From Tricharina praecox (taxonomy: Eukaryota): a DNA stretch of 64,000 nucleotides. The stretch covers positions 124,001 through 188,000 of the forward strand of contig NW_026250407.1 of assembly GCF_024521635.1 (NCBI RefSeq). The letters are read 5' to 3'. The position numbers and the translations under genes were made by a program. This document shows positions 1-64,000 of the stretch, piece after piece (the first letter of the stretch is position 1; each line of letters starts with the position of its first letter). The notes below the pieces were generated by a model. That model saw only the letters and a list, made by a program, of their open reading frames with translations. It ran no database searches and was not told the DNA's origin.

Positions 1-827
1 CTCATCCGAAGCCTCTCTTTGATCTCTCTATGTACCGTTTCCACACGCCAATCCTTAACTCTAATCAAGACCGACTACCTACAGGAACGGCATCTAAACG
101 AGCCCCAAGCGCCATGTCCACTACCAACCGCTCCGCCAGACACGCTGTCCACTTCCACATCCACTTCCACAATCCCCACAAGCCAGTAGAGCCACGCGGT
201 ATCTATCCGACAAGTTCCCATGTTCTCCCCACTTTCGAAAGCGACCTCGTCGGACCCGGTTTCTGGCTCTACTCACTGACACGATCTCTGCGCGAGAACC
301 AACAGCCCGTGTGATTCTCTGTGACGCTGGCGCAGTCCACTGTGCTCACTCTCACTCGGTCTATATTGGGGCGTACGCCGTGTAAGCGCGCGGATTGAGG
401 AGTGTATCCTACGTACGGTGAAGAATTATGATTGACGGAGGGATATATGCTGCAGTAAAGCAATTTCTGGAATTACAAAGATTCTAGGTAGTCAATTGAC
501 TCTGGTAGCCTCAAAGGAGGGTTTCCAAACGGGATCCGTGGACTCAACTACGATTATTTGGAGTATGATTTGCGCGCCCAATTGTCCGACCTTCACGTTC
601 ACTGACGTTGTCGACTTGAGCATGGACACTGAGTTTGATCTGGCTTTATGCACCGATGCGTTTGGTCTGATACTTGATTGGAGACCCTCTACATTACCTA
701 ACGCTTGAACTACATTGCTTACAGTATCGAATTCTACTCCCGTTTGTATGTGTGTGAGCGGAACCAATCTAAGTAGCTCTACAGTACAAACTCGCGCACC
801 GTCCTGTGTAGGTAGGTATCTCGCACT

Positions 828-2026
828 CTACAGCTTCTTCTTCCTGGATACAGCAGCACCATTCTGGCGACCACGGGCCTTCTCTTCCGGGACCCTGACA
901 ACATCCGGAAAGCTGCAAATGCCCGGCCAATGCAGCGTGAACTCGTGCTGCCTGCCATCGAGGCAATACCTGAGCCACACCCCATACTGCAGCTGGAAGT
1001 ACGCTCCAATGCCAGTGAGGAGATGCCACCATCCGTGTCCCTCCGCGAGCCAGCCCCACGGCATGCCCACACTCCTCCTCCAGCTGCGCAGCGACCCGCA
1101 ATACGCGTTGTCGAGGTTCCAGAGGACGAAGCCGCCCAGGAACACACCGATGCCGGAACCGACAAGCTTCCACATGCGGTTGACGGAGGCTGCGTCAACG
1201 GACCGCACGTACCGCTCCATCATGTAGAATGAGCGGAAGAGCACGCCGACGGTGAGGAGGGCGAATACGTTTTGGTGGAAGGTGGGGTCTTGGAGGTAGT
1301 GGTAGTAGACGGAGACGCCGCCGGCAATGCTGGAGAGGAGGACCCCAACGGTGACCGAGTAGCGGATGGAGCGGCCGTGGCAGAAGGATGCTGCAGAACA
1401 AGTGAAACGTCAGTCTTTGTGTCTCTCATTCGGGATACCGTGGCAACGCGGGTGTAACCTACCCCAGGCCATGAGACACGTAGTGTAGATCATGCTTAGC
1501 TCGTCGACCAGTTGCATGGAGTCTGTGTTCCAGGTCAGCACAATTCCATCACATGCGGTCCTCCCCAGGGCTAAGGGAACAACTCACACCATAGGGTAGA
1601 ATGGAACAAGAAGCTCCCCAAGCCGACTCCAAAGAACCCTAGGAACGAGATGAAGAATATTTTATCGTGGCCCTCGTTGAGGCAGTTCCGCATCCCACGG
1701 ATCGCTAGGTACATGAAAATGACGTTCGTGATCGAGTTTACGAACTCAGCGCAGTCTATGCACAAACAGCACGGTTAGCAGCAGTTCGGACACACAGAAC
1801 GAGGGAAGGGAAATAGCTACATGGCGTCACGACATAATCCTCCTCGCACCAACTGCCGGAAAATCAGCTCCGGGGACAGAACAGACACGCTGGAGCTGGG
1901 ACCATACTTTATCGTGGCTGTAGGCTTCCCCCATGTGTTGAACTTTTCCTCGCCGTAGTCAACACTGGGAAGTCGCCGCACCGCCCCGTTGAGCGCGTTC
2001 AGAATGTCGAGTATAGCCGTGGCCAT
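828..2026 (-). CDS. Alkaline ceramidase (Ypc1/Ydc1 family), 5 exons
   Basis: Spliced translation contains WGKPTATINWCEEDY, AEFVNSITN, GLGSFLFHSTL, MQLVDELSMIY and EGHGWWHLLTG, which are CREST/ceramidase motifs. It ends in RKKKL, a KKxx ER-retrieval signal. Four GT-AG introns restore the frame. Confidence 0.93.
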
Positions 2027-4680
2027 GATTGATTTCCGCTAACGTATGATTGTCCGAGCAAAGGAGAGAAGGTACAACGTGCGGATATATATAGGACGGG
2101 CGTAAAACGCGGTACTGGGATATGCCTGGCTGTGTGCGGGATAGAATGAAGTCACTGAGTCGGTCGTTTGAGCATGACTGCAGCCCGGGGTATGGAGTTG
2201 ATCGTCAGCTGCGGTGGAGAAACGGATATTCGGCGTGCTGTTAAGGAAAGAAGGCCGGACGAGGGACCCAATGTGCCTCCTCCCCCAAGCCTGGTAAGCA
2301 GGGAAGTACCGACTCTGCCTAGTACCGTAGCAATGACACCGTGCCGCAGAAGCGACGAGAGAAGCGAACGACTCTATTCTGCCAATTTGCCTGTCCAGCC
2401 GCCGATATTGGAAACTCTGTCCCAGACCGCCCTCGGCACCACTTTTCGGTGGCCTTTGTTGTCATGGAATCTGGTCGGAATTTAGAGTGCTGCAGCATCT
2501 TTGTCCAGGGCTTGGACTCAAAATAACAAGCCTTGCCAAGAATGCCAAGTTGGACGCCCCCACTGATGTACAAGTCTTACATAACAAACGCTATCCGCCT
2601 TCCTTGAGCTGTCCACCTTCTACACCATCATTATGCTCTTGACAAAAGCTACACATGCCCGACGACGAATCAAAGCAAATCATCTCAGAGCACTGAGAGG
2701 AAGAGAAGAAAACGCAGCTCTGTTTTCCGATCCGATTGATATATGCACTGACCGACGAAATTCACGGTAGCAGAAATCAATCAAGCACAAGTCAAACTGG
2801 CCGGTCAACAACATGAACTCCACTGGTAATTCTTGGACTTTACTACGATCATGGCTCGCTATTCGAGCTAGGTACTAACCAAGTACTACTTAGGTAATCC
2901 TTAAACTGCTCTTTCTTCCAGTGTAGGATTATTCTGGTATCACTGGTTCGACCAAGCAGCCCAGACAACTACCTATAGCCGTCAAAATCCCAAGAAGATC
3001 AACGATGTCCACAAAGATCTCAACACGACAGTTGACAACTCTCATGGTTGTTGGGGGCGTCGAGGCGGATGTGCAGGGCCCTGGAGCAGACTATCCATCG
3101 ATGAATCCAGAAACCGAACTGTACATTAGGAGGTGCTTGATGGGAAATCCAAAAAACCTCCATGCAAGAGTGGATACACAAAACATCTTCAGAGTTACAA
3201 TGAAGGCAGGTACAAGGCTGCGGTTTTGCTAAGAAGGGCTTCGAGGCTTCGCCCGGTACCGGCAAAGGAAATGGGTAAATCATGGATTCCAATCTTTAAC
3301 TGAGGAATGTAGGTAGCTGAGCATGACATACCTAGATAGGTTCAAATCAAACGTCTTCCTTTTCCTAATTCTTGCGTAGGCCACGCATAACCCCATCCAT
3401 CATGTCTGAATCATGCGGAAGGAGAACTCGAGAACAGGCCTCCCAGCTACCTTCATTCATACTCGCCAACCGCCGGAGCACCAAGTTGCGGGGCCCGGCT
3501 TCTACTCCTCCGAGCCGGATGTGGAGCTGTAGAGAAGAAATAGTTCTCAGAAGCTGTTCCCGCACGAATGACGACTTGCTGCGGCACATCACACCCGAAG
3601 GCTGACGGTAGTTGTACTAGGAATCCTACGGATCCCACAATCCTACAAACGGACAGCGAAATTCACACGAAATCACTCACCGCTGGTCCGCAGGTCCGCA
3701 GTGCCAAGGTTCCCCGCTGGTCACCAGTGTCCGTTGTTGAGTACCAATGTACCATATAATCCACATTCGTGGAAACGTGATACCCACAGGCTGGAGGTTG
3801 GAGGGATAAAGCGGCTCCTAGGGCTGTGGTATGATAGTGAAGCTGGATGTCGTGTTATGGGAAGATAACTTCGCATGCAATCGAACGACTACCGGGTCGT
3901 TGCCAGCGTGACGACGGAGCTCTGGGGAGAACAAATCCCAATGCCCATAACTGTTCCAAGGGCGGGACTGCGTCTTTTATCTAGATTGTACATACAGTGT
4001 TCCGCCCACTGAACTCCATGGGACCAAAGATTTGCCCAAAACTGCTTGGCTATGAGCTGGATAGGTACGATAGCCATCCATCCATCCAGCGTTCCTTACT
4101 TTTTACACACATACACACACACGTTGCATCAGGTACAGAAACGCCGTAGAAGACGGTGCATCCAACTACCTAGCCTCTAGGCAAGGGGGCTGATGGTCAT
4201 TACTCTGAATATCTACTTACTCACCTCAAACATAGCTCGGCCGATGATGTGGTTTGCTCTGCTTCATCTCTTTCTCGGAAAACTACCGGGCTAGAACAAT
4301 GCAGGCACTATATATCGGTTTGCATCCCGTCCACACCCCTACGAGCCCTATGCAAGCCACCAGGTACTCTATGAAGTCATCTTGCCTTGTATGTACTGGA
4401 CACGGCGCCGGCGCTGGGTGTGCTTGCATCACCAGCACCAGCATTCAGCCGTGCGATCGTCAAGGCACTCTACATACAAGTTCCCTCCGCGCACATCATA
4501 TTCACTTGCACTTCACTTCACATGCAACGTGGAAAACATCTTTGGTAAACGCACCGCGGCAACGAGTTGAATTCATTGCACACTCAACTACGACATTTAA
4601 TGTTGAAGCATAACGTCGTGAAAAAATAGGAAAACATGATGTCTCGAGACGAGACAAGAGAGGGAGGGAAGCATCGGCAT

Positions 4681-5572
4681 CTAGCCCGACTTCTTGGCCC
4701 GCGCGCGCTCGCGCTTGGCGTAGATCTCTGCGGTGAAGGGACTGTTGCGCGGTCGGTCAGCGGGAAGTGCACTAAAGGTGGGAAGGATGGGGGGAGTCTT
4801 ACTCTTCGAACCGCAGCGCAAACTGGTACATCACGAACACGAACAGCGTCAACAGGAGACCAGCGGGCTTCCCGAACCACAGGGCGGTGCCGAGGAAGCT
4901 CAGCACCGAGCCGTGGTACATGGGTGCGTCGGTAACGCTGAACGGGAAGCCGGTGACCCGGCTGTCCATCAGGATGCCGAAGTAGTCGCCCAGGTAGGTG
5001 CCGGTAACACCCAGCGCCCACATGCTCGAGACGACGAGCACATTGCCGGTCAGGAAGAGACCGCCGGCCGCGTACTTGACGGTGGGTGACTGGAGGATGT
5101 CGAGCGCGGGCTGGTCCCGCAGCGCTTGCTCGTAGAAGTAGTCCCGGATTATACCAAGCGAGAAGATCAGTACCGCCAGGAAGTAGCAGCCGTAGCGGGA
5201 GTTGCCTCCGAAGAGCTTGGTCAGTATTCGGTTGTGGTATTCTAATGGCGGCGGCGGTTAGACGCTTATGTGCGCTGGGGGGGATTCGACGAGATGCGGG
5301 ATGTGTGTACCTTGACGAGCAACGATGCTGAGAGGAACGGTTAGCCATCGTCATTCATGCACTGCCGGAGCGGATAACGGAGCGAAACTTACTTCCAGAA
5401 TATAGGGTTGAAGGCAATGGATGCAGCCGCAACTGAACAAGCACCAGTCAGTGCCAACTCACGTACTGGGGGTCCGTCACACAGAAAGAGCAAACTTACC
5501 TTTCAGACTGTCTTTGGAGAAGTCTACCAGGTCCGCCGGCGCGGTGGAAGCGAAAACTTTCGTTACGGTCAT
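4681..5572 (-). CDS. OPI3: Phosphatidyl-N-methylethanolamine N-methyltransferase (PEMT), 5 exons
   Basis: Spliced translation contains IAFNPIFWNIVARQEYHNR, SSMWALGVTGTYLGDYFGILM, VTGFPF..TDAPMYHGS and ALRFEDPFTAEIY. ATG at 5572, TAG at 4681-4683. Confidence 0.94.
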
Positions 5573-6378
5573 GATGTCTGCTTGTAGTGTGTAGTTGGTC
5601 GTCTCGTGCGTTTCCAACCAACAGCAGGAAAGGAAAGGAATATATGGAGAAGAGACAGAACTCGAGAGGGACAGGTGTTCTGTTGGGGGGGTTCTTTCTG
5701 CAAACTCGACTTGCAGGAATTAGGACGCTGCGAGGCGGGCTGGGGGTGACGTTTGTGCTGTCTGGGCTTAGTTACCCCGGTGTAACCATTCCGATTGCGA
5801 TGGGCCGGTACAAACAAGGTTCCGAGCCTGAGGACACTTCCGGCCAAAAACCAGTTGGCCCGGAGGCTGCAGAAACGATATCAAAGTTATCAATTTCCGG
5901 TCACTCGAGTAGATAATTAAGTGCCTACACACCCAGATAGCTTGAGATGAATGCGGACACCACGGGCTCTCGAGCTGCGAACCACTGGGAAAAGAAGCCG
6001 GCAGTCTGCATAGCTCAAGCTGGTATATACGCGTGGATGTGTACCATATAGCACATGCCAGATACCTATAGGTAGGAAGTAGTAGTCACACCTCGACGTT
6101 TCAACTCTCCTCAGCTAACCAAAAATGCCTTACGGAGGATAACCATTGGCTGCATACGACAACTACCTACACCGATTGACGGCGACTATGCATTTCACCA
6201 TGTAAGCTGGATAGATACCGAACTCTGGGATCTTGCATCGGTGCGAACTGTGCCCCATCCGCAACAGGGGTCAACCGCACGCACTACCGTACGTACCTAG
6301 CGACTATATATACTGAGCGCCTCCCGGAGGGGGGAAGTAAACAGTAATCCGTGATGAGTTCGAGAGAGCGAGAGAGCA

Positions 6379-8719
6379 ATGCCGAATGCATACGCGTCCC
6401 CATCCCGTTCGTTCCTTCAGATACTCGATTTCGACAATGCAGCGTCCGAGGTCAAGACGACTCGGTGGGAGCTTGAGACTACCCTACCGGAACGTGCTGG
6501 AGGCGGCGTGAGATGGATGTATGCTACCTTTGTCTTATTTTTTGTGCAATCGAACGTATACGATGCTAATGAGGATGATGGGTAGACATCTCAAGGCTGA
6601 ACCACTTAATTTTGGTGTATTGTTGGTACACAGATACCCGGAACACAGCTGGGAGATGCGCGTAGCCGCTGACGGCTCGTAGAAGCTGGTGGTGAAGCAC
6701 TTGAACCCGCCAATGGACACGGCTCGAGCAGCAGCCGTGTGCAAGCTGCTCGAAAAGTTCCGGCGGGAACAGGAGAGGGACTCGAACCATGGGCGGTATT
6801 TCGAGGCGGGAAGCGTGACGCTCGGTGAGTGTCTACCTCTCGATGTTAGGCCCCCCCAGCCGGCATGAGACTCATGCCGTGGAAGATGGTGTGTATTTCT
6901 TGGCTTTGCCGTATATAACGTACGGCACCCCGCCGCCGGTGGTGAACGAGTTGCGGCGGGCACTCCATCCCACCAGAAGCTTGTTCCAGCATTACTACAG
7001 GCGTGAATCGGCGAAAGCGATTGAAGGGCGGGACAGTGACCAGATCTGCAAGAAGGTCCGGGGTGCGGCGGGGAAGGATCAGGCGATTCTGGTGGAGTAT
7101 ATATGGGTGCTGCGGTTGGATGAAGGTGTGTGATTTTCCTGTTCGTTGGTCATCTAGATAGGCCGGCTTGTTGATCGTGAGGACTGAAAGCAACCGTGAT
7201 TACGGTTTCCTCTACTGCCGGCGATGATCTCTGGTGGAAGTTGAAGTTGCTAGACGCGACGATCGAGGTTCCGCCGAGGAGGGGTGGTATCGATTTCGAC
7301 GGGCAGTCACTGCTGTTCATGCAGCGCCAGAATTCAAGCTCGGTCACGCACCTATCGAAGGATGTGAACGAAGTATTGACGGACTTGATCCGAGTGCAGT
7401 GGCGGATCAAAGAGATGCTTCCACAGTTCTTGAGCAGACTCTTGGGACGCTATGAGAAGTATATCATACGCCTCGCCGATGTGGTGCAGAGCTATGCTTT
7501 CCTCCGGATTGCTTTTAAACCGCGCTTGGTGCTGCTGGCGGGAAAGGGTTTGGTGGTATTGGTGGGTTCTCTTTCCGTCCGAATCGGGACAACGGGGGAG
7601 TAAACTGACGGATGGGAGTATGTAGTCTACAGATCGTAAATGGGTGGATGAATTGACGGAAGACCTGTGTCGCTTCACCGAGTTCGTGATCCACAATATC
7701 GCGCAGTGGCAAGAGTTTGGAACTGCGGAGCAATACCAGTCTTCGGAAGAGCTACAGGGACAGCTCATCACGCTGTACTCCAAGGTGCTGAGTTATGCAG
7801 CGCAGTTTCTGAAGAAAACTGGCCCACCACTCACGAAGAACATGGCATGGAGGCAACGAGTAAATGGGTTGTTCGAAGACGTCAAGCAACTCTCGGCAGT
7901 CCTGGAGTGGACTGGAGAGGCGATACGGATGAAATCGGAGGTATTCGCGGCCGCCGGATTGCCAGAAGAGATGTGTCGGCCGCGAGATGTCGAGGAGCTG
8001 GTGATGTTGGTCATCAACACGTTGGTGCCCGAGGACTCGATCAGAACTTCCCGGGCATACATCAGTGAGATATACGCGCAGTATCTTGCCACCCTGGTTT
8101 GCCCCTCCTCTTTCACCTCGACAAATCGCATCGACTGACTGTAGCAGCAATTTGAATCACAACAAGCGCCATCCAAGGGGCTGGTCAAGAACATCAACCA
8201 GGTCGCTGAGGAACTCGACATAATAGTGGGAATTGTAAAGGCCCAGCAAAAAGTGCTCTCCCGCATCAAGACGGAATCCGACGTTTCCGCCGAGACCCTC
8301 GGCGGCACTCTTCAAAAGCTGGAGTTCTTTCACTCGGACATGGAAGAGTATAAACGCTCGTGTGCACGACTATCAAAACTCGTACGTTCATAACCCTCAA
8401 ATCCCATGTGTTAGAACCCTGCTGAGTGATGTAGACGGCACAGAATGTGGAAATGCAGATGGAGCATCACGGTAAGGCGATAGTTGTGTTTACAGTTGTG
8501 ACGATCGTGTTCCTACCCATGAGTTTCGTGTCGAGCGTCTTTGGAATGAACGTCAAAGATATACGGGAGATGGAAAACGGACAATGGACATTTTGGGTGG
8601 CGGCGCTCGCGATGACGGTGGTCGTAGTGGGGTTGTCGCTTGTAGTTGCGTTCATGGGCGAGGATATTGTCAAGGCGCTCAAAGGGCGTTCCTCCAGAGA
8701 CGAAAAACATATACGATGA
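6379..8719 (+). CDS. Fungal CorA-like (GMN-motif, two C-terminal TM helices) protein, about 8 exons
   Basis: The last exon encodes KAIVVFTVVTIVFLPMSFVSSVFGMN followed by a second TM helix. Upstream exons (VRWIHL, FLALPY, HPTRSLFQHYY) join in frame through GT-AG introns. The start codon is uncertain. Confidence 0.75.
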
Positions 8720-9771
8720 TATTGGCTTATGAAGCCTCGAGGCTTACCAATCCCCGGCCATTCGCAGAGGGAGAGAGAGACAGAGAGAACATCGATTTAT
8801 TGTCGCATGTCCTTGTTAAACCATGGCGACCAACATCCGCAGACGACGAGCTAGAGACTTCGGTTCCAGGCAGCGCGCTGAGTGACATCCCGTGAATGAG
8901 TCTAGCCACAAGAAGCCCGTATGGTGTCAAGTGGCCGGCAACAAAGCAATCCGATTGGAAGAGGTCTATCATCTGCCTGCCTAGTCGTGTGATGCATCCG
9001 AACGACTCACAGAGAGTGGCGATTTGGTTGGCTCACAAAACATTCGCGTGTTTTGACGGTTGACGGTTGGGATCCCCTTGGACATGAGTGCCACGGACTG
9101 GGACTTGCTCCGCGATAAGGTGGCATGCAGGGTATTCACGGACCACTGGCCACGGCGTCCCACAAAGGCAGGACACAAGAGGTCACAGCGACCCTGGATC
9201 CAGTTGAGCCTCCTTTTCACGACTTGGCGTCTGGCGTCCGCGACGTCCTCCATCGTGAGAGACCCAGCGCACCGGGGGGTGGCTTCGGTACCCACCTTTC
9301 TAGCCTCTCCGGAATGAATTGTCAGCCGGACGAAAACTCTCGTGGTGGCAGGCTAGCCACTCTCCTCGATCTTGAGGTCACTGCTGGCGGCGATGGTGGC
9401 CTGTTGCTGTCGGACGGGGGGGCATCTCGCGGTGCACGGGCGGATGCAGAGGCAAAGACCCCTTCTGCCAAGGCCCGTCCACACCCCGTTGCGGTTTAAT
9501 GCGGGCACAATTCGCTGGCAATTGAGCCAACCACAAAATCACTGGACCCAGCCCGCAACCCACCCCAACCCACCCCAACGCATCCCACCCCCAACTGGCA
9601 AGTCAAGCCCCTTTCAACATCTTCTTCTTCTTCTCTTCTTCTCTCGTTCTCAAAACTCGCTCACTCTCCCTTCTCTCTCCCTCTCTACCCATCCCAACAC
9701 CTTCATCCATCAACACCACCGGTCTCCATCGCCGACCCTCTACAACCCAGCAATAGTTTATCGATTCTTTG

Positions 9772-9937
9772 GTATGTCGACAATCAATCTCATCTCACCC
9801 CACTTAATACTCTCCCCGCGCGTCCCTTTGTTTTACTTTTCTCGTCGCCACCAACACCAGACGCGTCTCCTCATAAAGCCTCCCCACAATAGTTGGCAAC
9901 AAAGCTTCCGAAGCTCATCGGCTAACATTGAATCCAG
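9772..9937 (+). other. Probable 5' UTR intron of beta-tubulin
   Basis: GTATGT donor at 9772, GCTAAC branch site at 9921 and CAG acceptor at 9935-9937, 12 nt upstream of the ATG. Confidence 0.7.
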
Positions 9938-9949
9938 TACACAGTCAAC

Positions 9950-11572
9950 ATGCGTGAGATTTTGCACATCCAGACCGGCCAGTGTGTACGTTGCCACCCG
10001 TTCTCGTTGCGTCCATCGATACAGCTTCTTTCGATAGCTGCTATCTGCGGAGCATATCTCGGGCTTGACGCTGACTCCTCTTCTAGGGTAACCAAATTGG
10101 TGCCTCTTTCTGGCAGACCATCTCTGGCGAGCACGGCCTCGATGGATCCGGTGTGTAAGTATATCAAATTCTTTCGACATTCCGTCTGGCGCGGATGCTG
10201 ATAGTGCTACAGGTACAATGGTACCAGTGACCTCCAGCTGGAGCGGATGAACGTTTACTTCAACGAGGCTGCCGGTAACAAGTACGTGCCCCGTGCCGTC
10301 CTTGTCGACTTGGAACCCGGTACCATGGACGCCGTCCGTGCTGGTCCCTTCGGTCAGCTGTTCCGTCCCGACAACTTCGTTTTCGGACAGTCCGGTGCCG
10401 GTAACAACTGGGCCAAGGGTCATTACACCGAGGGAGCCGAGCTCGTCGACCAGGTGTTGGATGTTGTCCGTCGTGAGGCGGAGGGATGCGACTGCCTCCA
10501 GGGTTTCCAGATCACCCACTCGCTCGGTGGTGGTACCGGTGCCGGTATGGGTACTCTTTTGATCTCCAAGATCCGTGAGGAGTTCCCCGACCGTATGATG
10601 GCCACATTCTCTGTCGTTCCTTCGCCCAAAGTCTCCGACACCGTTGTTGAGCCCTACAACGCCACTCTTTCCGTACATCAGCTTGGTAAGCTTTCCACGT
10701 CTCCATGCTAGTCCACGCGGAATCTAATTTCCTCTGCAGTTGAGAACTCCGACGAGACTTTCTGTATCGATAACGAGGCTCTGTACGATATCTGCATGAG
10801 GACCCTTAAGCTGTCGGCTCCCTCGTACGGTGACCTTAACCACTTGGTCTCGGCCGTCATGTCGGGTGTCACCACCTGTCTGCGTTTCCCTGGCCAGTTG
10901 AACTCCGACTTGCGCAAGTTGGCTGTTAACATGGTTCCCTTCCCTCGTCTCCATTTCTTCATGGTCGGATTCGCTCCTCTCACCTCCCGGGGCGCCCACT
11001 CTTTCCGTGCCGTCACCGTTCCCGAGCTCACCCAGCAAATGTACGACCCCAAGAACATGATGGCTGCCTCGGACTTCCGTAACGGTCGTTACCTCACTTG
11101 CTCGGCCATCTTCCGTGGAAAGGTGTCCATGAAGGAGGTTGAGGACCAGATGCGCAACGTCCAGAACAAGAACTCCTCTTACTTCGTCGAGTGGATCCCC
11201 AACAACGTGCAGACCGCTCTCTGCTCGATCCCTCCCCGTGGATTGAAGATGAGCTCCACCTTCGTCGGAAACTCGACCTCCATCCAGGAGCTGTTCAAGC
11301 GTGTCGGAGACCAGTTCTCTGCCATGTTCAGGCGTAAGGCTTTCTTGCATTGGTACACCTCTGAGGGTATGGACGAGATGTGAGTAATCCTCGGCCTTCG
11401 GGCAATCACCGCTACACTGGTTTCATCGTACTGATTACATGACAGGGAGTTCACTGAGGCCGAGTCCAACATGAACGATCTCGTTTCCGAGTACCAGCAG
11501 TACCAGGATGCCTCCGTCTCTGACGACGAGGGCGAGGAGTACGAGCAGGAGCTCCCCGCTGAGGAGGAGTAG
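9950..11572 (+). CDS. TUB2: Beta-tubulin, 5 coding exons
   Basis: [12 protein letters not shown] start, GGGTGAG tubulin signature, PFPRLHFF and an acidic C-terminal tail. Four coding introns; TAG at 11570-11572. Confidence 0.99.
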
Positions 11573-12242
11573 AGGATTACCTAATGATACCAAAATGTAA
11601 CATTTCTGGGGGATGGGCAAGGAAACGGATGCTGTTGGCGGGCAAGAGAGTCCTATTGTTGGGTGTGTTCTTGTAGCTCAAGACGGAACTCATTCTTTTG
11701 TGCACTGGCATGTGCTTTTCCGGCTATTCACTTGTGATGTTTCTTCTGGCTTTTTCTTTCTTTCTCTTCTTTACCACGCAGCGTGATTGGTTTTTGGTAT
11801 TACTCTTTAAATAATGCCCAGTTTTTTCTGTCGTGCCATGTCCTTTTCATTTATGGGTTCAGTGCCAAAAGCTTTCGAGCCGCTGTAAAGTATTAATGGA
11901 TTTAGATCATGAAGACGAACACCGATCGAAGGCTTATCAAGTCTTTGGGGATGAACCTTTCGCGCTTTTCGATGCCGTTTTGAGAGCAGGCTAACGAGAT
12001 AGCAGGGAAAACCGTGGGGGATACACATGTGCATGGATAAGTAATTTTTTATTTCTTAGCGGGGCCAGGCTCGTTTGTAGATGTGCCCCACCTAAACGTC
12101 CCGAGAGCGAGGGGCAAGCAGCGGTCTGTTCTGCGTCAGAGAAAAACTCGCACATCTCCCTCAATCCCTCTTGTCCTAGCAATCAATCACGTCCCACCGT
12201 TCATCCAACCACTCCCTACACAGTTCACCAGCATCATTCACA

Positions 12243-13895
12243 ATGGCCAAGGAGAAGGTAAACACACCCTCGTCACCCCGCAATTGCCTTAACTTGTCCT
12301 GCCAAATGGAATGTTCAAGCTAATGATTCGCTCCGTAGGTCTGTCTTGCGTATTCGTGAGTCTCCCGCGCGGCCGCCCCACACCTGCCCAGAAGATATCT
12401 TTCTCTGCATACATGGAGCTTCGCAGAACCTCGTATCTGACACAAACCGGGCTGCAGCGGCGGACTCGACACGAGCTGTATCCTTGGTCCGTTTGTTCCC
12501 ATTGCCTGTATTGGTGGACAATGGCTGACTCAGAGATATAGCATGGCTCCTCGAGAAGGGTTATGAAGTCATCTGCTTCAGTAAGACCTCGATATGTACC
12601 GTACCGACGGAGTGCCCACTGACGGCGATGAACAGTGGCCGACGTTGGTCAGGAGGAGGACTTCGAGGCTGCCAAGGAGAAGGCCTTGAAGATTGGTGCT
12701 TCCAAGGTCTACGTTGAGGATCTCCGAAAGGAGTTCGTCGAGGCCCTTTGCTTCCCCGCCATTCAGTGCAATGCCATCTACGAGAACGTCTACCTTTTGG
12801 GTATGCCTCGATTACTCTGCTCATTGCGTGCGTGGGTATGAATGACTCACGCCATCCAGGTACATCGCTCGCCCGCCCCGTCATTGCCCGCGGCCAGATC
12901 GCCGTTGCCCAGAAGGAGGGATGTGTCGCCGTCTCCCACGGCTGCACCGGAAAAGGTAACGACCAGGTCCGTTTCGAGCTTGCCTTCTACGCTCTCCAGC
13001 CCGACATCAAGGTCATCGCCCCCTGGCGCATGCCCGAATTCTACAACCGTTTCGCTGGCCGCAACGACCTCCTCGAGTACGCCGCTGCCCAGGGCGTCCC
13101 CGTCTACCAGACCAAGGCCAAGCCCTGGTCCATGGACGAGAACCTCGCGCACTGCTCCTACGAGGCCGGAATCCTCGAGGACCCCGACGTCGAGGCCCCC
13201 GCCGACATGTGGAAGCTGACTGTCGACCCACTCGACGCCCCCGACAAGCCCGAGGACTTCACCATCCACTTCGAGAAGGGACTCCCCGTCAAGCTCGAGT
13301 ACGAGGGTGGAAAGACCGTCACCGAGCCTCTGGACCTGTTCCTGACTGCCAACGCCATTGCCCGTCGCCACGGAGTTGGAAGAATCGACATCGTCGAGAA
13401 CCGCTTCATCGGACTCAAGTCCCGTGGCTGCTACGAGACCCCCGGACTCACCATCCTCCGCTCCGCCCACATCGACCTCGAGGGTCTCGTCCTCGACCGT
13501 GAGATCCGTGCGCTTCGTGACCAGTTCGTCACCTACAACTACTCCAAGATCCTCTACAACGGACTCTACTTCTCTCCCGAGCGCGAGTTCCTTGAGGAGT
13601 CGATCATCGCGTCGCAGAAGAGCGTCAACGGAAAGGTCAGGTGCAGGGTCTACAAGGGCATGTTCAGCGTGCTGGGCCGCAGCAGTGAGACCGAGAAGCT
13701 CTATGACATGAGCGAGAGCTCCATGGACGAGATCGGAGCCTTCGCGCCCCAGGATACCACCGGTTTCATCTCCGTCCAGGCCATCCGTCTGAAGAAGTGA
13801 GTGTCTTCCGCTCGTGCTGTCGTGAGTACTGGTTCACTGACATTGTCAATAATAGGTACGGAAACATGAAGCTGGAGCGTGGTGAGGCTTTGTAA
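12243..13895 (+). CDS. ARG1: Argininosuccinate synthase, 7 exons including 15-nt and 17-nt coding micro-exons
   Basis: Spliced [41 protein letters not shown] and [20 protein letters not shown] at 13893-13895. Confidence 0.98.
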
Positions 13896-14474
13896 GTTTG
13901 GAGGGTCGGACATGTGGGATATCACTCGTAGTTACGACGGCAGTACAAAAAAAAGGTGCTGATTCAGACTACTCGCTGGGTGCATTCGTCCGTCTTTGAT
14001 CGAAATGTTTGTCCCGGCTTCTCGCAGCTTGTCAACTTTCCCTTGTTTCTCCTACAGTCCGGCAGTGTTCTGTTCATCGGAGCATAAGTTGTCACTCTCT
14101 AGCAATTTCCAACTTCAATATGCCGTCACCTAGTGCGAACCCATGGCTTATAGACTACCTGCCCCTCCTGTAGAGTATCCCAACCACCTCCCTAATATCG
14201 AGTCATCTTCCCCAGCCACATACACACATTGCAGTCTCTTCCACTGTCACGTGCGCGTGTCTTGGCTGCTCTAGTGACTAGTTGTCAACATCAACAACCA
14301 CTAGCACATTCGTCCGTCCGCTGCTCATCCTTCCGCCACTACCACCTCACCACTACTACCACATCACGTCACGAAATTAACAAAACCACGCCCCCCACCC
14401 ACCACCCACCGCTCACCACATCCCTCAAACAAACGCAAAAAACCCCCCACCAACCAAAACAAAACAACCGCACA

Positions 14475-14870
14475 ATGGCCGCCGCTGACGACCTCCTGCC
14501 CCCGCCGCTCGCGCAGCTGCTGCCGCTACTTCACACCCTGCAACAATACACGACGCACATCACACCATACATCGCGCTGACGCAGCGGGCGGGGACATAT
14601 CTCAAGACCGCGGACCTGACGACTATCGCCGCGCTGCTGCTGATCTTTTATCTCTCCACCATGCTGCTGGGTATGGCTACGCGCTGGGTGCTGGGGGTGG
14701 TGAGGATGTTTATCCGCCTTGTGGTGGTTATGGTCGTGGTCATTGGGGGGCTGTGGTGCTGGCAGGTGGGCGTGGAGGTTGCGGTGCAGAGGGTTATGAT
14801 GCTCGGCGCGGAGGTTAGGGGGAGGGTCGAGGGGTGGGAGAAGATGTGGGCGGGGGGGAGGGGGTGGTAG
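14475..14870 (+). CDS. Small two-TM protein, Apq12-like nuclear envelope protein
   Basis: 131-aa intronless ORF (CACAATGG context) with DLTTIAALLLIFYLS..GMATRWVLGVVRMFIRLVVV..GLWCWQVG, a TM-amphipathic helix-TM layout resembling fungal Apq12. Confidence 0.6.
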   Translation: MAAADDLLPPPLAQLLPLLHTLQQYTTHITPYIALTQRAGTYLKTADLTTIAALLLIFYLSTMLLGMATRWVLGVVRMFIRLVVVMVVVIGGLWCWQVGVEVAVQRVMMLGAEVRGRVEGWEKMWAGGRGW

Positions 14871-15072
14871 TGCTGGGAGGGGGAGGGGGGATAGATACGG
14901 GAAGGAAGGGAAGGGGGCGGTTGTATGCTCTACGAAGTGATGATGATGATGCTGCTTGAGGAGTTTTGGGTGCACCGAATCTGATTTGATTATTCTTCAT
15001 GCCTCCCCATCTCCGTCCGTGCGTGAAACAAACCCCCTCCCCCCCTCCCCCCCTTCCAAAACCCCCCTACCA

Positions 15073-16073
<1,001 letters not shown>

Positions 16074-17377
16074 TGCGCGCGTGTTGTGTTGTGTAGTAGT
16101 GTCGTTGCGGGGCGGAAGTGGAAGTGAAAGTAGTGGTGGTGGTGAAAGTGGTGGTGGTGGGGTGCGGCTCTGCGGCGGCGGCGGGAATTGGGTTTTATTT
16201 GTCTGGTCAGGCTTGACCCGTCTCGTCCATTATTCTTCACATCCGACACATCGGCTCCGAGATTCGGAATCGTAAATTTCACCTTCACCCCCGGGCGCAC
16301 TATTTTTAGAGTAGATAGACGTTGCTTGGAACTTGGGAGATGGAAGGCTGGCTGGAAAGTAGGCTGAAAGGCTGGAACTCGGAAGGCTGGAAGGTTGGAA
16401 CGTTTAACTACTTCTTCTCCACCTTCTTCACCTTCCTCACCTTCCCCGTCCCCGTCCCCGCTCTCAGTGCCTACCGCTTCCCCACACTCCACTACTTCCC
16501 CGCACTGTCTGTCTGTCTGTCTGTCTGCCTACCAACTCCACCTCCACGTCATGAGACCGCAACCGTATGTACCGTATGTTGGGGCCCGCAACAGCGATCG
16601 CCAGGCCAGGCGGGTCTAGACCAAAAAGCAAGCAACATCCAGCGTAATATTCAGCTTCCCAAGATCCAAACCGCCAGCACACAATACGTAGTTCGGTATT
16701 CCATGTCATCTCGAAGTCTCGTAGTCTCAACACCATTGATTCTCAAGTCCCCAGGTAGGTGGGGCGAGGATATAAAAGTTCTCAGTCTCAATCTCAATCA
16801 ACCAGATGAAAAATGCGAAGAACAAAAAAAAGACGAACAAACAAGATCAAAAAGCAAAGCAAGCAGATAGCCACACCACTCCGCACCACACATTCAACTA
16901 CTGACCACACCTTCAACTACAGGCCACCAGTTCGTCATCCGTCATCCGTCATCGAGCGCAAGGAAAATCAACAGTATCATAAGCATCAGCATCATCATCA
17001 ACATCGGCAATCCGGTTACATATCCCCTCGTCGAGTAATAGGGGAGATAGGGAGTGAAGAGGGAAGGGGAATTGGTTTGGTGGTGGCCATTGCCATATCA
17101 TGACGCGACATAAGCAAGTAGAAAAAGAAAAAGACGTAAAAAAGAAAGGAAACAACAAAACAGCAAATAATAATGGTGAATGGAAAGAATCCAACAACAA
17201 TAATGAGACGCCCATCCGAAGAATGTTCATGATCAATCAATCAACCAACCCACCCGTACTCCCGGATATGTTCCCAGATATCCAACCAACAGCAACAACA
17301 ATAAAAACCAATCAATCAAACTGACAGATGACAGCAAACGAGCAAGGGAAACCCAATTATAACAGCATTAAACGCCT

Positions 17378-18984
17378 TCACCGGAACTCCACGCAAGCAA
17401 ACGTCCTCTCAGGCACATGCTTCAACTGCAGCTTCTGGAACTTCTCGCTCTTAGCGTGGAAGTATATGCCATCCACCGTGCCCGACACCTGGTTAAAGCA
17501 GATGTAGTAGAACCCCTCAAAGCTGGCGCCGGTAATCTGCCGCACCCGGTGGTCCGGCACGAGGAAATACTCCTTCCAGCGCATAAAGATATTTTCCTTC
17601 TGGGCGAAATTCGTGTAGTTGAACTCGGTATGCTTCGCCTTCGACACGAGTGGCCGGAACGACGGGAACCGCGACCAGTGCTGGAAATCGTTCTTCTCGC
17701 TCGATCCCCACTCCGGCCTGCGCGTCTGGAACGAGTACTTGTCGCCGATCATTTCCCCTTCGAAGTAAGTCGTGAGGGTCGGGTGATCCTCCGTAAGACC
17801 TGACACCACAAAATCAGCCAACCACCCAGCCAAGCGAAGCAAGCAAACAAAGGAAGGCCGCCCGCCCGCCCGCCACCACAACCACCACCACCACCACCAC
17901 CCTTTTCCTTCCTCCGGTACGGGGTGCATCCATCCAAGAATCCCATACCTTTAATGCGGAGATAGCCGCACAGGAACGACTCGGCCATGTCGACGTGCTT
18001 CAGCTCGACGTGGACTTCGTACGTGGAGCGGTCACTAGTCTGCTTTCCGACGAATTTACTCCCGGGGCGCAGGAACGAACAGCTGTAGGACGGAAGAACC
18101 TGTTGTGCCAGAGACCATCATTTCAGCAACAGTACCACAACGGCATCCCCACCCACCCAACCACCCGCCTCCCGCGCCCACCCACCCACAGCTGTAGCCG
18201 GGGGTGTGTCATCGCGCTCGACCCGTGTTCCGTAGTCCGAGAAACTTACGCGTTTTGTAGAGAAATCATGGTCCGGTAAAGGCACAGATAGAGTGTCTAG
18301 CGTAGAGGTGGCGTTGCTACTGTTGATACTGCTGGCGTTGCCGCCGACGGGTGCTGTTGATCGCTGCGTGAAAATTTTCCGTGCCGTCGCCACGGTGGTG
18401 GGTGACGGGGCTGATTGCGGATCTTTATCGGACGACGACGAGGCGAAGGCGGAGTCGGGGGAGGACGGCGTTCGTTCTTCGCCCTCCGCCGCCGTCATTG
18501 CCGTTATTGGCGATGCCACTGCAGTTGTTGTTATAGTTGTCTGTGTGGTTGTGGTAGTGGTGGTAGTGGTGGCTGTAGGTGCGGTGAGTGTTGTGGTGGT
18601 AGCCGTGGTATAGACCTTCTCTTCATCGGCCGACAGCAGCGGCGGTGGTGGTGCGGGTGAAGTGGTCTGTTCGAGAACCTGGTCTTCCTCCGGACACGGC
18701 TCGGTGCCGTTCTCGGCAGCGATGGTAGTGGCGGCGGTTGTCGCTGCGTCCTGCCGCAAGTCGTGTTCAAGGTGGTCCTGCTGTGCCCAACCGGCAGCGG
18801 TAGTGGCGGCGGCGGCGGAGGAGGTGGTGGTAGTAGGGTGAGTGTTGTGGTGGCTGTGGTGGTGGTGGTGGTGGATTGAGGAGGTTTCCTCTGGGCACGC
18901 GAGCTGGATGCGTTGCGGACGCAGCAGGATATCGGGGGAGGTTGCAGTGATCTCGACGGTGCTCTGGTTATTCGGAGTAGGCAT
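17378..18984 (-). CDS. GID4: GID complex substrate receptor Gid4/Vid24, 3 exons, with a long low-complexity N-terminus
   Basis: [76 protein letters not shown] and FQKLQL. Confidence 0.94.
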
Positions 18985-21115
18985 TTTTCTTTTTTTCTTT
19001 TCTTTCTTCGGGGATTATATCGAGGAGGGAGAGAGAAGGCGTTGTATTCTGGTATGAGAAGGAGGGACAATCTCTGATATTTACAACTTTAGAGTGGGAA
19101 GAGGAATGGGAGGTCGTTCGGCGTGATTTTTTCTTTCTTTCTTTTCTCGTGCACGCACGCCGGCTGATTGGTGGTACGGGACGGTTGGTGGTTGTAGCGA
19201 AGTGGGAGACTCGGCGGAGGAGTTGGAGTTGAGAGTTGGAACTGGAGTCAGAACTAGAGTTAGAGGAGATGCCGTCGGAGACTCGGAGGTCAACGAGCGG
19301 TAAAGGCCTACTATTAACTTCGCGGTAGCGGACAGTGGCGAACGACGTATGTATGCGGAGGAGGAGGGTGGATGGCAATGTCGGTATGCAAGCAGCGATG
19401 GAAGACGACGACGACGCTATGGGTACGCAATTGAGGATGTCTCAGAGTGAACAGGTTGGCAGATTGAGTATATTTTCTGCTACGAGATTGTGGGAATTCC
19501 AGTTGTTATCGGGACGCACTGCGGGGCGGGCAAGCGGGAGGCGAGGGCAAGCGGGAGGGAGGGCAAGCGGTGGGAGTGGGAGGGGAGATAGAGGATTGGA
19601 TTGGACTGCGTGCGAGGGCGAGGTCGTCCGTCAGTTCGAGGGGGAGGGGGGAAGTGGGGAGGAAGAGGGGGGGAGAAGAGCACAATGGTGACGAGGAGGA
19701 CGGGGACGACGACGAGGAGGAGGGCGGCCAAGAAGAGCAGACAGCCACACCGCTGGGTGACCGGATGATGTATCTTTCGATGGGCCCATGGATGTATGTA
19801 AGTGATGTGTGTTATGTAGGTATCGCAGCAGCTGCGGCGGCGGCATTAGCTAGGCCTGCGGATTCTACTTCGCGACCATGTACTCGCAGCTGGACATCCC
19901 GTGCGCGACGAATTCCAGCATCTTCATTCTAGGTATGCCCGTGCGCCCTTCGCCGGCTCCGGACGAGGCGTCCAAATCCGTCTCTCCTGTGACGCATCGA
20001 GCCCGCGAAGGCCCAGGGCGCTGAATGCTTTAACTATAACTAACGGCTGGCTCTCTTTCTTCAGCTCGTCGCTTCTCCACCATGTCGACGATGTCCCGGC
20101 CATTAGTTAGAGTTATGTAGCGCTCGCCATCATGCTCTCGAGCAATCGCGATCGCACCCATCACCATCTCGTGCCTGCCTGCAGCTCGCCATCCTCGCCC
20201 CTCCCCCGTGCTCGTGCTCGTGCTCGTGCTCGGCAGGGTAAACGACCGCGTCCTCGTCCTCGTCTCGGTCTGCCCGGAAACCAACCCCCCCTCCCCCCCC
20301 AGAACAGTTCAACTGTGGTTATCTTCCCCCAGATGTCGACCTGTCAGAAGGCGCCGACAGTAAAGCGTCAGATCGATGGTCTCCCGGACCAAATCGATCT
20401 CGTCCACCCCCCCTTCCCTCCCCCCCCTCCCCCCCTCTAACTCCCCACTCCTGCCGCCGTCCCACCCGCTGTGCTGTACACTACCCACAGTCCGGCACCG
20501 CACCGGCCCAGCCAGCCTGGAAAGTGCCGAGTGAGTAGTGGGGGTGGGTGGGTTGGGTGGGTGCGACCTCCAGCAACAGCAGCAGCAGCAGCGCCGCCAC
20601 TTCACCATTCACCAACCCCCTCCCCCTCCCTCCCACCTCCGAGCCAGCCTACTTTACTTTGCTTTACTTCACATCGAACCTGCAGCCGATCTTGCCTCTG
20701 TCCCATCCCTCTAACTGCCCTCTACCCTCTACCCACAGCACCCACTATGGAAATCTGCAGTCGTGATATGTCGAGAAGATAACCTCTCGAGGAGTCAAAC
20801 GCCCTCTCTTCCTCTCTCTGTCCCTCTGTCTCTCTCTGCCTCCCTCCCTCTGCCTGTGTCTGTCCGTCTGTCTATCACCACGCCTCGCGCATCCGAGATT
20901 GAGAGATCAGAGATTGGCGGTTTATAGCTACCACCCACCTATTTATCACGTCAGCAGTGGGACACTGGGAGAGGTGCGATTAAGCCCATGACATGCCAAT
21001 CAAGATTGAGTTTCAGGTACCACCCTTATGCGTCCTCCAGCGTGCTCCAGTGTGCTCCAGCCAACGCATGGCACCGAGTGATATCAAAAGTGTCGAGGCG
21101 GTCATTGCCGAGCCG

Positions 21116-21118
<3 letters not shown>

Positions 21119-21148
<30 letters not shown>
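21119..21148. repeat. (GA)n microsatellite
   Basis: Perfect GA run of about 15 units. Confidence 0.95.
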
Positions 21149-21150
<2 letters not shown>

Positions 21151-21357
21151 CCCACTTTCCCCTCAGCACAGCACAACCACCAATAACAACGTTGCGCGCC
21201 GCGGGGCTGATAGTAGAGGAGAGGAGAGCTATGACGATTTGTATCGCCAACTCTGGGTCTGGGTCGCTGATAATTACTGAAACTGTTCTCCCCGTCACAA
21301 AAAGAAAATACTGTCGTTTCTAGACTCACAAGTAGAGTGCCGTAACCCGTTGACTGC

Positions 21358-21700
21358 CACCCCCTCTTTCCCCTCTATCCCCAACCGGCCAGTTATGGCC
21401 AGCAGTCGTGGCAATCTACAGGCGGTGACGATTTGCATCACCGACTCTCGACTCTGATAACCACCGAAACTATGCCCCCTCCCAAATACCGTTCTTCCGC
21501 GACCCAGAGCGGAGTTGACTGTAGAGTCCCATGGTGTCAACCCCCTCTTTCCCCTCCACCCTCTATCTCCCTCCAGCCAGTCGTGGCTATCCACAGGCGG
21601 TGACGATTTGCATCACCGACTTTGATAACCCCCTCTTTCCCCTCCATCCCCATCGGCCAGCCAGTCACGGCCATCTCTGTACAGTACAGGCGGTGACGAT
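21358..21700. repeat. Three imperfect direct repeats of about 75-100 bp with a hairpin core
   Basis: CCCCCTCTTTCCCCTC...CAGTC...ACAGGCGGTGACGAT occurs three times. ACAGGCGGTGACGATTTGCATCACCGACT is identical at 21418-21446 and 21593-21621. Confidence 0.9.
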
Positions 21701-21703
21701 CTT

Positions 21704-21757
21704 CCACCACCACCACCACCACCACTACCACCACCACCACCACCACCATCACCACCG
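21704..21757. repeat. (CAC)n microsatellite
   Basis: Near-perfect CAC run with single CTA/CAT interruptions. Confidence 0.9.
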
Positions 21758-23258
21758 CTAAACATCCACATCCACAATCATCGTCACCGTCACCACTCAC
21801 TCACCACGCTACTACCATATACAACCATAGTGGATATAGGTAATTCATCATAACGCCTTTGAATTTGATACATAAGTACAGTTCAGTTCGATTTTCCCTT
21901 CTTACTTCTTCCTGCCCTGTTCCTCCCTTATTCCTCCCCTTCCTCCCTTCCTCCATTGTTCCTCCCCACCTCAATATCCTCCATTTCCTCTGTATGAACA
22001 GTTCCCAGCCTAGCCTATCTACCCCCCCACTTCCCCTCCCTTTCCCGCTCCTTCGCTCCCACGCGCAAGCAAAAACAAAACGAAACACATCAAACAGCAA
22101 AAACAGCAACAGCAACAGAAACAACAGGATTGATACAGACGGGTAGAAGGATATAAGGGGGTAAAGAAGTAAGTAAGGGTAATATTAAAGTATATAAGTA
22201 AAGTGATATCCGCCACAAAGAGCGTCCAGAAGAATGAAAAGAAAGGCCGTAGGCCACAGGTAATAGTTTAGAAATCTATAGTAAAGACAGTAGGTAGTAG
22301 TAGTAGGTAGCAGTAGGTAGTAGAAGTAATAGTAGTAGAATAGTAAGAATAAGAATTACAGTAATTGGTATATGAAGTATGTAACTCCGCGGGGGCAAAA
22401 TAGGAGAAACGGAGCCCCGCAGAGCCAAAAACAAACAAACAAACAAAAAACAAAACACAAGACAAAAAGCAGAACGAATGAATGAATGAGCGGGACGGGA
22501 AAAGGGATGTACCTATCCAGCAGATGAGGCTGAAGTGAAAGCTGAAACAATAGCGGAAGCAGAAGCAGAAACAGAAAACAAATGAGTGTGGTGATGTGTG
22601 ATGTGATGTTTGTGTGTCCGTGGAAAGAGAAAGAGTAAGAAAAAAAATCGACAACGAAACCAATCCAAAAATCAAAGATGCTGCCCCTTTTTTGTATCGT
22701 CGGTTTGCGAGAAAGCCGTACGAGAACGATGTGAAAAAAGCCTAAAGCCCAAAACCAAAACCAACCAACCCCCCCAATCCAATGGGCGTGCAAACTGTGT
22801 AATCCTCCCTATCCCCCCACCCCCATGCCATGCGCGCGCCGAACAAAATGTATTTACAGGAAGAATAGTGATGGAGCTCGATCCAGAGAGTCAGAAACAG
22901 GAGCACGAAGCGAATTCGAAGCCGGCCCCCAAAGAAACAAAGGATATCATATGCCGAACGGAAACAAAGCCGAAAGACTCAAAACCCCCCTGGTAGTAGC
23001 AAAAGAGAAATCAGAAAATTGAACATTGTAACTCCTCATGCTCCCCCAAAATGAAAAATGAAAAACTAAAAGTAAACCCGTTGTATAGAAGGATGAAAAC
23101 ACCAGCCGCCGTTGCCCCCGAGCCGATCCCCCTGCCCGACTTCGAGCCCCGTTTTTAGAATGCGCCGACAATAATGATTGGGTGAATTGGAAAAAAAAGG
23201 TGTATCGGTAGAGACTGGCAGAGACCGTCAAACTCCTCGGCGGATGCGTGGGTGCGGG

Positions 23259-26200
23259 TTACACAACTCCTATGGCCGGCGAAAATCCCATGCCCTTTGA
23301 GCTGACCCGTTCCAAGCCCCCGAGGTTTTCGTCAAATGTGCTTTTGATCGGACTGAGATCAAAGTCGAATTTTTCATCTGTTGGGGTTTCCATGGTTCGT
23401 AATTTCAATCGTAATCCCCCTCTTTCTGGAGACGGCGGGAACCCGTCGACTGCCCGAATCAACTTCTGCTTCAACCGTCCCGTCTGCACCACTAGGTCCC
23501 TCAGCATATCCGTGTCGAAGTGCACTTTGCCGTTGGGGGTCAATCCAGTCGAGTTTCGCCGTGAGGCGTCTGAACGTTGTCGATGCTGCATCTTTTCCAT
23601 CATGCTCTTAGCCACCTCTATGGGATCGTTCCTATCGATCGTCTTCCTGGAGACCGGCGAAGTCGTTGATGGTGCTGGCGAAAGGTGCCGACTGGCCCGA
23701 TATTTCGGCGTGGACGAAAGGTTCTCGTTCGAGCCAAAGATATCGTCTTCTAGGGACAGGGCCGAATGGCGCGTCGACAGCGTGTATGCATTGTTTTCGT
23801 CTGATAGTCGATGGCTTAGCTCCCTTCGACGTTGAGGGGACCAGGTGTTCTGACGATGTAGCGTCTCCTTCTTAAGGGGCGCGTCTTCTTCGTCATCATC
23901 CAACGTGGCCAGGGCGATGATGCCATCAGCCTCGTCCCACATGTCGCTATCTGCTTTGTTACGGATCCCCTTGGCAACAGCGAGCTCGCGCAACCGTTTC
24001 AGATCTGAAAATCATGTCAGCTAACTAGTCCCAATACGTAAAGAGCGGGCAGAGAGTTGAGGGGGAGGGGGGTGGGGAAGAAAAAAATTGCAATGCAAAC
24101 GGACCTTCGACAAGCAACGCAAATTCCCTCACACATCCGAGGTGACCAATGATGCTGGCTTGTCTCTCTTCGATCGCTCGAGGAATCACCATTTCGTTCT
24201 TGCACGTTCCAAACTCGTCGTCTTCATCCAAGAAGTCATCATCCCAGTTCTCGCTTGGTAACGGTGTTCTGCCTCGCAGGGTATTGACAACTGGCATGCT
24301 CTGACTGCGAACGTGAATACTCGGCGCCCTCCTTCCGGTTCTGGTGGAGGATAGGTTGCTTTCCTTGGCGTGCACCGTCTTTGGCCGGTAACCGTTACTG
24401 GATGTCGAGGTGTGAACGGAGACACCATCGTTCCAATCCAGAATACTGTTCGTTTCCCGCATGCTGGAACCGTCTGCCGACCAGCCCTCACGGGCCGTGC
24501 CGAAGCTAGTGTTGCTCCCGTTGCTATGCAAGCCTAGACCCGTGCGCGAGTTGTAGGGCCGTAATCCAGGTCCGGACAGGCGGTGGTGGAGTTGATGGTG
24601 GAGTTGGTGGAGGTGATGGTGAGGGTGGTGGTGGTGCTCGTCACCGGCCGGTTTCGAGGGAATATCCCAGTCGCTGCTCCAAGCATCTTCCTCCTCGTCC
24701 TCGACACCGAGCCGCTGCGCCGTATGCGTATTGTCGTTGGGTGACGAGTTCGCGCGATCCTTTGTCGCTTTGGTGGGCACCGTGGTGGTGTTGCTGGTGC
24801 TGGTAGTGGTAGTGGTGGTATGGGGTAGGTCGTAATCATCATAACTAGCGTGCAAAGGAGAAGATCGTGTATCGTAACACCTGTCGGTATCGAAGATACG
24901 GTCCGCCCGTATAGGCGTCATCTCGGAAATCCGAGTCCGTATCGAATCAAAGAGCGTGTCGCTCCCGAAATCATGCTCGCTCTCACTCCCGATCAAGGTG
25001 GACGCCCGTTCCGAAGCGCTCATGATGGATAGTCGGTGACGGCGCAGACCGTGAACAGCAGGAACACTGGATAGCGATTCTACCGAGCCGTGTTCCGGTT
25101 GTTGTAGTCCTTCAGCCTGCTGTTGTGGTTGCTGTTCTTCCGATTGGGCGCCACGGTCGGGTGATGTCTCCGAATGCTCCGAAGGTTGTTCGTCGAAGCC
25201 CAGGTCGAGTAGCGAAAGCGACTGTATGGGGGGTAATGAAATTCGTCGCATCTGGTCGAGCGCCGCCGTGGTGGGTCTCGAATTGTTGCGATAAGAGTGG
25301 TATGGCAGGTTGAGCGCATCGGAGGTGGAGTGTCTTCTAGCGAAGACAACGCTCCCGCCCCCCATGGATCGCCTTCCGGCTAGTCCACCGTTGATGTCGT
25401 CATCGTTGAGGTTCGTTTCGGTCGGGATGTTTTTGTGTGTCGCAACGCCCAAAAGGTTCGAGAAAGAAAAGGACTTGCGACGGCTGCTGAATCGGGCGGG
25501 GAACGAGGCGGTCGACGATCGCTGCCGGGTCGATCCTCCTGCTGCTACTGCTCCGCGCAGCTGTTGTTGCGTCTCACCCATCTGCTGCGAAACCGGTCGC
25601 GACCCGATGTAAAATGTGGAAGCGGTGTCGGTGTAGAGAGAGTTCGTGTCGAATTCGTGGCTCGTCTTATCGGAGGGGTTATGGCTGCTGCTGTCGACTG
25701 CGTCTGCGGATACCAAGGTGGGGCCGTAGCTACGTCTAAAGAAATCAGGAACGATCCGCCGGATGCCAGTCGACTTCTTCTTCAGTTTCGTCGGGCCGGA
25801 ACCGAGCTGGGGATTCTTCTGTCGTTTCGCAGGGAAGAAAGGGCGCCATACATCGACCGACTCGGTATTGTTGGGGGGGCCGAAGCGGGAGCGGGCAAAG
25901 TCGAGGTCGAGGCCAGACGTGGACGGTCGCTCGACGGGGTAGGGTGAGGGAGGGTTAGAGTGCAGCTGTTCGCCAGCGGTGGGTGGTTGGTAGATAGCAG
26001 CGGTGGATGGGCGCCTCTGGAGTCTTGGCGGCGGTACAGGTGAATTGGCTCTGGATAAACGCTCCGCTGGAGATCGTTTGACTAGTTTGTTTCTGGTAGG
26101 AGGGCGCGAGCTCGGTTGCGAGGCTGCCCAGGAACGTGTGCGGGAAGAGGAGGACGTCGAGGATATAGTGGACGACGGGCTGGACGACGACAGAGAACTC

Positions 26201-26603
26201 CCCGGCGAGGACGAGAAAGACTCTGACAGCCGGCGCAGCCATTTACGAGACGTGGACGACCGGGAGTGTGCTGAAGCTATGCAGGCGGACGTAGGCGTGA
26301 GTTGGGAGAAGGTCGACTCGTTCGCAGGCGTGCACGTATGCTGGCCGTCGATGGACTCCTCAATCAATGGAGGTGTGCTGGAATTAAACGCTACAGGCAG
26401 GTGGCCATAGTGCGGAAGAGCCAGAGCGAGGCCACAGGCAGCAATGCCCACGGTCGAGGTGGCGCAGAGCTATGGGGGAGAAACGAAACGCGTCAATTGC
26501 AGATAAACAACGGGCGGGCTTTCGAGAGCGGGAGGAGGGGGGAGTGGGGGAGAGTGTTCCTCATGATTCTGAGGGGATTACTAACGGTGGAGATGGTCTG
26601 CAT
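23259..26603 (-). CDS. Large Ser/Pro-rich, mostly disordered hypothetical protein (over 1000 aa), 3 exons
   Basis: The 808-aa and 244-aa ORFs join through an intron at about 24005-24103 to give ...IEERQASIIGHLGCVREFALLVEDLKRLRELA...WDEADGIIALATLD. An 18-nt first exon (ATG at 26603, GTTAGT donor at 26585) supplies an in-frame start. Confidence 0.8.
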
Positions 26604-28046
26604 ACTGAACTTGGTATTCAGACTGACTCAATTCACAGCAGACGGCAGAACGAGCTCATTGCATCCAAACGAGACTACTGGTTGGCTGGTGGCGCGCTGT
26701 GAGTTGGCGAATGAACTCCGACTTTCTCGAGTGGGGTGGACCAGCGGGGTTTGAAGGGCCCCAATGCTACGTTGAGCTTGTTATCAAGATGGATTGAGTT
26801 TGAACTGGCGTTCTGAGGCGGGGAGAAACGGCAGTTATCGTGATGCTGGAAGTGCTATAGGGGGGGGGGGGTGGGGGGAATGTTTTGTATCGAATTGAGG
26901 GTTTCGAGTGATGGCAGCGAGCAAGGCCTAGGGAGGCGGGAAAAGGGAGGAATTGACGATCCGGCGCCGAATCAACAAAGGGTCGTGAGGGGGGACAGAC
27001 ACTACTACTACCAGAACGAATGTACTGAGACGATTAGGAAGGGGGAGAGCGAGGGAACTGGGGCAAGCGCGAGTGAAGGAGGAGGCGGAGACGGAGGCGT
27101 AGGAGGGAGAGGGTGGAGGGGGGGATAGGGAAGAAGATGGAAGGGAGGGAGAAGGGGGAGAGAGGAAGGGACTGGGGGGGGACGAGGTTGCTGGCCTTCA
27201 AGATGAGCAAAGCGGCGTAGTAGTTTGTTGTCGTGGAGGTGGATATGTCAAAGAGAAGGCTAGGAACGGGAAGAGAACAACAACCATTTGGATGCGGCCA
27301 ACGAAAGCCGGCCATAGCGGTTTTCGCCTCGGAGCAGACGGTGACTACTCTATTCTGGAGCATCCGTTGAAAGTTGCTTTTGCTGCCCGTTGGCAGGCTT
27401 GGACACTGCTAGCAGTCTAGGACGGTAGAGGAGAGGAAATGCTCTAGCAGTTACACGAAAGCAGCATTAATAGTCTCGTCGTAAGGGACCAAACGCCGCG
27501 GGTGCGCGAGCACGCCTCGATCCTCCCGTGCACTGATCCGCCCTGGAACCCGGGGAACGTCCTCCCTCTCTCTCTCACACACACCACGCATACACAGAGG
27601 GACACGCAGAACGGTTCCATAGGGTTTTCGAGATGGGATGAGGGGTGGGGACGGATGGGACGGGTTGGGCTCGAAGACGACCGACGGGCTGGCCTTACGG
27701 TGAGAAATCTCCTCCCGTGCTGTGGGTTTGTTTATTTACTACTAACTTATGCGTGGCCATGGATGCATGCATACACACTCCTTCTGGATTCCTTCTCTAC
27801 AGGCTTCCGCTTTCTGCGCGGACACTGTACCTGACACGCTAGAACCATCACGATGCAGGAGAAGTCACCGTTCCGCTGGGCTTCATCCTGGGAGTCGGGT
27901 TCCGATTGTAGTTCCGATTCTGGCTGCTGCTTTTGGGGGGAGGTTCCGCTCACGCTCCATCTACCGGGCCCGGGGCCTTGACAACCATCACCATCCATCA
28001 CCGTCGCCCTCGCAACGACAATACGAGAAGGACATGCACCATAATC

Positions 28047-28152
28047 ACAACAACAGCAGCAGCAGCAATAATAGAATAGCAGCAGCGGTAACAATAACAA
28101 AAACAATAACAGCAACAACAACAGCAACAATAACAGCAACAACGACAGCGAC
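28047..28152. repeat. Mixed (CAA/CAG/TAA)n trinucleotide tract
   Basis: Imperfect trinucleotide run in the region between two divergent genes. Confidence 0.85.
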
Positions 28153-29226
28153 AAGGCTGGTAGTGGGCCGTGGACGGATGCCGAACAGTGGCGTGGCGAA
28201 CGGCATGACCAGCCCATCAACCAGCCACCAGCTAGCATGCAGAGGGTATCCAGAAGTAGAGTGAATCCAAGGTCTGGCCGGGCAGCGACATGCAAAGCTG
28301 CAAAGCAACGCAAAGCAGAGCCAGAGAGACGCCGAGATCGGGGCTAGGGAAGCGAGAGGCTCGTCGGCTACACGAAACTCGGAGCCCGTAGGGCTAGCAT
28401 GCTTGGGGAATGGTCTGGCACGCTCGTCTCACGTCCAATTTACGGCCACTCTCCAGGTTTGTGATCCACTTTTGCGTGTCCACGCTCCGTGAGATTGTGT
28501 TTTAACTACGGTATGCTATGTGTCTGTTTGCTCGGAGGCGGTTCTCTGGCGAAACAAAATATCGTCATCACCATCGGGTAGGCAGCCGCACGAACGCACG
28601 CACACACCGTGGCCACCACAGACTCCTCACCATGGTTGACCCATGGACAAGACCCATATCGGCCCCATGCACACACACACACCCTCCAGCGAAAATTAAA
28701 CACCTCAGCTGAGAATAGAACAGCCAGAAACCCTCGCTAACCACACCCAAAACGATCCCGTAAAGACGCAACGAAAAGAAAAGAAAAGATTCAAAAAAAA
28801 TGAGAAGCGGCAATCTGATAAGATCGAGATAGTGGCTCCACCATTCCGGCAACCGAACGCTAGAAACCCACCACACACCACCACTCACAATAATATGTAC
28901 TGCCACCACCACCACCACTGAAGAGATGTGGCGCGTCTCCGTGGCAACCCACTCAACTCATTCTCCACTCACAGCCACTCACCGAGAGCTGACCCCTCCC
29001 CCCCACCCCAGTGCGGCTACTCTAGCCTCTGTGGAGTGCCGTGCCCCACCCCCCCCCCAAACTGGGAAAAGCCATTCGCTCTAAAATTCCTAAACCTCCC
29101 CGCGATTGCCCACAAAAATAAAAAATAAAAAAGCGCCGGCCTCTCATTTCATCGCGATATCGAAAAGGAAACCGAAACACCTTGCCACTTGCCACTTGCC
29201 GTCCTGCCTGTCCTGTCAAACGAACC

Positions 29227-31608
29227 ATGGAGGATAAAATTACCGCAATCCTACCGTCGCTCGACCCCGTCATCACCGAGTATTCCGTCGGCTTCCTATC
29301 CCATGCCGCCACATCCACCTCTCCGGAGGCCGATCTCGAGCTGGCCGAAGCCATCAGCACCGTCACCCAGATCTTGCTCGATGCCGCGCCGCCCGCCCTC
29401 GATCAGGCAAAGATCACGGGCATGATCGCGCAGCTCGTCGCCCAGCTGGAGGCGAAGCATGGCAGCCGCAAGGAATCTTCGTCCCAGGCGAAGTCGAAGC
29501 GGTTGGACCAGACCATTCACGTGGCTTCGCACAAGAGCATCTCCGCGACGATGGGGCTCCTCGGGAGCGGGGTAGACCTCGACGCCGTCGGGTCGCGTAA
29601 GGTCGAGAGCAGGGTCGACAAGAAGAAGCTCGAGAAGGCCGAACGCAAGATCAAGGCAAAGCAGGATAAGAAGGTCATGAAGAACGTCGAGTACGAGGCA
29701 TCCAAGCTCGTCGGTGGCGATGACCAGCAGGCGTACGAGGAGTTCTACATGACGGTCAATCCATTGACCCTGGACTCGGCGTCGGCCGGAAAGAGCAAGG
29801 AGATTAAGGTCGAGGGTATTGATCTGTCGATCGGCGGTCTGAGGATCCTGACCGACTCCACTCTTACTCTGGCCTATGGCCGGCGGTACGGTCTTGTGGG
29901 AAAGAACGGTATCGGAAAGTCCACACTGCTGAGGGCACTCTCCCGGAGAGAAGTCGCCATCCCGACTCACATCACCATTCTCCACGTGGAGCAAGAGGTA
30001 ACTAGGGCCAATATGGTTAGAGCTTTTGGTGGATAACTGTTTCTGATGATGACTGCAGATCATGGGAGACGAGACTTCAGCTATACAGGCAGTCCTGGAC
30101 GCCGATGTCTGGCGGAAGCACTTGCTGAACGAGCAGGCGCGGATCACTCAGGAGCTGAACACCCTCGTGAACCAGCTGGATCCGGTCACTGTCACCAGCG
30201 ACATGGGCTCCAAGACACGTCAACGCGACGAGTTGGACGCCCTGCTCACCGATGTGCACTCAAAGTTGGCCGAGATGGAAGCCGACAAAGCCGAATCCAG
30301 AGCTGCCGCAATTCTTGCCGGTCTGGGATTCTCGCCCGAGAGGCAGCAGTTTGCTACCAAGACGTTCTCTGGAGGTTGGCGAATGCGTCTGGCGCTGGCC
30401 CGTGCCTTGTTCTGTAAACCTGATCTCCTGCTTCTCGACGAGCCGTCGAACATGTTGGACGTTCCTTCCATCACCTTCCTTTCCGAGTACCTACAGACCT
30501 ACCCATCCACCGTCCTGGTCGTGTCTCACGACAGAGCGTTCCTGAACGAGGTCGCAACCGACATCATCCACCAGCATTCCGAGCGATTGGACTACTACAA
30601 GGGCGGTAACTTTGATTCCTTCTATGCCACCAAGGAGGAGCGACGGAAGACGGCGAAGCGCGAGTACGAGAACCAGATGGCGTACCGTAAGCATCTGCAG
30701 ACTTTCATCGACAAGTTCAGGTACAATGCCGCCAAATCTTCCGAGGCGCAGAGCAGAATCAAAAAGTTGGAGAAGCTGCCCATTCTGGAGGAGCCGGATG
30801 ACGAATACTCGGTCGTGTTCAAGTTCCCCGATGTCGAGAGTCTCAGTCCGCCGATCATGCAGATGTCGGGCGTTTCGTTTGCGTATACGCCTGGACGGCC
30901 TATTGTCGAGAATGTTGATCTGGATGTACAGCTTGACTCACGTATTGGTATCGTTGGACCCAACGTACGTATCTATCTTCCTCTACTCGTGGTGAATTTC
31001 CCCTCTCCCCCAGCATGCTGACCACATTATTATCACCACAGGGTGCCGGTAAAACTACCGTCCTCAAGCTTCTCATCGGCCAACTCGAGCCATCCAAGGG
31101 ACTGATTAGCAAGCACGCTCGTCTGCGTGTCGGATTCTTCGCCCAGCACCACGTCGACGCTCTGGATCTGACCATGAGTGCCGTCAGTTTCTGCGCCAAG
31201 CTCTTCCCCGGCAAAACCGACGAAGAGTACCGACGCCACCTCGGAGCTTTCGGTATCACGGGTACCACGGGACTGCAAAAGATGGGCCTGCTCTCCGGAG
31301 GACAGAAATCACGTGTGGCCTTTGCATGTCTGAGTCTTACGAACCCGCACATCCTGGTTCTCGACGAGCCTTCCAATCACTTGGATATCGAGGCCATGGA
31401 CGCCCTCTCCGATGCCCTGAGACAGTTCCAGGGTGGTGTGCTCATGGTTTCTCACGACGTTACCATGTTGGCCAGTGTTTGCACGCACCTGTGGGTCTGC
31501 GACAACGGCACCGTCGAGGCTTTCCCGGGTGATATCAATGCGTACAAGAAGCGCATTCTCGAGCAGGCTGGTGCAGACGGTGTGGTCAAGCAGAATCATC
31601 ATAGTTAG
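29227..31608 (+). CDS. GCN20: ABCF-family translational regulator, 3 exons
   Basis: Two ABC domains (GKNGIGKST, FSGGWRMR, LLLDEPSN; GPNGAGKTT, LSGGQKSR, LVLDEPSNHLD), no TM segments, and an N-terminal extension typical of Gcn20/ABCF3. Confidence 0.93.
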
Positions 31609-32802
31609 TTGGGTGGCTCAGCCGGTCAGGTTGGGTTGGGTTCGGTCGGGTTGGGTTGGGTCAGGTTCAAGGGGAGAAAAAGGAGTTATTGGGTTTGCGT
31701 TTGTGTCGTACACATTGTTTACATATCCGAAGACATTCGTTCATTCACCGTTCATTCATCGTCGGTGCAAGATATGGGCCTATCCATCCATCCACCCAGT
31801 GACACTCTACCTACTATACAGTCACCGAGACTTTGGTGGCCGGCTGACTCGGAACAGTGCACACCTAACCTATGGGTTGGATGTAATAAACTCTGCCTAA
31901 ACACATGCGCAGGTACATAGGTAGGTAGATGTCAGATTTCATCTCCCCCCAGTTGCATGTTTCCAATTATCCGCCGCCGCGAATGCTGCAACTGCAACTA
32001 CAACTGCAACTGTGCTGACTTCAGGGTGTTTCCTTCCCCTTTCCCCCTCCCCTTCCCCTTCCCCCTCCCCTCAAAGTTTCTGTTTTATCTACCTACGGCA
32101 ATTGGGAGAGATGCGGGCAACTGCAACGATCAAGGTCTCACCTAATCTGCAATCCCCCATTTCGATTCAGGTACAGGCCTCAATCTCAATCCTGTGATAA
32201 CTCCAATCCCAAATCCCAACTCCCAAATCCCAAATATTTCATCTCCAGCGCATGAGCATGACAGCCGAAGTGCGGAAAAGAAGGAAAATCTCGTGCAAGA
32301 GTTAGGTGCCTGGGTAAGCCACAGCTGTGCGGTTCCAGCTGAAGTCCAACCTGCCAACCAGCCAACCAGACAGACGGCCAGACAGACGGCCGGCAGCAGT
32401 TGCGGCGTTGGGAATCCTATGTATCCTACTCTACACGCCCTACATACCGTACCAACGTGCTCTCTACTCGTACTCAGTACAAAGATACATAGACGTAAGA
32501 GCGCGGCGCAGCGCAGCCACCACCCGGCACACAATTGCCACATACCCAGTTCCTGGGGGCAGGCGCATGCCCTATCGAAACACCCATAGGCCACAAGCCA
32601 CCCCCCACCGCCCTCAGCCAGCCATCCGGAGAAATACTACAGGTCGCGGACAGGCGGGCGCTTAATGTGTGTGGGGGGAAGGAGGGGAAGGGGAGGGGGT
32701 AGCCGGGTATCAGCGCTACTTTAGAGTATAAAAACAAAAACAAAAAAAGGAACGTGGGCTGCGAGAATGGGAAGGGAACGAACTTCATTGAGGTTTCGGT
32801 TT

Positions 32803-32858
32803 CGTGTGTGTATGTGTATGTGTGCGGGCGTGTGTGTGTGTGTGTGTGTGAATGTGTG
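32803..32858. repeat. (GT)n microsatellite, interrupted
   Basis: GT/TG run with a few interruptions. Confidence 0.85.
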
Positions 32859-33466
32859 TACCTATGCTCGGTGTGTGTCCTCGGTGGGTGTATGTCTGGT
32901 GTGTCTGGGGTGATTCCCGGCGGAGAAGTGCGATATTGGATTGGGCGGAGGTGGGAGGGGAGAATGAGAATGCGAAATAGCGAGGGGTGGTGGAATGGGG
33001 ATAAGATGGGATGGGATGGGGGGGAGGACTCCCTACTGCTAGTACTTAGGCATGAACGTCCGCCCGCGCCGCAACGAAGCTTAGGAATTTTTTTTGTTGT
33101 TTCTCTTTTGATTTGTTACAGGCGCACAGCTGGTTGGGATTGGTATCGATCGTTGTACTGTGTTTTCTTATTCCGAGGGTATGTATGCGGTGATCGCGGG
33201 TGATGATCGTGGGTGACCTGGAATTTGGAGCTTGGAACTGGGAACTGGAAAGAGTGTTCGGAGGTATGCTGACAGTCGTGCGGCGGTGCTGGTAGTTCCA
33301 TTCACTCATTCACTCACTCGCTCACTCGTTCCTTCGGCCGCTCTTTCGCTTTCGCTTTCACTTCCACCCTCGCTCTTTTGATTGTGGCTGTGTGCGATCC
33401 GGGAATTCCGACAACCTCCACCCATACATACCTCATACCTCATACATTCACCGATACATCGCCACG

Positions 33467-34006
33467 ATGTCCCCATCGTTCCCAGCACCGCTCGCCATTC
33501 TGTTACTCATCTCCCCGGCCCTGGCTTCCCCCCTACCAGCCACGGCGTCGGCGTCGGCCGAGCAAGCCGTAGTAGCAACACCCATCGCCACCTCCCCCGC
33601 CACGGTCGTCGAAGCAATCACGGACTCGGACTCCTCCCCGGACTCCTCGTCATATGCGCCCACCCGGCTGATCCCCGGCATGACCAATTCCGCGGCAATA
33701 ATAATGCTCGTGATAATCGGCTGCGTCCTCATCCTGGTGCCGATGTTCGGGTACATCTGGACCCGTCGTGGTAGACGGTTATCCCGAGTTGCCCGTGTGG
33801 CGGGGGAAAAGGATGTGGCGGGCGGGCTGGGGAGGTCGGAGAGGTCGGAGAGTAAGATCTCGCTGGTTAATGCGGTCATGAGGAGGGATACGGCGGGGAG
33901 TGCGGATACTTGGATGGACGAGGTTAGGATGCCGACGAGGGTTTTGACGCTGCAGAAGGATCGCGGCGAGGGTGGCTGCGGTGTCGTCAGGGCGGTTGAT
34001 GTTTAA
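33467..34006 (+). CDS. Small putative type I membrane protein
   Basis: 179-aa ORF: signal-peptide-like N-terminus (LAILLLISPALA/SP), Ala/Ser/Thr-rich ectodomain, a TM segment (AAIIMLVIIGCVLILVPMFGYIW) and a basic stop-transfer sequence (TRRGRRLSR). Confidence 0.65.
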   Translation: MSPSFPAPLAILLLISPALASPLPATASASAEQAVVATPIATSPATVVEAITDSDSSPDSSSYAPTRLIPGMTNSAAIIMLVIIGCVLILVPMFGYIWTRRGRRLSRVARVAGEKDVAGGLGRSERSESKISLVNAVMRRDTAGSADTWMDEVRMPTRVLTLQKDRGEGGCGVVRAVDV

Positions 34007-34244
34007 AAGTTCGGGGGCGTTAGGACGTGGTGGTTAATGTTATGCCCGCCTGTCTGAAATCTGGTTGTCGGGAGGCTGTTGTTTATGCAAGTGACACCTT
34101 GTGCGTAGATACCTGGTGGATGGTGGGGTTAGTTATATTATGTACCGTGCACTTGCATGACGTAAAGTGCCCGTGCAGTCCGCCACCAATCACAACCATC
34201 ATCAATAATCGCATCTCCGACATCAAAGACCATCACCATCAGTA

Positions 34245-35092
34245 ATGGACAAAGCCCTCCTACCCGACCGCGAAGAAATCCACGAAGCCTGTCGCGAAGG
34301 TCGCTGTCCGTGCCCCCATCCCACCTACCAACACACCTCCATACTAACACCACCCAGATGCGAAGGTCGAAGAGCTTCTCCTCGCGAATCCGAAGCTCGC
34401 CTCGCGCCGCGACAGCGACGACCGCCTTCCGCTCCACTGGGCAATAAGCTACAGCCACTTGTCGATCGTGACGCTCCTCTCGGACCAGTCCTCCTTCGAC
34501 GTGGACGCGGTGGACGGCAGCGGCTGGACACCGCTCCAGATCGCCTGCTCGATCAAAGACGGCGAATCCCTCGTCTCGTTCCTGCTCTCGCGCGGGGCCG
34601 ACGTCAACGCCAAGACCAACGCGGGGCAGACGGCGCTGCACTTCGCCGTATCGAAGCAGAATTTCCCGCTGTGCCGACTGCTCCTGGGACCGCCGCATAA
34701 GGCTAGCGCTAGGGTGAAGGACCGCAGAGGACAGCTGCCGATTCATAGGGCGGCGGCGGTGGGGAGTGCCCCGCTTATCAACCTGCTGCTGGATCATCAG
34801 AGCCCGATCAATGCGAAGGATGCGGATGGCTGCACGCCGTTGCATCATGCCATCGCCGAGGGCCATGGTGATGCCGCCGTCGCCCTGTTGAAACGCGGAG
34901 CCGAGACCGATATCAAGGATGGAGATGGAAAGCTGGCGATTGCGTGCGCGCCAGATAAGAAGGTGAGCTCTTCAACTCCGGCGGAATTGTGGAATGTCGT
35001 GCTGATGGGGATAGGTGGGGATGTATATCCTCAACGCAGCGACCGAGGAGGGAATCGAGATTACCATGCCGGAGGGTGTTACAAGTGTGTAG
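34245..35092 (+). CDS. NAS6: Ankyrin-repeat 26S proteasome assembly chaperone (gankyrin/PSMD10 family), 3 exons
   Basis: IHEACREG N-terminus followed by ankyrin repeats (DDRLPLHWA, SGWTPLQIAC, GQTALHFAVSK, GQLPIHRAAAVG, GCTPLHHAIAEGH). Confidence 0.88.
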
Positions 35093-36192
35093 CCAGAGGC
35101 GCTGGAATACGGGAGGCATGGTGATGGCGATGGCGTTTGGATGCGATTTACTAGGCTTTCGGGAGCATTGGGGAATATCAACAGGTTTACGTGGGTGTTC
35201 GATGAGGGCGGTGGTGAAGAAACTAGGTGTCGTTTCGAGTTGAATGGCTCACCTAACCCGAGATACTATACCGGCCGGCGACCACTTCCCCGAGAAACTG
35301 CCTTCCGGCCGAATAGTGAGATGCCCGCTATAGCTGTCCGTACTTACAGGATGTCTTTACCCGATCAATGGTTTAGGCAACGCTCTTTGGGTTATGGAGT
35401 GAATGGCGATAGGGTGGAGTGAATGCCGTGGTTCGCGTGGACGGGTGGTCCTTTGTGAAAGGGCTCATCCCGCAACCGAATTCAAGTGGGCTCGAAAGGT
35501 GGGGTGGTGGTGGTGGCATTGGGTGATTGCCGAGCGATTTGAAGAGTCCTATCATGTTGGTAGCAAGGCGGCGGCCCAGTACCGGTAGAGTATTCGGGCC
35601 TTCAATTGGGAGCTTCATGTACACCTTTCACTGTGATTCCTAGCCTAAGCAGATCCACAGGCTGCAGAGCATAATTGCATGCACCGTATGACAGTAACTA
35701 CTAGTAGCCCAACGTTCTCCTTGGCGACTGTGCATAGCGCGTACCAAATCATCAAGTGAACGGGACGGCAGCGGCAGCGGCTGTGGCCCTACGTACCTGA
35801 AAGTAGCTTTTTGCTTGTTCCGGTTCCTGCATAATTACTTCATCAACTTCTCCGGCCGATTTCCTGCTTGGCCAACTTAGTACAATACAGCCTGCCAAAC
35901 CCATGATGGGCTCGTGGGGCACCTGGCTCCCCACCAGATCTGAGCCGGGGCGAGCTACGTATTTGGCCTAATCGCCAGGCGCACAACGCAGGCACGCGTT
36001 CTCTCCCTGACCACATGCTCGCTTTAAAGTAGGTGGTAGTGGTAGGCATACTACACAGCTTCCCGAGCTTTCCGGTCCGAACCTGCCTTTTCTATTTCAT
36101 CCCTCCCCATCTCCTACCGGCTTTCAGATGAAAAAAAGCCCTATAACGCACCGTACCGTACCGCATATCCACGATCCACGCCGACGACGCCA

Positions 36193-38021
36193 ATGTCAAC
36201 CGAACCACTCATGGGCACTCCCTCTCCCTCCTCCTCCTTCGATGCGAGGCCCGGGCCCGAGTTTACCCTCAGCCTGGGGAAACAGCTTTCGCTGAGTATC
36301 GGAGCAGAAGCACTACATATCCAAGGTGCCTGTCTACCGCCGTCCGGGCTACCCACGGGAGTGAGGAACTGCTAACGTCGGCCTGTAGATACCCACATTC
36401 CGAAATCCGCGTCGCGGTCATGCTGCGGATTCGCCGGCACCTCCGACCTCGGTAAGCTTCTGCGGGACGAAAGTGGACACGGCAACGAGGACTGATCGGT
36501 AGGCGCAGCGAATAGTGTGACGATACCGCTTTACAACCTGCTGTGGGTTGACGTCGGCGATGCTTCGGTCACGATAAAGTTTGCGGCGGAGACGTCGAAG
36601 TCGAGGGTGAAGGCCAGCAGCCTTACGTACCCGTACGATCTACCGGCTCGCTCGGCGGTCGAGGCGTGGACGGAGAGGGTGCTGGGCGCGGCGTACGGCA
36701 GTGCGTGGTTCCTGTCATACTCGAGGTGCGGCGGCAGCTGACAGCCTGTGGTAGCATTGATACAACGGCCACGATACAAGGTCCTGATAAATCCCTTCGG
36801 CGGCCAGGGCAATGCAGCACGGCTGTTCGAGACGGCGTGTAGGCCGATTTTGGAGGCGGCGAATTGTTCTCTCGATGTTCAGACCACGGAATGGACCGGA
36901 CATGCGGTCGATATCGCGCGCGAGATTGATATCGAGGCTTACGATGCGATACTTTGTTGTTCTGGCGATGGTGTTCCGCATGAAGTTTTTAATGGGTTGG
37001 CGAAGAGGGATGATGCTATGAAGGCGCTGAAGACTATCGCCGTGGGTCAGCTACCTGGAGGTTCTGGAAATGCCATGTGCTGGAATCTCACAGGAACGGG
37101 AGACCCGTCTGCGGCAACATTATCGATCATCAAATCCTCACGGAAGTCCATGGACCTTGTTTCGATCAGTCAGGGAGATCAGCGGTTCCTCTCTTTCCTG
37201 TCACAATCGTTTGGAATCATCGCCGAGGTGGATCTTGGGACGGAGGACTTGCGATGGATGGGCGGTGCGCGATTCACTTACGGTCTGATGCAACGAATAT
37301 GGAGGCAAACAGTATACCCATGCGACCTAGCGGTGAAGATCGCGATCGATGATAAAGACACGATCCGGGAACATTACCGGCAACACGAGGCGCAAGGGGT
37401 TCTCCATGGCGAGACGGGGCTTCCCGAGTTGCGGTTCGGCACAGTCAATTCCGAGTTGCCGGACGATTGGGAACTCATCCACCAGCCGAATATGGGGAAC
37501 TTCTACGCTGGGAATGTACGTTGTGGTTTCTTTTATTCTATCCCTTAGCATTCCCGGTGCTTTCGAAGATAAAACGAAGCGGTGATGACTTGCATCGATG
37601 GAGAGGTGGCTAACATGTGCAACATAGATGTCCTGGATGTCGGCCGGCGCGAATTTCTTCCCCGCATCGCTGCCGAACGACGGGATGTTTGATCTCGTCT
37701 GCGTGGCCGGCAATATCAGCCGTCGGCAAGCTTTGAAGATGCTTGTTTCCGTTGAGACCGGAGAACATTTCGAACTGCCACACGTGCGTAATACCGGTTC
37801 AACTCCGTCTCCGGGCACTGACTTTTCCGCGATAAATATAGGTGTCCTACCGAAAGATACTAGGCTACCGGATCATTCCACACAAGCGCCCTGGCGTGAC
37901 AGAGGAGTATATCAGTATAGATGGGGAGCGCATTCCGTTCGAACCGTTTCAGGCTGAGGTCATCAAGGGGTTGGGAACTGTACTGGCCAGAACCGAGCAG
38001 TATCTGGCACCTGGTGTTTGA
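36193..38021 (+). CDS. Sphingoid long-chain base (sphingosine) kinase, Lcb4/Lcb5 family, 6 exons
   Basis: VLINPFGGQG, SGDGVPHEVFNGL, LPGGSGNAM, DLGTEDLRWMGGARF and ISIDGE, with an N-terminal SCCG possible acylation site. TGA at 38019-38021. Confidence 0.94.
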
Positions 38022-39429
38022 GGGGGAGGTGAGGCAAGGGAGGAAGGGCAACTCGAGGAATGGTCCGAGGCAGGGAAATATTCACCGCCATATCTGCACT
38101 TGTGGCAAATACTCAACGGAAACTGTTCTTCACAGTTCTCGAGAATTTTGGTGACGGTATTTAAAGGGTCAAGGTGTTTTATATGGAGACTTATAAGGGC
38201 TTTGAGACATTTTTGAGTCTGGCTGGAGCGATAGAAAGCAATTTGACCTGTTTTTATCGAAGATTTCCGAGTTCCTCACCTGAAATCAATATTCTTGCAT
38301 GCATACTTTGGGACCTTTTACTCTTGGGCTAGATGGCCAAGCACTTCAACTTTTAATCCGATACCTGATCTCTCAGCCAGCTCCTGGAGACCTCAGAAGA
38401 AGCATCTGCATGCATCGTGTACCACCTGGACCTGGATTGCTGTTGTTGGACGGGAAGGAGAAGGGGAAGGGGAAGGAGAAGAGTTTATTTGTTACAATTG
38501 TCGCTGGGACCGTAGTAAGAACGGAATACCCCGAGTTTATGACGATAAATTGACTGTTCGGCATGTTGCATGACCGAGATATCCGACAACAGGAAGCTTC
38601 ACAAACATCTTCAGGAACGTGCATGATGTTCAGTGCCTCCTAACAACAGAAAATTTGACATATATCTCCCGGAACATAAAGAAAGCTTTACATACATCTT
38701 CAGGGATATAAAGAATGCTTCACATATGCATACCCCTCCAGGGACGTGGAGGAAGCTTCACAGTGGTAAGGCACCACCACATCACATGACCACTATTATC
38801 AACCTCACCTCCAGCTCAGTAGCAGTTTTCAAGATATAAAACTTCCAATACCTTGAAGTTCACTGAGTGAACTATACAAATACTACTTCAGTTCATTCAT
38901 ATGGTAAAGGCTTGGCATCCGACCAGTTGCCTCCTCTGATGGGACACTTCCTGTTAGAGATTAGCGTGATCCCATGTGAGAGTACCTTAGCGTAGATTTT
39001 GGCCCGGCATCGGTCTTTTGAGCTCACTTCCCTCTATGGATGTGCCAAGACTGACGCTAGCGTATAGTTAGCGCCTTTTAAGCCCACAACTTTATCCACC
39101 TCACCTTCTTCCCTTTACACATCCTCCCAGCCTTCTCAGCACCATTGACCTTCCGATCACAGTAAGTACCATACTCTCTATTCATCACGATATGTAAACA
39201 TCTACATTGACAGACTTCAATACATACGATCATCTGTACTGATTGCCCTGTGATCTAGAAGTCCTTGATCACCTGTAGCTGCCTTCAAACACAAAAGTCA
39301 CTACAACAAGGTTTGTTTCTTTTTGGCACCTCGAATGTTTCTCCATTCTCAAACCATCCATCGCTTATATAATTGCACTGCTCTGCTTCGAATTTTTGTT
39401 GATAATACCTGCTAACACTTTCTATTCAG

Positions 39430-41022
39430 ATGGCAGAAGTAAGGGCCTTGAAAGCCAGAGACTTGAGCCTCAACCCAACTAATTGCGTACAGAATCACTC
39501 CACCAAAGTTGTGGATGTCAAATACATCGGAGGAGTGAGTATTCATCTAAAATAAGTTGAAGACAATGATGCTGATGACGCGTGTAGCACCCGTGGTACC
39601 GGGTGACATGGAAGGGTTTGGGCCCTTCCTATGACACCTGGGAGCCAACTCGGTGTCTGGGTGTACTAGAGGATGTCGTCAAGCAGTGGAAAGAGAGGTA
39701 TGCATTAAGGACACTTATTTTTGTCGATTATTCTGACTTGTTTTTAGGACTAGGCGCAAGCGCAGAGCATCAAACTCAACTTCCATAACCAAGCGCCTGA
39801 AGTTGCTCAACACCTCCAAGAGAGAGCCCAGCTTAGAAGAAGAAGAAGAAGAAGAGCCCTTTACCATCTGGGATTTAGTGGCCGGCGAAAAACCTCCCTA
39901 CATCATGGTGGACAAAAACAATGTAAGATTCTCTGTCCCTCAATCCCGAAATCCCAACCTACTAACTTGAGGTGAAATAGCAGAAGAAGCCAGGCATGAT
40001 GGCTTCCAAATCCGCCAAGACCAAGCCATACGAGCACAAGGATGAACCGACTCGTCCCGCTGTGCTTGCCAACCCGAAACACCACAAGTTCCTCAAAAAA
40101 TTGGCCAAGATCGAGGGTCCGCAGATCACTCTTGTCAACAGCGTTGACGACGAGCCATGTCCTCCTCTTGACTTTGAGTTCATCAAGGAACTCAGATTGA
40201 CTGATAGTCTGAAGGAGATCGCGGGGGTCACCACGTGGAACAACAACTTTACTGTCGGTTGCAGCTGTCCGGTGACTGGCTGTGTCGACAAGGAAAATTG
40301 TGATTGCCTCGATGAGCTCCCGGAAGAAACCGGCCGCAAGCAGTACGACAAGCATGGCCGCATCACGAGGAATAATCAATATGCCATCTTCGAGTGCAAT
40401 TCCCGTTGCAACTGCGGACCCCAGTGTTCCAGCCGCGTCGTCCAGAAGGGACGCAAGGTCAAGCTGGAAATCTTTAAGACCACAAACAAAGGATGGGGTG
40501 AATACCTACATTCAACTAGTTCACTTCATTGCTATATGATGCTGACTGAACTTAGGCCTTCGCTCTCCCGAGTTCCTCAAGAAGGGCACCTTTGTTGAAC
40601 TTTACCTTGGGGAAGTCATCGGTCCCACAGAGACGAGGCGCCGCGCTGACGCCGGTAATGAGATGAATCTCAGCTACTTGTTCGACCTGGACAAGTTTCA
40701 CGAGCAGGGAGAAGATGTCCTTGCACAGGATTCGTGTTGCACGATAGACGGCCGCGATTGCGGAGCAGCCTCCAGGTTCATCAACCACTCATGCGATCCA
40801 AACTTACTCACGTACGCGGTTACGTCGGAGAGGCAAGATGGCAAGATATACAACCTGGCCCTATTTACGGCTCGCGATATCCAGCCCTACGAGGAACTCA
40901 CCTTCTCGTACACCAGTGAGAGCGCTGCTCCCACCAAGAAGGTTGTTCCCACCAAAGACGACAAGGAATCGAAGCCCTGTCTATGTGGCAGCGACAGCTG
41001 CGTTGGATTCCTCTGGGCTTGA
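39430..41022 (+). CDS. Histone H3K9 methyltransferase of Clr4/Su(var)3-9/DIM-5 type with an N-terminal chromodomain, 439 aa
   Basis: Exons 39430-39438, 39493-39534, 39588-39697, 39748-39922, 39981-40497 and 40556-41022 join in frame. They encode a chromo-like YRVTWKG..DTWEP, a 9-Cys pre-SET, a SET domain (KGWG, YLGEVI, RFINHSCDPN, ELTFSY) and a post-SET CLCGSDSC. Confidence 0.9.
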
Positions 41023-41034
41023 GTGGTCCCGTGT

Positions 41035-41301
41035 TTTTCTGTGGGGTTTTTTCAATGGTGGATCCCTTTCGGCGCTCGAGGTCTCGTGTTTCTTCTGTTT
41101 TTCTCCTGTTTTCTGTGGGCATTTCTTTCAATGGTGGATCTCTTTGGGCGTTCGAGGTCTCGGTTTTCGTGTGGTTTTCTCCTTTTTTCTGTGGGAGTTT
41201 CTTTCAGTGATAGACGCGGAGTTCGGTTGATTGTTCTTTTTCACATCATAGTTAGTGAGTTCGGTTAATTGTTTTTTCTTTCTTCTCATCATAGGTAGTG
41301 A
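41035..41301. repeat. Two adjacent imperfect tandem repeats (about 75 bp x 2.3, then about 40 bp x 2)
   Basis: TTTTCTGTGGG..TTTCAATGGTGGATC..TCGAGGTCTCG repeated, followed by GAGTTCGGTT.ATTGTT..CATCATAG.TAGTGAG repeated. Confidence 0.85.
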
Positions 41302-44300
41302 GATCGACTATGTCCGATCGTCATAAATTTTAGCGCATACATATCCCGCCTCTCTCAGGATGCTACTCGGTGTCTCCATCATGTGATGTCTGGCTCGTTG
41401 GCAGTGCCTTCCTCCCCCATTTCCACTTGTTCCTCTCCCACCTTTCCTGCGTTTGTCCGGCCCATATCCGTGCCCATGAGAAAGCCAAGTGTGGCTGAGC
41501 TACGCTTTTCTTCCGCAAAAAGCTTAGATACCTATCAAAACCTCAACCTTCCGTTTCTTCGTCTTTCCCCTGGCCGCCACCCTGCCCCTCCTCATGCCGG
41601 ACGGTCTCCAAAGAAGTGTTCGCGGGTCTGCTGGGGTTTTGGATCGTATACACCACCTACGGTATAGATGCCGGTCGCCCTCCTCCTCCTCCTCCACCCG
41701 GTCACTCGTGGAGGGAACTTGGCCCGGCCTGGCCAGAGCGTGAACGGGATTTCGGTTGGTGGGTATAGGTACAGTTTACCGGGACACCGCCAGGTTGCTG
41801 GTCGTCAGCGCCTTACAAGCTGTCCACTACCCCCGCTGTCCGCTGCCGATAGTTAAGTGTAATATTTGCTAATGCGTTTGTCTATCCAGGTGCAGGCCTA
41901 GGTGGGCAGTGGGTTCGAGTATTCTCGGTGATGTCCTACCTTAGTACTTTATGTAGCTGATCTGAGCAAAGTCCGCGGCCGGTTATAGGTACTCCAGCTA
42001 CCTAGGTATTCGGTACCTTCGTGGAGGCTGAGGGCTGTTGCATGCGGCTGTCTGATGCTGGACTGTTCATTGCCGTCGAGGCTCGATGCCAGATACCTAC
42101 CCGTTGGAGCTTGAAGCGTTCAAGCTGTGCCCTGGGGCCTGCATGCGATTACGACTCTTAAGTCGTTGGCTTGATGCTGGAATTAGGCCCTCCGCAGTCC
42201 TGCCCGAGCATCAGAATCGGTGGCGGCCTTGCCCCATATTCTGTTCTCCTCGATTACCACCGCGTGATGGGTTATGGATCATGTGCAGCCCGGCGGCTGG
42301 TTCTTTCCCCTGGGCAGTGGAGGCTTGTTCACCCTCCCTAGGTGCATATCTCCCTCCCCATCTCCCTCCCCATCTTCCTCCCCATCTCCCTCCCTATCTC
42401 CCTTCCGTGCACCCCGTACTTCAGCCCTCCCCTCGGGCCGCGATCCGCCGTGCCCCCTTCCCCCGAAATACCCAAGTGAGTTTCTTAGCAGCCTCTACTC
42501 AGCATACATACTCGATCAACCCCCTCACGTCCGCCTTAGGTATTCCCCCTTCGGCATTCCTTACGGTTTCGGAAGCAACAATGCGGTGAAGGGTAACGGA
42601 GCAACCATTGATGCCTCGATGGGATTATTGGCTAACTGGTCGTGGAGCATGAGGATGAGGACATCACTAGATGGAAATCCGTGCATCTCGAGTCGAAGTA
42701 CGGGAATACCTGCACCAATCGATACTCGTCGATCTACCACCACAGAACCGAGCTCGGGACGGTCATGCTGCCCCTCCACCGCCGCCCGGACGATCCCGGC
42801 AGCTCCAAGGACCAAGGCAGCCCACGGGACGGCACACCGAATGCCTAGGTACCAGCCACCGAGCCTCCGCTTTCTATTCTAGGCACATTCCGTCACGACG
42901 ACCCCGCAGAAGTAAGGAGGTGGTGGTGGTGGCGGTGCCGGCGGAGGTGGTGGCGGATACCTATCGTACCTGGTGCAAAGGGGCACGTGGAAATGCCCCC
43001 CACCCCCGCATCATCATGGCGACGGCAAATGGGTTAACGCATACCGTACCTATCGTCTAGGTAGGTGGGTAGGTGGGTAGGTACTCGCGGAATATGTATC
43101 GGGATATGTGGAATATGTAGGTACATACCGGCGGTCACTATTTGCATTCCAGCCACATTTCGTCAGTCAACTGGAATTGGAACTGGAACCGCACATCCAA
43201 GCAAGGAGGTTGTGCGCCGATGTGCACTGTGGCTGGATATCTATCCTCTGCCCCCAAAAGCTGACGTGAAAGATGTACATACTGGGTCCGGAGTATGGAG
43301 GGCCAGCCATCGTGTTGTTGTGTTTACGGTACTTTTTACAGCCAGCCATCAGCACCCGGTGGCCGATGAACCAGTAGGTAAGTAGGTATTCTGACGGAGC
43401 AAAAACACGGCGATACCGACGACATATCTACACCGGTGGAAAGCCCGTTTTCCGGGATGCCATCGTAACTATCCCCAGCCGACTCCAGTGTCTACATGAA
43501 GGAAACCTCGGTATATAGTTTGAGGCGTGATGGGGCGACTGAGGATCAGTTACGGTGGCTACTATTCAACAACCGTTAGGGCCGAGCAGAGCCATGATAG
43601 TACAGTACTTCGCCAAATGTTATTACAGTACTGGTCACTTGTTGACTTCCGGCTTCAACCATAGGTACCCCGGGGACACCGATGACAGCAGGACAGTCCT
43701 ACCGACAGGTGGGGTGGTATGTACGGTACAGTGTATCACTCGTGGCACGGGATTAGCGTACCTAGACTCCAGAGTATCAGCTGCACAGCCAGAACCGGTC
43801 GAATGCAAGATGATGAAACACCACACGGTCCACACCAATGTCTCGTCCGCACTGCACATTGCGCAATACAAGCCGCTTGATATGAAATTGGAACGATCGA
43901 TTCCGTGCTTAAGTTGTGCTCCTCATATGCTACGTGCGTCAGGTTCCCGGGGTCCGGCAGAATTTAGGACCAGCTGGTCGATCACCAAAGCCGAGGGAAG
44001 AATCACTAATCACGATGCTTCCGCTATGATGTACCGTATGTACGCAATGGCTGGCAATGGGCTGCCGTGGGCGGCGTCATCGATTCTCACTCACGATGAT
44101 TCACAGCACATGACATGATACATGAAGACTTCCACGGATGCGCCCCGCCCCGCTCCGCCCCACCGCCCCCGCCTCCGCGCATGAAATGTGCTGTTTGAGC
44201 GAGCGAAGTGGGCCCGAATCCCGAATGACGAAAGGCGGGGGGCAGGTTGCGGTATTCATGCATGGAGTACATGATAGGTGCCTTAAGGCTGGAGCTCCCT

Positions 44301-45038
44301 TCGGTGCGTAGGCAGGTAGGCGGGTAGGTAGGCAATTCGGCGCAGCGGCACAACCAAGTGCTTGGGTAGATCAAGTGCTCGTTCCAGCACTGGCCGAGCT
44401 CTCACCGAGTCACCGAACATGCCTACGGTACTATGTACAGACGTACCGCCGTGCACCGCTGGTCTGTCGGTACTCTGGAGTGCACATGATATATCATGGC
44501 ATTCCGGGCACATTGGCACACTGGCATACTGGCACACTGGCACAGATGTTGCTGCAGAATGCGGGAGACAGCTGGATGGGCGATGGGCGATGGGCGCGAG
44601 GTGCATTCGCACTGCAGTACCGGTATAGGTGGTATAGGCAGAGTAATAGAGTGATAGAACGTGGTAGGTACTACCGATATTCTATTCCACCTATTCCATG
44701 TCTATTCTACCGACGTACCGACTTGCAGTGGCCGCCTCACACCGCTCCGATGCTGCTGCTGCAGCCGGGGCGGCGGCGGCAGTTGCGACTTGCGACCCCA
44801 CACATGGGCCAGCGGCCAGCCGGGTGAGACTAGGAACGGTGCTCTAGGTGCGTGCCGGACCGGCCATGCATGATGCAAAGTAGTTAGCTGGGTGAGACAC
44901 CGCTGTTGACAGTTGGAAGCGGAAGCGAGCCGCGAGCGAGCGAGGGAGGGCTCAGGGAGGTCTCGGTTTTGGAAAGGAAGCGGTCTGGATGATCCACCAA
45001 CCAACGCACGCAGTCAACTCATACATACTATTTGTGTG

Positions 45039-45110
45039 GAGGAGCCTGGAGGAGCCTGGAGAGCCCGGAGGAGCCTGGAGAGCCTGGAGGAGCCTGGAGA
45101 GCCTGGAGGA
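45039..45110. repeat. 9-10 bp minisatellite (GGAGCCTGGA/GAGCCTGGA)
   Basis: About seven alternating 10-bp and 9-bp units. Confidence 0.9.
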
Positions 45111-46272
45111 CGCACCGCGCCGGGACGACGACGACGATTTGCACATGCACACCCCCACGTTGACCGCTGCACCTCTGCACCCGAACCATCCAGGCGGCGT
45201 CATCATCGCCGGCCGGTAGGCCCAGTGGGAAGGGGGGAAAAAGAAAAAGAAAAAAAGAAAGAAAAAAAAACTCTTCTCCTTCAGGCTTCCGCCTTTTTCT
45301 GCGTGGCTTTTCGTTGCCACTCGCGAATATCATCCCTCACCGTCGCGAACGCCTCGAGCTTGTGATGTTCGTACTTGCACTTGGTTAAAGGATGAAGACG
45401 AAGGCGGCCTCGATCTTCCAAGTTCCAGGTTCGCCAGCTCGCCGTTCAATTCTTCCTGCGAGGACTGGATCCCGCCCGTCCATCCTGAAGACTGTGGGAC
45501 CGGCTGCACAGTGCGGAAATATATGCGTCCGGCACCGAGGGGGCCAGCACTCTACAGTAGAGTACTCTAGCGGTCTGCTGTAAGCTGGAATATACCGTAC
45601 ATATCCAAGTACCACTTCTTGCCTACTTCTCACCTATGCGTCTGCCCTGTGGCACGACTCGGGATGCTTGCGAGATGCGGAAACCCCGGTACAATGGCAA
45701 AAGGCGCGGCAGATGGATAGCAGATAACTGCTTACGGTATTACTCTATCTACATGGTGGCCGCTGCCATCAAAAAGCTCTCGTAACTAAGCCTGGGCATC
45801 CGCCTCGAGTCCTCGACGTGCTTTCTTCCCGCCCCGATTCCAGACTCTTGCATCTCTCCGGAAAACTGGTTTGAGCCCGCCAGAAGCTGCGCGTTCATTC
45901 ATTCATTCGTTATCGACTTCGTACGTCTCGCTTCTCTTCTCTTCTCTCTCTTTCTCTCCCTCTCTCCGCGTTGCTTGCGCTGCAGGTTCGGATTCTTCCT
46001 CCGCCTACACTACCGTACCTATCATAGTACCGGTATATAGTAGTAGTACTACCATCCCGTTCGCGATTGAGCAACCAATTGACGTAATAATATCCGAAAC
46101 AGCAAAACAGAAGAAAACATAAACCTCCGAGAAAGAGAGAGAAAGAAAGAAGAAAAATACGTCCCCGCCCGCACGATATCAAGAAGACGCTCACGTCTCT
46201 CCCCCGCCCATCCCACGACTCCGTCGTGCGGATCCGAAGATCCTTGCATCGCCCGCCACTGTCGTCACCACC

Positions 46273-49200
46273 ATGTTCTCGAGTTCGTACCAGGCCAGCA
46301 CGTCCGACGCTCGTGCTGCGCGCCCATGCACCGCGGACACGGACGACGACAGGCCCTCCACTCGGGCCCGTAGGGGATCGGTGATCATCGAGGAGGAGGA
46401 CGACACAGCCGTCATCATGTCCTCGAATTCGACTCCTCTCCAGGTCCCCGTCATACTTGGCTCGCACAGAGCCCGATCGTATCTCCACGGCAGTCAGCAC
46501 CATGGCGGTTCGTTGTTCCTCCAGCGGCGGCGGCGGTGGCATTGGCGGGGACGGCGGTGCCAGCAATACTGATCGGTCCGAGTTAATCACTGACAATGAA
46601 ATTCACCGCAGACTCCTCCGATCATTGGCCTCATTACGCGTCCGTCGGCGTGCGAGAACAGACGGCAGAGCTGGCCAACATCGTGCTCTCGGATGCCTTG
46701 GGAACTTCTCCGCGAATGTCTCCGAGCGCCCACGATCCCGACGTACCGCCTCTGAGACTCCCGGGACGACCGATGCCAGGGTCACGGAATGGTCCGCACT
46801 CGGGCTACCCCGAGGGTCGTCGGGGGTCGCTGGTCTCTTCGCTGCACACACGTCCTGCGAGCCCGTCGCACCTATCGCGGTTGTTCAGCGCCGACAATTC
46901 GCCCCCGAAATCACCTCCCTTGGCACCCGTCGCACCTCCGATAGCGAGGGAAGTCTCCGTCGTGACCGTGGCGACCGAGAGAGATTCGCTACTGCCGAAG
47001 AACTATGGGACGGATGATGTGCACGCTTTCTATCATACGGTGGCACCGGCGCAGTCGGCTCAAGACCTGGAGTCGCAGTACCGACATGAATCCCTGTTTC
47101 GACGGAGCGGTCTGGACGGTGCGCGCAAATGGCTCGGGGCGAACGGTGCACATGCGGTACGGAAATTCCGTCCCAAGCGGAAAGTGACCGCGCGAGATGT
47201 GTGGAAGCAGGGAGTGGTACAGCCGGTGAGCCTCCTCCCCTCGGTGCTACTGGGGCTGTTGTTGAACGTGCTGGACGGCCTGTCATACGGTAAGTGGTCC
47301 CCTCACTCTTTTTCGGGCGCATTCTGATGCTGAGATCTCGATTGAAGGTATGATTTTGTTCCCGTTGGGAGAGAGCATCTTCAGTGATCTGGGCCCCGAT
47401 GGATTGTCCATGTTCTACGTATCGTGTATCGTATCCCAGCTCGTGTATTCATGTGGAGGCAGTGCGTTCAAGGGAGGAATCGGATCAGAAATGGTATGGC
47501 TCTCTCTCACCCATGTTTCCTACCGCCGTGGATTCGGAATCTCCTCATGAGTTCCTTCCTTTGCTAAAAATCGCCGTAGATCGAAGTTGTACCGTTCTTC
47601 CATAAGATGGCATTCACGATTCTAGCGGAAGTTGGCCAAGACAATCCGAAGTCGGTCCTTGCAACGACGATTCTCTCTTATGCGATGAGCTCAGTCCTCA
47701 CTGGCGCCGTCTTCTTCGCGTTGGGTTATCTGAAGCTAGGGTCCTTGATCGGGTTCTTTCCCAGACACATTTTGGTTGGCTGTATCGGTGGTGTTGGATG
47801 GTTCCTGCTGGCTACGGGACTCGAAGTGTGCGCGAGACTCGACGGAAACCTTAGCTATAACTTCGAGACGCTCGCCCTTCTGTTCGAACCAGCCACGTTT
47901 GCTCTATGGATTATTCCGCTGATCCTGGCCTGGGGACTGATACTATGCCAGAAGGTCATCAAAAGCACACTCTTCATGCCGCTTTACTTTCTTTCCATCC
48001 CGGTCATCTTCCATATTGTTGTCTTTGCGATTCCGAATCTATCCATTCCCGACTTGCGAGGAACCGGTTGGATATTCAGTGCTCCGGCTTCAGGAGTTCC
48101 ATTCTACCATTTCTACACTCTCTACGGTATGTACTTGGTTATAGGGCCGGTTGGTTTATGTGGTCGGACCGGCAATCGATGCTAATTGGGCATAGATTTT
48201 GGTGCCGTTGACTGGACTGCCCTCATGAAGACGGTTCCAGCCATGTTTGCGCTCACCTTTTTCGGTATCCTCCACGTCCCCATCAATGTTCCTGCACTTG
48301 CAGTGTCCACGGGCATCGACGACGTCGACGTGAACCGAGAATTGATTGCGCACGGAGTCTCGAACGCACTTTCCGGCTTCAGTGGGAGCATTCAGAACTA
48401 TCTGGTCTACAGCAACTCGATCCTCTTCATGCGGGCCGGTGGTGACAGCCGTCTCGCTGGCATAATGTTGGCTGTGGGAACTTTTGCGATAATGGCGGCA
48501 GGACCGGCAGTCGTGGGGTACATACCCGTCATGGTCGTCGGTGCGCTCATTTTCCTCCTCGGAATCGAGCTCATGAAGGAGGCGCTGGTCGATACGTGGA
48601 GAAAGCTGAGCAAGTTGGAGTACTTCACGGTATGTCACCCGACTTTTTATATTTCTTCTTCTTCTTCTTCGCCGTAAATACCACTGATACTGATGATCGG
48701 AATCGTAGATTTGTGCCATTGTGGTGACCATGGGTGCATGGGACTTTGTGATTGGAATTCTGGTTGGTGTCTTGCTCGCCTGTGTTTCGCTCGTCCTTCA
48801 GACTTCGAGAAAATCGCCGATTCGCGCCACATACTCGGGCACGGTTGCACGGTCCACGGTCCGGAGACATCCCACGCAGCAACGCTTCCTCCGCGAAGTC
48901 GGCGCGCAGGTGGAGATCATCAAGCTTGCAGGGTACATGTTCTTCGGTACTATCGCCTCGGTCGAAACCCGCGTGCGGGGTCTCTTCGACGATCAGCACA
49001 CAACCCGCTTCGTCATCATTGATCTGCTCCACGTCTCCGGCATCGACTTCTCGGCCGCCGAGGCGTTCACCCGGATGCAACGGCTCATGGCTACAAGAGG
49101 TGTGGAGATGGTGCTGAGTGGTGTAACACGTGGTGGGGAGATTGGTAGTGCCCTCCGCGCCGTCGGTGTGTGGGGCGACGACCACACCAGCGGTCTAGTC

Positions 49201-50676
49201 TTTGAAACCCTCAACGAGGCACTCGAGTACACCGAGAACGAGTTCCTCAAAGCACTCTATACGCCCAAGCGACCAAAAACCGCATCCTTCCTCGATGTTC
49301 CCAAGTCGTCCAACTTCATCATGGATGCCTTCCACCCGGCCACAGCATCGCCGCGGCGTACTATAGTGCAGAACGCGGCGCAGACAACGCTGGGTAGCGA
49401 TGAAGTTGCGCAGAGCACGAAATGGGCTAGCTTCCGACAGCCGTTGCCGCTAATACTCCAGACGTTTCAAGGAATGACGTCGAAGAATGAGGACTTTTGG
49501 TTTAGTGTTTGTGGCTTCTTTGAGAAGAGGTTTTACGAAGAGGGGACGGTCGTTTTCAAGCGAGGGGTCAGTTTTTTCTTTTCTTTTTTCTTTTTTCGAT
49601 TTTTACTTTTCTGTTGTGCTTTTCCATCGCATCGGACATTCGGTACCGACTGCGGGTAGTCTTTGGGCAAGGCTGTCATTGGCCCCGGGGCTGCCGCTGT
49701 AGATGTCAACCCCCGGAGACTGTCTTGGATTATCACTCGCATATAGCGGTACCGACTGCAGCACATCCGACACAACCACGGCACGCACATGGCCGGGGGG
49801 ATACAAGACGATCGTGCTGACTGATTGGTTCTGGGGTATAGGATGTTTCGACAGAATTCTTCCTTATCGAAGATGGTATGTTCCATGCAGAATACGATCT
49901 CGATCAAGGACGATTCTCGGAGAGCATTGTGGCCGGTACGTCCCTCCCCCTCACTATCCGGTCCAGCTGATTTACGTCATCAGACACTGATATGGAGATC
50001 GCAATAGGAACCACGTGCGGAGAACTTCCCTTCTTCTCGGAAACAGTGCGCAGTGCAACCGTGTACGCCGAGAAGGATACGGTCGCGTGGGTCATGGACG
50101 ATAAGTCGTGGCACAAGCTGCAGATCCAGAATGGCGAGGCAGCCACGGAGCTGCTGAGGATCGCTCTCAAGTAAGTCTTGGGTTTCATCCACCCTTTCCC
50201 CCCATCCGACTTCCCCCGCGGATGGCTTGACTCCCAAGGTTATTAACGTAATGATCGCTTAGGTTGACGACCGAACGAATGCACGCAATCACTAGGTACG
50301 TAGGCGGCATATCATAACGTGTGACCAGTCTTTCGATCCGTCTGATTTACCCCCCCCCCCCCCCCCCCCCCCCCCTCATCCGATGGAGAATGAGCAAGTG
50401 CGTTGCGTTGCGTTGCGTTGCGTAGGGCGTCACGCTTGAAATGCGCCCTATCTATCGCACATACTTCTTTCTTTCGCTTATCACCCCGCTTCTTCCCTCT
50501 TCCCTCTGCACCCCTCCCTCACACTCTCGCCCACACCACTCATTATTTTTCTTCTCGCCCCTCAATATGCGCGAGGAACTGCACACGTGATGCTGCTGTT
50601 TCATGCATGTTGTACAGCGTCGCACGGCTGACTGACTTGGGTTGCGCACAGTTATGTTCTCACCAGCGCTGGATAA
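46273..50676 (+). CDS. VSB1: SulP/SLC26-STAS-cNMP-binding transporter, Vsb1 (YGR125W)-like vacuolar basic amino acid transporter, about 10 exons
   Basis: [62 protein letters not shown], a STAS domain ([17 protein letters not shown]) and a cNMP-like domain ([11 protein letters not shown]). Ends [10 protein letters not shown]. The start and first intron are uncertain. Confidence 0.85.
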
Positions 50677-53600
50677 CGGAACGGAACGAAGGACGGCGTC
50701 TGCGTCTTGGGCTTGGTCCTCCGAGTCTTGGACTTGGTCTGAGTCTTTGGTATGTAGGAGGTAGGTAGGCAGGTAGATGATAATGGAAGGCAAATATTGA
50801 TGGGTGTGGTGGGTGCAAATATTGTGTCTCGTGGTTCTTTTTGGTGGCGGGGGTTTGTGTGATGATGTGCACGTGAGAATGGTTTTCGAAGGAAGGCAGG
50901 TGATGGATGGTTAATCGGATGCTGTGGTGCGGAGGCGACAATGTTAATGATGATGATGACCTTAGGCTTTTTGGGAGAGGGGGGGGGGCGAGCGGGAGCT
51001 TTATGTCATGTATCTAAAGTACTTTGAGCATCTACCGAAGTCACTCTACTTCAACGGCAATCACCGGCCATCCATCTCCGTCCCGAGCCTAAGCCCGAGT
51101 CCAAGTCCATGTCCGCGTCCGAGTCCGAGTTTGAGTCCGAGTCCCTTACCTTACCGCGGTAGCCTCGTATGATCCCTTTCCTTAAGGCAGAAGGCAGGGT
51201 AAGGAGTCCGTTCTCCCGTCGTCCCTATGTAGAGATCTCCCCTATGTACCTGACTAACTACAGGAGAAAAGGGGTGAAGCCCACTACGGTAAGTTAGAGT
51301 AGAGAACGTTAGGTCCGGTGCTTCGAAGCTGCTCTAGGCGTAGTTCGGGGTTTCTTTTTTTTGCGGACGACGTTGGAGATTGGGAGATACTGGGAGATTA
51401 GGATGGCCGGGTATGCGGAGTCTAGATCAGTGGGTAGCTCTGAGCACAGGTGGGTTGTGGGTTATCGTTTTTCTGCTTCTTTGCTGTCGGAGAAGGTAGA
51501 GAGTATGTAAAGATGTATGGGTGCTCCTACGGTACGCTGTATAGACACATAGATCCAAAGCATAGAGCCATAGACACGAATTTCAACACTTCCCCGGTTC
51601 CCCATTCAGCATCAAATTCGGACTGGGGGCGGGATTCTTCTTTTTCTTTCCTTCTTCACGTCATTCCTTTTCGCGCCGTTCCTTTTCGCGCCGTTCCTTT
51701 TCGTGTCGTTTCTTTTTTTTTTCCTTTTTCGTTGCAGGTACCTGCGTGCTTAAGTACCTAGCGTACCCTTCCTCCTGCTCCTGCTCCTGCTCCCGTTACT
51801 GCTCCTGATCCTCGAGTTTCTGTACGAGTTTCTGCAGGAGCTTGAGACGCTCGAGCAGTTCGAGGATGGAGTTGCGGGTGAAGGAACGAGTTGAAGCAAG
51901 AGCAAGGGCGATCACACCGTAGATAGCGCCCGCCAGCCGATAGCAGCCGGGTTCCGTATCTACACACCTCATCATACATAGGAGTCGGAGGAGGAGGGAC
52001 TCCATATCATGTGAAAGTATCGAAAGCTACCCTCTACCTATCTTCTCTAGGAAATCCCCACCGTCCCTACCACAGAGTACTAACCACCGCAAATCCCGCC
52101 AAGTCCCCTCGCCGAAATGAGGGTCAGGCGGAGGGGGCATGTACAAGCGGATCGGACACGGTGCCTTAGTTACATACAACACACTCTGGGAAGGCAGGGA
52201 GCGAGGCGGGCAGGCAAAGCAAAGCATCATGTCGGCAAAGCGTTATTTAGCGAACGCGAGCTAGAGCCAGAGCGTGCTAGAGTCCAACTAGTAGCGACGA
52301 AAGTCTGAGCTTGAACGACCGAACGAACGATTAGGCTCAGGCCGCGCAGGGTAGCGTTGCGTTGGGGCAGCAAGCAGCAGTAAAGAAGCAGGTCAATTTT
52401 AAAGTAAGGTAAAGCGAGGAAAAGGGCCTGGCGAGTATCTGAGTAGAGTAAGCTGCGAGTCGTGGATATGAAGGTAGGTGCCTTACTCTACAGCATAGCA
52501 TAGATAGCACTACTTACTCTATAGGCAGGGACGAGACGACGATGATACTGATGGCGATGCCACTGCCACTGCCGCCGCCGGAGATATGAGCTGCTGGATG
52601 CTGAAACGTTAACGGTCGGGCTGGGTATGTATAGTAATATATATCCTCCTCCCCCCCTCCCCATCCCCTCTGTGGGTTGGGTTGTTGACGCGGTGGTGGT
52701 GCCAGAACGCAATATCCTGGAAACAAACCCCCGACCCCCGACCCCCCCCGACCCCGACCAACAACGACGACGTGTACCGTGTACGCAACGGCGGCGGCGG
52801 GTACATAGAGTACGACGGGGGGGATGGAGGGATGGATGGGGATGGAGGGATGGGATGCGGCGGAGAAGGAGGAAAACGGCTGTTGCAGTTCTGTATGGAT
52901 GCACAGTTTGTACCATACATAGGAGCTGGCTGCTGGCTGGGAAGGTGGGAGTGGGCAGAGTTCGGCGGCTGCGTTGTGATGCGTTCGTTGATAGGAGTGG
53001 GCTGGAGGTATCAATGTACTCTATACACCTATCTGTATGGCCTATCTGCACGGCTCATCTCGAGTCGGTGAGGACTTCGTTCCCTCATTCGTTTCGCCGT
53101 TCATTCCATTCGATCGTTCAATCGATCATCAGTCAGTGGGCGCGGCTATGTAAGTATGGGCCAGTAGTTTCCGTGTACGAGCACCATCTAGAATCATCCT
53201 ACTCCCGATGGATGTGCACGACTCGATTGCTCTGCTCTGCTTCGATGCGGCAGCAGCAGCAGCAAAAAAAAAAAAAAAAAACAAGGGGCACGTGTGAGTG
53301 GACAATATCATCGCAACCACGATCTAACGCCAATCGGTTCGAAGTGGCGGTCAAAGAGAGCAGACAGGCGAGCAGAGAACGAAGAAGAGTGGAGGGATCC
53401 AAGGGCAGAAAGTCTTGTCTAATCGAACAGGAGGAAGACCCTTGCCCGGCTTGCTGTGCTTGCTGCTTCCTCCTACCTCCTCCTACCTCCTCTAGAGTAA
53501 CTGTTCGATCGCTGCCTTGCCCTCCTCCTCCTCCTCCTTCCTTCTCTTCCTCTTCCTCTTCTTCATCCCCCACCCACCTCACACCACTCTCCCACTTCTT

Positions 53601-53950
53601 CTACTTCTTTCTCTCTTCCCTCTTCCCTCCCTCCTTCTCCGCTTCTTGTGCTGCTTCTGTGTTTCTCTCCCTCCAAAATACACAGTACCCCCTCTGTACG
53701 TAACACCCACCCCCCTCCCCCCCATAGTCAAACGGAACTGCACTTGCCAACCGCCCATCTGATCCCCTTCCATTTCCCCCTTCACCACCCCCTCCATTAC
53801 CAGCCACAGCTTCCGTCCCGATCTCACTTCGTACGGAGCTCTTGCTGACCTTAAATCCTGATTACTCGCCAGTCATCCCAATACCAATACCCTATACACC
53901 CTTTTAATCCATCCTCTTACAACAAAACCCCACCCACCCACATTCCCAAC

Positions 53951-55998
53951 ATGTCCGATCTCAAGCCCGAGGAGTCCGTCAAGCCCACCGAGGCCACCAC
54001 CCTCGTCGAGCCCGAGGCCACACCCGCCATCACCGACACCGTGCCAATAGCCCCCGTCGTTGTGACAGCTGAGACACCAAAGACCGAGGCTGTAGAGGAC
54101 AAGAAGGAGGAGAAGCCGGAGCCCAAGGAGATCACTGAGGGTGCTCTGCAGAAGTCGCATCGTGGCCTGCTATCGTATGTTCCTTACCTGTTCCGGCCCA
54201 CCTTCCATGGGCCACTCCCCCCACCCCCCTCCCTAATCCTTGCCGATTGCGGTTCTAGTGGCTAACTAATGATATCCTCGCGTCCACAGCTTTTTCAAGC
54301 AGAAGCGATTCTTTTACTTCCAGGAGGATGCCATCTCCGAGTCGGACCTCAAGACTTACTTCCACAAGGACAATTCGTCCAAGGCGACGTGCGCGTACGC
54401 GCTCCAGACCGGAAAGGGACTGTGGTTCTACTCCAAGGATGAGGGCCACAAGCACCCCCACGGCATCATCAAGCTCTCGGATGTCACCGAGGTGACCGAG
54501 AGCGGCTCCAACAAGTTCGTGTTGAAGCTGTCGACCGGTGATTTGCACTTTGAGGCCCCCGCTGCCGAGCGTGACAGCTGGGTCTTCACCCTCAAAACCA
54601 AGATCGCCGAGGCCAAGACCACTGCCGAGGAGGTTCACGAGTCCGAGGGGTACAAGGCCGCTTTGGAGAAGCTTTGTAAGTTTTGATCTATTTCCTCCCT
54701 GGAGTGCTTTGGATCGGGCTCTGACTGTTGTTGTAGCCAACCCTGCTGCTGCTTTCGTGAAGCCCGCTGTTACGAAGGAGGAGCACAAGGAGACCACCGA
54801 GGAGGAGGCCGCCAAGCCCGTCACCGAGGAGGCCAAGACCGACGCCGTCGTCCCCGAGACTGCCGTGACCTCTGACGAGGAGGCCACCGAGCACAAGACG
54901 GAGATGAAGCGCTCCCAGTCGAAGAAGAACAAGAGAATCTCCGGATTCAACGTTCCTTTCCTGAACAAGAAGGAGAAGGTCGAGGACAAGAAGGAGGAGG
55001 CCGCGGCGGTTGAGGAGCCCGCTAAGCTCGATGCCACTGAGATTCCGGCTGCCCCTGCCCCTGGTGGTGAGTTTGGACTGCAAATCCGAGTTTAATTATT
55101 TTTTCGGTAATCACGATACTGATTGGGAATAGTCGATGTCGCCGTCACCGAGCCCGCCGCTGAGACCAAGCCCGTTGAGGAGGAGGCTAAGCCTGAGGAG
55201 ACCCGCCCCGAGCCCAAGAAGAACCGCCAGTCGTTCTTCTCCCGTTTTGGTGGACCCAAGAAGGAGGAGACCGCCACCGAGAAGGGTAAGGAGGTTGAGG
55301 CTGTTGCCCCCGCTGCCGAGACCGAGACCACCGAGAAGGTCGCAGAGACCGCCCCTGTCATCGACATCCCTGCCGCCAACGAGGAGAAGAAGGACGACCG
55401 CAAGACGCCCACCTCTCCCAAGAGCGACCTCCTCTCTTTCTTCTCCAAGCGCGACAAGAGCCCTGCCCCCAAGGCTCACGTCGAGGAGAAGATCGAGGAC
55501 AAGGTCGACGCCGTTGTTGCCGCCGCTGCCGCCGAGACCGCCCCCGTCATCGAGGCCCCCAAGGAGGTCGCCCCTATCGCTCCTGCAACCGAGGAGGCTA
55601 CCGTCGAGGTCCCCAAGGATGCCGCCGTCACTAGCCCCAAGGAGAAGCGAAAGTCGAGCTTCTTCGGATTTGGTGCTAAGGAGAAGAAGGCCGAGGACGT
55701 CAAGTCTGACTCTGAGGATGCTGAGCCCAGCACCACCAAGCCTTCCACTTCGCCCGTCCCCAAGGGCTTCCTCGAAGGCCTGAAGCGCAAAGTAAGCAAG
55801 GCTGGCAAGCCCGAGAAGGAGGCCAAGGAGGTTGCCACCCCTGCCGCCGTTGCCGAGGAGGAGACTCCCAAGGAGGCCGTGCCGGAGACCGCTGAGGGCG
55901 TCAAGGAGACCGAGACCAAGCCCGAGGAGACCCCCGCCGAGGTTGCACCAGCAGTCAGCGATGTGACGGCAGCTAAGCCCGTACAGGCGGCCGCATAA
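53951..55998 (+). CDS. PH-domain protein (fungal Meu6-like) with a long Glu/Lys/Ala/Pro-rich tail, 4 exons
   Basis: EITEGALQK..FFKQKRFFYF, AYALQTGKGLWFY, PHGIIKLSDV and LHFEAPAAERDSWV form a PH fold. Strong C/G third-position codon bias suggests high expression. Confidence 0.85.
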
Positions 55999-57487
55999 AA
56001 AAAAGTCACTTTTGTTTCTTTCTCTTCCTCTTGACCCATTTTGCACACCTGGCATAACATTCCTGTGCAAGTTTTGTCGGTCAATTTTCGAGTTACAGCG
56101 CCTTAATGTTTAACGTTCTGCGAGCTGCTTTTTGTTGACGGTGTTTATTTGCCTGTGGTGCCTCCACACTCTCTGCTTGAAATGGGTTTCTCCTTGTGTT
56201 TATAGTCACATCTTCCTCCCTGACGGCCTTTTTCTTTAATTTCGTTGCGTGTTGCTTCTTGGATACCAATTTCTTCGTGTATGTGGCATCTTCTCCTGCC
56301 ACAACACGATGATTCGCTCGCATGTTTTATAGTGTCCATTTGTGTTTCGTCTTTCTTATTTTGGTGGTGATGCAGCCATAGGAAATAGTAATAATCGTAT
56401 CAATAGGGGTGGCGGGGCTGGGAGGTAGTGGTGGTTGGGGTTGGGGTTGGGGTTGGGGGAGTGTCGTTTCGGTTTCACTACACGCTATCTTTTTACTGTT
56501 TGTGTTTACTGCACGCATCCGTTGTGTATTTTTTTGCTTATTCTCGCTTTCGTTTTGTTTTCAATCCGACAACTCGGGAGAGGAGAGTCGCAAGATAGTA
56601 TTTTAATTAATGGGAGGTTCTGTCTTGACGGATTGCATGGTACCTATCGTTTGATGGATTGGACTCGATGAGTGGTCTTGTGGTGAATTAGAGTGGCTGC
56701 TAGGCGATGCGATGGGGTGCGATACGAAGCCTTGCTCTTGCCCGCAAATAGCAATTCGTCGCTTAGGCCTGGAGAGTGCCGGTAGAGTGCTTGTTACCTC
56801 AGGCTCCAGGCTCTACCTGCTCCAGTCTTCAGATGCTCCAAATAGATGGCATTTGGGGCTGCAGCTCCCCACAGTAGCACAACTACGCAAGTACTCTGGA
56901 CTCTGGAGTTCTCGACCTCCTCACACACTCATCATCGTCCCCCCACACGCGGCCTTTCTGCATGCAGCTTCGGATCCCTTCCTTTTTTCTTCTGCTTGTC
57001 CCGTCGTACAACGCAATGCGGTTCAGGACGGTGGCGTGGTCAGGCTGGCTGGCGTCGCACTCCATCTCCTCTGCACTCCTCTCTTCTCCCCTCCTCGCGA
57101 ATGACCATTTAGTTACCATACCTACCATTTGCCATTCTCCCCCACTCACACTCTCGCACCCTCACTCACTCACTCACTCAGGTCCCCTCCCCCCTCCCTC
57201 CCTCCCTCCCTCCCTCGGTGCAGGTTACATACATCATACATAGAAAAGTTACTTTTTCCCTTTTTCCCTCCTCCACTTTCCTGTTGCTGTTGGTTGGTTA
57301 CTCCTGGTGACCTGCGTGGACCCTGAGTTTCGTTCCGTTTCGTGCCAACCGTCCATCGTCCACCACTGCTCACCCGCCACCACCACCACTGCTCACCCGC
57401 CACCACCACCACCACCACCGTTACCACCTGCCTACCATACATACTCACTCACATCCCATGCCCTCCGTGTGATCTCGTCCGCAGAAA

Positions 57488-58626
57488 ATGGGATGCTGCA
57501 TCTCCCGCCCCGTGCCGTCCGCCGGGTCCGCCAGCGGCGCCGACACCGAGACGCAACAGCTGCGGACATCAACAGTGGCATCGCCGCGGGCTCACGTACC
57601 ACCACCGCCTCCCCCACCACCGCTCCCACCACCTTCCTCACCCTCCCGCCAGCACCGTCACCACCATCCGCACCTACAACACCCTCCGCACCCCCCGATC
57701 CCGCTCAGCGACCGCTACAACCACGCGCTAGTGCGCAAGCCTCCCTGGAGCAGCAAGCGGGCTGTGACGTCCGCGGCGCTGCAGCGCGCGCGCAACGAGT
57801 TCTGGGACACGAGGGTTACCGGAAGACCCGAGATCTGGGGCGCGCTCAGGGCGGCCACGGAAATGCTGCAGATGGATCTGAGTACTGCTCAGGGCATTGT
57901 CGACGCGGCGGGGATTACTGTGCCGACTGGTAGGTGACTCTGGGATTCCGATGGGAGGGGGAGGAGGGGGGACGGGGTGGGGGACGAGTGCTGATAGATA
58001 TGGACAGGGGATCTGTCAAGAGGCGTCTATGATGAGTCCGGTCATCGCTATGAAATTCCTGAATATTGCTTTAGCGATCCGGTTAATGTTTCTACCGCGG
58101 TGGTGGAGAGGGGGCGTATGGATGAGGAGGATGAGGAGAGCGAGGAGGATGACGCGGCGGGCGATCTAGGGAAGGGAAAGATGCGCGTGGGCCGCGAGGT
58201 GCTGCTAAAGGCTAGACTGTCGGATCGGGGCGGACCTGATGTTGCTATTAAAGTCGATGAGGCGGCGACGGTGAGGAGGATTACCGTGCTGGTTGAGGGG
58301 AAGGCTCAGGTGTGTTTGCTCATCCCATTTCCTTCCTGGCAGTGGATACCGGTGCCGTACCGGGTGGTTAAAGATAGTTGGTTGGTTGTTGACATGTGCG
58401 GGGGTAGCTACCGGCAACTCAACGGATCAGTCTGATGTACCTTGGCAGGATGTGAGTCTTCCTTCCTCCCTGCCGTACTTCCTCCCTTCCGACTCGCTCT
58501 CCCGACGGATTTTTGGATGATTAGCTTCTAATACCGGTGCGCGACAGTCTCGAGGAGAACAAGACACTGGCGGCGCAGGGGTGGAAGAGGGGTGATGTTG
58601 TAAATGCTCTGGTCCGCTCGAGATAG
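57488..58626 (+). CDS. Ubiquitin domain-containing protein (UBTD1/2, DC-UbP family), 4 exons
   Basis: MGCCIS acylation-type start, RNEFWDTRVTGRPEIWGAL, VPTGDLSRGVYDESGHRYEIPEYC and a C-terminal Ubl domain (LMYLGRILEENKTLAAQGW..DVVNALV). Confidence 0.9.
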
Positions 58627-59540
58627 CGGGGGAGGGCCACGTAAGTACGTTGGGTTTAAATGTCTTGTTATTTCTTGGTCTGTTCTTGGGGGATCGGAGG
58701 TGTTCTGGTATCTATTCTGTTTTTTTCTTTCTTTCTTTCTTTCTTCTTTCTTTCGCGATGGAGTTTGGGTTTCATGAAATGTACACATCTTTCGGCGCGA
58801 CGTGTATATATCTGGGGAGTATAATGGCTGTTGGCGATAGGAGAGGCGGGCGGGAATATGCACCTACATTTTGTAGGTAATGTAGGAGGATTGGGATTGC
58901 ATCAATCTCAGCTCAGCTCAATTCCGCGACTTTCCGCCTGGCTGGCGATTCTTCAGGGCAGCAGCTGTCGCCATTTGCAATTGAGAGCAAAAAACACCCG
59001 ATCCACTGCGGCGGTGCTAAACAGAGCTCTCTCTGGCTCTGCCCTAACCAACTGCTAGTTAGTATAGTACTAGTAGAGTAAGGTGCCTCAGAACAGCTAG
59101 AGGAAGCAGTGGTTGATGCAGGGTGCTGTGCTGTGCTGCGCTTCCTGACGTCTGTCCCTTCGAGGCTGAGGCGCGGTCTGTCTGTCTGTCCGCCGTCCGT
59201 GGCCGTCCCATCCAGCCAGAAATCGGATCTCCACACCCACCCACCCTACATATCATACTTACCAACCTACATAGAGTACTATACCGCACCTCATCCCTGG
59301 TCGTAGAGTAGTTACTGCAGATCCCGGACCTGAACCTGAACGCAGCAACGCAACTCAACTCACTCTCGCTCCACAGAAAATGCATCTAGCATAGAGTACT
59401 GTAGTTACCTAGTACCGTACTGAGTAGACGTCTACGTATCACTCACTCCTGCTCTCCTCCGCCGGTTTTCGTTGCGCACTGCTCTGCTCTGCACGCTCAC
59501 TCCCTCGTACCGTACCTACATCCTGCTTACGACACGGCCG

Positions 59541-59628
59541 ACACGACTCGACACGACCCGCTCGACTCGACACGACCCGCTCGACTCGACACGACCCGCT
59601 CGACTCGACACGAGACGACACGACACGG
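59541..59628. repeat. 19-bp minisatellite (CTCGACACGACCCGCTCGA) upstream of CCH1
   Basis: Three perfect units flanked by degenerate GACAC units. Confidence 0.9.
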
Positions 59629-59728
59629 CTTACCTACCACACTCCACTCCACCGCACCCGCACCCGCACCCGTCCATTCCCAGCCCACGACCTACCTACG
59701 CGTACCATCCCTCCGCCTCACATAGACC

Positions 59729-62700
59729 ATGTCGACCTCCTCCGGCGGCGGCGGTCACGACCCCCACAACGACCCCCACAACACCCCAATCCCCCTCCAA
59801 GACCTCACGCACACCCTCACGCACACCCTCTCCGACTCCCACCCGCGCAGCCGCTCCGCCAGCCGCAGCCGCTCGCTCCTACACCACGGCGCGGATCTCG
59901 GGCGCAGGCTGAGTACGCACCTGCGACGGCGCAGCAGCTACGACCGGCTCGAAGGTGGCGGCGGGCCGGAGGCGCCGTTGGGGGTGCCGGATCTGCAGGT
60001 GCCTTCGTATGGATGCGGGGGGTACGCTGGGTATGGGGGGGATGGTTATGGAGGTGATGAAGTCCAGCGCATGAGGGGCGAGGTGGATGAGGCGCTGGGA
60101 AGCGTGAGGGGACGGGGGAGCTGGTTGCCGGGGAGGAAGGCGAGTACTGCGAACTCTGGGAGGGAGAGGGAGGCAAGGAGTGGGTCCACCGCTGGGGCGA
60201 GTACGGCAAGCGGGCGTACCGCGCATCTGAGTGAGCCGGTAACGTCGACGACGGCGTTGGGGTTGAGGTTGGGGCTGGGGTTGGGGTTGCCGCCGTATGG
60301 AGATGATGATGACGACGATAACGACGGGTATGGATACGGCGATATTGGCTACGCAGGCGGCGGCGGGGTCCGGGGGTCTTCCGGGTCGGGCGGGGTGGGT
60401 GGTGTGGGTGGTATGGGTGTCGACGACGACTCGGCGCCGCTGGCGGACAACCAGGCGCCCATCGCGGGGACAGAAAAGCGGCTGTCGACGCAGTCGGTGC
60501 GGTTTGCGCCGGGGACGTCGTTGGGCGACGACCTGCACGCGGCCGAGGAGGGGCTGAGCCGGAGCCTTAGTAAAGCGTCGGGCAGCACGCGGTCGGGCTC
60601 GTTCATTCGCCCCTCGCCGTCGCGGACGGGTTCGGGAAGCAGATCCCTCTCCCCCGGGGCGTCGCCAGTGCGAAGAGTCTCCATGGCCGTCCAGAACATG
60701 TCCCAGCGCGTGGTCAATCTGAGTAACGACCCCGAGGCCGTCGAACAGACGATAAGAAGGAAGGGCTCGAATAAGAGTTATTCCGAAAGCAGACGGACGA
60801 GTGTGCCAGAGATCGAGATTGAGGATGTGGGAGATGGAGATGGCGGCGCGAGCGGCGATCGAGGCTCCCAGCTGGAGAAGCCAAAGCTGCTGAGAAAACC
60901 GTCGCAGGAACGAAGACCGTGGAGGGAACAGGTCAATCCGCTCAAGGGAAATACTCTCAGGATTTTCTCGCCGACCAGTCGCGTCAGGCTGATTCTGTGT
61001 GATGTGCTCATTCATCCGTGAGTTTGATGAGATCTCGGGAAGGGAGTGCGCGAGACGGGGGCTGACAGGTGTTATTCAGCGCGATCGAGCCGTTGATTTT
61101 GCTTTTGATCTTGGTCCAGACAATACTGCTCACGATTGATTCGGCTCCGAGTGTCTTCGACGACCCGAGAGCTAAGAGCTGGGGAACTTCGCCAATTGAT
61201 TATGCCTTGCTCGTCCTCTTCAGTATATACACGTAAGAATCCTCCATGCATCGGAGGTCTGTATTCGGTTTTGACACAAGTAGAATCGAAATCGTTGCGC
61301 GATGTATTGTCTCTGGCGTCTTTATGAATCCCGTCCAGGAAGATGATCCAGAAGCAAGAGGTGGTCTCCGCCGGAGGATCGTCTTGAAGGCGAAAACTTT
61401 TTTGACGCCCAAAAGGGTCGATAATATACGTGCAGTCTCGCCGACCAGAATGGACGAACCACCATCGCTCATGCGGTCCATCACGCAACTCAACATGGCG
61501 GAAGGATCGGACGCTCCCGGGTCGGGATCCATACAATCGCAAGCCCGATTCCGGCTCGCTAGACGAGCGTTTCTCCGCCACTCTTTCAATCGCTTGGACT
61601 TTGTAGCCGTGATCTCGTACTGGATATCGCTTGGGCTGTGTGTATCCGGACTCGAGGCGGAGCGCCACCTCTACGTGTTCCGCATGATGAGCTGTTTGCG
61701 CATCCTGCGGCTGTTGGGAATTACCAGTGGAACCTCGGTCATCCTGCGCAGTCTGAAGAAGGCCGCCCCGCTGCTCGTCCACGTCGCCTTCCTGATCGGC
61801 TTCTTCTGGTTGGTGTTTGCCGTCATCGGCGTGCAGAGCTTCAAGGGCTCGCTCGAGAGAAACTGCGTCTGGGTTGATCCTGAGGGGCTGCAGCCGAACT
61901 ACACGCAGGAGTTTCAGTTCTGCGGCGGATACATGGACCCGTTGACCGGAAGGTCGAGGCCGTTTCTACTCAGGGATGGAATCACGCCCGGCGCGAAGAA
62001 GGCGAAGGGGTACATTTGTCCGCCGAATTCGCTGTGCATGGTCGTTGGGAATCCATATGCTGGCACTGTCAGCTTCGACAATATCGTCCAGAGTCTGGAA
62101 CTCGTCTTTGTTGTCATGACGGCGAATACGTTCTCGGACCTCCTGTACTACACCGCTGATAGTGATTACTTGGCTGCTTCTTGCTGTGAGTGCGCTTGAG
62201 TGAATGCGAGGGAGTGGTTGCTGATTGGACACAGTTTTCATTGCGGCGATTATCATTCTGGCGTTTTGGTTGGCGAATTTGGTAAGTGTTCAGCTCTCTG
62301 GGATCAGCGGACAGCTCTAATGGTGTGAACAGTTGATTGCAGTCATTACATCCTCGTTTCAAGTCATCCGGGAGGAATCCAGTAAGAGCGCCTTCTCCGC
62401 AGACGACGTTTCATCCGTCCACAACAACGACGGCCAGGCGGAGCGGAAGCCGAGCACGCTCAAGAAGATCTACGATCTCTCGCGCCACCTCTGGATCGTC
62501 GTCATCGGGGCGGGATTGTTTGCGCAGACGTTCCGCAGTGCCCGGATGCGCGAAAGGGAAGAGAGGATGATTGATCGGGTTGAGGCCAGCGTCACGTTGA
62601 TCCTTCTCTTCGAGATCATCTTCCGGTTCGTCTCGGACTGGAGAGGGTTTCACACCAAGCGGAGGAACTGGGTGGATCTTTTCCTGGCCGTCATCACCTG

Positions 62701-64000
62701 CATCATACTACTCCCGCCGGTGCGACACGGCGGAAGGATCTACGACTGGCTCACCGCCTTCCAGATCCTGCGGGTATACCGGCTGGTCTGGGCGATTCCG
62801 GTGACGCGGAACCTTCTGGCCAAGGTTTTGGGTAACGTCTCGGGCCTGTTCAACTTGATATTCTTTGTGATCCTCCTCACGTTTCTCTGCGCGCTGTTTG
62901 CTGTGCAAATCGTCAGAGGCGATATTCCGGCAGAGATCGGGGGCGAGACGACGCCTGTCAGCTTCTTTACCATCTTTAATGCCTTCCTGGGAATGTACCA
63001 GGTGTTCTCGAGCGAGGATTGGACGTCGCTGCTGTACATGGCTACTGAGGCACAGCAGCCGTACGGTGTCGGTTGGATCAGTGCTATGTTCTTTATTGGG
63101 TGGTTCATTCTTGGGAACTGTAAGTTGTCCCTCCGATCTTCCGACGTGATTTGTGCTGATGCGGTCTACAGTCATCGTGTTGAACATGTTTATTGCTGTC
63201 ATCCAGGAGAATTTCGATGTTACAGAGGACGAGAAGCGGATGCACCAAGTCAAGGCGTTTCTACAGAACAAGAGCTACAGGGCGCCCACCCAAGGACTCA
63301 AACTCTCGTCACTGTTCTCGTCAAAGAAGAACAAGATGAACACGGAGGCCGCGCAATCCAAGCAGGCCGCGTTCGAGATGTTGACCAAACAGGCGATCGT
63401 CGAGTCGTTCCTCGACGAGGGAGAACACCAACATCGCCAGGATGTCACGGCAGGAGCCAAGTTTGCCGTCGCCGCCGCCGTCGAGAACCTGCAGATGCAG
63501 GAGGAGAAGCGGAAGAGGTTCTATAAGCGGTGGTTTGCCAAGGCCAAGGGCGTGTGGAGGGATCGCGAGACGAACCCGTTCTACTCGTTCCAGTCGCGGT
63601 CCGTGGCGGATCTGGCGCCGACGGCGCTGGCGCAGGAGGTGGTCACTGAGGCGGAACGGAGGAAGCGCGCACAGAGGGAATACCTGGCTAAGCACCCTAA
63701 TTACAATGTCTCGCTGTTCATCTTCGGTCCTCAGAACCCGATCAGGCGCATGTGTCAGAGGATGGTGGGGCCCAGTCGTGCTAACGTCAGATATGCTGGT
63801 CTGCCTCCCAACACCACGATCAGTTACGCGTTTTCGATCATCATCTACTGTGCCATCGTGGCCATGGTTGTGTTGGCTTGCTTCACTACGCCGCTCTACC
63901 AGAAGGAGTATTTTTCCAAGAATGGGAATTCGCGCAAGAACTGGTTTACTCTGGTGGACGCGGGATTTGTGGTGCTGTTCACGTTTGAGTCGGCAATCAA
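59729..64000 (+). CDS. CCH1: Voltage-gated-like calcium channel alpha subunit, 5' part; runs off the window
   Basis: PLKGNTLRIF, RRAFLRHSFNRLDF, S4 segment LRILRLL, pore loop I MTANTFSD, S6 AVITSSFQVIREE, pore loop II FSSEDW and NMFIAVIQENFD; domain III begins near the window end. Confidence 0.96.

What the first reader, a model, noticed from the sequence alone, without database searches (positions are those of the whole stretch)
39430..41022. Clr4/Su(var)3-9-type H3K9 methyltransferase with a chromodomain whose aromatic cage looks degenerate
Seen: three short 5' exons that the ORF track fragments splice in frame to give MAENHSTKVVDVKYIGGHPWYRVTWKGLGPSYDTWEP, ahead of an intact pre-SET/SET/post-SET. 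Established: S. pombe Clr4 and animal SUV39H carry an N-terminal chromodomain for read-write spreading, whereas Neurospora DIM-5 lacks one. Methyl-lysine binding needs three aromatic residues (the Y/F of E[YF]EVE and the W and Y/F of KWKG[YF]). Seen: only the Trp is kept here; the other two positions read His and Leu. LALFTARDI has Phe at the position matching the DIM-5 F/Y switch, which suggests a trimethylase. Inference: this is either an intermediate in chromodomain loss or a divergent paralog whose chromodomain binds something else, such as nucleic acid or a partner protein.
Basis: partly seen in the sequence, partly recalled or inferred. Interest (0 to 1): 0.7.

Follow-up and report, generated by a model that had tools for sequence, protein, structure and literature searches.

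The report
H3K9 methyltransferase with cage-less chromodomain
This is a cup fungus's only gene for the enzyme that writes the H3K9 silencing mark; it still carries a folded "reader" domain, but that domain has lost two of the three residues normally needed to read the mark, which suggests it is kept for another job.

Summary
The gene is real. RNA contigs from 3 studies support the six-exon, 439-aa model, including the 9-nt first exon. Pfam, AlphaFold and fold search confirm chromodomain + pre-SET/SET/post-SET. The cage is degenerate: W25 kept, L28 at the third position (aromatic in 87 of 89 rows), no Tyr/Phe/Trp at the first. Two corrections: that first column aligns to Asn4, with His5 one residue off; the Phe/Tyr switch is F401, not the Phe of LALFTARDI. 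It is not a paralog: single copy, and beside lcb4 as in relatives. The chromodomain is inherited: Morchella, Rhizina, Terfezia and Orbiliomycetes keep the full cage. A syntenic relative shares the Leu, and the domain appears to be under purifying selection. HP1 in this genome has an intact cage. Best reading: an ordinary H3K9 methyltransferase whose chromodomain is kept for a methyl-independent role; binding is untested. Dothideomycete orthologues, described in print as lacking a chromodomain, carry a similar cage-less one.

The parts
39128..39161 (+). 5' UTR exon (5' end as far as RNA contigs reach); no ATG
39259..39310 (+). second 5' UTR exon; present in X1 and X2, skipped in X3; holds an in-frame stop and no ATG
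39430..39438 (+). 9-nt first coding exon (Met-Ala-Glu); ends at the same phase-0 intron that follows the cage Tyr-Glu in relatives L099 and L064
   Evidence: (table 5c)
39493..39534 (+). coding exon 2, residues 4-17; first chromodomain strand; Asn4 (39493-39495) at cage column 1, His5 next to it
39588..39697 (+). coding exon 3, residues 18-54; chromodomain core; Trp25 (39609-39611) kept, Leu28 (39618-39620) at cage column 3
39687..39766 (+). basic end of the chromodomain helix, residues 51-60 (spans intron 3); matches the basic stretch of the Clr4 chromodomain
39748..39922 (+). coding exon 4; disordered hinge with a conserved short motif at 39857-39895 (residues 91-103)
39981..40497 (+). coding exon 5; N-SET, pre-SET (40110-40436) with all nine Cys, Phe202 matching Clr4 F256, start of SET
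40556..41022 (+). coding exon 6; SET and post-SET; NHSC motif, switch Phe401 (40903-40905), catalytic Tyr403 (40909-40911), CxC-x4-C (40978-41001), stop
41023..41347 (+). 3' UTR as far as RNA contigs reach; holds a 76-nt unit in 2.3 copies
36496..37957 (+). upstream neighbour, lcb4-type sphingoid kinase (DAGK_cat); approximate bounds; synteny marker

Best explanation
This is the single Clr4/KMT1/DIM-5 orthologue of a Pyronemataceae fungus. Shown: the gene is spliced and transcribed, single-copy, syntenic and catalytically intact in sequence, and its N-terminus folds as a chromodomain with only the central Trp of the cage. Inferred from the family: it di/tri-methylates H3K9 on repeats, probably within a Cul4-DDB1 complex. 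Inferred: the chromodomain no longer tells methylated from unmethylated K9, so direct read-write feedback through this enzyme is lost or weak and HP1 reads the mark. Inferred: the domain is kept for a methyl-independent role already reported for the Clr4 and SUV39H1 chromodomains, namely contact with the ligase complex, with H3K14-ubiquitin and the nucleosome, damping of the SET domain, or nucleic-acid binding through the basic helix. I cannot rank these four from sequence.
For: Splicing. Single copy. Synteny with lcb4: 18 of 69 loci, of which 33 hold 4 kb or more upstream; many are repeats of one organism. Catalytic part closest to Clr4: E 3e-72, Z 28.9. Cage column 3 is aromatic in 87 of 89 rows; the two exceptions are this protein and L052. 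One such change (Y67A) removed methyl preference from SUV39H1 and left RNA binding (PMC5538823, passages). Constraint against L052 over residues 8-52: second codon positions differ at 12 of 45, third at 25 of 45 (p=0.005); the hinge outside its motif differs at 30 of 58 second positions (p=0.009); the catalytic part at 64 of 267. HP1 with Tyr-Trp-Tyr and a chromoshadow-like C-terminus is in the genome. Methyl-independent roles of the Clr4 chromodomain: bioRxiv 10.1101/2025.08.28.672867, passages. The basic helix end is kept. The same Trp-only state recurs in Dothideomycete orthologues.
Against: No binding or activity was measured. The selection test rests on one informative pair; with L050 only 18 codons overlap and the test is not significant (p=0.09 to 0.38). 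Four-fold sites differ at 57% in this gene but at 29-38% in two neighbours, so against the neighbours' baseline the chromodomain's 27% is not clearly low; the whole gene evolves fast and L052 is a long branch. Pyronema and the Sphaerosporella-like protein are more eroded, with no Pfam chromo hit, and the Pyronema domain is acidic (net -2), which fits decay and speaks against a shared nucleic-acid role. His5, or a Phe at the same place in L052, could rebuild part of a pocket.
Confidence: 0.55

Rival explanations
1. Plain decay. The chromodomain lost its function when the cage went and is drifting towards deletion, as happened earlier on other fungal lines; the remaining conservation is lag or the need to stay soluble.
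For: A graded series exists among relatives: 37-42 bits here and in L052, 9.6 in Pyronema, 4.2 in the Sphaerosporella-like protein on my chromodomain profile. L091 has lost the first Tyr by a 9-nt deletion against L099. The whole gene evolves fast.
Against: No insertion or deletion in exon 3 between this gene and L052 (110 nt each). Second-position change is half that of the hinge and close to that of the catalytic part. A cage-less version is conserved across 13 Dothideomycete-type proteins.
Confidence: 0.22
2. The domain still reads methylated H3K9, or another methyl mark, more weakly or with changed preference, using Trp25, a shifted His5 (Phe in L052) and the acidic residue of the TWEP motif.
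For: Fold and Trp25 are intact. Aligned ranges against HP1 and Chp1 allow His5 at the first cage place. L052 has Phe and Pyronema has His at the same offset.
Against: The third cage place is Leu in both clade members, and loss of this one Tyr abolished methyl preference in SUV39H1 (PMC5538823). Residues 1-4 are predicted disordered.
Confidence: 0.19
3. A divergent paralog or a mis-spliced model; the real Clr4 or the real first exon lies elsewhere.
For: Rhizina has several paralogs. L050 is closer to this gene than the syntenic L052 and has no known flanks. The own-genome search scores only its best candidates and works exon by exon.
Against: One pre-SET match, one SUV39-type locus and one DNA match in the genome. 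RNA contigs fix the junctions and leaders.
Confidence: 0.02
4. The chromodomain was picked up recently from one of the many chromodomain-bearing retrotransposons in this genome.
For: The genome gave 125 chromo matches, most in repeated long frames.
Against: The first two introns sit at the same places and phase as in the chromodomains of L099 and L064. Orthologues across Pezizomycetes, Orbiliomycetes, Taphrinomycotina and early fungi carry the domain.
Confidence: 0.02

Closest known systems
Schizosaccharomyces pombe Clr4
   Same: Chromodomain-hinge-pre-SET/SET/post-SET order; best solved match of the catalytic part; W31, F256, F449 and Y451 equivalents kept; basic helix end kept.
   Different: Y8 and Y34 columns read Asn and Leu; F310 and F427 of the ubiquitin-binding surface are not kept; shorter hinge.
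Human/mouse SUV39H1
   Same: Chromodomain fold (Z 8.1, rmsd 2.3, 62 aligned) and SUV39-type SET domain.
   Different: Of F43, W64 and Y67 (PMC5538823) only the W64 equivalent remains; the natural state resembles a double cage mutant.
Neurospora crassa DIM-5
   Same: Same SET family (E 1.2e-45, Z 25.1); Phe at the switch; relatives without a chromodomain match also sit beside lcb4.
   Different: DIM-5 has no chromodomain (PMC10135481); this gene belongs to the Pezizomycete branch, which kept it.
Clr4 orthologues of Morchella, Rhizina, Terfezia and Orbiliomycetes
   Same: Same architecture; shared intron positions with the Terfezia-like locus L099.
   Different: Most keep all three aromatic residues; the Arthrobotrys oligospora domain is mentioned in PMC9692433.
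Dothideomycete KMT1 (Hortaea, Aureobasidium, Zasmidium and others)
   Same: N-terminal chromo fold with the Trp kept and cage columns 1 and 3 lost.
   Different: More diverged (SWH for TWEP, longer loop), mostly under the Pfam cut-off; a separate branch of the SET tree.

Membership tests
SUV39/Clr4/KMT1 H3K9 methyltransferases | Pre-SET with nine Cys, SET, post-SET CxC-x4-C | tested here: met
SUV39/Clr4/KMT1 H3K9 methyltransferases | Catalytic motifs GxG, NHSC, ELxF-x-Y | tested here: met
   G283-W-G285, N361-H-S-C, F401, Y403
SUV39/Clr4/KMT1 H3K9 methyltransferases | Groups with Clr4/DIM-5 by sequence, structure and tree | tested here: met
   the tree held only SUV39-type proteins, so it places the gene within the family and the searches give the family
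SUV39/Clr4/KMT1 H3K9 methyltransferases | Methylates H3K9 | not testable with these tools
   inferred from sequence
Chromodomain (Pfam PF00385) | Profile score over the curated cut-off | tested here: met
   28.7 bits against 25.1
Chromodomain (Pfam PF00385) | Three-strand sheet plus C-terminal helix | tested here: met
   (Z 8.8 Rhino, 8.1 SUV39H1)
HP1-type methyl-lysine reader chromodomains | Three aromatic cage residues | tested here: not met
   Asn4 (or His5), Trp25, Leu28
HP1-type methyl-lysine reader chromodomains | Methyl-dependent binding to H3K9 | not testable with these tools
   no assay; modified peptides cannot be modelled here
DIM-5-type (chromodomain-less) KMT1 | No N-terminal chromodomain | tested here: not met
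   chromodomain exons are in the spliced RNA
CLRC/DCDC Cul4 complex subunit | Partners Cul4, DDB1/Rik1, Raf1/DIM-9, Raf2/DIM-7 present and bound | not tested
   not searched in G000

The most novel reading that the evidence does not exclude
Filamentous ascomycetes did not simply lose the Clr4 chromodomain at their base. Basal classes kept it whole, and at least two distant lines (this Pyronemataceae clade and the Dothideomycetes) independently dropped the same two cage residues while keeping the fold under selection. The cage-less chromodomain is then a conserved functional module of fungal H3K9 methyltransferases, a natural separation-of-function form that keeps the complex, ubiquitin or nucleic-acid role and discards H3K9me read-write feedback.
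Probability: 0.4. Interest if true: 0.72.

Novelty: new variant of a known kind. Interest (0 to 1): 0.5.

Why it matters
Read-write coupling through the Clr4 chromodomain is the standard model for spreading and inheriting H3K9 heterochromatin. How filamentous fungi do this without it is posed as an open question (PMC9720130). Several papers state that the domain is absent from filamentous ascomycetes or was lost at the base of Saccharomycotina and Pezizomycotina (PMC9963178, PMC9720130, PMC3945186, PMC2474616). This gene and its relatives show the domain whole, half-broken and nearly erased within one family, and cage-less but conserved in Dothideomycetes. That offers natural variants for domain swaps into fission yeast Clr4, to separate mark reading from the domain's other roles. 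The enzyme itself is an ordinary family member.

Tried and rejected
Upstream coding exon that restores the first aromatic residue: rejected; neither RNA-supported leader has an ATG. Paralog: rejected. F388 as the switch: rejected. Search for short proteins matching residues 1-112: 8 candidates, none significant. L050, the closest relative, starts at Trp35 and says nothing on the cage. Predicted contact between the chromodomain and its own catalytic part: no verdict. NG86 dS values were near saturation, so codon-position counts were used instead; intron identity was too close to the shuffled control (32% against 44% differing) to serve as a baseline. Foldseek on the full model listed only SET domains among the rows shown. 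The Atlas feature search gave chromodomain clusters at 0.82 or less, a lead only. Earlier findings of the scan: none. Literature: 7 searches; of those aimed at novelty none listed a paper describing a cage-less chromodomain in a fungal Clr4/KMT1. Subscription journals are mostly not held, and file 2 of the PMC9963178 supplements, a PDF of pictures that may hold the domain figure, could not be read.

Full report
Observation. The six exons named in the observation check join through GT..AG introns of 50-58 nt into 439 codons. The product is identical to P0001, which NCBI names an H3K9 methyltransferase of Tricharina praecox (Pezizomycetes, Pyronemataceae). I laid 3 of the 5 runs listed. Contigs of X1 and X2 cross all five coding introns and X3 crosses the first three; each has the 9 letters of exon 1 between its joints, with no other letters. 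X1 and X2 are RNA by guess, but they are spliced. Two 5' UTR exons exist, one skipped in X3, and neither leader has an ATG.

Domains. Pfam gives Chromo 8-54 (28.7 bits, cut-off 25.1), Pre-SET 156-264 and SET 283-403. Residues 1-62 match MPP8, Clr4 and HP1 chromodomains among solved structures (E 5e-6 to 6e-5 for the best five). AlphaFold builds three strands and a helix at block pLDDT 86-91 for residues 11-60, with residues 1-4 and 65-119 under 50. That model matches the Rhino and SUV39H1 chromodomains at Z 8.8 and 8.1 and the Clr4 catalytic domain at Z 28.9. All pre-SET and post-SET cysteines, GWG, NHSC and Y403 are present. The Phe/Tyr switch lies two residues before the catalytic Tyr in G9a (F1152, Y1154; PMC2797608, passages; DIM-5 F281 in PMC3356298, passages). 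F401 fits a di- or tri-methylase.

The cage. SUV39H1 uses F43, W64 and Y67 (PMC5538823, passages). W25 and L28 take the second and third places without gaps. I built a profile from 32 intact chromodomains of the hits and tallied every SET-bearing row that scored 30 bits or more: 89 rows, which include the seeds, near-duplicates and two splice readings of L064. Column 2 is Trp in 89 of 89. Column 3 is aromatic in 87 of 89, the exceptions being this protein and L052. Column 1 is aromatic in 69 of the 73 rows with an aligned residue; 16 rows, this one among them, had none aligned. The threshold left out the more eroded domains discussed below. By multiple alignment column 1 is Asn4, and the structural range against SUV39H1 agrees. 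Exon structure gives a third view: in L099 and L064 a phase-0 intron follows the cage Tyr-Glu; here it follows Met-Ala-Glu and in L052 Met-Thr-Asp, and exon 2 starts 2 to 3 codons earlier. On that view the Tyr codon became Ala or Thr and the acceptor moved upstream (inference). No reading puts Tyr, Phe or Trp there.

Orthologue, not paralog. The genome gave one Pre-SET match, one strong SUV39-type locus among 13 SET matches, and one full DNA match; these searches are lower bounds. An lcb4-type kinase lies upstream and upstream of the match in 18 of 69 metagenome loci, 33 of which hold 4 kb or more upstream; many are the same organism repeated. They include loci whose match covers only the catalytic part, so the synteny reaches beyond chromodomain-bearing forms.

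Distribution. Named hits from Morchella, Rhizina, Terfezia, Orbiliomycetes, Schizosaccharomyces, Pneumocystis, Saitoella and early fungi carry the chromodomain, mostly with a full cage. Within Pyronemataceae, Trichophaea and Wilcoxina keep columns 2 and 3; their models lack the first exons. L064, similar to them, reads Tyr at column 1 with one acceptor and is disrupted with the other; branch-point spacing does not decide. Pyronema and a Sphaerosporella-like transcript product are more eroded: 9.6 and 4.2 bits, no Pfam hit, profile-profile probability 94% and 44%. A FastTree on 278 catalytic columns of 38 proteins groups this gene with L050 and L052 (support 1.0) and Pyronema with Trichophaea and Wilcoxina (0.94); deeper nodes are weak. 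This suggests more than one erosion in the family, not one slide.

Is the domain still constrained? L052 (with near-identical L051 and L053) is a syntenic relative with the same exon layout and the same Leu. Over residues 8-52 it is identical at 21 of 45 residues. Second codon positions differ at 12 of 45 and third at 25 of 45 (Fisher p=0.005); the hinge without its motif differs at 30 of 58 second positions (p=0.009) and the catalytic part at 64 of 267. Against this: four-fold sites differ at 52 of 91 in this gene but 40 of 105 and 28 of 97 in two neighbours, so the gene is fast or the pair is not strictly orthologous. With L050 only 18 codons overlap and nothing is significant. I take this as moderate evidence of purifying selection.

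Context in the genome. An HP1 gene at G000:C13:437953-438954 has Tyr-Trp-Tyr and a chromoshadow-like C-terminus (model from sequence alone). Cytosine methyltransferase matches lie at three loci.

Mechanism. In SUV39H1 the Y67A change removed methyl preference and left RNA binding, which depends on basic residues of the chromodomain helix, as in Clr4 and Chp1 (PMC5538823, passages). That basic end is kept here (net charge +6 over residues 1-62, Clr4 +4 over 1-69), though it could also be a nuclear signal (my inference). A preprint reports that the Clr4 chromodomain with the hinge is needed to bind Raf1, that it contacts ubiquitin and the autoregulatory loop, and that it damps catalysis (10.1101/2025.08.28.672867, passages). 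A 2026 paper calls H3K9me3 binding weak and stresses H3K14ub feedback (PMC13079825, passages). Of the three Phe of the Clr4 ubiquitin surface (PMC8443253, passages) only F256 is matched here (F202). These give ready reasons to keep a cage-less fold. None was tested on this protein.

A wider pattern. Scanning the hits showed an N-terminal remnant in KMT1 proteins named from Hortaea, Aureobasidium, Zasmidium, Meristemomyces and Zymoseptoria and in unnamed relatives (class checked for Hortaea and Aureobasidium; recalled for the others). Pfam Chromo appears in 9 of 10 tested (E 6e-6 to 0.18, one over the cut-off) and in 0 of 4 other leotiomyceta-type controls. Their profile aligns to the canonical one at 95% probability. 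A model of P0164, poor overall (mean pLDDT 49) but 57-81 over residues 21-80, has chromo topology, and its top matches are chromo-fold domains at Z up to 6.5, a middling score. They keep the Trp and lack columns 1 and 3.

Against what is known. Passages read in PMC2474616, PMC3945186 and PMC9720130 say filamentous ascomycete enzymes have no chromodomain, and PMC9963178 places a loss in the common ancestor of Saccharomycotina and Pezizomycotina. The readable supplements of the last hold no Tuber, Pyronema, Arthrobotrys or Morchella. PMC9692433 does note a chromodomain in the Arthrobotrys oligospora protein, and Pfam annotations already mark it in Pezizomycete proteins, so retention itself is not wholly new. 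I found no description of the cage-less form in searches; the library lacks most subscription journals. PMC10135481 and PMC8105982 were read as passages; all other listed papers were seen as search listings only.

Verdict. A real, expressed, single-copy Clr4 orthologue with a folded chromodomain that has lost two of three cage residues. New variant of a known kind. Interest 0.5: the enzyme is ordinary and function is untested, but the variant recurs, appears constrained, corrects a published distribution and sets up a direct test.

Noticed in passing
P0058, P0063, P0067, P0004, P0052, P0091 and others; loci L055, L059-L061, L066, L070, L077: Dothideomycete-type KMT1 proteins carry a conserved N-terminal chromodomain without cage columns 1 and 3, although the literature read says they have none.
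   Followed up: yes
window 39857-39895: Short hinge motif (residues 91-103) conserved in L050 and L052 and loosely in other Pyronemataceae, inside an otherwise fast, disordered linker; a candidate partner-binding motif.
   Followed up: partly
G000:C26:15671-17300 (L119, L132), minus strand: A second chromoshadow-bearing gene, preceded by three degenerate chromo-like repeats that keep the Trp and TWE motif; it is not the canonical HP1.
   Followed up: partly
G000:C61:13885-14430 (L002): A 707-aa frame with up to five tandem chromodomains, the later ones eroded.
   Followed up: no
G000, many contigs: 125 chromo matches, most in two repeated families with identical scores and open frames of about 1270 and 1440 aa; looks like recently spread retrotransposons with little point-mutation damage. 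Observed only.
   Followed up: no
L091:5364-5390 against L099:3716-3751: A Terfezia-like relative has lost the first cage Tyr by a 9-nt deletion in exon 1 while keeping the other two.
   Followed up: partly
L052:5831-7411: The syntenic relative's lcb4 is 91% identical to the window's but its Clr4 catalytic part only 55%; this gene evolves far faster than its neighbours.
   Followed up: partly
P0010, P0011, P0014, P0041: Rhizina undulata has at least four Clr4-like models, one with PF16761 in place of the chromodomain.
   Followed up: no
window 39259-39310: Alternatively spliced 5' UTR exon; the same leader layout appears in L052.
   Followed up: partly
window 41035-41206 and 38648-38726: A 76-nt unit in 2.3 copies in the 3' UTR and a 32-nt unit in 2.5 copies upstream.
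   Followed up: no
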